A stretch of 64,000 bases of DNA, counting the filler, from Stramenopiles sp. TOSAG23-2 (Eukaryota): NCBI GenBank assembly GCA_900128395.1. It is 29 parts of 29 records of this genome, joined end to end, with 100 filler letters (N's around TTAATTAATTAA, not from the genome) between each part and the next. Parts side by side here need not be neighbours in the genome. Positions count along the whole stretch, not along the records: positions 46,492 to 48,599 come from LT652027.1; 28 more parts are not named here. The stretch is one strand, 5' to 3'. The notes under the pieces are model-generated. The model saw only the letters and a list, made by a program, of their open reading frames with translations, ran no database searches and was not told where the DNA came from. Position 1 is the stretch's first letter. Every line of letters starts with the position of its first letter. The position numbers were made by a program, and so were the translations under genes. Positions 1 through 64,000 of this stretch are shown in pieces.

Positions 1-1219
1 TTTAATCCATCAATAATACTTTGTATTCCACTATCATCAGTAATATTATTATTATATAGGCCCAATCTCTCTAATGTATTGTTTGTTTTTAATGCTTCAC
101 CAATACTTTGTACATCAGTAATATTATTATTCTGTAGGTACAATTCCTTTAATGTATTGTTTGTTTTTAATCCTTCACCAATATATCTCACATTTGAATC
201 ATTAACACCACTTGCTATTGCTATTCTACCACTTGGAGTAGCTACAATTCTTATTTTATCACTTCTTTTATCCAAAACATTTTGAAATGCAACAAAACAC
301 GTATCATCAAATGCTTTTACATTTTCCCATCCGAGATCAATTATCTTATAATTAAACTTATCATTATAGTATGCACAACATACATAATCATATCAATAAA
401 TTCTGCCTTTTCATTATCTTCTGCTGGCTTTTCCACATCAAAATGTTCATTCTCGTTGTTGCCTAATCCAATAGCAGTATCTTTCATCGTTTCTTGTAAT
501 TCGTCCATCTTTTCTTCCATCGCATCTACATGTTCATTGATATTAATTTTGATATCTTCAATTGCTTCATTTAATTTATCTTTTATATCGTTTTTTATTT
601 TTTGTTTACCTTTATTAAGTTTATATTTTGCTTCATCTTTATGAAATGTTTTTGTATGTGAACTATTTCGCATATCAGGTGCTGATGTTCGACGTTGTTT
701 TTGTTCATTATTATTATTATTATTGGTCATTTTCTTCATATTTGTCCCTCTTATAGTATGTCGACGATCTTTCTTTTCATACAAAGGATTTGCAACTGCA
801 TTTATAAACTCTTTCGTGTGTACCATTTTTATTTCTTTTTCGGGGGCGTCATTGTTTTTTTTTATTTCTTTTTCCGGGGCGTCATTGTTTTTTTTTAGCG
901 TAAAATTTGATATACCCTTTTTTAACTGAATACCTCGATCTATAACTGCTTTCCCAATTGTAGTTTTCGTAAAAATATATTTAATAGTAGACCAAAATGC
1001 GCTAACACCTGTCAATGCAACCACTACTAAACACGCTGTAAAGAAGAACTCTGATAATGATAAATGTTGAGATGTAAACACTGTACTTGGATCAACTTCG
1101 CATGCATTTGCAAGAGCATTGCGTATAAGTAATGACTTGTATGTTTTTTTAATTTGCACTATGTTTGTTGTGCTGTTGGTGAAATTAGAGCTATTATTTA
1201 TAGTAGTAGCAAAATTCAT
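1..1219 (-). CDS. Transmembrane/coiled-coil protein with C-terminal RI-like leucine-rich repeats; apparent 1-nt frameshift near 390; 3' end runs off the window
   Basis: ORF 341-1219 is followed in a shifted frame by YDYVCCAYYNDKF...IGEGLKTNNTLKELYLQNNNITDVQSIGEALKTNNTLERLGLYNNNITDDSGIQSIIDGL. It also carries an internal duplication of KKNNDAPEKEI. Confidence 0.65.
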
Positions 1220-2125
1220 TTTGTTTGTTTTTTTGTTTGTTTTTGTATTTTTATTTTCGTTAATAAATTGTGATATATATACTTTATTATTATGGAATAA
1301 AATGTATATAGATAATATGATTAAACGACTTATTGCTTTTTGTTTGAATATATTTTCAATGAAAAAGAAATGGTGTGGGTATTTAAAAAACTAATCCAGA
1401 ATATACTCTGAACTTTAATTCATTTTAACATTTAAACTCTCCAATCTAAATCACACAAATCTTGTGTCTATTATAATATCTGTAATATCAATAGTATGTG
1501 GTGGTATTATACACATGAAAGCGTAACAAAATGAGTTCGGCAAACCGGTGGTGCGGTGCAACGCTAATACTATGTTAAAAATAAAATTGACTTATGTGTG
1601 TGTCGGGATTTTTTGAAATTTCATTGGTAAATTAAGTATCAATTTAGTATACTAATTAATTTGATAGCTGGATTATACCAACGGTGAATCAGGAAATCTA
1701 TAAATCCAGAAATCTATATAAATCTGTGGAAATCCACAGAAATCAGGAATCAGAATGTGCATCATCAATGCTATTATTATGCTATTATGTCCTAATTAAC
1801 AATCCTAACAGTATGCAAAATTTGTACTAACTTTCAACCAGAAGTGTGCCCATCTCTTGATTTTGAATTTCCGTATCTACTTATACCTATAATAACGGCA
1901 ATCCTTTTTTACCTCTTATTTACATGCTATTCCGATACCACCATCCACATGTGTTATTAACTTATATTATTTTTACCTTCGATTGAATAATGAAGTTTTA
2001 AAATGGTTGAATTTTATAATTAATATTAGTAGTAGTGATGATGTACATGCAAGAGAAACAAACAACTGTCATTGAAAATTCAGAAACCACAGAAACCTCT
2101 AATATATATATATATATATTGTTAA

Positions 2126-2225
2126 NNNNNNNNNNNNNNNNNNNNNNNNNNNNNNNNNNNNNNNNNNNNTTAATTAATTAANNNNNNNNNNNNNNNNNNN
2201 NNNNNNNNNNNNNNNNNNNNNNNNN
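2126..2225. other. Artificial contig linker (44N-TTAATTAATTAA-44N), first of 28. The others start at 4348, 6570, 8791, 11010, 13229, 15444, 17658, 19871, 22083, 24295, 26506, 28717, 30928, 33138, 35348, 37557, 39766, 41975, 44184, 46392, 48600, 50808, 53015, 55222, 57427, 59632 and 61837
   Basis: An identical 100-nt spacer with stops in all six frames recurs about every 2.2 kb, and the spacing falls steadily from 2222 to 2205. Confidence 0.98.
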
Positions 2226-3705
2226 GTTTGTATGTATCTGAATATGATACGTGATGCGTTGTATTGATGTAAACATTGTTCACATACATGTTTTATACGT
2301 ATGTATGTGTAGATGTACCATTTTCAAATAGCATAGTAATAGCATTACGGATAAAAGTCAGGTAATATAGATATATAGGTAATTATAACACACTAACACT
2401 ACAACAAGTACCTTGGGGATTTTGCTTGGGGATGGACCACCCATCCCCAAGTGAGCTTGGGGATTAAGGATATTTTTCAGGATTCCGCTGCACTACACTC
2501 AAGCTGCTGATGTACATGCCTGTGTACATATGTTTGTGTGCGTGTATATCGATAATATTATTCATTTGTGTGTGTATAAATCGACGATATTGTAAGAATA
2601 GTTTCAATTTTTTGGGGTGTAAATCGGCGTGTGTGTGTTTGACATGTATATGTAATTATTGTGGATTTTTTTTTTGGTGTAAATATTAATAAAAATAAAG
2701 ACTCTGCTGTGAGAAAAATGAATACAAAAAATGAAATACTTGGATGTGTTATTGGTGGAAGTTTTATCTTTCTATTTGTATTTGTATATTATCAATTAAT
2801 ATTAGTACAATTCAATTTAGTCAATCCAAAACATGTGAATAATGCAATTTTTAAATCATCATATACAAATGAAGTACGTAAAGCACGTAGAAATTTACTT
2901 GCTAGATGCCAATAATTAATAGTAATAGTAAGGAATTGTCTCATCGGTCATGGGTATTCGTTGAAAAATAAAAAATTAACAACTACGCGTATCAATACAT
3001 TTTATTTAAATTATATACTTTCAGTATTAAAACACTACTCGAACCGCTTACTTCGAGATCTTATAATCTTCGACTAGACGACTATAGTTCTAAAATAGTA
3101 CCAAAATAATTTCAATAATGAAAAATGGTGGAACAAAAATAACTTCGATTCTTCGTTCTTCGGGCCCCATGACTTTAAGGACTTCCATAAAAATGATGCC
3201 AATAGCATTAACACAGCACTGGTTATTTTGTTCACTATTGATCAATGCTATGCCGGCTATGCCTGCTAATCCGGAAGTAGATAGGAAGCCACTATCATAT
3301 ATTAAGTACAATAATCAGTAGAGTATGAAAATCCTCCCTGAATAATTTTGTTATCTTTTATATTAGCATGCTATACACATCCTAAATAATTTTATAACTT
3401 TTTTTGCTCATTCACTCTCTATTTACGACGGTACTATTTCAATGCTATTTTTTTGGATCGTGTGTAAAATGGTGTATATAAGTTGATCCAATTTGATATG
3501 TGTGCATAGATGACACATGAGAGAGAGAGAGAGAGAGATACGAAGAGAGGATAATAATAGATATAAATCATATTATATTGTTTAAAGTTTTAAAAAAAGA
3601 GATAACAAATTACGATATTATTAAACACAGTTGATTATTTGTTTGTGTGTTTTCAATATATTGTATAGTATATATTAACATACATATATATATATTTATA
3701 ATAAA

Positions 3706-4347
3706 ATGAAAACACCATATCGTGATGAAGTAGGTCGTGATCGTTATGCTATTGTGCGTCATATTTGTAGTTGGCCATTAGTTGTTAAATGGGCCAAAAC
3801 ACTTGGAACAAAATTTCAACGTTATAAAATTATGAATGAAGAAGAACCCATACATCAATCATCAACATCAATTGTATTTTTCGCAACAGATGTTGAAGAC
3901 AATAATAACAAGGTAGCATTGAAGTTGATGAGAAATTATGAAGAATTTGAACGAGAAATTATATCGCGTTTCAACAATAGTAACAATCAAACAATTAATA
4001 AATGTGTAGTTAAAGTACTTGGTTGGCATGTACCAAATGATAATAACGCGCCATCAATTCAAACAAATAAACGCGATAATGCAACACAATCAAATTTTCA
4101 TGGAGATAAGCCATACGTATTGGTCATGGAGCGAGATAGCAAATCTCTTTTTCACCAACTTGTCACACAACGTATTGCCGGTTGTAGTGTAGATAAAGTT
4201 ATAAATATTTTTCAACAAGCCGTAGATAAAGTGAAAGAATTACATGATTTAGGATATATACATTGCGATTTGAAACCACGGAATTTTTTATATGTTAAAC
4301 GTGATGGCAAAGAAGAACAATTATTATTATGTGATATGGATGCAGCA
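3706..4347 (+). CDS. Protein kinase, N-terminal part, cut by the contig end
   Basis: VALKLM (VAIK-type lysine), helix-C Glu in FERE, catalytic loop HCDLKPRN, and CDMD at the DFG position. Confidence 0.85.
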
Positions 4348-4545
4348 NNNNNNNNNNNNNNNNNNNNNNNNNNNNNNNNNNNNNNNNNNNNTTAATTAAT
4401 TAANNNNNNNNNNNNNNNNNNNNNNNNNNNNNNNNNNNNNNNNNNNNTCGCCGAAAATCGTCTGCCCTTTACATTTAAATGGATAACGACGACGAAGATG
4501 TAAACCAGTATAATAAATGTTTAAAACCCCTCCAAAAAAAAAATA

Positions 4546-4774
4546 AAATAATTAAGTACAATATTAGTATACTATAAGTTAACAACTTGATAGGGAATCG
4601 ACAAAAAATGAAAAAAATGGAACAAATAACAAATAATATTGTACTTTTTTAGTTCGAAATTTTATACCTACTGCCTATCAAATTTGTTACATTTTTTTCA
4701 TTTTTTGCGACTTTTTTGATGAATTCCTATCAAGTTGTTAAATTATAGTATACTAATATTGTACTTAATTATTT
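4546..4774. mobile_element. Foldback/MITE-like element with imperfect inverted arms of about 80-90 bp
   Basis: aaataattaagtacaatattagtatactataagttaacaacttgatagg at 4546 pairs with cctatcaagttgttaaattatagtatactaatattgtacttaattattt ending at 4774. Confidence 0.65.
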
Positions 4775-5086
4775 ATTTTTTTGATCTTCCTCTGATCGAC
4801 TGTAACATCAGTCTAAGTCGTCCAGCAGTAATTTCAGTAATAGTGTACACTATTAATTATTTTTTTATTATTTTTTTATAGAAATTTTATAATAATTTTT
4901 CGTACTTATGTGCTTATTAATATACACAAACACATAGAAATAAAAATAGTACTAAAAAAAAATATTTTTTATCTGTCGTCTGTAGATTTTATTTTAAAAC
5001 AGTACGTGGTTGTTGATATTTAAATTTTTACTTATATATAAATATGCAAAATATCAGACGAATGATAAAGAAGAAGTTCGTATTTG

Positions 5087-6569
5087 TTATTTATTCTTGA
5101 AACCAATCTCTACAGGTCTTTTCGCATCTTGTAGCAAAGTCACAAGTTTGGCAAAAGGCATGCCGGAGACATGAACATTTCCAACGCGCACTATACGATC
5201 ATGTGGCTTAATTAAATTAGTTCGTGCTGCTGCACCCTTTGGGTCCACTTTAACAACTTCGATTTCTACGGCTCCATTTACATTAATGTCACCGAGTTCC
5301 ATGCCATACGGCCCACTCGGGAATTTGCAGCTGTAATTTTCCTTTATTGCAGAAGTATTATTTATATAATTGCCAGGTATGAAGCCTAAGTCAAGTGGCC
5401 TGTCTGGTACATTCTTTAATGTTTCGGTCACTTCTTCCAATGTTAAGCCTCTTACAGAATAGGAATCAATACGAACAAGTATGTCTCCAACATTAAGGCT
5501 AGGGAATCGCTGTGCTTCACCATCTACAGTTTTCTCATCAACGTAAACAACATTATCGCTGGCATCATCAGTTTTTTCAGCCAACACCATTCCAAAACTT
5601 TCGTTTTTGAAGCTATAAACATTTAAATCTTCAGCGCCCACTTTCATACTTTCTAATGAAGTATCTTCTTTTCTATTCTTGCTCCGAGTAAAATATAATT
5701 TCACAGGACGAGGTTGATTACGCACAAGTTCCATTACCTTAGCAAAGTCAACGTCGTGGACTGCATAAGAGCCGACTTGGACAAGGAAATCTCCAATTCG
5801 TAAGGCATCGTATTCGCTAGCAGTTGTACCAGGAATCTTTGAAACAAGCTCTGCACTGCTTGGGCTACCTGGATGCGTCACTTCACCAAATGATATTCCT
5901 AAAGGACCAGGTGGGAAATTATACATCGAAATATTGGCTTTATCTTTGCTCAATTCCCTGCTGAAGGTTATTTCCATCGGACGTGGAGTCGTTTGCATCT
6001 TCTTTAATACGTCTAGGAAATCCAAGGCTCTAACATTGACCCCATTGATCTTTGCAACAATATCACCAGGTTTTACCAAGTGACCTGCTGAAGCTTTACT
6101 TCCTGGTATAATAGAGACAACTTCTACAGATGCATCCCCGTTTTGATCAACTGCATCACCAAAAGTAATACCAAGCGTTTCGCTTTGTTGGAAACTAACA
6201 ACGATGTCTTTCTTGCTTGCTTCTGAGACGTTATCACCATGTATGAAAGTTATTTCTAATGGCCGTTTCTCGGACTTGATTATCGATATGACATTGTCAA
6301 AATCCATGCCTCGAATTGGCCGTGCGCCAATGCGGACAACTCTGTCACCCTTTTGCAACTCATCATACCCCATTCCTTGACCTTCCGGCAACTTTTCAAT
6401 AACTTCCACGTAGCTTTCTCCATCTTTACGTACGCCATCCCCGAACTGAATTCCAAGCGGGCCATTCCCGAACCGACATGTAAATTCACGAACACCGGAC
6501 AAATCAAGTGTTTGAAATGATTTAATAGCTTTAAGTGACTTCGAATCCATATTCTGCATCTTCCACCAT
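5087..6569 (-). CDS. Multi-PDZ-domain scaffold protein (about 5 PDZ domains), possibly 5'-partial
   Basis: Repeated GPLGIxF...GD.IV.ING..V.G.DF..V...I....RP+EI.F units. Confidence 0.88.
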
Positions 6570-6673
6570 NNNNNNNNNNNNNNNNNNNNNNNNNNNNNNN
6601 NNNNNNNNNNNNNTTAATTAATTAANNNNNNNNNNNNNNNNNNNNNNNNNNNNNNNNNNNNNNNNNNNNACTT

Positions 6674-7015
6674 TTACGTAATTGTCAATGATTTTTCAGT
6701 AGCCGCCATCAATATTGCCTCTTCAGTCCCATCATCTTCAATAATAGCATTATTATATTCTAACGATTGTTCATCGTCATTGTCATTAGTATCATTATCA
6801 TCATATTGAGGATCATGATGTAATTTATCCACTGGTATTCCAAGTGCATCAAATCTCCTTTCAACTTCTTTTTTATTCGCTAATCTTCGACGTGGCAATT
6901 TGACATGTGGTTTCTTTTTATACACTTTCATTTGTTTCTGTATATTTTTGTTAAACGTTGGTTTGATCCATGATGATCGTGGATCTTGAACATTATACGT
7001 ATTTGGTGCTAACAT
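6674..7015 (-). CDS. C-terminal fragment of a hypothetical protein, with weak likeness to STPG/ODF3-type ciliary repeats
   Basis: 113-aa ORF with a PNTYNV...KPTFN motif; it abuts the next gene head-to-head with no gap. Confidence 0.3.
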   Translation of the reverse strand: MLAPNTYNVQDPRSSWIKPTFNKNIQKQMKVYKKKPHVKLPRRRLANKKEVERRFDALGIPVDKLHHDPQYDDNDTNDNDDEQSLEYNNAIIEDDGTEEAILMAATEKSLTIT

Positions 7016-7462
7016 CGAACACCTAATGAAGTTGAAACATTACAAAGAGGAGAAAATGTTCGTCCATATGAGGCACTTATTATGAAATGTAAAATTCCAC
7101 GTGAAATTTATAATTCAAATGATAATGATCGCAATTACCATATTGTAAATATAGAATATCAATATTACAATGGCAATAATAAAGACGGTGATTCAAACAA
7201 ACGAGACACTTTTTTAGAAAGAGCAAATAAAGGTGATTTTAATATTGAAAATATAACATTTCAATTGCCTAAAAATAATAATGGAAACCTTTTAGATACA
7301 ATGAAAAAAACAATTACAGATAATAAAAGTATACTTGGTGCATGTACTATGGTATATGGAGAGTACATAAATAATTGGTTGTTACAATGGATAGAATATA
7401 ATATTCACGTTGTAGGTGTTTCTACATTTTACATCTACGATGTTTATCATTTTTCTATATAA
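7013..7462 (+). CDS. Fragment of a glycosyltransferase family 92-like protein
   Basis: LGACTMVYGEY...LLQWIEYNIHVVGVSTFYIYD matches the GT92 N-terminal motif; the frame is open from 7013 and similarity stops after YIYD. Confidence 0.6.
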   Translation, partial: HRTPNEVETLQRGENVRPYEALIMKCKIPREIYNSNDNDRNYHIVNIEYQYYNGNNKDGDSNKRDTFLERANKGDFNIENITFQLPKNNNGNLLDTMKKTITDNKSILGACTMVYGEYINNWLLQWIEYNIHVVGVSTFYIYDVYHFSI

Positions 7463-7947
7463 AATAACATCCAACGTCTTTTGCACCTTTTTGCCTTTCG
7501 GTATATTTAACCTTAAAATGTTATTTAGTAAAAAGTACCAGAATAAGAACAGAAAGAAGTTTCTGAATATCGATATAGGAAAATCTTACGAAACATGTTG
7601 GGCTACATCTCATATTTCGAAAGAGTCTCTAGATATGAGATGTTTTTTCCTGTATCCATTACTTACTGTACCACTCTGGTGATGTGGTCAGTATATTCAC
7701 ATATATATTGTGTGTGTGGGATCCATTTGATTACCATGGTAGGTAAAAAGAGACAAATAAATTTATGAAAGTCAAGATCTTCAAATAATTACAAATAGCA
7801 CATCTCTCTGATTCTATATTTATTTTTTTAAATATAAAAAGAGTGTGTGTGATTATTATTATTACTAATAGGGAGAGCGTTACTAAGAAGAAAATTTTGC
7901 ATAAATTTTTTTAAATTCCACACATCACTCCAGCGGCAAGCACTGTT

Positions 7948-8790
7948 TTACAACGCAAAATCAAATGTTGAAAAATATGATATTTTCTTCATAGTACTCC
8001 TAAGCATATTATTATCGTTCTTATTATTATCTTCCACGAACCCATCACTATTTTTCTTATAACATTCTTGTGGTAAAATCCAAGTTGAAGGAGGTAATTC
8101 ACCACCAACTTGATAGTCATAAAATAAATTCATAAACCATTTACTACCAATTTCATCACCAGATTCCATAATAATTGGACGACATTGATTCATTGTATCA
8201 ACTAGAACATTACCTGTATTTAATTCATCATTTTTCAATGCAAAAAATCGTGTAAGATTTTTTCCAGCAACATCGACACTACCTTCTTTTATAGGAAAGC
8301 TTTTATAGGTGTTATTACTTGTTGCATTTGGGTTTCCAAATATAAGTTTAGATGTACCATTAAAAGTGTTACCAGCCTTACTTCTGCATAGTACTCCACG
8401 TCGATCACGATATTTTAAAATAACAAAGGTGCGATTTGTTGGTTTTAAATACATAATTGTAGTGCTCTGGTTGCCTTCACTTGAAATTAACTTTATGTTG
8501 CCATTTCCATTGATAATATCAGTTTTGACTGTGACTACACTGTTATTAGTGATTTTTGTTTGATTAAACGAATACTTTGAAATGTTTTTCTCGGTGAAAT
8601 GATATGCATCAAACTGGCATCCGGGTTGAGGATTACACCCCTGTTTACATGCTAAGCAAGTTTTATAGTGGATTGTGTAAGAGCAATCGCCATTATCATC
8701 AATTGTAAATGCTTTATCCTCTTCTGTTGCACCACAATCAAAGTTAAGTGCTAGTTGACGAGGTGTGCCTTCAGGGCCTGTTGATATAAT
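7948..8790 (-). CDS. Secreted/lysosomal-type protein: end of an MRH (mannose-6-phosphate receptor homology)-like domain plus an ependymin-like C-terminal domain; 5'-partial
   Basis: The frame is open to the contig end: RQLALNFDCG...DCSYTIHYKTCLAC, then C-terminal CRPII...FYDYQVG..PPSTWILPQEC. Confidence 0.5.
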   Translation of the reverse strand: MISTGPEGTPRQLALNFDCGATEEDKAFTIDDNGDCSYTIHYKTCLACKQGCNPQPGCQFDAYHFTEKNISKYSFNQTKITNNSVVTVKTDIINGNGNIKLISSEGNQSTTIMYLKPTNRTFVILKYRDRRGVLCRSKAGNTFNGTSKLIFGNPNATSNNTYKSFPIKEGSVDVAGKNLTRFFALKNDELNTGNVLVDTMNQCRPIIMESGDEIGSKWFMNLFYDYQVGGELPPSTWILPQECYKKNSDGFVEDNNKNDNNMLRSTMKKISYFSTFDFAL

Positions 8791-8890
8791 NNNNNNNNNN
8801 NNNNNNNNNNNNNNNNNNNNNNNNNNNNNNNNNNTTAATTAATTAANNNNNNNNNNNNNNNNNNNNNNNNNNNNNNNNNNNNNNNNNNNN

Positions 8891-9442
8891 ATTACGTGAA
8901 AAAGAAAGAATATCTGTTGCAGCTGCTTCAAAATTATTATGTAATACGATGTATAGTTACCGTGGTTATGGTTTATCAATGGGTACAATGGTTGCAGGTT
9001 GGGATAAAAGTGGCCCACAATTATATTATGTTGATAATGATGCTACCAGATTACATGCAATTAAAGGTAAGTAATAAATATACATATATGTATGTCTATA
9101 TATCGAAAAAATAATTAGAATGACTAACAAATATTGAAATACATACATATATACACATATATAGGCGAAGATGGCGATGGACGTCCATATTTCAGTGTTG
9201 GTAGTGGTTCAACATATGCATATGGTGTGTTGGATAGTGGTTATAAATGGGATATGACTGAAGAAGAAGCGATTACACTTGGTCAAAAAGCTATTTACCA
9301 TGCTACATATCGTGATGCATATAGTGGTGGTATCAATCAAGTATATGTTGTACGTGAAGATGGATGGGAACGTATTGGTGGATGGGATGTGAAATTACAC
9401 CATGAACGTTTTGGTATGGAAGCAAGAACTGGTGTACGATAA
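8891..9442 (+). CDS. PSMB5: 20S proteasome subunit beta type-5, 3' part, with intron 9067-9164
   Basis: [44 protein letters not shown] and [15 protein letters not shown]...[13 protein letters not shown]; removing the GTAAGT...TAG intron joins the two in frame. Confidence 0.95.
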
Positions 9443-9924
9443 AGGGTATGAAGTATAGGTCATCATCTATTACGCGTATTGCTCGTATATACGTACTTTG
9501 GCACTTTGGCAGAGGATGAAAGAGAGGAATCGAATATATAATCAATACACTGGTTATTTATTTTAAAAATGCATAAAATATGATAGATCATTATTGAAGG
9601 AATTTTGTAAAAATGAAAATAATCATTATATAGCGAGTGGCGACGAGTGGAAGGGGAAAGGGAAATAAAAATGCTTCTCCCCGAAGAGTTTTAAAATTTA
9701 TACGTACTACATACCACATATGTGTGATTTTCAATATGATATTTATATACTCGTGTACACGTTTTTATATTTTTTACTTGCATGAATTTTACAGAGATTA
9801 AAACTGAGGACACTCTTCTTTCCTTCTTCCCAGTGTTCAACTACATGTACAAGATAAAGATGCCAAAAAACACATCTAAACACACAAACACACGCGCCCA
9901 CTTTATCTGTCTCTGGTTCAATCA

Positions 9925-10045
9925 TTTAAATCTCACCATATTACCTGCTCCTACATCTCTACCATTTTCATCATGATAATTTGCTTTTCCACCTTTTGAA
10001 CGTAAAAGTGCAATATTATCCAGTTTTGATCATATAGGACTATAT
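9925..10045 (-). pseudogene. Decayed 3' fragment of the window's ankyrin-repeat gene family
   Basis: Reads SPI*SKLDNIALLRSKGGKANYHDENGRDVGAGN, matching the family C-terminus SPIRQEIIALLRSKGGIANYHHDENG at 31121-31624. Confidence 0.65.
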
Positions 10046-10208
10046 TGTCTTGAAATGTAAATATCTTTTGTGGAATGTGTGTTGATGGTGTTGATGAATG
10101 TTGTGATGGTGGTATTGATCATGTTTCATCTCCTCTCGCCTCTCTCTTTCCAAATCTTGGTGTGTGCGTGTGCGCTGATCCCACATTTCATATATATATA
10201 TATATATA

Positions 10209-10664
10209 TCATGAATGACTTTGCAATCGTCTATGATGCAATTGTTGATTATTATTATTATTAGTTGATGATGTTGAACGATGTGGACTGAAATGTAATG
10301 TCTTCTTGGAATTAGTTTTATTAACAGATGATGGTGTTGATGAATGTTTCGATGATACATGTGATGCATTATTATTATTATTATTATGATTCGATGATGT
10401 TGATCTAAAATGATGAGAAGGTTGATGTATACCAGCACTTTGTAAAATAACACCAATAAATGTAGCAGCACTTGTTATTATAAAAACTAATAATAATGCT
10501 GGAATTGCTAAACCATAATAACGATCTGGAAAATATTTCAACCAATGTGCTAAATCTTGTGATGTTTCTAACCATGGCGTTACTAATATCCATATGGTAT
10601 AATACAAATGCCATATGATAGACGCGACAATGATAATTGCACCAATTGTTTTATCCAGTACCAT
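10209..10664 (-). CDS. DPM2: Dolichol-phosphate mannose synthase regulatory subunit 2 with a low-complexity tail
   Basis: DKTIGAIII...YYTIWILVTPW...KYFPDRYYGLAIP...FIGVIL two-TM signature. Confidence 0.85.
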   Translation of the reverse strand: MVLDKTIGAIIIVASIIWHLYYTIWILVTPWLETSQDLAHWLKYFPDRYYGLAIPALLLVFIITSAATFIGVILQSAGIHQPSHHFRSTSSNHNNNNNNASHVSSKHSSTPSSVNKTNSKKTLHFSPHRSTSSTNNNNNQQLHHRRLQSHS

Positions 10665-11109
10665 GTTTTCTTTAATTTTTACTATATAATATTCAAATTG
10701 AATAATAATAATTATTATAACGATAACACTTTTTGAAATAATAAATAATTTAATTTCCTGTTTATGAGGAGATATTTTCTTTAATTTTGTTTTCTTTTTT
10801 CAGTGATTTTTGTCGTTTTCCAACTGTATGTCCTATTCTCTTTTCTTGAATATCTGGTGGTGGTTAAATGATTACATTTTCTGGCTTTTACATCAAATTG
10901 TTTTTCTGCTATCATTCATCCTCATATTAATAATTATTATTAAAATTAAAGTTTTAATTCTATCCACACGTATTATATATTGAAATTGACATTTCAATCC
11001 ATACCAATANNNNNNNNNNNNNNNNNNNNNNNNNNNNNNNNNNNNNNNNNNNNTTAATTAATTAANNNNNNNNNNNNNNNNNNNNNNNNNNNNNNNNNNN
11101 NNNNNNNNN

Positions 11110-13228
11110 GTGCCACAGCATTGATGATAAAACTGCTACAATACCTTTATTATACAATGCATTATTATTTCCTCCATTTTTTTGTCTCGAATAGCTGTCC
11201 ATTAAATGACACCCATATCTCTGAATATCATTATTATCCACATGACAAGCCATAACGTGCAAGCATACTTCCATTCCACCATTATTTATTATATTTTGCA
11301 TATTCCATGGATGTTTAGTTACAATAGAAGATATTGCTAACATTCCCGACTCTATTAGTTTGGTATTCCGTGATCTTTCACTGAAAGACTCTGTCATGCA
11401 ACATTCATTTGATCTGCGTAATGTATCAACTACTACATCCAGAGTACCTGGGATGGTTGCAATCAAACTTTCTACAGATTTAGAATAGCATTTTGGGGTC
11501 TCAATGTAGTGCTCTTGCAGTGCTGGTATAACCGTCGGATAGCGCACCAGACTTAATTGGCATAATAGATCCATAGAATATTCTAAAATATCTACATGTT
11601 TTGATTCCACAGTTGGAAATGGTTTTGATAATAAATCTACTACAATTTTGATCCCACCAGCAGGGATAGTCGGAACGCACGACGTTGCAGCAAGGACCGA
11701 CTTTCGATCAGCCTTTAGAACAGAATGTAGGATTCGTTGTTGGTTTTTGTTTTTTTTTAACTCCTGTGGAACAGCAAGTCCTGCTCTAATGTTACATTTT
11801 AAATCAACAGCGACACTCGGTTTGTTCGGTTTGTAATGGCAATGAGCCTTGTTATACAATGCCCTCAACGCTGCAATTATTACATCTTCATTTTTTGCAT
11901 GCTTTTCTAGAATTGTAAAAATCAATTCAACATAATTCAAGGACTTAAGTACCGCGCACACACTAGATGACAATGCCCTCAACGCTGCAATTATTACATC
12001 TTCATTTTTTGCATGCTTTTCTAGAATTGTAAAAATCAATTCAACATAATTCAAGGACTTAAGTACCGCGCACACACTAGAAGATGGGGTTTGGCCGCCA
12101 TAAGCTGATTTTTGTCGCTGATTTTTGACACAACAAGCAATCTGAACAATCTCCAGTGCTACAATTTGCAAATCAGCAAAATCTATATATTTTTTCATAG
12201 TAATTAAAATGTTCTTCAAAAGAACACTTTCAGATACCTTTGATAATTCTATAAATTTCTCTAAACGAAATTCACGAAGTGCTTTTAATGCTTTCAATTT
12301 CTCAGCAGCATCATCACGTTCATAATGAAGTGTTGAGGTTTGATCGGACAAAAGCAACAAAGCTGTTCTTGCCTCGATATCAACAGTTTTGTATTTCTTC
12401 AAACCAAAACACTGCACCGTCTTACATTTCAAAAGTTTCTGCAAAATCTCTTTATCACACTTGCTTTCCTTATTAAATATATCTATATTCGGAAGAGCAA
12501 CTCTCCCATGTGGATAGCAACGATAAATACAGTGCAAATAAATAAAGTGCAGCGAATTACCCAAATCTTCGTAACAACCATAATTATTTGCATATTTTCG
12601 AAGTATATACCTAAATGCTTCAACGGAATCTCCATAGACTATATGTTTTGTTTCTTGTATTACACTGTAGTGTCGTCTACCAATGTGCTTAAGTTTAATC
12701 TCGTCAATGTTTTGGATGGATATAGAACGCCTCCTTTCCGCTTGTCTTAAATGTTTGAAATCGGAACGTAAAATAACATATAATTCGACTTCACCATCTA
12801 GATTCGGCAATAAGCATGACACGTTTAACCCATCAGATATTTTTGTACTATCACTTTCGTGCCATGAACCACTAAGAAAAATGAAATCAGTTGTTGCATT
12901 GCCCGATTTTAATCCTGTTTTGCCGTCTTCAAACTTCTTCCGCTTGTCTTAAATGTTTGAAATCGGAACGTAAAATAACATATAATTCGACTTCACCATC
13001 TAGATTCGGCAATAAGCATGACACGTTTAACCCATCAGATATTTTTGTACTATCACTTTCGTGCCATGAACCACTAAGAAAAATGAAATCAGTTGTTGCA
13101 TTGCCCGATTTTAATCCTGTTTTGCCGTCTTCAAACTTCTTTTCTGCGATTAAACTTTTCAATGTTGTATTTGAAGACGCAGATATAACTACGGATGACG
13201 ATTTGTAGAAATGCACATTGATATGTTT
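11110..13228 (-). CDS. Armadillo-repeat-like protein, partial, disrupted by two exact tandem duplications
   Basis: Helical repeats such as GGMEVCLHVMACHVDNNDIQRYGCHLM and ILITMKKYIDFADLQIVALEIV; duplications at 11856-12081 and 12736-13141. Confidence 0.6.
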
Positions 13229-13328
13229 NNNNNNNNNNNNNNNNNNNNNNNNNNNNNNNNNNNNNNNNNNNNTTAATTAATTAANNNNNNNNNNNNNNNN
13301 NNNNNNNNNNNNNNNNNNNNNNNNNNNN

Positions 13329-14577
13329 AATGAAAGTGGATTGATGGATTTATACAATATCTATAATTATGTAATTGAAAATAATAATAATAATAATAAT
13401 AAAATATCGATTATATTTCATGATGATTTAATGAATAATCCAGAAGGTACTTTAAAAACATTATGTGATGAGCTTGATATTCCGTTTCGTAAACAAATGT
13501 TAAAATGGGAAAAAGGGGGAATTGAGGAAGATGGTTGCTGGGCGTCTACATGGTATCACTCCAGTCATAATTCAACATGTTTCACACCTCGTAAAAATCC
13601 ATTTGAATTCAAATCATTGCCACCACCATTGGAATCAGCATTAAGAAAAGATTTATTAAAACCATTTGAAGAATTAAAGAAAAAAAAATTAAAACCAAAA
13701 CCAATATTACCTGATGACAGAAATGAAAATATTAAAATTCATGTTGGTGGTGAATTACTTGATCGAAAAGATGCAAAAGTTAGTGTTTTTGATTCTGTAG
13801 TACAAGGTGGGGATGCTGTGTGGGAAGGGTTACGTGTATATGATGGTCGTAATGTTTCAAGGTGTACCGACGAAAGATGAGATTAAACAAGCTATTTTTG
13901 AATGCCTTGATGCAAATGGTATGTATAACGATACCCATATTCGATTGACATTGACAAGAGGAAACAAAGTTTCAAGTGGTATGTCCCCAACAAATAATCA
14001 AGAAGGTTGCTGTTTAATTGTGTTACCAGAGTGGAAAGGACTTGTATCATCATCAAATGAAAGTGTTGATAAACCGATGACATTGATTACATCTACACAA
14101 CGAAGAAACAATCCAATGTTTTTAGATAGTAAAATCCATCATAATAATTTACTAAATAACATATTGGCAAAAATAGAAGCAAATTTAGCAAATGCGGATG
14201 ATGCGGTGATGCTTGATTTGGATGGGTTTGTCTCTGAAACAAATGCAACAAATATATTTATGGTCAAAGATGGTGTTTTATATACACCATTTGCTGATGC
14301 ATGTTTGCCTGGAATTACACGTAAACGTATTATGGAATTAGCTGAAAATGTTAATGTAAAATGTGAAGAGAAACGATTATCATTATTTGAATTTTATAAT
14401 GCCGATGAAGTTTTTTGTACTGGTACTATGTGCGGTTTAGCACCTGTATCGTATGTAGATGGAAGACAAATCAATCCAAATAATCCACAATACCCGGGTA
14501 ACATCACATCAAAATTACAAGGTGAATATGTTAAATTAACGCAAGATGAGAGTTATGGTGTGAAAATTGTAGTATGA
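13329..14577 (+). CDS. Branched-chain-aminotransferase-like protein (sulfotransferase-like domain plus class IV PLP aminotransferase) with a frameshifting deletion near 13850
   Basis: LCDELDIPFRKQMLKWEKG..EDGCWASTWY; KVSVFDSVVQGGDAVWEGLRVY; DSKIHHNNLLNNILAKIE; GFVSETNATNIF; CLPGITR; ADEVFCTGTM. Confidence 0.88.
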
Positions 14578-14833
14578 TATTATGATATGCATATATCATA
14601 TATTATTGTTGTGCCATATATGCACTTATTGATTTTAAAAGAAGGGAAAGCTTTAATATGCACAAACTGGCAGCATATTCAAAATCATCTCGTTGGAAGT
14701 CATTTAGAATGAAGAATGAAATAATATATTTATTGGTAACAGTGTGGTATAGTGTACGCTTCGTAGTAAAAATCATTCCCCATTTTTTCACAATATATCT
14801 ATATATCTCATGTATTTTACGTATTTTTTTCTC

Positions 14834-15443
14834 TTATTTCTTACTCTCAATATAACATTTATTGATTTCACTTGCACGTTTAGCACCTTTCTCCTTTAAC
14901 AATGATATCAATACAGTTTTTAATCTACTACGATTATAACTGTACGCCCAATCAAGTGGTGTCCATCCATATACATATTTATCTTTTTCATTAATTACTT
15001 CATCAGTACACTTCGGATGATTCAACAACGCTTGCATTATTGCATCGCTTTTCACATTGTTTTGTGCTGCCCAGTGCAATGCATTTCTCCCATGGTTATC
15101 ACATTTACTTAAATCAATATTATCATCTTTTAACAATTTTTTCACAGCTTCAACATCTTCTTTCCGCGCTGCATTTATCAATGCTTCCAATTCTTTTTTG
15201 CGTTTTGCACCATGATTTTCAAACAACGCTATTAGAGATTTTTTAACATCACTTTTATTAAAAGTAAATACTCTATCTAATGGTGTATTACCATATTTAT
15301 CAAGGCAATTTATTGCATCATTTGTACAAGTTGGATGGTCAAGCAATATTTCTAATATATATGTTCTTTCATTGAATCCACCTGCATAATGTAAAGCATT
15401 GCAATCACTTTTATCAGCTTTAATTGACACATCTGAATCTGGT
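14834..15443 (-). CDS. Ankyrin-repeat protein, 5'-partial
   Basis: NALHYA...GNTPLD and GRNALHWAA...GWTPLDWA in two similar modules. Confidence 0.9.
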
Positions 15444-15794
15444 NNNNNNNNNNNNNNNNNNNNNNNNNNNNNNNNNNNNNNNNNNNNTTAATTAATTAAN
15501 NNNNNNNNNNNNNNNNNNNNNNNNNNNNNNNNNNNNNNNNNNNAGAGCAGAAGTGATTGATGTTTACTAGAGTGTTTGGTATATACGATCTCGTGTGTAT
15601 GTGTGTGTGATGGTATACACCATGTTGAATGTTGATCTTGTTTTTTTTTTTTAAATCAGGAAAGGTGATGAATGCATCAGAGATATGATCATTCTGATGA
15701 TGTTGAAACTCAATGTCGGTGTGTTTGATTAGTATATACCATATCGTACTGTCATATTTTGAGCTTGTAGAATTATTTTGTGTGATGATTTGCG

Positions 15795-16054
15795 TGGGAG
15801 GGAGAGATGACGTTTGATGTAATTGTGTGCGTTATCGCGTTAATCCTGTTTTGTTTAAAAACTTTCTTATTCAATATATCATATTAACTCAATATTTTAT
15901 ATTTGAAAAATAGTAGTTAAATTTGGGAGGGAGAGATGACGTTTGATGTAATTGTGTGCGTTATCGCGTTAATCCTGTTTTGTTTAAAAACTTTCTTATT
16001 CAATATATCATATTAACTCAATATTTTATATTTGAAAAATAGTAGTTAAATTTG
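15795..16054. repeat. Exact tandem duplication with a period of about 129 bp
   Basis: tgggagggagagatgacgtttg...tagttaaattt occurs twice. Confidence 0.9.
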
Positions 16055-16690
16055 TTTACATCTCTCTTACTCCATTACTCCATTTAGTCACAATTTTTGT
16101 ATCAATTATCGATTATCGATTATATATCATATACATGCTATCCAAAAGGTATGTAATTACTTGCATGAATGTTACCGTATGCTTGTTTATATGTAATACT
16201 GTTTAAACATTAACTTTTGTATACTACTGGGTCTTCTTAACAAATTTACTACACATTATCACAATATCGTCTTTCAAATTTCAAAGTTAACCTTTAAAAT
16301 TATTCATTATATAACAATTATTTGTTGTTGTATATTATATTTATTGATGTAAGTGTATTTCGATGGATTGTATAGGAATGAAAGGATAAATGAATAGTGT
16401 TATAAGTCTTTATTGCCTTGATTGTACGATTTTTTATTATTATATATGTGTATTATATATATGTTTTCTGTTCACAACATTTTTACTTAAATTTAGATAA
16501 AACGTTTTCGAATGAACCGTCACACAATTATACTTTTAAACAAAGATTAAATGATTGCGTGTTCGTACTCCTCGTACATATATAATATTAAGAGAAGTCA
16601 ATTAATGTAAGTGGTACAGAGATGTGTAGATGTGATTATCTTTATTGTTTATTGTATATTAATAATATATATTATTTTATGTTATATATT

Positions 16691-17646
16691 TTATGTTCTT
16701 ATGTTATTTTTATAATTCTTCTTCACGTTTTCCACCTTTTGAACGTATAAGATCAATGATCTTTTGTTGAATTGGACTTTTATTAAATTTATATGCCAAG
16801 TCCAGGGGAGTGGATCCCCCGGAATGCTTCTTCCACCTTTTGAACGTATAAGATCAATGATCTTTTGTTGAATTGGACTTTTATTAAATTTATATGCCAA
16901 GTCCAGGGGAGTGGATCCCCCGGAATGCTTCTTATTAATGCTATTAAGAGACATATTAGTTAATAACAACTCAATCACCTTCGTATCCTTTTTGTTATCA
17001 CCTGCTGCATAATGTAATGCATTATCTCCATACTTATCTGCAATATTAGGATCAGCTTCACCTTGTTCAATCAAATATTTAACTATTTGGAAATGTTCTT
17101 CTCTTGCAGCTATCATTAAAGGTGTATATGGTCCAGTACCATAACTATTTTTACCTTCTTGATTCACGTATTCTTTCAATGTCATATTATTATTATTACC
17201 ATTACTACCATTCACATCATTANNNNNNNNNNNNNNNNNNNNNNNNNNNNNNNNNNNNNNNNNNNNNNNNNNNNTGCAATATTAGGATCAGCTTCACCTT
17301 GTTCAATCAAATATTTAACTATTTGGAAATGTTCTTCTCTTGCAGCTATCATTAAAGGTGTATATGGTCCAGTACCATAACTATTTTTACCTTCTTGATT
17401 CACGTATTCTTTCAATGTCATATTATTATTATTACCATTCATGCATGTAATCAATAATTTCACATCCTCAAAACGTCCTTTTTCACATGCGCATACCAAT
17501 GGCGCGCCGTCTGGAAATTCAGTTTCATAACGATCATTCAAACGATTCAAAACATTCCTATAACAATTCGAAATATTTTTATTATATATATCATGTATTG
17601 TTGGTACAGTTAAAAATCGTTTTGTTGTTTTTCCAAACATATTCAT
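16691..17646 (-). CDS. Ankyrin-repeat family protein, misassembled across an internal N gap, with duplicated segments
   Basis: EFPDGAPLVCACEKGR...TPLMIAAREEHFQIVKYLIEQGEADPNIA...NALHYAA...GSTPLDLA; the same block lies on both sides of the gap at 17223-17274, and a 101-bp duplication covers 16730-16933. Confidence 0.8.
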
Positions 17647-17757
17647 TAACGCTTGACNNNNNNNNNNNNNNNNNNNNNNNNNNNNNNNNNNNNNNNNNNN
17701 NTTAATTAATTAANNNNNNNNNNNNNNNNNNNNNNNNNNNNNNNNNNNNNNNNNNNN

Positions 17758-19812
17758 TGGATCCACAGTGCTGAACAGGATCTTGCATCTACTTTATCTG
17801 CTCTGGAAATGCTGTTACGAATGTATGAAGCCGGAGATTATAACAGTGCATCAATACGTAATTATCGCCATAGGCTTGTTGAACTTGAAATTTTCGAAGT
17901 GCAAGGACCTACCTCGCTAGTACGTACATCAATGGAAAATTTAGAAGATTCAAATCCTGAAATTGTTGATGACATTCGCAATATCACTATGAAGCTACGA
18001 GATGTCAAAGCTGCAGTGAAAGACCTTTTGGAAGTAATGGAAAAATTTGACGTCGGTTCAAAGGAAGTTGACACGCATGTACAAAATTTAATGCAATCAG
18101 TCGTTGGAAAGCAACTTTCACAAAGCAAAGCGGGTGAGGATAGCAGTAGTCAGCTTTCACAAGACAACAAAAGTGGGGAGGATACCTACCAATATGATAA
18201 TGTTAGTGTAGCATCATCGTTATGGAGTTTAGAAGCACAAGCAAGTGTCAAAAATGTTCGGGTTAGCCAAAACAATTTGCCAAGTAACAATAGTATCGAT
18301 GAGAATGAATTGGCAAACAATAATGTCAACAATAACAAAAACGAGAATAATGACAACAACGCCTCGTCAAAACCTGGAAATAATAATAATAATTATGATT
18401 CGAGCATTGCAAGTGATACATCAAGTGTAAAAGCTGAGAGTAGACCTATACTTTTAGAACACGAAGTGCTTCATTTACATGTCAATGGTGCTGAAAAATT
18501 AAAGAAAGTAGACACGTTTGGTCATAGCGATCCATATTGTGTTGTATATTCAAATGGTGAAAAAATTGGGAAAACAGGTATCAAGAAAAATACTTCAAAA
18601 CCAAAATGGAATGAGGTTTTTAATATTAGTGAACCATCATTTGATTTGAAGTTTGATGTGTATGACTGGGATCGTGTAGGTTCGCATGATTACCATGGGA
18701 GAGTTGTTATTAATCGTGCGGATATACCAATTTACCTTGGACGACACAATGTGGCATTTGAACTGGAAGCAGATCCATCGCTGAAACCTAAGAAAAATAA
18801 AAATGTTGGTGGAACATTATTTATATCATTCAGTGTGATGAATGATGAGAAAATAAGGAAAGCTAATGTTGCAGAAATGGCAGCGAGTTTTGCACGTAAA
18901 CACAGCAAAGCAGCTATAGAAAAAGATAAAGGTGAAGAGCAAAAACCAAGCAATTTAAATAACGTACAGAAAGTTTCGTCTCCTCCATTTCAACAGCAGT
19001 CAATACAAATTTCTCAAGTAGGTGCCCAGGATATTGATGGACAAAACGCTGTAGTTGAAAATAGTGTTGTAGATGAACACGAGAGTAAAACATCAATTCA
19101 ATCTACAACTGTAGATAGAATAGATGAAATTTTGAAACAAGAGTCTGGTACTTCATCTATTGTTAATAACGTTTCTGTTGCAAAGTCTTCTAGCAGTGGA
19201 AGGAGCAGTAGTAATACAGTGGAGAACAGTCTCCTTCCTGCTAATGATAGTAACATAGCTCTCAGTTTAGATCGTAGCATGTCTTCAGGATCCAATGCAA
19301 ATGAAATAAGCAATGCTGAAAATGATAAGAAAAAACGGGCATCGCCAGCAGAAGGTGAGGATCGTTTGTTACTACAAAAAGGATTTTCAAAACTTTCACT
19401 TCATGCAACGACATCAATTGAGAACAAAAAGAAAGACATCATGGATGTAAAAGCAACAAATGGGGATGGGGTTGATAATTTAAGAACAACAACATTGCAA
19501 AATGATATGACTGGTGAAGCGACTGATGAAGCGACTGATAAAACTGTGAACGAATCCAAAAGTGAGCTTTCTAAAGCTATTAGATCATCAATGTTTTCCG
19601 ACGTAAGCGATGATATGAATAATTCATTAAGTGTATTGACGACTAATGTCACCAAAGATAGTATTGAAAGTGGTGGTGGTAGTGAACCACAGCGAGAATT
19701 AACATTAGAGGAAAGAATTGCATCTATGTTGAATACTGGTGATAGTAATAGCACAACGAAAACATATGATCACGAAAGTGACGAAGATGATATTAGTGAC
19801 TTGCTCAGCTAA
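17758..19812 (+). CDS. C2-domain protein with long low-complexity regions, 5'-partial
   Basis: LHVNGAEKLKKVDTFGHSDPYCVV...KTGIKKNTSKPKWNEVF...FDVYDWDRVGSHDYHG, with the Ca-binding aspartates present. Confidence 0.88.
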   Translation, partial: WIHSAEQDLASTLSALEMLLRMYEAGDYNSASIRNYRHRLVELEIFEVQGPTSLVRTSMENLEDSNPEIVDDIRNITMKLRDVKAAVKDLLEVMEKFDVGSKEVDTHVQNLMQSVVGKQLSQSKAGEDSSSQLSQDNKSGEDTYQYDNVSVASSLWSLEAQASVKNVRVSQNNLPSNNSIDENELANNNVNNNKNENNDNNASSKPGNNNNNYDSSIASDTSSVKAESRPILLEHEVLHLHVNGAEKLKKVDTFGHSDPYCVVYSNGEKIGKTGIKKNTSKPKWNEVFNISEPSFDLKFDVYDWDRVGSHDYHGRVVINRADIPIYLGRHNVAFELEADPSLKPKKNKNVGGTLFISFSVMNDEKIRKANVAEMAASFARKHSKAAIEKDKGEEQKPSNLNNVQKVSSPPFQQQSIQISQVGAQDIDGQNAVVENSVVDEHESKTSIQSTTVDRIDEILKQESGTSSIVNNVSVAKSSSSGRSSSNTVENSLLPANDSNIALSLDRSMSSGSNANEISNAENDKKKRASPAEGEDRLLLQKGFSKLSLHATTSIENKKKDIMDVKATNGDGVDNLRTTTLQNDMTGEATDEATDKTVNESKSELSKAIRSSMFSDVSDDMNNSLSVLTTNVTKDSIESGGGSEPQRELTLEERIASMLNTGDSNSTTKTYDHESDEDDISDLLS

Positions 19813-20482
19813 AAAAACAAAACATTTTTGTTTATTCTAAAATATATTTATTTCGATGGTATGATAGTTTNNNNNNNNNNNNNNNNNNNNNNNNNNNNNN
19901 NNNNNNNNNNNNNNTTAATTAATTAANNNNNNNNNNNNNNNNNNNNNNNNNNNNNNNNNNNNNNNNNNNNATAATATCAATAATCGGCATATTTTGATCC
20001 AATTTCGTTCCGCTTGAACCCTACTTTTCAACTCTGATATAATGCTATTTCTATGCTAATATTTTCGGTCCCATTGGCTTCTTCTTTTGATCCAGGAGGA
20101 TTTAAAGTACAATTATTAGACTGCTACATGAACAATTGAAATGAGATAAAATAATTCAATCTTTAATAGTTAGTGGATTGAAAATTATTTTGATAGGGAA
20201 TTTAAAGGGCCTTTAAATTTAAGCCGTCACAGCGTCACAGCACACAGCACTATTTTGGATTTATACTTTTTGTAGTCTAACTAAAACTATCAAAATAGAA
20301 ACCCGTAACGCTGTGACGGCCTATTAGGTGTTTATGGTGTGTGGCTGCTAATTTTTAAGGTAAACAATTAAAAATATGTAATTTTTCACTACTTTCGTTG
20401 TGCACGACTATGTAAAAATAACTTTTTCAACTTTTACCAAATATATCTACGGATACACAATGTACGTATATAATCGAATTAA

Positions 20483-21304
20483 TTACTGACCATCGTCTTG
20501 AAGTTCACCTTTACCTAATCCTACTCTTTCACCATTTGCATCGAAGCAGTTTGCTTTCCCACCATTTGAACGGATAAGTGCAATTATCTCTTGTTGAATT
20601 GGACTGCTCTGAGCACCAGGTATATTCGAGTTAAGACCATATGCAAAATCCAGGGGAGTGCATCCCCCTTGGTGCTTCTTGTTAATACTCCATATAGGCA
20701 TATGATTTAATAATAGTTTAATCATAGCAGTATTCTTTTTGCTCCACACTACTGCCATATGTAATGCATTGAATCCAAAAGCATTTGGAGTAGTAGGATC
20801 AGCTTCACATCGTTCAATTAAATATTGAGCTATGTTGAAATATTCTTTGTATACAGCTTTTAATAAAGGTGTCCATAAACTATCTGTGCCGATTTGATTC
20901 ACGTATTCTTTCAGTGTCATCTTCCCATCAAAACCGTAGATTACATCACGATTAGTAATATATTTGTGATAAGGGTGAAGGTTCACAAATAATTGAACAT
21001 CTTCCATGTGTCCTATCTGGCATGCATATATAATAGGCGACCCGTATCTATATTTACCTTTATACTTCCAATACAATTTAAGTAATTGACGTGGTCCATA
21101 TATCATTTTCTCAATATGTTCATCATATACATTGCTATCACCATTTTGCAATTTTAATTGCTTCAAAAAAGAAGATTCAACTAAATTTAACATCTCACGT
21201 ACTTTTAAATTGGATATAATATATTGAAACATAGGAAATATTTTAACTACATCGTATATATTACATGTTTCCATTGTAATAATAGTATTGTTGTCTTGAT
21301 CCAT
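20483..21304 (-). CDS. Ankyrin-repeat family protein
   Basis: GSPIIYACQIGH, WTPLLKAV, GFNALHMAV, GCTPLDFA; same framework as the other family members. Confidence 0.9.
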   Translation of the reverse strand: MDQDNNTIITMETCNIYDVVKIFPMFQYIISNLKVREMLNLVESSFLKQLKLQNGDSNVYDEHIEKMIYGPRQLLKLYWKYKGKYRYGSPIIYACQIGHMEDVQLFVNLHPYHKYITNRDVIYGFDGKMTLKEYVNQIGTDSLWTPLLKAVYKEYFNIAQYLIERCEADPTTPNAFGFNALHMAVVWSKKNTAMIKLLLNHMPIWSINKKHQGGCTPLDFAYGLNSNIPGAQSSPIQQEIIALIRSNGGKANCFDANGERVGLGKGELQDDGQ

Positions 21305-21723
21305 TGTTATTGATATGATCTATTATATGCCATATATACTATTTTTGTTCTCAGTATTTCTATACAGAGGTAATATTATATCGTCTATATATATATATAT
21401 AGTGTTGGTCCACATCAAGAAGCCGCGCCTTGTTGTGATAGCGCTCTAATACCACAATTAGAACAATATTGTTTACCCAAAAGAAAAGATGAACCAACAC
21501 TCGCACACGTATACAATATTCCGTTGTATGTGCCTGCTAAATGGTATTTAAGGATTGTTTTTACGAATGTTAATATTTCCAGTTATTCGTCCTCCTTTCA
21601 CAATACAAAAAATTTCTTTTACCTTACTTGTTGGAGGTCCTGGAAAACCACGTAGGAACACATATAGGATGAATAACACTACCACCTTTATCGTACTTAG
21701 TTTCAATCTAAATAATTTGAAAA

Positions 21724-21947
21724 CCTATAGGAAACGTTGATTTAGGATAATGTGTCACAGATTAGCATATCAATAACATAAGTGTTATTTATATACTAAA
21801 TAGGTACATAAAGCGTGAAGTACGGTAAATTCGAAGGTTTTTCATCGATTTGTGTAATTTATGTACCTATTTAGTATATATATAGTACTTAATGTTATAT
21901 GTATGTAAATCTATGATATATCCTCCTCAATAAATTATTCCTATAGG
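21724..21947. mobile_element. Imperfect foldback element with a perfect 23-bp inverted core
   Basis: tatatactaaataggtacataaa (21790-21812) pairs with tttatgtacctatttagtatata (21858-21880); looser pairing continues outward to CCTATAGG at both ends. Confidence 0.5.
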
Positions 21948-22548
21948 CAACGGCATTTTGTTATTTTGAAAAGGTTTTTTGTTTTGAATTTTATTTATTT
22001 ATTTGAAAAGAATTGATCTTCAAAGGAACATCGATATTCCAAGTATAGATAATTTCATCTATTTACTTGTTGTGTATATATTNNNNNNNNNNNNNNNNNN
22101 NNNNNNNNNNNNNNNNNNNNNNNNNNTTAATTAATTAANNNNNNNNNNNNNNNNNNNNNNNNNNNNNNNNNNNNNNNNNNNNTGGACATTATAATATTTA
22201 TACACGCATCCGGTTGTAACAAAACCGGCTGCACTAAGGTAGATTAGTCGTTTAACCCACATAACATTTTTTTGCGCACAAACCTAAGCGGTGACTCTTT
22301 GAGGGGATTTCGCCATTGGTAAAAGATTACCGGTTACCAAATTTCTGCGAAAGTACCGAAAAATAACACCCCTTTTGTTTATGCTATTGGTTTTAGGCGT
22401 AGTACTATGGTAGCATAATATTTGTAATTGGAAGTGAAAGGAAACGTGATTCATGATTCATGACCAACAAGAGGTATCTGGATTCTGGATATCTGGATAT
22501 ATATACTGTACTGTATAGGATATGTTGTGTAGTTGCTACTAATATAAA

Positions 22549-23682
22549 TTAATAATATACGTTAAGACGTTTAGAAGAGTACCTTCCTCCTCTGTGAAAC
22601 CCTGACCCTAACTTCGTTCTGTAACGTTCTAATTGATGTTTCATATTACCGCTAAGTTGATTATTCTCTAGCTTCAATATTCTTAATGTATTGTTTGTTT
22701 TTAATCCATCAATAATACTTTGTACATCAGTAATATTATTATTATTTAGGTACAATGCCCTTAATGTATTGTTTCTTTTTAATCCATCACCAATACTTTG
22801 TACATCAGTAATATTATTATTATGTAGGTGCAATACCTTTAATGTATTGTTTGTTTTTAATGCTTCACCGATACTTTGTACATCTGTAATATCATTATCA
22901 TTTAGGCACAATTCCTTTAATAAATTGTTAGTTTTTAACAATTCACCAATAACTAATGCATCCTCATCCGTGAGATTCTTCTTGATCAAACTCACTCTGA
23001 TCTTTCCACGCAACTTTTTACGCAACCCTTTCAATCTTTTGATTTTCTTTTTACGCAATTTTTTCAATCTTTTTTTCTTCGCATCGTGTTCATATTTAAT
23101 CAAATAATTAACAATTTCATCCTTCACCCGATATGGATTGCTATATGCATTATCAAGTGGGGTTTCTCCGCCTACATCTTGTTGGTTTATCACTTTCTCC
23201 GGTAGATGTTTCAATAAATATTCTACAACATTTGAGCTTTTCTTGCTGTAATATGCAGCAATATGCAAAACGTTCCATTTATCACGCTTGCTACAAATAC
23301 TACTATCTACTCCATTTTCAATTAATAATTGAACAATATTTAAATAACCTTTTCGTGCTGCTATTCCTAGTGGTGTAAATGAAATCCCTTGGCTTGTCTT
23401 ACCTTCATTATTAATAACGTTTTTATTGTTAGTTTCAAGCAATATTTTGATCATATTTTCAACATCATTTATCCGGTTTTTTTCACATGCACATATCAAT
23501 GGATCACCCTTTGGAAACTCTTTCTTATATTTCTTGTATAAAACGTATAATGGATGGTCTTCACGTGTGAATACCGTTTCAAGTGGCAATGCCGGGCCAA
23601 ATATTTGTTCGTTGTCGATGTTTAACAAAGCACTACGAAATAATTGTCTCCCATTCATACTTAATTCTTGTTGTCGAGACAT
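22549..23682 (-). CDS. Ankyrin-repeat plus leucine-rich-repeat protein
   Basis: EFPKGDPLICACEK, FTPLGIAA, WNVLHIAA and GETPLD, then four 26-aa LRRs of the IGEALKTNNTLKVLHLHNNNITDVQS type. Confidence 0.9.
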   Translation of the reverse strand: MSRQQELSMNGRQLFRSALLNIDNEQIFGPALPLETVFTREDHPLYVLYKKYKKEFPKGDPLICACEKNRINDVENMIKILLETNNKNVINNEGKTSQGISFTPLGIAARKGYLNIVQLLIENGVDSSICSKRDKWNVLHIAAYYSKKSSNVVEYLLKHLPEKVINQQDVGGETPLDNAYSNPYRVKDEIVNYLIKYEHDAKKKRLKKLRKKKIKRLKGLRKKLRGKIRVSLIKKNLTDEDALVIGELLKTNNLLKELCLNDNDITDVQSIGEALKTNNTLKVLHLHNNNITDVQSIGDGLKRNNTLRALYLNNNNITDVQSIIDGLKTNNTLRILKLENNQLSGNMKHQLERYRTKLGSGFHRGGRYSSKRLNVYY

Positions 23683-24029
23683 GATGATTATTTTATATTG
23701 TTATTAATCCTTTTCTGTATACCACTCTTGTTTAAAAAAGATATCTTATATATATATATATATACTTTGCAAATAATAATAATAATAATAATAAAGAAAG
23801 TGAAACCAACTAGTTTTTCCTCTGATTTAATATTCGTATGGATATATATCTATATATATAGACATACATGTGTGTATAAACATTTAATATATCTCTTCTA
23901 GAATTCTATTATTTTTGTTTTAATTAAGGCAACAACAAAAACAAAATCCATCCTCCAGGTTGTCTTCATATAATAAAAAAATTATCCACGGCCGCCTTTA
24001 CCTTATTTTCGCACTTTAACTTTAACTTT

Positions 24030-24147
24030 CTTCCCTCAAACCAATTTTTGTAGGGTTTTTTTGAAAACCCTCTCTATACATCTGCTGTGTCCATGTTAAT
24101 TTTTATAACCACTCACTATTGATTTTGATAAAAAAAGGTAGAGAAAC
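24030..24147 (+). repeat. Dispersed repeat R2, with a second copy on the minus strand at about 48389-48505
   Basis: cctctctataca...gtgtccatgtta.tttttataaccactcactattgattttg...aaaaaaggtaga is shared between two contigs. Confidence 0.85.
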
Positions 24148-24394
24148 TGTTACGTATTTGATAGCATTAGGTTTTGTAGTGTCGTTAATTTAAGTATAAA
24201 ATAATGCACACATGTCACACATAGCATCCTCTAAAAAATGCCAAATTCAAATTTAAATAAAAATAATCACCAATATGATTACTTTAGCTATCTTNNNNNN
24301 NNNNNNNNNNNNNNNNNNNNNNNNNNNNNNNNNNNNNNTTAATTAATTAANNNNNNNNNNNNNNNNNNNNNNNNNNNNNNNNNNNNNNNNNNNN

Positions 24395-24863
24395 TGAAAT
24401 TAATTATTGGCATTGTATTGATAATTGCAACTACTGCTTATGGATATCAAAATGTTAAAGGTGGTGATTTGGAACCATGCTCTACAACTGGGATGGCCTT
24501 AACAGGGTTTACAAGGAACTCGAAATGTGTCGACCGTAACGATGATGCAGGTTCTCATCATGTTTGTATCGACATGAGTTCAACTTCCGGTGGAAATTTT
24601 TGTACTGTAACTGGTCAACCTAATTGGTGTAGTGAAAGTATGGTTTGTAATAATGGGAGAGGAATGTGCAACGTTGTGAATTGGTGTGTATGTGAATGGG
24701 CATTTTCAAGCTACATTCAAAAAGCTGGAGGGTGTGATAAAATAGCGAAGATTCATTGTGAAGCAACCAACATGATGGCATTGAAACATTATGAAGAGCA
24801 GCTGGGCATTCTTCTGACGTAAAGTTAGCATTAGAATGTTTGAAACAAAAATGCGCTGTGTAA
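24395..24863 (+). CDS. Secreted, Cys-rich DUF2237-family protein, with a probable 1-nt frameshift near 24798
   Basis: Signal-peptide-like start, NVKGGDLEPCS...LTGFTRN..C.....DAGSHHVC...WCVC...CEATN..AL; the alternative frame gives a plausible end, AGHSSDVKLALECLKQKCAV*. Confidence 0.7.
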
Positions 24864-25251
24864 GAGGAAGAAAACTTCCATGATAGGTATAATAATTTAT
24901 TGATGGTGTTTGATAATATATTAAGTGTGTTTAACTCTTCTTGTTGTGGTGAATATAAATATTAACAAAGAGGCAGAAGAGGAGATGTGATGGATTTTAA
25001 AAGTGTGTTTATATATAATATATAAAACACGAGCCGTATATTTTTATGATAATTAGTTACTCGTACATTTCTTAATATATATATTTTATTTTATTATACG
25101 TTCGTACGCGATATGTATGATCGTACCGAGAAATAAAAATGGAAAAAGATATGAGATATCATACATCCTCCCTCTCGCTCTTTAGAAAAAAACACCGGTG
25201 TACGCGTATTATGTTCCCATCCATGCAAATTTATACGGGTCATTTAAAAAA

Positions 25252-26505
25252 TTAGGCATCTTTAACATCATCCTCCACTGTTACCAAATTACTAGCTAAT
25301 GTACTTGAATGAACTTTCCTTTCCAAGTCTTCCACTCTTTCTGCCATCGTCTTATTCTTATCTGCTGCCGATATATTTTCAGATTTAGACGATGTGAAAT
25401 CATGAGCTACTGCAGCTAATTTTAAGAACACTTGTTCCATCGTTGTCTCCATTAAACCCCATGAAACTATACCAATGGCATCCTTTTGGTCATTCATTTC
25501 TTTAAATGCTTTACTAATTACAACTTCGCCCCTGTCGATGTCATATTTCGAAAGACCTGACATTGGTTCATCAAGTAGAAGTGCTGAAGGGAACAATGAT
25601 TTCACCAACTGATCAACTTCATCATATTTTGCCCGTGTGCTCTCCATGGTCATGATCACTAATGTGTAACCACGACCAAATCGTTGTTTCAATTCATGGG
25701 AATATCCAAGACATTGCATTTCACCATTGGCCATAATACCAATTCGATCACAAAGCACATCGGCTTCTTCCATGGAATGAGTGGTTAATATCATAGATTT
25801 TGAACCCTTTGCTGCTTCAATGACTTCCCATAACTGATGCTTGGATGCAGGATCAAGACCAGTAGAAGGCTCGTCCATGTACAAAATATCTGGGTTCCCA
25901 ACGATCGAGTTAGCCATAGTTAACCTCCGTTTCATTCCACCACTGTAGCCACCTGATAAGCGATCTTTTGCGAATGTTAAACTGACAGATTCCAAGGCAG
26001 CTGCTATCAATTTTTTCACCACTGGCGCTGGTTGCCCTTTCAACCGTGCATAGAATTCCAAATGTTCTCGACCTGTCATCGTATCCCATAAAATATCGTG
26101 TTGAGGGCAGACACCCATACGACCATATATTACAGCCAAATCGGTTAGTATATTGTCCGTGCCAACATATGCATTGCCGCTATCTGGATTTAACAAACCA
26201 GTCAACATATTGATCGTCGTAGTCTTACCAGCGCCATTATGGCCAAGCAAACCAAAACATTCGTGCTTCTTCACTCCAAATGATAAAGATTTTACTGCAG
26301 TGAATTTACCAAAACGCTTATGAAGATTTACTACGCGTATTATACGATCTTCTTCCGTAATCAGCACCGCTTCATGTTCTTTTTGCGTATCTTCCCCGCG
26401 TTTAAAGGAATCCTTTTCACCGGCAGGAACTACATCAAACTTTTTAAGCCCTTCGTCAGTCAATGCAACTTTTTCTTTCCTGTCAAAATAGTTAGTATAA
26501 TATGC
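25252..26505 (-). CDS. ABCA-family transporter, C-terminal nucleotide-binding domain, 5'-partial
   Basis: ECFGLLGHNGAGKTT, MGVCPQHDILW, YSGGMKRRL, DEPSTGLDP, ILTTHSMEEADVLCDRIGIM. Confidence 0.95.
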   Translation of the reverse strand, partial: AYYTNYFDRKEKVALTDEGLKKFDVVPAGEKDSFKRGEDTQKEHEAVLITEEDRIIRVVNLHKRFGKFTAVKSLSFGVKKHECFGLLGHNGAGKTTTINMLTGLLNPDSGNAYVGTDNILTDLAVIYGRMGVCPQHDILWDTMTGREHLEFYARLKGQPAPVVKKLIAAALESVSLTFAKDRLSGGYSGGMKRRLTMANSIVGNPDILYMDEPSTGLDPASKHQLWEVIEAAKGSKSMILTTHSMEEADVLCDRIGIMANGEMQCLGYSHELKQRFGRGYTLVIMTMESTRAKYDEVDQLVKSLFPSALLLDEPMSGLSKYDIDRGEVVISKAFKEMNDQKDAIGIVSWGLMETTMEQVFLKLAAVAHDFTSSKSENISAADKNKTMAERVEDLERKVHSSTLASNLVTVEDDVKDA

Positions 26506-26605
26506 NNNNNNNNNNNNNNNNNNNNNNNNNNNNNNNNNNNNNNNNNNNNTTAATTAATTAANNNNNNNNNNNNNNNNNNNNNNNNNNNNNNNNNNNNNNN
26601 NNNNN

Positions 26606-28344
26606 TTTTAGAGCCAATCCGTACCTTGTTCGACAATGTTATGGAAGAGAAAAAAAACAAAAAAGGTAAATTAAAATGGAAAAAAATGATCAAAACTTTA
26701 GGTGTAAACATGAAAAAAGACGACATGGAAGTTACCCCAGGTAAACCATTGTTAAAACGTATCATGCAAAAATGGTTGCCAGCAGCTGAATCTTTATTGG
26801 AGATGATTGTTGTGCATTTGCCTGATCCTGCAAAAGCACAAGCATACCGTGTTGAAGGTTTATATGAAGGTCCAATGGACGATGAATGCGCAAATGGTAT
26901 CAGAGAGTGCAACAAAAATGGTCCATTGATGATGTACGTATCAAAGATGATCCCAGCAGATTCATCTAACTCTCGTTTCTACGCATTCGGCCGTGTATTT
27001 TCCGGTATGGTAAAAACTGGCCAAAAAGTACGTTTGATGACCCCAGAATATGTTCCAGGTAAAAAAACTGGTTTATATTTGAAATCCATCCAAAGAACCG
27101 TAATCATGATGGGACGTTATGTTGAACAAGTTCAAGATATCCCAGCAGGTAACACTTGTGGTTTAGTTGGTATTGACCAATACATTATTAAAACCGGTAC
27201 TGTTTCCACCTCCGAAGTTGCACATAACTTCAAAACCATGAAATACAGTGTAAGTCCAGTTGTTCGTGTTGCTGTTGAAGTTAAAAATGCACAAGATTTG
27301 CCAAAATTGGTTGAAGGTTTAAAACGTTTAAGTAAATCCGATCCTTTAGTTGTTTGTACCTCTGATGAAAACTCCGGTGAACATATCGTTGCTGGTGCAG
27401 GGGAATTGCATTTGGAAATTTGCTTGAAAGATTTACAAGAAGATTTCATGTCAGGTGCACCAATCCGTATCTCCGACCCAGTTGTTTCCTACAGAGAAAC
27501 TACCACTAAATGTGGTAAACAAGTTTTAAGTAAATCACCAAATAAACATAATCGTTTATATGTTATCGGTGATACTTTCGCAACCAGTGGTTTAGCTGAA
27601 GATATTGATCCACGTGACGGTCAACCAAAAATTACCCCACGTGACGATCCTAAAGTACGTGGTCGTTACTTGGCAGATACCTACGGATGGGATATCGGTG
27701 AGGCACGTAAAATCTGGTGCTTCGGCCCAGAAGGAACTGGCCCAAATATGTTAATTGACTCCAGTAAAGGTGTACAATATTTGAACGAGATCAAAGATAG
27801 TTTCGTTGGTGGTTTCCAATGGGCAACCAAAGAAGGTCCAATGGCTGATGAAAATTGCCGTGGTGTTTTGGTGAAAATTCAAGATGTTACATTGCATGCT
27901 GATGCTATCCATCGTGGTGGTGGTCAAATTATTCCAACCGCACGTCGTGTTATCTACGCTTCTATTTTAACTTCAGGCCCAGCATTGATGGAACCTGTTT
28001 ACCTTGCAGAAATTCAAGTACCACAAGATGTTATGGGTAACTGTTACGGTGTTGTTACACGTCGTCGTGGGCATGTTTTCGATGAAATCCAGCAACAAGG
28101 TACACCAATGATCAACTTGAAAGCATATTTACCAGTAGGAGAATCATTCGGCTTCACCAAAGATTTACGTAGTAACACCGGAGGTAAAGCTTTCCCACAA
28201 TGTGTATTCGACCATTGGGAGTTAATTGACTCCGATCCATACAAAGAAGGTACTATGTGCGAAAAACTTGTTTTGGAGATCCGTAAACGTAAAGGTCTTA
28301 AACCAGAGATTCCACCAGTTAGTAAATTTGAAGATAAATTGTAA
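26606..28344 (+). CDS. EEF2: Translation elongation factor 2, 5'-partial
   Basis: [43 protein letters not shown], diphthamide motif [25 protein letters not shown]. Confidence 0.99.
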
Positions 28345-28816
28345 AGAACTTATGTTATGCATAAGGATGTTGCTAAATTACATCAATAGGATGCAAAAAA
28401 TTTTTGTTTGAAACTAGAAAGACGATATATTTGAAAACGAAGCTTTCAAAAGAAAACTTTAGTTTGAGAGAGAGAGACAAGAAATGAGAGGAGAAATTTT
28501 ATTTCTTACGAGTATTATTTAAATTAAAAACGGAAGAAAAAAAAGAGAAGAGAGATAAAGAAAATAGATGAACCATACGTGTGTGAAGTATTTATATTTG
28601 ATGTGTGTGGTTAAAATATCTAAGTTATGATTATATATAATATTATAATTTTACTTCCCTGGGTACAATTTATTCCCCACCCTCTTCATATTTTTCATCA
28701 ATGATAGGTTGATAACNNNNNNNNNNNNNNNNNNNNNNNNNNNNNNNNNNNNNNNNNNNNTTAATTAATTAANNNNNNNNNNNNNNNNNNNNNNNNNNNN
28801 NNNNNNNNNNNNNNNN

Positions 28817-30544
28817 AATTTAATCATAATAATATACGTCATCGTAATAGCTTTTTATTCTGGGAATATTAATGGAGTCAATGCTGAGGATGGGAACTAT
28901 CCTATTGTAAATACACGTTCTGGCCGTGTTCAAGGACGTACGACGAAACAACTTGGTGGATATGTTGAAAAATTTTTGGGTATTCCATTTGCACAACCAC
29001 CTGTAGGTGAATTACGATGGCGTTCACCAATTCAAGAGAAATCATGGACAGACATAAGGCAAGCACAAAAATTTTATTCAGCATGTATGCAAAACGAAAA
29101 TAGTATGGTCGAACTACCACCGTTACAAATACAAGAAGATTGTCTTTATTTAAATGTATTTAGAAAGACAAGTGCTAATTCTACAAAAAATAAAAATGCT
29201 ACTGATGGAATTCCTGTTATGTTATTTTTCCATGGTGGTGGATATTCATTAGGTGCATCAGGATTCTTTCTATATGACGGTTCGGAACGTTTAATGCAGA
29301 CGGAAGATGATATTATTATTGTCACTTCAAATTATAGGTTAGGTGTTTTTGGTTATCTTGGTGGAGATGAATTGAGGGATGATACTGCAAGTGGTGCAAA
29401 TTCGACTGGGAATTGGGGGTTTCAAGACCAAAGAGCAGCTATGGAATGGGTGAAAGAGAGTATTGCTAATTTTGGTGGTGATCCAAATAAAGTTACCATC
29501 TTCGGGGAAAGTGCTGGAGCAGGTAGTACAAGCGTACATTTATTAGCACCAAAATCAAATGGATTGTTTCATCGTGCAATTATTGAAAGTGGCCCACCAA
29601 TGGCAGTATGGGTGACAAGACCACTAGCAGATGCTAATGCACAATATAATCGTGTACAGGCATATTTGAAATGTACAAATCCAACTTGTTTACGAAGTTT
29701 TAATGCTAGTGTTATCTTAGATGCAGGATCTCATAGTCGTGGACCACATACAAAGGTTAAAGATATTTCATGGGCACCATTAATCGATATGGTGGAATTG
29801 AATGATACACCTTCTTCATTGTTAAACAAAGGATTGATAAATAAAGTCCCGGTTGTTATGGGTACAAATCGTAATGAAGGGACAATATTAGTGCCTGGAC
29901 TTGTAAAACAATTGCAAAAAAACAAGACAAATTATAACAATACGTTACAACAATTACTTGGTGAGAAACTTGGCGTAGAAGTTGCAAAGGAATATTTATT
30001 ACAAGATTATCCTGAACCGGCAGCTTGGTGGGCAGCTACTACTGCATTTGGAGATGTTGCTATGACATGTCCATCACGTGAAAGTGCCCGGTTATTATCA
30101 AAAGCTGGTGTTCCAGTATGGTTATATTTTTTAAATCATGAATTAGATGCCATGAAATCTGTTTTAAGTTTTTTACATTATGGTGTATTTCATGGCACAG
30201 ATTTAATATTTGTATGGAATAAAAGCTTAGTCCTTTTTAGTGAGGCGGAGCAACAATTGGCGGAAACATTTGGTAAAATGTGGACATCAATGGCTATACA
30301 TGGTGATCCAACTGTTACAAGTAAAGTAAATTGGCCAAAATATAATGAAACAAATGATATTAATTTAAGAATCGATATACCATTTAGTATAGAAACTGGA
30401 TTAAAAAAAGAAAAATGCGATTGGTGGAAAACGCATCCATTTGATCCAAATAATATTACAAGTGTTCATACGATTTTTAATGATGATATAGGTAGCAATG
30501 GTGTAGATGCATATAATGATATTTGGAAACAACTTTATCATTAA
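28817..30544 (+). CDS. Type-B carboxylesterase (cholinesterase-like alpha/beta hydrolase); the frame is open to the contig start
   Basis: FLGIPFAQPPVGELRW, EDCLYLNV, HGGG, NYRLGVFG, FGESAG nucleophile, GTNRNEG, HGTDL. Confidence 0.95.
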   Translation, partial: NLIIIIYVIVIAFYSGNINGVNAEDGNYPIVNTRSGRVQGRTTKQLGGYVEKFLGIPFAQPPVGELRWRSPIQEKSWTDIRQAQKFYSACMQNENSMVELPPLQIQEDCLYLNVFRKTSANSTKNKNATDGIPVMLFFHGGGYSLGASGFFLYDGSERLMQTEDDIIIVTSNYRLGVFGYLGGDELRDDTASGANSTGNWGFQDQRAAMEWVKESIANFGGDPNKVTIFGESAGAGSTSVHLLAPKSNGLFHRAIIESGPPMAVWVTRPLADANAQYNRVQAYLKCTNPTCLRSFNASVILDAGSHSRGPHTKVKDISWAPLIDMVELNDTPSSLLNKGLINKVPVVMGTNRNEGTILVPGLVKQLQKNKTNYNNTLQQLLGEKLGVEVAKEYLLQDYPEPAAWWAATTAFGDVAMTCPSRESARLLSKAGVPVWLYFLNHELDAMKSVLSFLHYGVFHGTDLIFVWNKSLVLFSEAEQQLAETFGKMWTSMAIHGDPTVTSKVNWPKYNETNDINLRIDIPFSIETGLKKEKCDWWKTHPFDPNNITSVHTIFNDDIGSNGVDAYNDIWKQLYH

Positions 30545-31027
30545 AAATAAACGAAAAAAATATAAAAATAAAAAATAAAAAGAAATACTTTATAAAGGTA
30601 CTCTCGTATAGCAATGGTGTAGATGCATATAATGATATTTGGAAACAACTTTATCATTAAAAACGAAAAAAATATAAAGGGAAAAAAGAGAGCGAGAATT
30701 TAAATTAGAATAAAAGTGTGTTTTTAATTATAAAAATAATAATAGCACACATTTATTTCTTAATAATATTAATATTATATGCACTTAATATAGGATAATA
30801 AAATAATAAATAATATATTATATTTCGTGTGGTATGGTATATCATAATCTTTCAATTTCTTTCTTCTTCTACTTATTGTGTTTAAATACTGTAAGATATA
30901 TATAGGGCGCAAGATGAATGAATTACANNNNNNNNNNNNNNNNNNNNNNNNNNNNNNNNNNNNNNNNNNNNTTAATTAATTAANNNNNNNNNNNNNNNNN
31001 NNNNNNNNNNNNNNNNNNNNNNNNNNN

Positions 31028-31624
31028 CATCCAGCGAGAAGACTTTATTTATTAATTGAAAGATATCAAAGAGAGTTTCCACATGGTACACCTTTCGTAT
31101 GTGCATGTGAACATGGACGTATGGATGATGTAGAATTATTTATGAATCTTCATCCTTTTCACAAGTATATTACTAATCGTGATGTGAATGGCTACAGAGA
31201 TGATATGACATTGAAAGATATGGTGAGTCAAGTCGGTAAAAATAGTGGTGGTGGTGAACATACACCTTTAATGGCAGCTGCAACGTGGGAACATTTACAC
31301 GTAGTTCAATATTTAATTGAACAAGGTGAAGCTGATCCTAATATTGCATATGGATATGGAATGAATGCATTACATTGTGCAGCATGTAATAACAGAATGA
31401 ATACTGAGTTGATTCAGCTCTTGTTGGATAACATGTCTCTTGATAGTATTAACCAGGATTGGGGGGGAGAAACTCCATTAGACTGGTGTTATAGTTCGAA
31501 TGATAGTCCAATTCGCCAAGAGATCATTGCACTTTTACGTTCAAAAGGTGGAATTGCAAATTATCATCATGATGAAAATGGCAATGGTATAGAATCAGAA
31601 GATGAAGAAGAAGACGATTATTAA
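31028..31624 (+). CDS. Ankyrin-repeat family protein, 5'-partial
   Basis: EFPHGTPFVCACEHGR, HTPLMAAA, GMNALHCAA, GETPLDW. Confidence 0.88.
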   Translation, partial: HPARRLYLLIERYQREFPHGTPFVCACEHGRMDDVELFMNLHPFHKYITNRDVNGYRDDMTLKDMVSQVGKNSGGGEHTPLMAAATWEHLHVVQYLIEQGEADPNIAYGYGMNALHCAACNNRMNTELIQLLLDNMSLDSINQDWGGETPLDWCYSSNDSPIRQEIIALLRSKGGIANYHHDENGNGIESEDEEEDDY

Positions 31625-32025
31625 AATCAAGAAAGGGGAAGAGAGAAATAATATAGCGTTGAACATGTAATAAAATATATAACCAAAAGCATCTAAAAAC
31701 ATCTATCTATGTGTACATCTTTCATTTTTCCATCTCTTGAAACCTCTCCTTCTCTTTCAACCATCTTTCTCTTCTTCGTCGTCGTCCATCTCTTTTTTCA
31801 CCTTTTCTTTTTTGATGCATTTTTGACTTGAAAAATGCTTGCTACTATACTATCTCGCTCCGTCCAACTTTATATACAACAATAATATAATAAAAGAATA
31901 TATAGTGCAATAGAAAGAAGAAAAAAGAATTGAAAACTTACAATTATTTTAATTTCCTTTGTCTGAATAAGATCAATTTACATTAATAATAATAAAAATA
32001 AACAACCACTACAACAACAATAACT

Positions 32026-32985
32026 ATGCCATTATATCCAGCGTTAGATAAATTAGCATATCAAGAACCAATGTTATTGGATGAAAGGTGGGTAATGTCA
32101 TACGCCGCTGGATTAAAAGATTATAATAAAAATGCATATTTCAATACTACAAAAGATAATCCACTTGGCCCAATTACAGCACATCCATGTTTATATTGGG
32201 CTATATCATGGCCTTTTATGTGGAATCGTGCAAAAGAATTTCTAAAAGAGCCAATGACGCCACAAGAAGCTGGACGCGGAGTTCATTATAGTGAAGATGT
32301 AATAATTCATCAACCTTTGAAATCAAACACAAATATAAAAATGTCGTGTCAGGCAGTTGAAGCATTGCAAAAAAAGAAAGGATGTACGCTTTTAACAAAA
32401 TATGATATGTATGATAGCAAGACAAATGAATTATTATTGACACATTGGACCACTTCTTATTATAGAGGTGTTGAATTGAAAGGTGGCGATGTACACACAA
32501 ATGATTTGCAGAATAATTTACCACCACCTATTGTCATTCAATCAGAAGCCGTTGTCTCATCTTCCCCAATCATGGAGCGATCCATTTCCATTGCATTTAA
32601 TGAAGCACATGTCTATACTGAATGTTCCCGTATATGGAATCCTATTCATACTAATTTAAAAGTTGCATTAGCAGCTGGTTTACCAGATATTATTTTACAT
32701 GGAACTGGTACATTTGCAAAAGCAACAACAGAATTAATTAATATGTTTGAACCGAACAAAAACCCAAAAAATGTCAAACGTGTTGTATGTGGATCATTTT
32801 CAGCAAATGTTTTAATGCCATCTACAATTAAATTACGAATCTTTTCAGTCGAAGAAATAAATGATGAAAAAATTGTACATTGGGATGTTTTAAATGAAGA
32901 AAAACAACAAGCAATACGTGGTGGTGTCATTATCTTCCGAATCGATAAACAAAAAAGTTATAATAGTAGTGGTAGTAAACTTTAA
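32026..32985 (+). CDS. MaoC-type double-hotdog dehydratase/hydratase-2-like protein with peroxisomal PTS1 (-SKL)
   Basis: GVHYSEDVIIHQPL, WNPIH...AGLPDIILHG, FSANVLMP; C-terminal SKL. Confidence 0.8.
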   Translation: MPLYPALDKLAYQEPMLLDERWVMSYAAGLKDYNKNAYFNTTKDNPLGPITAHPCLYWAISWPFMWNRAKEFLKEPMTPQEAGRGVHYSEDVIIHQPLKSNTNIKMSCQAVEALQKKKGCTLLTKYDMYDSKTNELLLTHWTTSYYRGVELKGGDVHTNDLQNNLPPPIVIQSEAVVSSSPIMERSISIAFNEAHVYTECSRIWNPIHTNLKVALAAGLPDIILHGTGTFAKATTELINMFEPNKNPKNVKRVVCGSFSANVLMPSTIKLRIFSVEEINDEKIVHWDVLNEEKQQAIRGGVIIFRIDKQKSYNSSGSKL

Positions 32986-33058
32986 GAAAATGATTTTATA
33001 AAAAATGCGCATGGAAGGATATAGAAACCTAAATATATTATTAGTTTGCAGAGGTGCA

Positions 33059-33137
33059 TTAGAGCTTTACTATTAGGATAGAATATTATTCTTGCGATTG
33101 AGTATTGAGCATATTACTTAACACGAGAAGTGTAAAA
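33059..33137 (+). repeat. Dispersed repeat R1, with other copies at about 55040-55151, 55669-55857 and 61937-62054
   Basis: ttagagctttacta...ggatagaatattattcttgcgattgagtattgagca...gagaagtgtaaaa(...tagattttaacca) occurs in four contigs. Confidence 0.85.
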
Positions 33138-34119
33138 NNNNNNNNNNNNNNNNNNNNNNNNNNNNNNNNNNNNNNNNNNNNTTAATTAATTAANNNNNNN
33201 NNNNNNNNNNNNNNNNNNNNNNNNNNNNNNNNNNNNNTTGTTTTGCTTGTGCAGATGCTGCAATCATAATGATGAAGTAGTGTATATATATATATATATA
33301 TATATATTAATGCTAAAAATAAAAGAGAAGGAAATTCACTATATTCGTTCGTTTCTTCTTGCTTATGTATAATTTTAATTTCTTTTTGATATTCTATTTT
33401 ATTTTGAAATACAACATACATGTTTTTTAGTGGTGGTGTTTTATTATATTGAATATATTTTTTTGTGATAATAAAAAAAAATTCAAAAAAAAAAAAAAAA
33501 ATCAATAATAATATTACCTGATAATTAGAATAATACAAGCTGGCAAGCCCCAGCGGGCCAGCAAGTGTAGATCCTGGTGGTAATCCAATTAGCACATTGG
33601 TAATAGTAGAATTATCATAGTCTAAAAAAAAAAAAAAAAAAAAAAAATCATACAGTAACACAGTATAACCATCAGTATATCAGCACAGTAGATACGCTAG
33701 CTAGAGCTACACTCCGATTGTGGTGCGAAGTGGATTTGCTCGTTAAGGTTTCCTGAGTATCAGCACAGTATATACAGTAAAATCAGTCCAGCGTAATCAG
33801 GAGGAGGAATCTCTGGAAATCCTTGAAAATCCATGGAAAAATCCTTCCTACTGTTTGCACAGTAATAATGACGGAATCAATGCTAATTCCTTCCTAATAT
33901 TTCCACGTAGGAGTTTCATATTAATAAAGTATATTATTGCTTTTTTGTACACATTTGCAATTTGCATTATTAAATTATATATACATACAATGTAAGTGAA
34001 ATATAAATACCTAATACATGTAAATACATACAGAGATGCCATACATACTGTACATTATCAGGGACATATATAGATAAATCAGAACAAGAATATTATGCAA
34101 AAAGAATAACGCATGAATT

Positions 34120-34644
34120 ATGAAAGATAATATTTATTATATTGTATCGATCTTTATATGTATATGTATTAGCATAAATGTTAAACAAATTTCTGCACAA
34201 ACTACAACAACAACTTTAGCTGGAGGAACTACTACAACGAACGGTTTAACATCCACTACAACAAATGGACCAACAACTACAAATGGACCAACAACGTCAA
34301 CAATGACAACAACAACTTATTCCCCAGGTACTACAACGACAACAACCAATACACCGACTACAACAAATACACCAACTACAACAGAAGCACCACAATTATG
34401 CTATGCCAGTAAAGGAGAAAATGAAGCATGTTGTGATCAACCAAGTCATACTATAAATCAAACGTCTGGTTATGTATGTGCAAGTGATTCAAAGCCTAGA
34501 TGTGTAGGATACCTAGTAAATGCACCTGCAACAACAACAACAACCACAATCGCCGCAGCAGCAGCAACAACAACCACAATCGCCGCAGCAACAACATCAT
34601 CCGTTGCTACCACCACAACTATATCTAATAATAACAACGACTGA
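34120..34644 (+). CDS. Secreted mucin-like Thr-rich protein with a small Cys-rich module
   Basis: Signal-peptide-like N-terminus; poly-Thr/Pro tracts flank LCYASKGENEACCDQPSH...YVCASDSKPRC. Confidence 0.6.
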   Translation: MKDNIYYIVSIFICICISINVKQISAQTTTTTLAGGTTTTNGLTSTTTNGPTTTNGPTTSTMTTTTYSPGTTTTTTNTPTTTNTPTTTEAPQLCYASKGENEACCDQPSHTINQTSGYVCASDSKPRCVGYLVNAPATTTTTTIAAAAATTTTIAAATTSSVATTTTISNNNND

Positions 34645-35081
34645 ATGAATAATCTCTTCACACATCTATTTATTATGTAGTAACTAAACGAGTGAGTATA
34701 TATCTAATAACAACAACAACTGAATGAATAATTTCTTCACACATCTTCTATTTTTTTTGTACAAGGCCCTTCTTTTTACTTCGACCTATCCTTTCGAATT
34801 TTCCTCACCTCCTCTACTCGCCCGGCCAGGCCCAGCAGGCTGGCAGGCCACTATTTAAAACAATACACTATTGATTTTTAGAAATAGCATACAGTATGTA
34901 AAGCATTGTAACCATAGCATTATCCCTAAATTATTATAATAGCTAGCTCTATATAGGGCCGTATTGTACTCTGGGTACTCTGGACACTAGAGATTTTCTG
35001 CCAGTAAAGCTACCCTGACAAGTGACAAGGAAAGCTGGAAAGCCGTATTGTATGTTGTTGCAAAATGCATACTGGCATACA

Positions 35082-35347
35082 CCTTGTAAATGAGAAGGAT
35101 TTCAAAACCGGGTTTAATTTAAGTACTAATATAGTATACTAATTTATGTATATTTGATACAGAGGTATTGGAGATTACAAAAAATCCAAAAACAGCCAAT
35201 AGTTATTTTGATGAATAAACTAAGAATATCCGATTTTTGGTAATATCCAATACCTCCCTATCAAACATATATAAATTAGTACACTAAATTAGTACTTAAA
35301 TTAAACCCGGTTTTGAAATCCACTAATAATCCTTCTCATTTACAAGG
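35082..35347. mobile_element. Foldback/MITE-like element with diverged inverted arms of about 105-115 bp; runs to the contig end
   Basis: ccttgtaaatgagaaggatttcaaaaccgggtttaatttaagtactaat... pairs with ...attagtacttaaattaaacccggttttgaaatcc[actaataatcc]ttctcatttacaagg. Confidence 0.7.
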
Positions 35348-36229
35348 NNNNNNNNNNNNNNNNNNNNNNNNNNNNNNNNNNNNNNNNNNNNTTAATTAAT
35401 TAANNNNNNNNNNNNNNNNNNNNNNNNNNNNNNNNNNNNNNNNNNNNCTTTTGCTATTATTTTAATATTTCGTAGATGTGATCTAATCGGAAAAAATGGT
35501 TTCAATTAATAAAGTTTTCAACAAGCAAAAAAGCAAACAAAGGTTTTACTGCATATTTCGGTTTTATTGTTCTATGTTTTTGTGAATAAAACACGTGATC
35601 AGTAGTATCGAGGAATGTATAAAATGTACAATAAGCATATAGTGTCATCATATATCATTATGGTACTGATGCTGTCCAGCTGCGACAATCCAGGTATCAT
35701 TAGGATAGGTTGCGATAGATGAAAAATCCAATAAAGGCTTTACCGCACATGTCCTTTTAGCATGGAATACAACACTAAACAGACTTCCGTTCCTTTTTAT
35801 AATATACCCGATACCCGGTCTGTAGTTTTCTGTACGAGGCTTCGTGTATAGCCTGGCTCTATAGAGCTAGAGCTACTGTAGCTCGTAGCTAGCTCTAGCT
35901 CTAGCTAGCTCTAGCCAGGCTAGAGGTAGAGCTATCTTTTTGCGTTTCTTTCTTTTTTTTTGTAACTTTTGTTCCGACTACATACAGTACGTACGTCGTA
36001 TACCATATACCAGGTACTGTGTCTGCGTCGTCAGACTCTTTCTCGTATACTAATAGCAGGTTAAGGTACAGTAATAGTATACAGTATATATAACTACATT
36101 ATACAGTAATAGTTATAATACCTTAATAATTGTTACATTATATATTTACCTTTATTTATAATAAATTTTTTTTTTTAATATTAGCAATGCCATACACAAA
36201 CAACATACAAATTGTATTACAGGTTTTCA

Positions 36230-36916
36230 TCAAAAACCTTGGGATTGTTTTGCACTTGCTCGTTCATCTGTCAAGTGTGCGCTAAAGTGACCTATCATTT
36301 TAGCAGCAGCTTTTAATTTTTTTAACTTTCCGTGTGCCCCCTTTGCTTCACCATCACTATAATCACACAACGAGCCAGTCCCCTCCACTATCATTTTAAT
36401 ACGTTTAAGTTCCATTTTCCGACTTTTTGCCTTTCTTAAACTAACTGGATCTACATTCATTTCAGCAGCTATCTTTAAGGCCCTCTTTTCTTCCTTTTCT
36501 TTCTTTGTTGCAATTTTCATTCGATTTAAATCCTCGCCTTTTTCATTAATTAAATTATGTTTATACAGTTGCGCCATTCCATAGTGCTTTAAATGTAAAA
36601 TAGCGTGACACCAAAATTCAAACTCCTGATCTTCATATGCACCAAGCTGTTCCAAATAATAGTCTGTAAATTCGTCTAGTGTAATTACACCATCTTGGTC
36701 TTGATCTAATTTTATAAATTCTTGCCGCACTTCCTCTACGCCTCGCTTGTCTAATTTTTCAGCCATCAAACTCAACTCTGACATATCAACCACTCCATCT
36801 TTTTTTTTATCTACATAGTTGAATACCACAGCTAATTTTTCTTCTCTGGTCTTAGTTCCTATAAGAGGATCTACGTTGGCTAAAGCTTTTTTTAAATTTG
36901 ACGTAACGCCACCCAT
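36230..36916 (-). CDS. EF-hand calcium-binding protein, possibly N-myristoylated
   Basis: EF loops DKKKDGVVDMSE and DQDQDGVITLDE; MGGVTS start. Confidence 0.85.
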   Translation of the reverse strand: MGGVTSNLKKALANVDPLIGTKTREEKLAVVFNYVDKKKDGVVDMSELSLMAEKLDKRGVEEVRQEFIKLDQDQDGVITLDEFTDYYLEQLGAYEDQEFEFWCHAILHLKHYGMAQLYKHNLINEKGEDLNRMKIATKKEKEEKRALKIAAEMNVDPVSLRKAKSRKMELKRIKMIVEGTGSLCDYSDGEAKGAHGKLKKLKAAAKMIGHFSAHLTDERASAKQSQGF

Positions 36917-37656
36917 GTTTTAAAATTAATATACCTCAAGGCATTGAGAAACCAACAAAAAATAGAGAGCAAAGCTTACCAAATTAATACGTGATATTTT
37001 AGAGATACAACCGATCTTTCTTTTACCGTTTCCTTGTAATTATAAAATATAATTAAAAGTAACTAATTATGTGACAGAGTATTTATTATTTTTTACATCG
37101 TATATATAGTGCACAGTATTATTATATATAGTTTTATTATTATTATAGTGCTATTAATACCTTAGCCTTGGTAGTCTAGTAATAGCAAGAAGACAAGAGT
37201 ACTAATAATTGCTTGTGCACTTAGCACTTACAACAGAGAGAATTCTCTCTGTGGTGTGTATAACGTGCATTTTTTTAGCTTTTTACTTAAAAAAGACAAG
37301 AAGACAACAGACAACAGTGCAACAATTAAGACAAAATGAAAAAATAAGAGCTTATTATAATAAATAATATTATTAATAGGTCCGTTTTAATTTGCAGTAC
37401 TATTTCTATGGTAGGACAAACCTATTATATATGTATACAGGTACCACACCAGTGTCCGGCAGTGATAATAATAATAATATATAAATATTATTTTAATAAT
37501 AAATAAATTAATTCTATCATATCCTATAATCTATATAAATAATAACTAAATCAACTNNNNNNNNNNNNNNNNNNNNNNNNNNNNNNNNNNNNNNNNNNNN
37601 TTAATTAATTAANNNNNNNNNNNNNNNNNNNNNNNNNNNNNNNNNNNNNNNNNNNN

Positions 37657-38479
37657 ATATATAAATTTTTATGATAATACAAGTAAAAAACATTTATTGG
37701 AACGTACAAAAATGCTAAAAGAAGAGGAAGAAAAGAAAAAGAATAACGACACCAGTCAAAAAAATAATAATAATACGAAGGATGAACCGTTACGTATGTC
37801 AACTAGTCAAATTATGTATGATTTTCGTCATGTGTTATTTAGAGTTTCCATCTACTGCATACTCTTAACATTTGTTAGATATGGGCGTGTATTGATGATA
37901 CCATTGTTTGGACTTGCATTAAAATTGTCCGTAACCGAAATTGCAGTTATTTCATCTGCTAGTTATTTTTCTGGTGCATCAATGTTTCCAGTCAGTGGTT
38001 ACATTATGGATCGTTTTGGGCGAAAAAAAAATGCATTTATTACAACATTTGTAATGGCAATTGGTTTTCTTATAATGTATATTAGTACAAATTTTGGTTT
38101 TCTATTGGCATCTGGTATTTTAATCGGCTTTGGCAATGGTCTGTCTTCAGGTTTAGTAATGACATTAGGTGGTGACATGGCGCCTAATGATAAAAGGCGT
38201 GGTCCATTTTTAGGCATATATAAATTATTGATTAGTACAGGCCAATTAATTGGGCCAATTGTTGCAGGATGGGCATCAGATGTGTTTGGTGTACAAGGTG
38301 GTGCAATTTCTTGTTTAATTGTTGCAATATTAGCATGTACATGGGTTGTTTTATTTATACCTGAAACAAGAAATTTTATTAATAGCAAGAAGCAGAAGGA
38401 AGATGAAGAAAAAGTTGTTGTAGGAACGACAAAAGAAATTATTGTGTTGGTAAATGAAGAAGAGGGCAGCAAAGATTGA
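37657..38479 (+). CDS. MFS transporter, C-terminal half
   Basis: Motif A GYIMDRFGRKK, about 6 TM helices, GQLIGPIVAG, terminal PET. Confidence 0.88.
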
Positions 38480-38669
38480 GGGGAAACATTAGAAAAAATT
38501 GTTGTAGGAACAACGAATAAAAAGGAAATTTATTGTGTTTTTTGTGAATGAAGAAGAGGGCAGCGAAGATTGAGAATAAAAAAAGTATGATATCATATGC
38601 ATAATTTCGTGTACGAACGTCGTAAAAAAAAAAGCAAAAAAAAGAGAGAATGTACACACACTACACTCT

Positions 38670-39134
38670 CTATAAATCTACTTTAGTCTCTAAAACTTTT
38701 AAATTTCTATCAAGCTCTTCCGCACGAGCGAATAAAGCTTGGATATCAACTGCAACACTATCTATCATTGTTTTCAAATCAGTTGAATCATCCCGTAAAA
38801 TAACTACTTGAGAGCTTGATTTTTGCAATTCTTTCTGTTGTTGATTGCATATTTTCTCACATAATGCTTTTTCATTTGATATTCGTTTATTTATTTTATC
38901 TTGATTACTATATACTGTCTTCATTTTCGTTTTTAAATTATCTTGTGCAGTTTCATACAATGATATAATCTCCTCTGGGTGCAATTTTAACGTAAACTTA
39001 TCAGTCGCACTAGCACGTGCTTTTAATGGTTTAAAGGTTTGACTATTTCTTTTATTATTTACATTATTATTATTATTATTATTATTATCACTTGTCACAC
39101 TACTGTTTCCATCTGTGGAATTTTTATTTCCCAT
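38670..39134 (-). CDS. Myristoylated coiled-coil protein, BORCS5 (myrlysin/LOH12CR1)-like
   Basis: MGNKNS start; KLHPEEIISLY...QDNL...VYSNQDKINKRI follows the BORCS5 pattern KL....+.L....QD.L......V...Q..+.KRI as I recall it. Confidence 0.5.
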   Translation of the reverse strand: MGNKNSTDGNSSVTSDNNNNNNNNVNNKRNSQTFKPLKARASATDKFTLKLHPEEIISLYETAQDNLKTKMKTVYSNQDKINKRISNEKALCEKICNQQQKELQKSSSQVVILRDDSTDLKTMIDSVAVDIQALFARAEELDRNLKVLETKVDL

Positions 39135-40989
39135 TCTTTTTCCTTTTTTTTTTATATATACACAAAAATATTATCAATTTAATCACTAAATTAGGAATAT
39201 AATTTGATAATCAATGGTTTAAATAAAAGAACAGAAATGATGTAAAGGTCGTTGATTTGTGGTTTACATTAAGAAACACACACACACACATACCACTGGT
39301 GGTATGTTAATGTATATTTTTATATATATATTTTATTTTAATTAGTCGAATTATTAGTAATGCAACTATAATAATGCCAGAATAGAATTGCAATTTTATT
39401 GCGTGGCGTGTGCAATTATTATTATTATGGCATTAGATATTTTTTATTAATAATATTATTGATAGTATAATATTATAACATGTATACTTAAAGTATACAG
39501 AACGGGAAACTTCAAAACAAATACGGACCAGATGGCAGCGAAGAGACGCGAGGATCTCGACTAGGAAAAAGCGTGCAAAATTATTTAGAACCAAATAATA
39601 CTGCTGGTGTTGCTCATACAATATGCAATGAAAATGTATTACGTGGAGTAAAAATTATGATGTAAACAAAAAATATCTCAAAAATAAAGAAGTACTCGTA
39701 TTCGCATATTTTTATATAAAAATACATAAAGGTAAATGTACTAACAATATATATATATATATATGNNNNNNNNNNNNNNNNNNNNNNNNNNNNNNNNNNN
39801 NNNNNNNNNTTAATTAATTAANNNNNNNNNNNNNNNNNNNNNNNNNNNNNNNNNNNNNNNNNNNNATTATTCGATGATTATGTTTTACCACTCGTTCGAT
39901 CGATCCTTGAAATGTCTTTCTTTTGATGTGCCGAGGTGTATATATATCTTTTTATGTGTAAAAATGTGTATAAAATGTGTCTTTTGTAGGATGTAGTAAA
40001 AAGTATCAATACAAATGGAAATAGTATTTCGAAATTTTATTAAATTAGAATGTGTTCAAAAAGATATTAATATATTGTAATGCTTGTAATGTGACGTGAT
40101 TAAAAAAATACGAGTTTGGTAAAAATGGTAATATTGGATCATGTGAAAGATATTCGGCATTATAGGATTTTAATGCTTGCCACACAATTTGCGAAGAGTA
40201 TACACGTGAAAGGTGAAAGGTGTGACCTTCCTCGGCCTCTATGAATTATTAGCCATAAAAAATGGTAAATGATAGAAAAAAATGTAAAAAAGGAAACTGG
40301 ATGCGAGATGTATATTGAAAGATTGAAGTGGAGTGTGGCGTGTAGAGTTAAAGAGTTGGAACGATGTACGTTTGAGTGTGCTTTATATAGCTGGTACATG
40401 ATGGTTATTGATTCCTGCATTGAAATGTGGTAATGTATAATGTAATGTAGATGACGACGGAAGCATATGAGATGTAACACATGTGAAACAAGATATATCG
40501 TTTGTCACAGCTTTTTGTTATTGTTGCGAAATTTGCGTGTACTTGTAAAAATAACACATCACACTATTGGATTTGTTTTAATATAATAATAGTATATCGA
40601 CGATACTAATACTACAGCAGTGTTTAGTATAGTATCTAAAACTTATATATATATAATAATATATATTACAATCATACAGACATAACCATACATACATTAG
40701 ATGACGAAGCAGCAAAATCAGAACAGTTTTCTGAAATGGGTAATCCTAATTTTATAGCAGAGGAAGAATTTAATGATAATGCTACATACGATACGGAAGC
40801 ATCGCATTTACAAGACAATGTTACAGTTAGTTCATATGTCAGCAGTGGTACAAAAAAATCAAACAAAAGTTATCCTATTCTGTATCACAGTAACATATAT
40901 TTCTATTATGAATACGAAATGCAACACACTAATGTATATCATTTACTTTATATTCTTGTATAATTTTTATCCAAGTCATTCTTTTACAG

Positions 40990-41974
40990 CAACAAATAAA
41001 TTATTAAGATCAACAGTTTTTTTTTCTTCAACGTCTCGTAATAGTGATAATGATAATAAGAGAAATAATAATAATAAAAACAGGAAAATAAAATGGATAA
41101 CACCAACGATAGAAAAACAAAAAGTAATTAAGCACAATACAATCTTTAAGAAGAAAAGTGATCATAAAGCTATTCATAACAAAATAAATGTAACGACTAT
41201 TGGGATAGTTTCAACCATGGAAAGTCCAAAAAATATTAAAACTTGGTTGCATTTACACAAGCAATTTGGGATTCGACATTTTTATATTCGTTTAGAAAAT
41301 ACACCTGAATTATTCGATTACCTTGATAATCGTTCTGATGTTACTGTAAAGAGAGGGAAGGATCACATGGGCATAGATGAATATTTTGATCTCCAACGAA
41401 GGCAAAGAGAATGGGTAGAGGAAGCCTTATTTATGGCAAAAAATGATTGTCACGGTGTAAAATGGTTAATACATATGGATAGTGATGAACTTTTGGATGG
41501 CACTTTACAAGCGATTGAAAAGTTAGAACCTCATATTCGAACATTTTGGATGGAAAATTATGAAGCAAAATATAAAAAAGTAAAAGGTAGAGACGATCCA
41601 TGTTTTACAGCTTCAAAATTTGTAAGATGCCAGCATCCGGACAAAGGAGAAAGTTGTGTTTCCTACGGTAATGGCAAAGGTGGAGGTAGAGTTGCAGAAG
41701 ATATACATCCATGGGGTCCACATAGATTTACCACGTGGGATAAAAAATATAAAGCTGCTAATAATTTTGAAGCAAAAGTAATTGATCTAAGGATTCATCA
41801 TTTTGAAAGTTGCGATTTTGAAATGTTTAAAGAAAAATTTAAACGATTAGCAACAGAAAAAAATGAAAAAAAAATTCCATTTCCATATTATAAAGATTCT
41901 ATTGAAGCTGCCAAAAAAGGTGATGTTAAAAGTTTATATGATAAATGGAAACAATTTAAAGTTGATCATCTTCT
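40990..41974 (+). CDS. Glycosyltransferase (GT2-like/GT92 type); upstream exon structure uncertain
   Basis: IKTWLHLHKQFGIRHFYI, WLIHMDSDELL (DxD), YGNGK, WGPHRF, IHHFESC; possible acceptor tttacag at 40989. Confidence 0.8.
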
Positions 41975-42074
41975 NNNNNNNNNNNNNNNNNNNNNNNNNN
42001 NNNNNNNNNNNNNNNNNNTTAATTAATTAANNNNNNNNNNNNNNNNNNNNNNNNNNNNNNNNNNNNNNNNNNNN

Positions 42075-42466
42075 GAAGATTCACTATACGAAGATGATTC
42101 GTCAGAGTATTCACCACTTCCAGAGTCATATGATGGAGATCCACGTTTTGATTTTCGTTTAGATGATTTCTTATTATGTTTCTTCCTTCTTCTACTTTTA
42201 TTCGAACCAATAGTTGATGTAGAATATGAAGGTTTGACTCCTACTGTTGACTCGGTTACTTGAAATTGATTATTATTATTATTATTATTATCATGTGTAG
42301 GTGAAAAACGTGGAGAATCTCGTATTCCGTTTTGTATTGTTATTGCAGCTGCAAGATGTTCATCGTTATATAATTTTTGTTCATACTTTGCTGATGGCTG
42401 TTTTAAATTTATATTTGTTGCCATAGTTGATGGTGGATTTGGCTGCGTAGATGAAATATCATTCAT
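42075..42466 (-). CDS. N-terminus of a hypothetical protein with an IQ-like motif and basic/Ser-rich tracts
   Basis: AAITIQNGIR; the ORF runs off the contig. Confidence 0.5.
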
Positions 42467-42771
42467 TGTATATATATATTATTTCTTATTAGATTTTATT
42501 TACAAGTTTTTTAAACTAAATATTAGTAATAATATGTTTTGTAGATGATGATGGTATATGATGTTGATATATCCACTGGTTTGTATATACAACAAATATA
42601 TATATATATTATATTTCTACAATATGTACCTCTTTACTACACTTTATAGAAGAGAGAAGAAGATGAGGGGTGGGGAAAGGGATGCGTTGATATGATCAAT
42701 GTTTATCTATCTTAGTCAACTATCTGTCATGTAGTTCTTTCTTTCCTACTATTTATAAATAAAATATATAT

Positions 42772-43009
42772 ATATATTATTTTAAATATTAGCCAATACT
42801 ATTTGCATGCTATTTGGTTTTATTTTTAAAAATAGAAGAAATGAAAAATAGAAATGAGTAATTAAATAACCGATCTAGAATCTAGATATGATATATTATT
42901 TTAAATATTAGCCAATACTATTTGCATGCTATTTGGTTTTATTTTTAAAAATAGAAGAAATGAAAAATAGAAATGAGTAATTAAATAACCGATCTAGAAT
43001 CTAGATATG
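42772..43009. repeat. Exact tandem duplication with a period of about 119 bp
   Basis: atatattattttaaatattagccaatac...ctagaatctagatatg occurs twice. Confidence 0.9.
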
Positions 43010-44283
43010 TAGCATAGGAATAGCATTAGTTAACATAGACACAGCATTAGAGAACCCTAATTGGAACATCAAAGTGCTGGATAGCCATAGCATGTGTTAA
43101 TACCATCATAATTTTGCATTTGTTTCTGGTTTTGCGAAATTATTATACATTGTGCAACACATGCCTTTCATTTTTAAAATGATATCATCATCTGTTTGAA
43201 TTGTTTTAAATTGCGGAAAATAATTAATGACAGATTCAACAATATCAATTGAATTATTATTAAATGTAATTTTTGTGTGTACATTGTTTTGATATTTTAA
43301 TGATTGACAATTTTTCATATCACTGATAAAATATTCATTTTTATTGTATCTGGGCCGCATACATATGTACGTGTGTATTGGCTCACTATGATGATTAATG
43401 GGTGTAGTGTTTTGTTATAAAATACGAGCGTAATACGCTTCGTATCATTTAAAATTTAAAGGAAATAAATATATTTATATATATGAAAAAATAAAGTAAT
43501 TCAAAAAATATTAAATAACGATAAAGCTAATGATGTGGACGTAATATATACTTGTATAAATTATATACGTATGATATACTTTACTACACACATATGGTGG
43601 TCTCGGGCATAAATGACCAGGTGGCTTGACGTATTCTAAGGCTTCTATCTAAAATATTGACCATTAAATTTTATACTATTTGTACTCTTATTTAGCTATG
43701 AAAAACTGTGTAATGGATGAGCGATCATACTTTTTCACAAATAATTGGTCTATTTCAGGTCCTCCAATGCTTTATTATAATCTCCGAACCTAGAAGGATC
43801 TAGGAGCTGACCTTCGACCCCGGAAATCGACTTATCTCACTTTATGAGATTTGACAATTTCCAGATCGAAAAATTGAAAATAAAAATGTTTTTACATGCC
43901 TTGGTTTTGAAAAAAATAAAAAAAAATAAATAATTGCTTCATGTTTGGTCAATAACGTGTATCTCTGCAAGTTATTGGCCAATATTAAATCTAAATATAT
44001 GTGCTAGAAGGTGTATATGTGCCATTGCTTATACAAAAATATGTTGCTATAATGGAATAGTCATCGTTTTTATATAGATGTGTATAGTTTAATATATTAT
44101 AACAAACGAATATTTTTTGATGATGGTCCATTTTAGCATATAAAAGGCATATTTTTGCGCTTTTTTTAGATGAAATGTTCATANNNNNNNNNNNNNNNNN
44201 NNNNNNNNNNNNNNNNNNNNNNNNNNNTTAATTAATTAANNNNNNNNNNNNNNNNNNNNNNNNNNNNNNNNNNNNNNNNNNNN

Positions 44284-44984
44284 TACGGGATGAACAACGT
44301 GTAGCATATTTAAAACATGCCATTAAATTAGCACATGACATCTTTCATATGGCATTGGAAATTGAAAGTTATAAATCTAATTTTGATAAGGAAAAAGATC
44401 GACGTCAGTATTATATAGAACAACAAGAACGTTTTCATTATTTAATATGCCAAGCAAATATACAATTAGGCAATTGCCATTTAACACTTGGAGAAGGTGT
44501 ACCATATTTTGATGAAGCTGTACAATATGGTGATTTTTTCACAAATAATAAAACCTTTCAAACATTTGTTGCAGAGGCATATATTGGTAAAGGCAATTCT
44601 GGTAGAACATTTGATAATCGTTTACGTGATAAAATACGACGTACGGAAGATCAACGTTCATTAGAAGAATATTATCGACAATCAAATAAAATACGTGAAC
44701 GCCGAGCATTTAATTATCGTTTAGCAGAATTCATAGCATTATCAATAAAAAAAGATAAATTAGTGAAAAAAGCACAAAAAGGTTTATCCAACATTGGTTT
44801 TAAACGTAATCGTGGTAGTATTGAAAATTTTCAACGTGAATTAGAATATTTATCTAAAAAACAACGTGGTACGGGTGGTGAGAATGATACAACAAGTGTT
44901 GTTGATTTATGTGAAGGACTTGGTGTAGTTCATGGTTTGCAACAAGCACATGGTGGTGGTGGAGGTGGTGGTCGATCGAGGTAA
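44284..44984 (+). CDS. Hypothetical helical (TPR-like) protein, 5'-partial
   Basis: Long open frame; ANIQLGNCHLTLGEG..YFDEAV and AEAYIGKGN are TPR-like. Confidence 0.5.
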
Positions 44985-45730
44985 ATGTATATATTGAATG
45001 GGAATTGTAATATGTCATCCACAACGATGAAGTGCAATTTTTAGTTCATCACATGAAATACGTGTGATGATGTAGGATATGGTTTACTTTACGTAGAGGG
45101 AGGTATGAAATTATAACCTTCTTGTATATGTGTGGTTTTGTTTTTTTTTTTTACATACTGTCTCGCGTAATTTTGACAACGTGTTATCATATATATGATG
45201 ATAATAATATAAATGGAACAGAGGATATATTATATATTGCTATAAGTAAGAGGAAGTGTAATCAGTCGTCAACAAGACTTGGGGGGTTGTATAAAACTGT
45301 CTGGTTGTTTTGGGTGTGTAACGAGACGAGAGAAAGGGTTTACTGTAGTTTCAGACCGACAATTTATGAATATATATGCAGAGAGACATGTTTACAAAGA
45401 AGTGTGTTTGTGTGTTTCTCTTTTAAAAACTTTTTCTTTCTGTTTAACTTAATATATCATCAATTTTACTTGTAAGAGGGAAAAATGAAACGTTCTATAA
45501 ATTTTACTGATTCAGCCTGAATTTTAAAGAAAAAATGTGAAAAAGTGAGTTTTGTGAGATGAAAAATAAATTTTTCTCAACTCACTTTTCTCAGTCCAGG
45601 CAGTTGAAAAAATTGTGAGATTTTCGATTTTCAAAAAAAGATGGAAAAATTCTATAAGTTTTTACAATTGGAGAAAAAAATAAAAAAATTCTAAGAAGAT
45701 TTTAAAAAATACGGAAAAATTTTCTCAAGT

Positions 45731-45891
45731 TATTAATTTTACTTGTAAGACCACGCAGAACAAATCCGACCACGCCAACCCAGTCTTTTACCTTAAATAG
45801 CCCCACCTTTCACCAATAACAATTTAAGGTAGGACTCAACATTGTAAATTGGTCGGATTTGTTCTGCGTGGTCTTACAAGTAAAATTAATA
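45731..45891. mobile_element. 161-bp hairpin element with perfect 42-bp terminal inverted repeats (MITE-like)
   Basis: tattaattttacttgtaagaccacgcagaacaaatccgacca (45731-45772) is the exact reverse complement of 45850-45891; there is an inner pair taccttaaat/atttaaggta. Confidence 0.7.
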
Positions 45892-46177
45892 TAATAATGA
45901 CATTCCTCCCTTTTACAATGGTATATATACATGTATACATATTTAAATAGTTAAGGACGTAGAAAGAAAGTTGAAACACAGAAATTGTATAATATATGAC
46001 CGATCAACATATATATTCAACGAACGATCAACATATATATTCAACGAACGATCAACATCAATTGAGAAAATATATATACAACAACAAGAAATTATACAAC
46101 AACAAGAAATTATACAACAAGTTATATACAAAACCTTCTTCATTTATTTTCTTTTTTTTATTATAAAAGTAAAAATA

Positions 46178-46391
46178 ATGCTTGTATCTTCCATCATATT
46201 GGAAACATTATCCACCACATCCATCATTTTATTAAGTATATGTATATTTATTATCATATATTTATATGTATTTATTGCAGCACCGAATTCATATTTTAAA
46301 CGACATAAAATACCACAACCTATGCCATACTTTTTTATCGGGAATTACAAAGAAATCAATGATAATTGGGAGATATTACAAGATTGGTTAT
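46178..46391 (+). CDS. Cytochrome P450 N-terminus (membrane anchor plus proline-rich hinge), cut by the contig end
   Basis: A TM helix followed by YFKRHKIPQPMPYFFIGN. Confidence 0.6.
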
Positions 46392-46491
46392 NNNNNNNNN
46401 NNNNNNNNNNNNNNNNNNNNNNNNNNNNNNNNNNNTTAATTAATTAANNNNNNNNNNNNNNNNNNNNNNNNNNNNNNNNNNNNNNNNNNNN

Positions 46492-47306
46492 TGTACATAT
46501 ATTAAATCTTCTAATTCACGTTTCAAATTGATAGTGTTTTTCTCATTTTTTTTCATGTTATCAACAAGTGCAAATGATATCTTATTTTTATCATCTTGCT
46601 TTTCCATCCCCGCATCATCCTGATCCACCAATGGCAATGTTAATGAATATGAATATTTCCCTAATATTTCTATCATCTTATGATAAAACGATGCCAACTG
46701 CGGACAATCGATTACAATATACCGATCTTGTCGGTTTGTAAAATAATCTGTACTTAAATTTGCGCCTGAAAGTATCACAGTATCATCAAAAACATAGGCT
46801 TTCATGTGAAATGTTTGAAACATTTCATTGAATCGTGGTGGTAAAAATGATTCAACAAAAATTCTTAGTTTAGATGCATCTGTTGAACGTGGCATTTCGA
46901 AAAAATTAATATTTACGTTGGTATCATTATTCCCTTTATTACAATTTGTTGCTTGATTATTTCTTGCCGCATGAAGTAATGTGGTACACAAAGATGCAGT
47001 TGATGCACCAGTTTCACGATCAGGGCGTGTGCCACGATTTTTATCTACTAATATTCGCATTTGAATATTTTTATTTGATTCAATTAATTTACATAAATCA
47101 TCTCGTAATACAATTTCTTTGTCGCTAATTCCAAGATACAATGATGCTAACGACACGTGCCTTTTAGCACTTTTTACTTGTTTACGAAGCTCCGTATAAA
47201 AGCAATTTGGTGAATTTAATATTTTTACACTACGAGTTTCAAATATTTTTAATTTAATTTGTTTACCACCTTTTGGTGAAAGTAAAAATCGTCGAAAGGC
47301 ATCCAT
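46492..47306 (-). CDS. PGS1: Phosphatidylglycerophosphate synthase (PLD superfamily), 3'-partial
   Basis: SAKRHVSLASLYLG, LVDKNRGTR, LPPRFNE, HMKAYVFDDTVILSGANLSTDYFTNRQDRY. Confidence 0.92.
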
Positions 47307-47486
47307 TATTATGAAAAAATTAGAGATTACTTACTTATAACTGCTGATAAACGTACTAATAGTATTACTGTTACTTTTAGAGGTACACAATCTATAAAAA
47401 ACGCTTTATCTGATGCTAATATTTTACCTTACAAGGGATGTGATGGAAATTTAGTAAATAAATTAAAAGGTAGTAGAATTATTTAA
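47307..47486 (+). pseudogene. Fragment of a class-3 lipase-like gene, possibly viral
   Basis: LITADKRTNSITVTFRGTQSIKNALSD matches the lipase_3 I.V.FRGT.S motif; no start codon and no GHSLG nucleophile motif. Confidence 0.55.
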
Positions 47487-48060
47487 ATATACTGGATTAT
47501 TCAATAATAATTTGCCTTTAGGTCTAAATATGAAGTCATATATTTTATCTTTAAATCCGGCAATTAAAAATAACGATATAGCTATACATAACATTATTAC
47601 ATCAGTCCTTGTGGTTATTTGATATTGATATTTAAACCATTCAACTAACTCTACATAAATACATGGTATATAAAATATAATATTTGTTATTAATCCCTTC
47701 CATGTATCCGTATTTGTAAAAAGTGCATCTCCCTGAGCTACGGGAAGACTCTGCGCTTGCCAGAGTATCCCTGAGCGTCGTGTGTTCCGACTATATGCAT
47801 TATTTTAGTCGGAACACACGACGCATTATTATTTTTACTGTAATAATAAACTAACCCTAAAATTGACACTATAATAGCAAAATTTAATGATATTAATACC
47901 ATAATCCCATTCATCAATGTAGGCACATTACCAAATACCAAAAACAAAATAATATTATACCTAATGTAACACCAAAAAATGTAACTAAAGTTAAGGATTT
48001 TTTTAACATACTTGTCCATGACGCTGTACTCAATAAAGTCATACAAGAATATAGATTATA
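47463..48060 (-). pseudogene. Degraded multi-TM gene resembling giant-virus (Nucleocytoviricota) membrane proteins, interrupted by a hairpin insert
   Basis: After removing 47729-47826 it reads ILGLVYYYSKNNNALFTNTDTWKGLITNIIFYIPCIYVELVEWFKYQYQITTRTDVIMLC...KGKLLLNNPVYLNN. The viral resemblance is from memory and unverified. Confidence 0.5.
47729..47822. mobile_element. 94-bp GC-rich structured insert flanked by a GCAT duplication
   Basis: GCAT at 47725-47728 and 47823-47826; perfect 19-bp stem 47775-47793/47806-47824; TCCCTGAGC direct repeat twice. Confidence 0.5.
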
Positions 48061-48388
48061 TCAATAATGTGTGCGTGAATATTTTTTTCTTCCGTATGCT
48101 ATAAATGTTATTTATATTATATATGTATTAATATAGTCATGGTCAAATTGTTCATCTCGTTGCCACCCTCCTCTCATCTTAAATTAAACTGAAAGATGAC
48201 CCAGTTTGCAAATTTAGTTGTCTGTATATATTTAAATTTTTACACTGTTAAAAGAACATAAAGTGCAAAAATTAGACCAACGATTTTGACATGTATATAA
48301 GAAAAGACAATATAACATTATATATATTAATTTATATATATATTATTCAACTAAACGTTTGAATGAATTAAAAAAAAAGTCTGTCGTT

Positions 48389-48505
48389 GTTTTTTCTACC
48401 TTTTTTGATCCAAAATCAATAGTGAGTGGTTATAAAAAATAACATGGACACACCAGCTGTATAGAGAGGATTTTTAAATTCTTTAGAAAATGGGTCTTGA
48501 GGGGG
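48389..48505 (-). repeat. Dispersed repeat R2, second copy
   Basis: Its reverse complement aligns with 24030-24147. Confidence 0.85.
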
Positions 48506-48699
48506 AGATAAGGCGGCACGTGAATATATTAATAATAATAAATTAAATAATAATAACAGTATCAGGCCCAACAATATCTAAAAACCAATAATACGTAGTN
48601 NNNNNNNNNNNNNNNNNNNNNNNNNNNNNNNNNNNNNNNNNNNTTAATTAATTAANNNNNNNNNNNNNNNNNNNNNNNNNNNNNNNNNNNNNNNNNNNN

Positions 48700-50807
48700 G
48701 GTTAATTTCAATATTTCACCAAAGGAACCTGCAATGCGCCTATCCCATACAAGTTGCGATGTACGTGATGCATATATTTTTTGAAAATCGATCATATCAT
48801 CATATACACGTGCATGATCAATGACATCATAATATTTTTTCACAATGGATATAATTGCTTTTAATTCTTCTAATAAGACACTTTGTGCATTGATATAATC
48901 ATTTAAAGATGATTTACTCAATGCATTCATTAAATGTGTATCTATCTCGATATAAATACCTTCATTATCTGTATTGATGATAATATTAACATTTTTCATC
49001 TTTTTATTGTTGCTGTTACTACTACTACTACTGCTACTACTACTATCCATATCATGAGTTTTACCTTGTCCAGTTTCAACATGATCAATATCAGTTTTCT
49101 TATCACCTATTTCATTATCTTTCTTACTACCATCATCATTTGACGCAATAACATTATTGTTATTAATATTAATAATTACATTTGCTTCATCTGCTAATTC
49201 AGTCATTTTTTTATCAATTTTATCTGAATCGATTGCATCTTTGCCATATAATACTCGTTTTTCAACACGACTATCAATATATTTCAATTTTAAATTACGT
49301 ACTTCACACATTTCAACATATCGTTTACAACCATCAATCATCGATTGAATCATTTCTACAAATACGATGATGGCATAAAATCCCCATACTACTAAAAATG
49401 GTGCAATGACATTGTATGGGGTTAAATTATTTTCACCATAAAAATCTTGATCCATGTAAGTAACAAATAAAATTTCAGTGAAAAACAAAGAACCAAATGT
49501 TGATATCCATGCACCAACAATTGCATATAATGTTGTTACTGCTGGTGTATGCAAGTCATCATCTTTGCATACAGCCGCTAAGATAATAAATGTTGCACAT
49601 ATTGCAACAGCATTTAATATCCAAACTGGTGTCAATGCAGAACCCCATGAATATCTTGCTTTGCCACCGAGTTTAGTTACAAACAAACCTATTTGTAAAA
49701 TTAACATTGTCATTATACAACCACCACTCATATTTATTAAAATTCCTGCACCTACATGTCTACGCTGATTATCTTCCCCTTCTTTACTACATAAACGTAC
49801 ACCTATGATACAAATTAATAACCATAAAAGAATCACGCTCCCGATCAATACATGTACAGCACGTAAGCTGCCATGTCGATGTTCCATACCAACATCATCA
49901 GAAATAAATGCAAGGGATAAGAAAAACGCTAAGATTGTCAACATGAAACAAAATACAACGCTTAAACAAGTATAAAACCATATTTTTATTTTCCGTGTAG
50001 GAAATAATTGTGGATCATATGAAATAAAAAATGTTCGTAAACTTCCAATGACTAGCATGCTACCAAATACAACCAATGGTGCAAATACATAACCACGATC
50101 ACTAGTTATTTCATTTTTTGGATCATTTAATAATGTTTTCTTGCTTTTCACGGAACCAAATGTACCAATTTTTGGATCTAAATACATACATAAAAGCACT
50201 AGAAATACGATAATTGGTAACATCCATAATACATATGCCACAATATAAATACGAAGTCGCTTCCATGTTGGCTTTGAAAATAAATTAAATAAACATGGAC
50301 ATTTTTCTTTTGTATACCATTTCATCGATCCAATATAACATATGCATTTAAATAATACCACAATGATAACTATCAGAACTTTTGGTATACATGTGATGCA
50401 ACAACATAATTTTTGTAGACATGTCATTGGTTTTTTGTTTGTATTATTCTTATTATTCTTATTATTATTGTCATCATTACTATTACGTGGTTTACTACTT
50501 AATCCAACATTTCGTATTCGTTCCAATCGTCTTTCTAAACGATCATCACGATCAACATTATTACTATTATTAAAACTTCGTAAACGTGATCTTCGTGGTG
50601 CGACGATTTGAAAGGTATGTGTTGGATTTGTATTTAAATGTGTCTCTTGTAATATTGATGGATTATTATAACAATTTTGACATAAATCATAATCAAAACA
50701 CATTTGACATTTATAACGTTTACCAAGAATTGGATGTACATTGCAATGATCGCATGTAACGCCAAAATGCCTTTCAAGGCTATTGGATCGTGTTGGTGAT
50801 GTTGGAA
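48700..50807 (-). CDS. ZZ-type zinc finger plus multi-pass membrane protein, partial at both ends
   Basis: HFGVTCDHCNVHPILGKRYKCQMCFDYDLCQNCY...H...HTF, then about 9 hydrophobic helices including a TMEM185-like YSWGSALTPVW. Confidence 0.8.
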
Positions 50808-51145
50808 NNNNNNNNNNNNNNNNNNNNNNNNNNNNNNNNNNNNNNNNNNNNTTAATTAATTAANNNNNNNNNNNNNNNNNNNNNNNNNNNNNNNNNNNNN
50901 NNNNNNNTTCTTTTTGTGTTGTATATTATGTATTATGTGTGTGTGGTAGGTACCAGGTACCGACCACCTGTAAAGAAGAAATAATAAAGAAGACGAATGA
51001 TAGAGAAAAATTGATAAGTTAAAGTGTGGTAGACAGAGAGGATATTATATCATATAATACATTTATAATACATGTGAATATACAAATAATACTTATAAGT
51101 AGAAACAAACAATACTTTATATGATCAGCGTTCAAACAAATAATA

Positions 51146-52720
51146 ATGTTGAACTTTAATAAAATGCTTCGACAATTATCCATTCGACGTGCCATGTCCA
51201 CTTATACCACCAACCCGTTGCCATCAATTCAGCATGAAAATATTCTCTCCACCATTGGTTCGACTCCATTAGTAAAGATATCAAATAAATTAAATAAAAC
51301 TAAATCAGATATATATGTCAAATATGAAGGAATGAATCCTGGTGGTAGTGTGAAAGATCGACTGGCATTGGGCATTATTGAATGGGCTGAGCAACATAAC
51401 CAATTAAAACCCGGTCAAACCGTTGTGGAGTGTACGAGTGGTAACACTGGTATTGGTTTGGCTATGACTTGTGCATCAAAAGGATATCCTCTCGTCGTAG
51501 TTATGAGTGAATCTTTTTCAATTGAGAGAAGGAAATTAATGCGTTTCCTAGGTGCTAAAGTTATTTTAACGAATCCGGCTCATAAAGGTTCGGGGATGGT
51601 TATCAAGGCTAAAGAGTTAGGTGAAAAGCATGGTTGGTTTCTTCCAAGACAATTTGAGAATCAAGCAAATAGTTGGATTCATGAAACAACAACCGGGCCT
51701 GAAATTTTAGAAGCGCTTGACAATACAGATACAGTGCTAGATTATTTTTTTTGTTCATATGGCACAGGCGGCACATTAAAAGGTGTGGCAAAATATTTAC
51801 GAAAACATTCTCCGGAAACACAAATTCATGTTTGCGAGCCTGATAATGCACCTCTTTTGTATAGCGGGGTAAAGAGTGAATGGAATGATGATTCAACTGT
51901 AAAGGAACCACACCCATTGTGGAGACCGCATCTTCTGCAAGGATGGACTGCAGATTTCATTCCAAAATTAGTATTAGAAGCACAAGAAGATGATTTAATT
52001 GATTCGCTTCATCATGTAAATGGTGATGTGTCAATGAAAACATCATTAAGACTAGCAAGAAAGGAAGGCATATTAACTGGTCCAAGCGGTGGTGGTGTAT
52101 TATCTGCAGCCTTAAAATTTGCAGAGACGGCAAAGCCGGGTTCAACAATTGTAGCAATGCTCGCCGACACAGGCGAGCGTTATTTATCAACACCAATGTT
52201 TAGTGAGATATCAGCAGATATGAATGAGGCGGAAATGGAAATAGCTGCATCAACTGCATCTGAGGCGCCACCAAATATTAACATGCCAGAACCATGCGAT
52301 AATTCAATAGAATTTGTTAAACAAACATCAGAGGGTGAGAAGAGTGGAATCGTGGTTTGGTCTTTACAATCGTGTGAATTTTGTTGGACTGCGTTTGGTC
52401 TTCTTGGGGCACTTGGCCTTAAGAAAAATGTTCATTACAAAGTTATTGATATTGATTCGTTTCAATATGCAAAAGATAACCAAGGGAATAAATATCGCAG
52501 TGCACTTTCCACCATGACGAATGTAAATACATTTCCACAAATATTTATAAACGGAAAATTTATTGGTGGTGCAGTTGATTTATGCATGATGTGGAAAAAT
52601 GATGATGAATTAAAAAATTTGTTGGTGGAAGATCTTGGTTTAACTCTTTCTGATTGGGATGGTGATCCATTTGAATTTTTGCCAAAGTGGATGTCTCAAA
52701 ATCCGTTGCGATCGATGTAA
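51146..52720 (+). CDS. cysK: Cysteine synthase (O-acetylserine thiol-lyase) fused to a C-terminal glutaredoxin, with a probable mitochondrial presequence
   Basis: NPGGSVKDR (PLP lysine), TSGNTG, QFEN, GTGGT, DTGERYLST; then CEFC...TFPQIFINGKFIGG; start MLRQLSIRRAMS. Confidence 0.92.
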   Translation: MLNFNKMLRQLSIRRAMSTYTTNPLPSIQHENILSTIGSTPLVKISNKLNKTKSDIYVKYEGMNPGGSVKDRLALGIIEWAEQHNQLKPGQTVVECTSGNTGIGLAMTCASKGYPLVVVMSESFSIERRKLMRFLGAKVILTNPAHKGSGMVIKAKELGEKHGWFLPRQFENQANSWIHETTTGPEILEALDNTDTVLDYFFCSYGTGGTLKGVAKYLRKHSPETQIHVCEPDNAPLLYSGVKSEWNDDSTVKEPHPLWRPHLLQGWTADFIPKLVLEAQEDDLIDSLHHVNGDVSMKTSLRLARKEGILTGPSGGGVLSAALKFAETAKPGSTIVAMLADTGERYLSTPMFSEISADMNEAEMEIAASTASEAPPNINMPEPCDNSIEFVKQTSEGEKSGIVVWSLQSCEFCWTAFGLLGALGLKKNVHYKVIDIDSFQYAKDNQGNKYRSALSTMTNVNTFPQIFINGKFIGGAVDLCMMWKNDDELKNLLVEDLGLTLSDWDGDPFEFLPKWMSQNPLRSM

Positions 52721-54212
52721 AAAAAAAATATTTTTGATGAAAAAAAAAAAAAGAATATAATGTGGGACGTGCACTTGAAATATGTGCACCGTTCGTCGTA
52801 ATGACATGACTTCGGAAAGTACGGTTGTATTTTTTTATATATAAAAATAAAATAAAATATTTTATTATTCGTATGTGTGGGGTGTTAAAATTTAAAAATA
52901 TCTGCTTCCTCGAATATATTAATATTTTAAGACCCGGACAATCTGTAGAGTGACCTTTCCTGAGAGTAAATTGCCAAATAACTAATTTCGTATACTTTAA
53001 GTACAATTTACCCGNNNNNNNNNNNNNNNNNNNNNNNNNNNNNNNNNNNNNNNNNNNNTTAATTAATTAANNNNNNNNNNNNNNNNNNNNNNNNNNNNNN
53101 NNNNNNNNNNNNNNTATTATTATTATGAATATTGATGATTTGAAGATAGTATGATAATTTTTCATCTTCTCCTTTTTTCTTTTTATATAAATTGTTTTTT
53201 TGGTTGTTATTTTTATATATTATATATAATTGTTTTTTTTTAAATATAATTTATTGATATACTATTCCGTTTGTTTTTTTTTATTGTTATTTTTATATAT
53301 TACAATTGTTTTTCACTCTTTCGTTTGTTATTCTTTCTGTCTTTGAATTGTTATATACCACATATGCCATTCAGAAACTAATATATTATACTATATAATC
53401 TAAATCTACTATTGCACTATTGGAACTGTTCTAACTGTAGCTTTGTTGAATTTTTATAATAATATTTTTTCTATTTTCTACCTGGTATGTGCGTATGTTG
53501 TTGAATTTGTACAGTGCAGTAGTATAGCTTTATAGCACTAATATAGCACTCTAACTCTATGTTGAATTTGTGTGAAAATTCATTTTTTTTGTGGTGGTTT
53601 TGATGTGCGAATTACAAATTGCACATGTTAATGTTGTTGCCAAACTGATGTAGTGCCATGCTATAATAGTGCTATTATGTGCTAAATATCTAAAATATCT
53701 AACACAAATATGATGAAAGCCACATCTGGCCCGCTGGCTCTATACTTGAAAGTGAAATTAGAATACCAAAAAAAATACATAACTCCCGTTCTTCCCTGCT
53801 ATATACCTATTATACTATACCTTAAATCTTAATTATATAGGAAACCAAAAATATATAACCAAGAAGAACGTGAAAGATGTGAATGTTGAAAAAGTGAAAA
53901 ATATATATATATAGCAGGGTATATTTGTAGACTACCAGCATATTAATAGTAGATTAAGATATAGTAGCACACATCTATATCATAGTAGAACAAAATGATC
54001 ACATTTTTGGAATTTGGAATGCACAAGGATTTTGATGCCAACGGTGTGATTTCGACAAAAAAGGTGGTTATATTTACATGCTAAATTAAACACGTTAATT
54101 TTATTTTCAACTAAGATATATATATATTAATATTAATATAAATTCATCGCAATAGATATGGAAGAAAACTAAGAGAAACAATAGGAATTCAATTATACTT
54201 TCCCCGACCATC

Positions 54213-54722
54213 ATGGAATACATTTTTACAATGTTAGGTCATGTTAGTTTGTTAATATTATTAATTCCATCTCGGTACAATAAACAATTTCCATTTCATG
54301 CAAAAACAACGCATATGGATGGTAAAGGGTTACCACATGGCACGCCTAGTAGAAAAGGCAATTCCGTATTATTTAATAAAACTGGAAGTCAAGGTTCATT
54401 TGGAAGGCAACGTACTTCATTGAGTGGAGGCATGGGTAATATATTTGATAATGCTATTGATCGTGCCAAAGAGTTGGCAAATACGATGCGTTATAAATTG
54501 ATGCAAATACAAGATTATAGCGACGATCTTGTAGAAACATTGCATGCATATGAAAGTGTTGGGGATGAGTTAGGGGAAGATTTACAAGACCTTCCAACCG
54601 TGATGGCGGCGGAGACAAATATTGTTCCACCACCAAATAGTGCACCACCAAAAAGAAACGCTCGATCAACATTAGAACGTGAATTTGAATTGGCCGCTCG
54701 AACTGGTAACGACAATGTGTAA
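54213..54722 (+). CDS. Hypothetical protein, probably the last exon of a longer gene
   Basis: 169-aa ORF with coding-like composition and one TM segment at the start. Confidence 0.5.
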   Translation: MEYIFTMLGHVSLLILLIPSRYNKQFPFHAKTTHMDGKGLPHGTPSRKGNSVLFNKTGSQGSFGRQRTSLSGGMGNIFDNAIDRAKELANTMRYKLMQIQDYSDDLVETLHAYESVGDELGEDLQDLPTVMAAETNIVPPPNSAPPKRNARSTLEREFELAARTGNDNV

Positions 54723-55321
54723 ATTTTTGTACATAATTTAATATAACCTCGTGATTAATATATGTATATTAATTACACGTAATAAAAAAACTGAACATGA
54801 AAGCGGGACACGTGTTTAAACATTACGGGGGAGAGAGAGAGAGAGAGAGAGACCGTCCAAAGAGAGCATTAATATTTCATTGTTCGAAGTAATTAATATA
54901 TATATATATATTCGGAAGGAAGTGGCGCCACAGGAGGAAATTTTTTTTTACGAGCCGTATTAATATAAAAAAATATATATATATCATATGATAAAAAAAT
55001 AAAAAATAAACAAATAATCATTTTTTATATGTGTAAAAATTAGAGCTTCACTATAGTATACGATACAGAATATTTATTCTCGAGATTTGAGTATTGAGCA
55101 TATTATTTACCATGAGAAAGTAAAACTATTATAACACTTAGATTTTAACCAAATATATTTATAATAAATTGAGAACTCCCATGATGAGGACCGGGGCATA
55201 AGCATAACGGGATCTTTTAAANNNNNNNNNNNNNNNNNNNNNNNNNNNNNNNNNNNNNNNNNNNNTTAATTAATTAANNNNNNNNNNNNNNNNNNNNNNN
55301 NNNNNNNNNNNNNNNNNNNNN

Positions 55322-55604
55322 TTATACATCAAATGATGATGTTGTACAACGTTCATTTTACAAACTCGGTGGTGGAACAGGACTTTGGACGACTAATATG
55401 AGAAGTTTAGTAACGACATTGCATAAGGACGTGAAATTATATGGTAGTTACATAGCTGCTGGCAGCCATCATTGCCGTTCTCAATCCCCAGATTATTATA
55501 TAGTAACTAGTGGGAAAAATAATGTGAAATTATATGAATGGGTGAAGCAAGTTAGTACTGATACTGTAGAAAATGATGCAGTAGATTGTGAACCAAATTG
55601 TTAA
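55322..55604 (+). CDS. C-terminal fragment of an unknown protein
   Basis: Coding-like frame from the contig start to the stop at 55604. Confidence 0.4.
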
Positions 55605-56015
55605 AAATATATGATGTGTTTTTCTCTTACTCATATATATATAATATATTTTTTTTTAAAATTAAATAAGAGCTTTACTAATAGTAAGGATTGAGTATTT
55701 CATTAATATTTTTAAGACATTATAGAGTATTTGATGAGCATGGTACGAAGTATTTACCACGGGAAGTAAAATTATACTCGTACGAAGCGTATATTTTTAA
55801 AATAACTTTTTACTTCCTATGATAGCGCTTCGAGTATGCATAGATTTTAACCATCATATGACACGAAGTATAATTTTAAAACTTTATCTAGACGAAGTAT
55901 TATGCATACTCCTTTTTTAAAAATATTTGCGTCGTATTTATTAAAATATTATTAATATTATATTTTCAAAATTTCTACGGCCTGATTGAAAATTTTTTTT
56001 TTCTTTTTTTTTCTT

Positions 56016-56995
56016 CTACAGACTCATCAATATAAAATCAATTTTGACAACTCCATTTAATGCATTTGAGGTATGATGATTACATACCTTTATTGACCTA
56101 GTTGTTGCTGTACCGGTTGTATCAACAATTACTCTGGGAATACCACTATTACCAGTCCAAGCGTTAGTTCCATACGCTGAGTATTCACGAACAGTCACCA
56201 AAATAGTTGCTGAATTGGATAAATATGAATTTGATAAAGTTATAGGAGAACATGAACTAGCTCCAGTAGTCAAAGTACTTGTCGTTATTGTTCCTGCTAC
56301 TTGATTAATGGTTACTGAATTCCCAGTTGCACTGCCTTTCGTGGAAATGATTGGAGAATATGCCGATGACAAAATTAAGCCATTGGTAACAGTCAATGAC
56401 GATAATGTACCAGACCCAACAATAAGATCTAAATTATCAGTGGTAATGACAGTCCCGTCAACATTTGGTATTGTGATAGTTCGATCTTGTGTGGGATCAA
56501 CTATTGCTATATTGTATAAAGCGGATGAAGATGGTATTGTAAACCTTAACGCAGCAGCATTTTGTATAGTACCTACGAACGTTGTCGACCCACCAAAACT
56601 GGTAGCTCCATTAAAGACACCGTCACCGCTTAAAGTCATCGACCCAACCGTTCCCATTTGGACAATATCAGCTAGATTTCCTGTCGTAATAATGTTTCCA
56701 CTAGCATCTGCTGGTAAGACTATTTCATTCACCCCATTGTTCGGATCAACCAATGTTAAGGTCGTTTTAGCAGTATTTGCTGCACGTGTAGTTTTTATGA
56801 TCATAGATGAGCCTGCATACGACGTACTTGTACTTGTTGCAGTGACAACAGCTGAACTTGTAGCACTGTACTTTACAGTGGCACCACCATCCGTTACATG
56901 CATTCCAGTATCGGTTATAGTTGTACCAGCAACTTTCACTCGCATACCACCAGCAACTATTGTTTCACCACCACCAACTATGAATAGGCCGGTTT
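56016..56995 (-). CDS. Thr/Ser/Gly-rich beta-structured protein with phage-tail-fibre-like repeats
   Basis: LTLVDPNNGVNEIVLPADASGNIITTGNL and IAIVDPTQDRTITIPNVDGTVITTDNL; the frame stays open upstream of the Met (GLFIVGGGETIVAGGM). Confidence 0.6.
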
Positions 56996-57273
56996 GATAG
57001 GTTGTAAAAAGTCCAGTGCCATGTCGGTTTGTGATATATCGTCTTGTTGTGTGTTGTGCTGTTGCTTGTGTGCGCGGTACACATCTTTTATATACATACT
57101 ACTGTATTGTACTGTATCAAATATAGATGTAGATAGATAGATACATGTGGTAATGAAATAGAACAACTGCAACATATATTTGCATATATATATATATATT
57201 AATTAATTCAGTTATTATTATTTATTATCATTTATAACAACGTTAACAATTATATTGTTAAATATATAACAAT

Positions 57274-57426
57274 ATGTCAGGTGATGCGACATTTCGAAAT
57301 AAAATACAAAAAGCAAAAGCGGAAAATGCCAAATCACGATTAGATGAAGATCAACGCGAGGAATTTAAAGAGGCGTTTAAAGTATTTGATGAAGATAATG
57401 GTGGTAGTATTGATGATGAAGAGTTT
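57274..57426 (+). CDS. Calmodulin/centrin-like EF-hand protein, N-terminus only
   Basis: LDEDQREEFKEAFKVFDEDNGGSIDDEE. Confidence 0.85.
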
Positions 57427-57526
57427 NNNNNNNNNNNNNNNNNNNNNNNNNNNNNNNNNNNNNNNNNNNNTTAATTAATTAANNNNNNNNNNNNNNNNNN
57501 NNNNNNNNNNNNNNNNNNNNNNNNNN

Positions 57527-59216
57527 TGATGTTTCCGATGTTTGGCCTTGTAAATCATTGAATTTGCCAACACCACAGCTTCTGCAAGTTGATTGACCTT
57601 GTAAACTATTAAATTTTCCAACACCGCATTTTTTGCAAGCTGTTTGGTATGTTTGACTTTTCAAAGGACCCAATTTCCCAATACCACATACTACACAATC
57701 AAAGTTATTAGTTATTGAACACGGACATATTACACCTAATTTTTTATTATTTTTGTTTAGTTGATTGCATGTGCCAGTGAATGGTGTTTTGGTACATAAA
57801 TTATCGGAACATGTTTTCCATGTTGAGTTGATGTTGTTGTTATCATTTTATTAGTTATTGAACACGGACATATTACACCTAATTTTTTATTATTTTTGTT
57901 TACTGCATTGCATGTGCCAGTAAATGGTGTTTCCGTACATAAATTATCTGAACATGTTTTCCATGTTGGTGTTTGATATCCTTCATAAATATTATTATTA
58001 TTATTTGTATTATTGAAATATGTATTTATTAATGATATGGTTGGTGATCCATCTGTATATATTTCATCACCTTGATATGGATATGTATTTGCATCATTAT
58101 TGATAAATGATGATTGACGGAGGGTGACGACTGTAGTGCTATCACCTTTTATATAGAGGCCGCCTCCATACATACCAGCTTTATTATTTGATATGCTTGT
58201 ATTCTTCATTGTTGCATCACTGCGATATATATGCATACCACCACCACTACTACCACCATAACTAGCTCTAGCTTGATTATTATATATCGTAGTATTAACA
58301 ATAGTAGCAACAGCATATATCATATAAATACCACCACCATGTTCAGTACCTTCATTATTCTGAATAATACTATTATATATATTCATAATCGCATTCCTAT
58401 TCGTACTAATACTAGCACCTTGTGCAAGTATTCCACCACCAGTTCTAGCTTTATTATTAAATACAATAGATGAATATAAATTTAATTCACCACCGTTTGT
58501 ATANNNNNNNNNNNNNNNNNNNNNNNNNNNNNNNNNNNNNNNNNNNNNNNNNNNNNNNNNNNNNNNNNNNNNNNNNNNNNNNNNNNNNNNAGCTTTATTA
58601 TTAAATACAATAGATGAATATAAATTTAATTCACCACCGTTTGTATAAATCGATATAGCTCCACCACCCCAATCCAGATCACTTCTATAACTAGTAATAT
58701 CCCCACCAACTAATTTTAAATAACGTAATATTAACTTAGCATTTGCATTATTTAAATAAAAATGACGATGTTTACTTGCAGCAGTTATAATAATTAAATT
58801 ATTCATATCCGTATTTATACCATCAATTTCTAACGTATTCAATACAGATACGTGATCACTACCTGATATGGTACAATCATTATTAACTTTAAACGTACCT
58901 TCATTTGTTGTAGCAGAACAATCGCAGCAGTTATAATAATTAAATTATTCATATCCGTATTTATACCATCAATTTCTAACGTATTCAATACAGAAACGTG
59001 ATCACTACCTGATATGGTACAATCATTATTAACTTTAAACGTACCTTCATTTGTTGTAGCAGAACAATCCCATTCTGTTTGTGAATTTATTGGTATTATT
59101 AAATTAAAAAGGAAACCAACAACGACAAATAATGCTATCAAAATCTTCTTTTTTGTAAATAATTTATAAGATTGTTTTTTTATAATTGAAAATAAATTTG
59201 TTCTCATAATATTCAT
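57527..59216 (-). CDS. Large surface protein: N-terminal TM/signal, PMP-like beta-helix repeats (FxNN...GGG+), then Cys-rich GCC2/GCC3-like repeats; contains assembly duplications and a gap
   Basis: GGGAISI, FNNKARTGGGI, NNEGTEHGGGI, NNKAGMYGGGL; then CKKCGVGKFNSLQGQSTCRSCGVGKF. Confidence 0.75.
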
Positions 59217-59731
59217 TTTTGTTTTGTTGTCTTGCCTCGAGAGGATTATATTATATATGTATCAACCAATATGTTATTTTGCTTCTGCAATCATGGAATA
59301 TATTCTGTAATTCGCAGCTGACGAGTAATGATTTATTATTTCATTTAACATTTTTTGATGATTTTTGATGATTTTTGAGATGGTTTTGGATTGGAAACGA
59401 TGTTGTATACTACCAAGCCTGCATGCCTATCTATTGGAGACGATGCAGAGAGACAGAAAAGACATCAAAAAATCTTTCTATTGATAGCATGCAACAGCAC
59501 TACAAATGATTAACTGAAATCAGACAAATTCCAAATACCAAATATATCAATTAAATTACTATGTATGTGACATATTTTATAAATTACCGATTTTATTGCA
59601 ATATTATTACCCCCAATATCGCAATCATTTANNNNNNNNNNNNNNNNNNNNNNNNNNNNNNNNNNNNNNNNNNNNTTAATTAATTAANNNNNNNNNNNNN
59701 NNNNNNNNNNNNNNNNNNNNNNNNNNNNNNN

Positions 59732-60680
59732 CAGTTCAGAGGATGAGAAAGCAAAAGGGCGCGGAACAAAGAAAGGGCGCAAGAGGAGGAAATTGAATCC
59801 ATTACAGCAATTTTTGAAAAAAAATCAACCAAAGAAACCAAATTCTGCATATATATTATTTTGTACACAACATCGCAATGAAGTCAAAACTAGTAATCCG
59901 GAATTGAAAAGTTCTCAAATAATGATCAAATTAGCAGGATTGTGGAAAGAAGTTGGCGCAGAGGAAAAAGCGAAATTTGAGCTTTTGTCAAACGAATTGA
60001 AAGATCAATATAAAAAAGATATTTTGGATTTTGAAACTGGCCCAAAAGCTGAATTTATTAGGAATAATCCTGGATGCAATGCTAAAATTGAATCTTCCAG
60101 TGACGAAGATTCTAGTAGTGAGGATGATAGCAGCGATGATGATGAGCCAAAGAAACGTAAAGTATTGAGTCCAGAACAACAATTTATCAAGAAGAACAAG
60201 CCAAAGAATCCAGTTTCTGCTTATATTATTTTTTGCTCTGAAAATCGCGAAGCTGGTAAAAAAGGAAATCCTGGTATTACTGGACCAAATTTAATGAAAC
60301 AACTCGGTGCTAAGTGGAAAGTTCTCACGGCTGAAGATAAAGTCCAATATCAAGAAAAAGCAAAAGCTTTGCGTGAACAATATAATAAAGATTGGAAAGC
60401 ATTCCAAGAAGGACCTTTGGCTAAATGGAGGGAAGAAAATAAAGATAAATTAGATGAGAATAAGAAACCAGCAAAAAAAAGAAAAGTTGTAAAAAAAACG
60501 GCTGTGAAGGAAGGCGACGATGATGAAAATAAGGGATCTGATAATTCAAAAGAGACTGGTGTGGCCAGTAATGTTGACAGTGATAAACAACCTGGAGCTA
60601 ATAGTACAAGTAATTCTTCTTCCTCCTCCTCCTCATTGCCAACAACGAAATCAAAACCTGGTCAAGTTATGATTGCATAA
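59732..60680 (+). CDS. HMG-box protein with at least two boxes, 5'-partial
   Basis: PKKPNSAYILFC...LAGLWKEV and PKNPVSAYIIFC...LGAKWKVL, separated by an acidic linker. Confidence 0.92.
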
Positions 60681-61475
60681 ACATTTTTTAAAGTATCATA
60701 ACGAATGGGTAATCAAATACGTATTATATATTATGTACATTTATTCCTGAAAAAAAATATGATTGTAGAGGAGATAGTAAATTGTGTACGAAGTATAATA
60801 GAGAACGGGTGCGCGTAGTAGTGTATTATATTTTATATATTATAAAAAACAAAATATTTTTTCTAAATATAATCTAGCACTTGCCTTGGGCTTGCAATAC
60901 AAAAATTAAAAAAATTATTATTGAAAAATCCGGATGAATGAAAATCTTGAAAATCCTAATATTCATGACATATAGGCATTTGTATATTAGTATACAATAT
61001 TGCTTACTATGACATCATCAGGAAGGACGAAGAAAATTCTACAGATGATAGAATAAATGAAAATCCGAAGTTATTGAAAAATGTGATGGTATTTGTAAAT
61101 GGTATTGCCTTGCTAAATAAAAACAAGCGTGCATAATGTGATGTAGTAATGAGGTTGTGATGACGTAATTATTAATCTTCAACATATAAAAAATAGAATT
61201 AAAAGAGAGAGAGTGGAGTGGGAGAACGAAATCAAACACACATTACAGATAACAACAGAGGGAATCGTGTGTGCATCTTTTGTTTTTGTTTCCATATATA
61301 CATATATACATTTTAATATAATATATATTATATTTTATTTTCCATATTGAATATATAATATATATATATAGAATAACAATTTTCGAGTAATATCAGATTT
61401 TCAAGTTCCCCCCCTTTTTATTTTTTTTTTCTCTTTTTACATACATAGTAAATAATAATATTATTCAATATATAT

Positions 61476-61836
61476 ATGGCAAGTTTAGCAAATGATCAGA
61501 ATGGTGAAAGGAGAGCGAGTAGAACTGTTTCTCGCAAAATAATAGTGTTAGGTTTTAGAGGCGTTGGAAAAACAAGGATGGTTAAACAATATGTTGACAA
61601 TGTTTTCATACCAGAAGATAGTTACGTACCAACCATTGAACAATCTTTTAAAAAAAGTATATTTATTGACAACGTAAATATTAAGTTGGAAATTATTGAT
61701 ACTGCTGGTAAAGATGAATATGCTACTTTTTCAAGGTCATCCTCTGTCGGTGCGCACGGATACATATTTGTATTCTCTGTTAATTCAAAGAGTTCATTGG
61801 ACAATTTGATCAAAGTTAGGGAAAATCTGTTGAATT
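61476..61836 (+). CDS. RHEB: Rheb-like small GTPase, 3'-partial
   Basis: RKIIVLGFRGVGKT (Rheb-type Arg in the P-loop), YVPTIE, DTAGKDEY, HGYIFVFSV. Confidence 0.8.
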
Positions 61837-62113
61837 NNNNNNNNNNNNNNNNNNNNNNNNNNNNNNNNNNNNNNNNNNNNTTAATTAATTAANNNNNNNN
61901 NNNNNNNNNNNNNNNNNNNNNNNNNNNNNNNNNNNNTTAGAGCTTTACTATAGTAGGATAGAATATTATTCTTGCGATTGAGTATTGAGCACATATTACT
62001 CGTACTTAACTCGAGAAGTGTAAAATTATTATAACTTTAGATTTTAACCATCATTATTTTTATATAATATTTAAAAATATTTACGATATACGAATAATTG
62101 TCAATTGTCTTTT

Positions 62114-63520
62114 TTACTTATGAAAGCTCATTGTATTTGTTGAACCACTAGTATTATTTGTCATCATAATTGTGTTATCTTGTTTTATCTCATTTCCTAA
62201 CCCTACATCACCTACTTCATTTCCTTTATTTGCTATTGCCATGAAATGTTGATTGCCTGCAAATTCGCTGTACAAGGTAAACAAAACATGTAATGATTCT
62301 ATTGCACTTTGATGTACTGGAATATCCAAAATAGCACATAAAACACGAGCATAATCCCGTATGCTTAGATCAATCTCAGGCGGTGGCAATTTCATTCCTT
62401 TTTGTAAGGAGCTCTCAAATTCATCAGGCCATACTTGCATGAGTCGCTCAATATCTGGCATACTTTTCGTATAATGGACTTGTGGTGGCGGTTTACTACG
62501 ATGCAAATCAGAGATGCTTTTGATCCATTTGTCAATTTCACGTGGATTTTTATCTGCATTTTCCAAACTGCGTACTATCATTGGTTCCAAATTGCTTTTT
62601 TTCGATATGGCTCTTAATTGCAAATCAAGAACGGTTGGATCGGATTGATGCGATGCCGGTTCATCTAATACTTTCAAACCAAGCTCTTCCGTTTTTTGAC
62701 CAGGTGGTGGACATTTTAAGAATGCATCGATTTCACCAACAGCTGGTATATAATCTGGAATGAAGCATTTTAATTTCGTTTCCAATTCAATATTATGAGG
62801 TTTGTATCGTCCGATGTAATTCCATAAATCTTTAACTTCCGCGGAGACATTCAAATGGGCATAATCGTCTGGATTGTATTCACCTTCCACTCGTTTGACT
62901 TTGCTAGGGCTATCATCTTCGTCATCTTCTTCCTCCCCGGTCCCATCTGATGATACAGACGATTCGTCGCTATCAAACGTGTCCTTTCCTTTGTTATTTT
63001 TGTTCAAACTATCGTTTGGACTTTTGCCTTGACTACCTCTGGAACCACCCATTGCTTTGGTAGGCCTATCATTTGCATTCAAATGCGTTAATTTAGCTGG
63101 AACTTCTTTCTTAGTATACGTCTCTTTCTTGTCATTTTCCGATGCATCTGAGGATGCGTCTGAATCGTCATCATCGTATTCTTGCCTAGTATTGGAAGTA
63201 TTTGTTTTAGGTGGTGTATCACCATTTTTCATTTGGTTTTGCTCAGCAATAGAATCAATACTGGTACCTAAATCACTTTCTTCATCACTTGCTATTTCTA
63301 CTGCCTCATCAAATGGTAAATTTTGCACTTTTGTCGTCCTTCCTCCTTTACCATTGCCACCACCAGAATTGCCATTGCTTCCCTTTTTTTTCGGTGATTC
63401 TTTATCTGACTCTGCATATGACTCACCAAATTCAAAATCGTCACCTGAGTCTTTATTTTTATTATCTTCAGAAAAATCGTCTGAAAAATCATCATCAGAG
63501 GAACCACTAAAGTCAGACAT
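62114..63520 (-). CDS. IFT46: Intraflagellar transport protein 46
   Basis: NLPFDEA, YNPDDYAHLNVSAEVKDL..YI.RYKP, LKCFIPDYIPAVGEIDAFLK, LGLKVLDEP..QSDPTVLDLQLR, MPDIERLMQVWP, IESLHVLFTLY. Confidence 0.96.
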   Translation of the reverse strand: MSDFSGSSDDDFSDDFSEDNKNKDSGDDFEFGESYAESDKESPKKKGSNGNSGGGNGKGGRTTKVQNLPFDEAVEIASDEESDLGTSIDSIAEQNQMKNGDTPPKTNTSNTRQEYDDDDSDASSDASENDKKETYTKKEVPAKLTHLNANDRPTKAMGGSRGSQGKSPNDSLNKNNKGKDTFDSDESSVSSDGTGEEEDDEDDSPSKVKRVEGEYNPDDYAHLNVSAEVKDLWNYIGRYKPHNIELETKLKCFIPDYIPAVGEIDAFLKCPPPGQKTEELGLKVLDEPASHQSDPTVLDLQLRAISKKSNLEPMIVRSLENADKNPREIDKWIKSISDLHRSKPPPQVHYTKSMPDIERLMQVWPDEFESSLQKGMKLPPPEIDLSIRDYARVLCAILDIPVHQSAIESLHVLFTLYSEFAGNQHFMAIANKGNEVGDVGLGNEIKQDNTIMMTNNTSGSTNTMSFHK

Positions 63521-64000
63521 ATTTTCTTAACTATGTAATTTAGATAAAGTTATAGGTATATATCTGTATATCTGTATGTATATATGTTCAAAAATAGAAC
63601 ATATGTAAAATAATATATCTATATTACGAATATATATATTCTATTAATGTAATAATAATAATATAAGATTTAAATTTTTTTTTATTATTATATATTATCG
63701 TTTATTATCCTACCATGTGCATGTGTGATGCATAATAATGGTATTTGGTGGTGTTTTTTTATATTATTTTCAAATTTTTTATTTCAAATTTTGCACTCCT
63801 GGCACTCTGGCACTCTGGCACTCCTTATAACTTCTGTATCAGGTACAGTATAGGTTAGTACATGTAGAATCTACAAATAAATATGCTATAGCAGCCTGTG
63901 CTGCTGTGAGCCTGTGAGGCTGGAAAAGTGGAATCGTATTTTAGGTATTTATATTTTTTGTCTAGTAATTAGGTCAGATGCTTTTTTGATAGCATAATTT

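What the first reader, a model, noticed from the sequence alone, without database searches (positions are those of the whole stretch)
47307..48060. Giant-virus-like gene fragments wedged between host PGS1 and host repeat R2
Seen: within one contig, the first Met of PGS1 abuts a lipase_3-like fragment on the + strand (ADKRTNSITVTFRGTQS). That fragment runs into a truncated, frameshifted multi-TM gene on the - strand (NIIFYIPCIYVELVEWFKYQYQITT...GKLLLNNPVYLN), and beyond it lies host-like intergenic DNA carrying repeat R2. The ORF track misses the lipase fragment and the downstream half of the TM gene. From memory, the IFYIPC...G..LL..PVYLN pattern matches membrane proteins of marine Imitervirales-type giant viruses; this is unverified. 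Inference: either a decayed endogenous viral element, or an amplification chimera recording a virus inside the cell. Both would link a virus to this host.
Basis: partly seen in the sequence, partly recalled or inferred. Interest (0 to 1): 0.72.

Follow-up and report, generated by a model that had tools for sequence, protein, structure and literature searches.

The report
Giant-virus DNA patchwork inside a protist genome
A 732-base patchwork of three broken giant-virus gene pieces sits just upstream of a marine protist's PGS1 gene, is found in independent ocean samples alongside a version without it, and so ties an uncultured giant-virus lineage to this host.

Summary
The window is 31 short contigs joined by spacers, and the finding lies on contig 46492-48599.

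Bases 47336-48067 (732 nt) are viral. They comprise:
- an internal 135-nt piece of a Lipase_3 gene on the + strand;
- a 5'- and 3'-truncated piece of a 418-aa membrane/ConA-like gene on the - strand, identical at 150 of 150 aligned residues to an intact environmental protein;

Intact copies of all three genes lie on two contigs of one giant-virus MAG in IMG/VR.

The same junctions recur in a 22.8-kb named contig whose neighbouring genes are cellular (full PGS1, Med7). They also recur in contigs from another organism-coded run and from two bulk marine metagenomes. An amplification chimera is therefore rejected.

One contig from an RNA library joins 47335 to 48068 with 7 other letters between. 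This is an empty-site allele, so the insert varies in presence within wild populations.

The "frameshift" has two causes: a 1-nt deletion, and a 101-nt footprint of a dispersed host repeat that lands 35 nt after TAGGGT motifs.

This is a new member of a known kind, an endogenous fragment derived from a nucleocytoplasmic large DNA virus (NCLDV). It is non-coding, and its value is as a virus-host link.

The parts
46492..47307 (-). 5' part of host PGS1 (CDP-diacylglycerol--glycerol-3-phosphate 3-phosphatidyltransferase). The start codon is at 47307-47305 and the gene runs off the contig end.
   Evidence: ORF. PLDc_2 match. The full 516-aa ORF is in L053. Named eukaryotic homologues.
47308..47335 (-). 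28 nt of host DNA between the PGS1 start codon and the insert.
   Evidence: Contiguous with 48068 onward in the RNA-library contig of X15, which lacks the insert (tables 5, 5c, 8).
47336..48067 (.). The whole virus-derived insert, 732 nt. In the empty-site form it is replaced by 7 letters.
   Evidence: Joint 47335->48068 'skips 732'. The edges of viral homology coincide with it.
47336..47470 (+). Internal fragment of a viral Lipase_3 gene, about residues 171-215 of 713. The GHSLG serine motif at residue 301 of P0003 lies outside the fragment.
   Evidence: (93.3% nt to L001 10507-10641).
47467..47726 (-). Distal part of the viral membrane/ConA-like gene piece, P0126 residues 160-245. It is cut before the Laminin_G_3 domain.
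   Evidence: One search gives 86% nt to L002 10478-10737. One search gives 86 of 86 residues identical to P0126.
47727..47827 (-). 101-nt footprint of a dispersed host repeat, not viral. It holds two head-to-head copies of a 19-mer (47775-47793 and 47806-47824), which make the 19-bp hairpin. It shifts the reading frame.
   Evidence: The 19-mer occurs in 63 metagenome stretches, with structure and target duplications. L053 and X5 carry only one copy.
47828..48026 (-). Proximal part of the membrane gene piece, P0126 residues 96-159. It has a 1-nt deletion between 47933 and 47932 and a 6-nt insertion at 47899-47904.
   Evidence: The 6-nt insertion is absent from one X4 contig (table 4).
48032..48067 (+). 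Last 11 codons plus the stop of a viral NUDIX hydrolase gene. In the virus it lies 2.16 kb from the membrane-gene piece.
   Evidence: (95-97% nt to L002 8089-8125, L003, L004, L005), (NUDIX E 7.7e-13).
48068..48599 (.). Host DNA upstream of the insert, including dispersed repeat R2 at 48391-48478.
   Evidence: (depth). Colinear with L053.

Best explanation
This is a real endogenous insertion of giant-virus DNA in the nuclear genome of an AT-rich marine flagellate. It is not an artefact.

Three non-adjacent pieces of one viral lineage's genome were joined end to end. They replaced 7 nt of host DNA 28 nt upstream of the PGS1 start codon. The pieces are:
- 135 nt of a lipase gene, inverted;
- about 450 nt of a membrane/ConA-like gene;
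- 36-37 nt of a NUDIX gene end.

The most likely mechanism is inferred, not shown. Fragments of viral DNA present in a cell that survived an infection were captured by end-joining repair at a chromosome break.

The insert then stayed in the host line. There it gained a 1-nt deletion and a 6-nt insertion in some haplotypes. It also received one or two visits by a host mobile repeat that targets sites 35 nt after TAGGGT, a motif the viral coding sequence happens to contain.

The insert encodes nothing functional. It still varies in presence or absence within natural populations. It is a molecular record that this virus lineage has been inside this host.
For: **Viral origin**
- The lipase piece is 89% aa identical to Lipase_3 proteins of about 713 aa and 93% nt identical to L001.
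- The membrane piece matches P0126 at E 1.9e-50, with 150 of 150 aligned residues identical.
- The NUDIX end is 95-97% nt identical to all 4 viral loci that carry the membrane gene.
- L001 and L002 carry the same IMG/VR giant-virus MAG name. Their genes include a capping enzyme, an SNF2 helicase, NUDIX, MutS_V and XPG.

**The pieces are not adjacent in the virus**
- The lipase gene is found on 0 of the 4 loci that carry the membrane gene. The membrane gene is found on 0 of the 1 locus that carries the lipase gene.
- The NUDIX end lies 2.16 kb from the membrane piece.

**The flanks are host DNA**
- L053 is 13.6 kb of a 22,818-nt contig and is 97-99% identical across the locus.
- It carries an intact 516-aa PGS1, Med7 (E 1.2e-13), a leucine-rich-repeat protein and an ILEI-domain protein.

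**Independent recurrence of the junctions (table 8)**
- X2 record 5 spans 46517-48522.
- X5 record 15 bridges 47335/47336.
- X4 record 9 and X5 record 16 bridge 47470.
- X4 record 10 bridges the membrane/NUDIX joint.
- Predicted proteins that end at the same junction occur on an NCBI contig and on ENA contigs.

**Empty site**
- X15 record 3 joins 47335 to 48068 with 7 letters between (tables 5, 5c).

**Events after integration**
- The 101-nt block belongs to a repeat found at 64 non-redundant sites in AT-rich contigs. It has 8-10-nt target duplications and a TAGGGT motif 35 nt before it.
- The window haplotype has one more micro-copy than L053 and X5.

**Junctions**
- They show about 0-4 nt of possible overlap and about 5 nt of filler.
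Against: - The empty-site form rests on a single 382-nt contig from one RNA library. That library may contain DNA, and I could lay reads only once.
X4 record 10 reaches just 30 letters past it.
- Library methods for X2, X4 and X5 are not on record, so 'unamplified' is taken from their labels and sizes.
- L053 and X2 may come from material related to the window's source.
- One-step capture versus reduction of a larger insert cannot be separated with these data.
P0126 was seen only as protein.
- The lipase piece has no equally close match (3 internal differences in 45 residues).
- The host was not identified beyond a weak stramenopile hint.
- The giant-virus MAG could not be checked for capsid, PolB or A32 genes, because the record is not held.
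Confidence: 0.86

Rival explanations
1. This is the remnant of a much larger integrated giant-virus genome. Later deletions and an inversion cut it down to 732 nt. It was not captured in one step as a patchwork.
For: - The membrane-gene piece and the NUDIX end have the same orientation and order as in the virus, separated there by 2.16 kb. That is what a simple internal deletion would leave.
- The insert has clearly undergone later changes: a 1-nt deletion, a 6-nt insertion and repeat footprints.
Against: - The membrane piece shows 150 of 150 aligned residues identical to a present-day viral protein. The window and L053 differ by only 1 true substitution in the viral part of the insert. This leaves little time for several large rearrangements.
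- The lipase piece is inverted. In the one viral bin that holds both genes, it lies on a different contig.
- The empty-site form differs from the filled one by just 7 nt.
- No other viral similarity was found in the 13.6 kb of L053, though this was tested against only 46 kb of viral reference.
Confidence: 0.2
2. It is a chimera made by whole-genome amplification or by assembly, joining host and virus DNA that were merely in the same cell or sample.
For: - The assembly is highly fragmented (contigs of about 2.1 kb).
- One junction is inverted, as amplification chimeras often are. That property of chimeras is recalled, not tested here.
Against: - The same three internal junctions and both outer junctions occur in L053 and in a contig of X2. 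Most of them also occur in contigs of two large metagenome runs from different studies and years.
- Haplotype differences between these copies show they are not one data set (tables 3-5).
- A host repeat has inserted into the viral piece.
Confidence: 0.02
3. The contig is viral, and a giant virus captured the host's PGS1 and neighbouring DNA.
For: - Giant viruses do carry cellular-type lipid genes (recalled).
- GC content of the insert and of the flanks is similar.
Against: - In L053 the flanks carry Med7 and other cellular genes over 13.6 kb, with no viral similarity outside the insert.
- The three viral genes are broken here but intact in the viral contigs.
- An insert-free form exists.
- The flank holds high-copy repeats shared with other contigs of the assembly.
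Confidence: 0.02
4. The fragments came from a resident, intact endogenous copy of the virus elsewhere in the same host genome, copied in during repair. They did not come from an infecting virus.
For: The complete residue identity to P0126 would be expected if P0126 were encoded in the same host genome. P0126 is known only from a 2,196-nt contig.
Against: - Relatives of P0126 lie on gene-dense contigs in viral collections, with viral neighbour genes.
- No such copy was seen in the host DNA held here. That DNA is only about 62 kb of window plus the 63 fetched stretches.
Confidence: 0.08

Closest known systems
Endogenous viral elements derived from Nucleocytoviricota in protist and algal genomes (for example Bellas et al. 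2023, PMC10120064, of which I saw the search listing and the start of the abstract only; giant endogenous viral elements of green algae are recalled, not read)
   Same: Giant-virus DNA is fixed in a host chromosome and flanked by cellular genes, and it can be used to infer past virus-host contact.
   Different: - It is very small (732 nt) and has no intact gene.
- It is built from three separate viral loci with one inversion.
- It is resolved to the base.
- It is still polymorphic, with a matching empty site.
- It is near-identical to a present-day viral gene.
Capture of foreign or organellar DNA fragments at chromosome breaks by end joining, as in mosaic organelle-to-nucleus insertions (recalled general knowledge, not read here)
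   Same: Non-contiguous fragments are joined in either orientation, with little or no overlap, a few filler bases and a small loss of target DNA (table 5c).
   Different: The source is a giant virus. The repair mechanism itself was not tested.
Chimeric junctions of multiple-displacement amplification in single-cell genomes (recalled)
   Same: An inverted junction between unrelated sequences on a short contig of a fragmented assembly.
   Different: The junctions are reproducible in independent assemblies and metagenomes. An amplification chimera would not be.
Site-targeted mobile elements that insert at a fixed distance from a short motif or gene, such as tRNA-gene-targeted elements of Dictyostelium (recalled). 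This applies to the host repeat inside the insert.
   Same: The insertion point lies at a fixed 35-nt distance from a 6-7-nt motif and carries target duplications.
   Different: - The motif is TAGGGT(T), which resembles a telomere repeat.
- Most copies are tiny, at 19-31 nt.
- No transposase was found, so the class of element is undetermined.

Membership tests
Endogenous viral element of giant-virus (Nucleocytoviricota) origin | Sequence is homologous to genes of that virus group. | tested here: met
   Intact homologues lie on giant-virus MAG contigs L001 and L002, next to capping enzyme, SNF2, NUDIX, MutS_V and XPG genes.
Endogenous viral element of giant-virus (Nucleocytoviricota) origin | Physically continuous with host chromosomal DNA on both sides, reproducibly. 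| tested here: met
   L053. Contigs of X2, X4 and X5 (table 8). By the 31-letter rule, the outer junction 48067/48068 is bridged by X2 and L053 only.
Endogenous viral element of giant-virus (Nucleocytoviricota) origin | A matching insert-free (empty) site exists. | tested here: met
   One contig of RNA library X15 joins 47335 to 48068 with 7 letters between. This is a single record.
Giant endogenous viral element (tens to hundreds of kb, many viral genes) | A long stretch of colinear viral genes. | tested here: not met
   Only 732 nt are viral. The rest of the 13.6 kb of L053 shows no similarity to the 5 viral loci and encodes cellular proteins.
Donor virus in the order Imitervirales | Hallmark genes (major capsid protein, PolB, A32, etc.) and phylogenetic placement. 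| not testable with these tools
   The viral record is not held for whole-record search. Only its label and its gene content are available. That a MutS-type gene marks this order is recalled, not tested.
Lipase_3 (PF01764), functional member | A full alpha/beta-hydrolase domain with the GxSxG serine. | tested here: not met
   The fragment alone matches no Pfam family. It covers about residues 171-215, while GHSLG lies at residue 301 of P0003. The full-length relatives do carry PF01764.
Viral membrane protein with a C-terminal Laminin_G_3 / ConA-like domain, functional member | An N-terminal hydrophobic region plus an intact Laminin_G_3 domain in one open frame. | tested here: not met
   The homologues have the domain at about residues 230-400. 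The window piece stops at P0126 residue 245, lacks residues 1-95, and is broken by a 1-nt deletion and a 101-nt insertion.
Amplification or assembly chimera | The junction is confined to one amplified library or assembly. | tested here: not met
   The junctions recur in L053, X2, X4 and X5, and in predicted proteins from NCBI and ENA contigs.
Host PGS1 (CDP-DAG--glycerol-3-phosphate 3-phosphatidyltransferase, PLD superfamily) | A PLD-type domain and full-length similarity to named PGS1 enzymes. | tested here: met
   PLDc_2 and PLDc matches. Full-length coverage of 95-100% to named eukaryotic enzymes, E down to 7e-88. Atlas feature score 0.96. Activity was not tested.

The most novel reading that the evidence does not exclude
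The insert may not be an accident but one instance of a regular process. In this reading, the host keeps short pieces of giant-virus DNA in transcribed regions. A transcript running on the PGS1 strand would carry the lipase and NUDIX pieces in antisense and the membrane-gene piece in sense. Such transcripts would feed small-RNA silencing of the matching virus. That would be an inheritable antiviral memory in a marine protist, which would explain why a broken patchwork that is near-identical to a circulating virus has spread through wild populations.
Probability: 0.04. Interest if true: 0.9.

Novelty: new member of a known kind. Interest (0 to 1): 0.55.

Why it matters
Hosts are unknown for most marine giant viruses that are known only from metagenomes. 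Here a chromosomal insert is resolved to the base. It has an intact viral counterpart at complete residue identity over 150 residues, and both filled and empty alleles occur in ocean samples. That gives a direct and testable link between one uncultured giant-virus lineage and one uncultured flagellate.

It also offers a clean natural example of how viral DNA enters a protist genome: three fragments, joined ends, and a 7-nt loss of target DNA.

The filled and empty alleles can serve as a population marker for dating and tracking the contact between virus and host.

The host repeat that landed in the viral piece is of separate interest. It selects sites at a fixed distance from a telomere-like motif.

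Tried and rejected
- **Whole genome.** None is held for this window, so the rest of the assembly could not be searched for capsid, PolB or A32 genes. Only the 31 window contigs and the fetched loci were compared with 5 viral loci. One of the 31 window contigs matched, plus L053. L047 also matched, but only through a cellular-type DEAD-box helicase.
- **Viral MAG record.** It is not held for family searches.
- **Lipase search in viral contigs.** A single lipase protein as query found nothing. An alignment was needed.
- **Hairpin 19-mer.** It is absent from viral contigs (0 stretches).
- **Rfam.** Nothing reached the gathering score in the whole window. The hairpin gave only chance-level miRNA-like hits, with E from 0.24 to 1.1. 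An RNA-gene reading of the GC-rich block is rejected.
- **Intron reading.** I considered the 732-nt skip in the RNA contig as an intron and rejected it. The ends are TA..AA, and 7 other letters replace the skipped part.
- **33-nt indel at 47273.** I first misread it as disrupting PGS1. P0141 shows it is an in-frame 11-codon indel.
- **Earlier notes of this scan.** Nothing was found by place or by sequence. One call with too many words failed.
- **Literature.**
  - The viral MAG name gave 0 papers.
  - The accession prefixes of the named host-like contigs gave 1 irrelevant paper.
  - The study of viral content in single-cell genomes is cited by others but is not in the library. I cannot say whether this insert was reported there. 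Supplements were not consulted.
- **Orphan ORF.** The Atlas search for the 113-aa ORF gave no usable hit.
- **RNA cover.** In X15 the insert (47344-48053) has no RNA cover. That sample shows the empty form, so this says nothing about expression of the filled allele.

Full report
**What the window is.** The 64-kb window is a chain of 31 contigs of about 2.1 kb each. They are joined by N44-TTAATTAATTAA-N44 spacers and sorted by length. GC content is 25-40%. The finding lies on one contig, 46492-48599, so neighbouring parts of the window say nothing about its context. No whole genome is held.

**Anatomy of the contig.** On the - strand, an open frame from the contig end up to a Met at 47307 matches PLDc_2. 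The full-length form in a related locus is 516 aa. It matches named eukaryotic CDP-diacylglycerol--glycerol-3-phosphate 3-phosphatidyltransferases over 95-100% of its length. The best named hits are oomycetes at 34-37% identity. The PGS1 reading therefore stands. The oomycete hits are only a weak hint that the host is a stramenopile.

**The three viral pieces.**
- *Lipase.* Bases 47336-47470 (+) encode 45-47 residues that are 89% identical to an internal part (about residues 171-215) of proteins of about 713 aa carrying Lipase_3. The DNA is 93.3% identical to L001. The serine motif lies at residue 301 of P0003, outside the fragment.
- *Membrane gene.* Bases 47467-48026 (-) correspond to residues 96-245 of a 418-aa protein family. 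That family has an N-terminal hydrophobic region and a C-terminal Laminin_G_3 / ConA-like domain. Against the best match, P0126, all 150 aligned residues are identical. DNA identity to L002 is 83-86%. The piece lacks the first 95 codons and the whole lectin-like domain. It has a 1-nt deletion between 47933 and 47932 and a 6-nt insertion at 47899-47904. It is interrupted by 101 non-viral bases at 47727-47827.
Bases 48032-48067 (+) are 95-97% identical to a stretch in all 4 viral loci that carry the membrane gene. That stretch holds the last 11 codons and the stop of a 267-aa NUDIX gene, which lies 2.16 kb from the membrane piece.

About 5 bases (48027-48031) remain unassigned.

**Is the source a giant virus?** The lipase gene (L001) and the membrane and NUDIX genes (L002) lie on two contigs, of 17,067 and 18,971 nt, that bear the same IMG/VR giant-virus MAG name. 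Their neighbours include:
- a fused mRNA capping enzyme / N7-methyltransferase;
- an SNF2-type helicase;
- a MutS domain V protein;
- an XPG nuclease;
- a SWIB protein;
- a DEAD-box-helicase-like ORF (read from the translation, not scanned with Pfam);
- two more Laminin_G_3 paralogues.

Relatives of the membrane protein sit on contigs of up to 172 kb. I could not test hallmark genes or phylogeny because the record is not held. 'Imitervirales' therefore remains a label plus recalled gene-content logic. The lipase and membrane genes are not within about 10 kb of each other in any fetched viral locus.

**Chimera or real?** Several independent lines answer this.
- *Predicted proteins.* The protein library holds predicted proteins that end at the same lipase/membrane junction. 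They come from an NCBI contig of 22,818 nt and from ENA contigs of up to 19,386 nt. They differ from the window only by indels inside the 101-nt block.
- *L053.* A scan of metagenome contigs with the block's 19-mer fetched that 22.8-kb contig as L053. It is colinear with the window contig at 97-99% identity and carries all three viral pieces with the same junctions. Around the insert it has an intact PGS1, Med7, a leucine-rich-repeat protein, an ILEI-domain protein and other long ORFs. It shows no other similarity to the viral loci.
- *Sequencing runs.* 20 of the 24 listed public runs, from 13 studies, hold the stretch or a part of it. I laid four of them:
  - X2, with a different organism code and study, has one contig covering 46517-48522.
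  - Metagenome X5 has a 2,121-nt contig running from PGS1 to 47413, across the host/lipase junction.
  - X4 and X5 each have a contig across the lipase/membrane junction, and X4 has one across the membrane/NUDIX junction.
  - By the tool's 31-letter rule, the outer junction at 48067/48068 is bridged only by X2 and L053, because X4 reaches just 30 letters past it.
  - The library type of these runs is not on record.

The same five junctions in separately assembled data, with distinct haplotypes, exclude a random amplification chimera.

**The empty site.** One 382-nt contig of RNA library X15 runs from 48137 to 48068. It then has 7 other letters and continues from 47335 into the PGS1 coding region (tables 5, 5c, 8). 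The skipped 732 nt are exactly the viral block.
- The ends are not intron-like and the skipped letters are replaced, so this is an insert-free allele and not a spliced RNA.
- This contig shares variants with X4 and X5, including an in-frame 33-nt stretch at 47273. It therefore belongs to the same population (table 3).
- In X4, contigs end or begin exactly at 47335 and 48068. That is what a graph branch between two alleles would give. This is an inference.
- The evidence for the empty site is a single record and needs read-level confirmation.

**The GC-rich hairpin.** The 19-bp inverted repeat is not a structured RNA. Its arm occurs exactly in 63 metagenome stretches. Of these, 61 are AT-rich like the host and 2 are GC-rich, probably by chance. 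Another window contig holds it with 2 mismatches.
- Typical copies are units of 19-31 nt flanked by 8-10-nt target duplications.
- One complete copy of about 0.94 kb, with inverted ends of about 120 nt and a 9-nt duplication, is in L027.
- Of 64 non-redundant sites, 29 have TAGGGT/AGGGTT before the unit, or its complement after it. The figure is 3.7% at random places in the same loci.
- In 12 sites the motif lies exactly 35 nt before the unit, with no other conserved flank position.
- The viral coding sequence contains TTTTAGGGTTAG, and the block sits 35 nt after it (L053 row).
- L053 and X5 have one copy there. The window and X2 have a second, inverted micro-copy with its own 8-nt duplication, and this creates the hairpin.

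A host mobile repeat has therefore visited the viral piece at least twice. That needs residence in the host genome.

**How it arose and what it does.**
- *Shown.*
  - The block is viral and its pieces are non-adjacent in the virus.
  - The flanks are cellular.
  - Filled and empty forms both exist.
- *Inferred.*
  - The junctions have about 0-4 nt of possible overlap, about 5 nt of filler and a 7-nt target loss. This fits end-joining capture of viral DNA fragments at a chromosome break in a cell that survived infection.
  - The complete residue identity to P0126 and the single true substitution between two host haplotypes in the viral part argue for a recent event.
  - The 6-nt insertion is absent from one X4 contig (table 4) and the repeat footprints differ between haplotypes. 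Both show some time has passed since integration.
- *Function.*
  - No piece can encode a working protein.
  - The block lies 28 nt upstream of the PGS1 start, so it may alter PGS1 expression. This was not testable here.
- *Rivals.*
  - A larger integrated virus reduced by deletion remains possible (about 0.2).
  - A resident copy as the source is less likely (about 0.08).
  - A chimera and a viral contig are each about 0.02.

**Comparison and novelty.** Giant-virus-derived DNA in protist genomes is well known.
- I saw the listing and abstract start of PMC10120064.
- A passage of the preprint 10.1101/2025.06.17.660233 states that single-cell genomes of one marine chrysophyte clade carry endogenous elements from Nucleocytoviricota.
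- This case is therefore a new member of a known kind.
- What is unusual is the resolution:
  - a three-piece patchwork;
  - exact edges;
  - an empty site;
  - a near-identical living donor gene;
  - dated secondary events.
- I found no paper naming this viral MAG. The key single-cell survey is not in the library and supplements were not consulted. I cannot rule out a prior mention.

**Verdict.**
- Observation: confirmed.
- Interpretation: supported, in its endogenous-element form.
- Interest: moderate, at 0.55.

Noticed in passing
window 47727-47827; L006-L068 (for example L019, L017, L030, L057, L027): This is a dispersed host repeat whose 19-31-nt units carry 8-10-nt target duplications. 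It inserts 35 nt after a TAGGGT(T) motif, which resembles a telomere repeat. Of 64 sites, 29 have the motif, against 3.7% at random places, and 12 have it at exactly 35 nt. One copy of about 0.94 kb with inverted ends of about 120 nt is in L027. No transposase was found and the class of element is unknown.
   Followed up: partly
window 48134; L053 4367-4853: L053 and contigs of X4 and X5 carry 487 nt here that the window and X2 lack. The extra DNA completes a 113-aa ORF on the PGS1 strand. That ORF has no Pfam match and no usable Atlas hit. It is unclear whether the difference is a deletion in the window's haplotype or an insertion in the others.
   Followed up: partly
window 47273: This is an in-frame 33-nt (11-codon) indel in the PGS1 N-terminal region. 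The stretch is present in X4, X5, X15 and protein P0141, and a more distant homologue (P0142) has a longer version. It is absent from the window and from L053.
   Followed up: yes
window 48391-48478: Repeat R2 is shared with window contig 22183-24294 (91% over 88 nt). Its summed depth is 158-339, against about 5-16 nearby, in two metagenomes. It is a high-copy element of this or of several organisms. Many contigs break at its edges.
   Followed up: partly
window 11667-11685: A copy of the repeat's 19-mer, with 2 mismatches, lies on another contig of the same assembly. Its context was read but not analysed.
   Followed up: no
L002 10001-12916: In the viral MAG, the membrane/ConA-like gene is followed by two more genes with Laminin_G_3 domains (234 and 296 aa). 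Together they form a small paralogue cluster.
   Followed up: no
protein P0006: One environmental lipase homologue has unrelated-looking N- and C-terminal stretches. They may be adaptor or chimera artefacts of its own assembly, but this judgement rests on recall. I did not use it as evidence.
   Followed up: no
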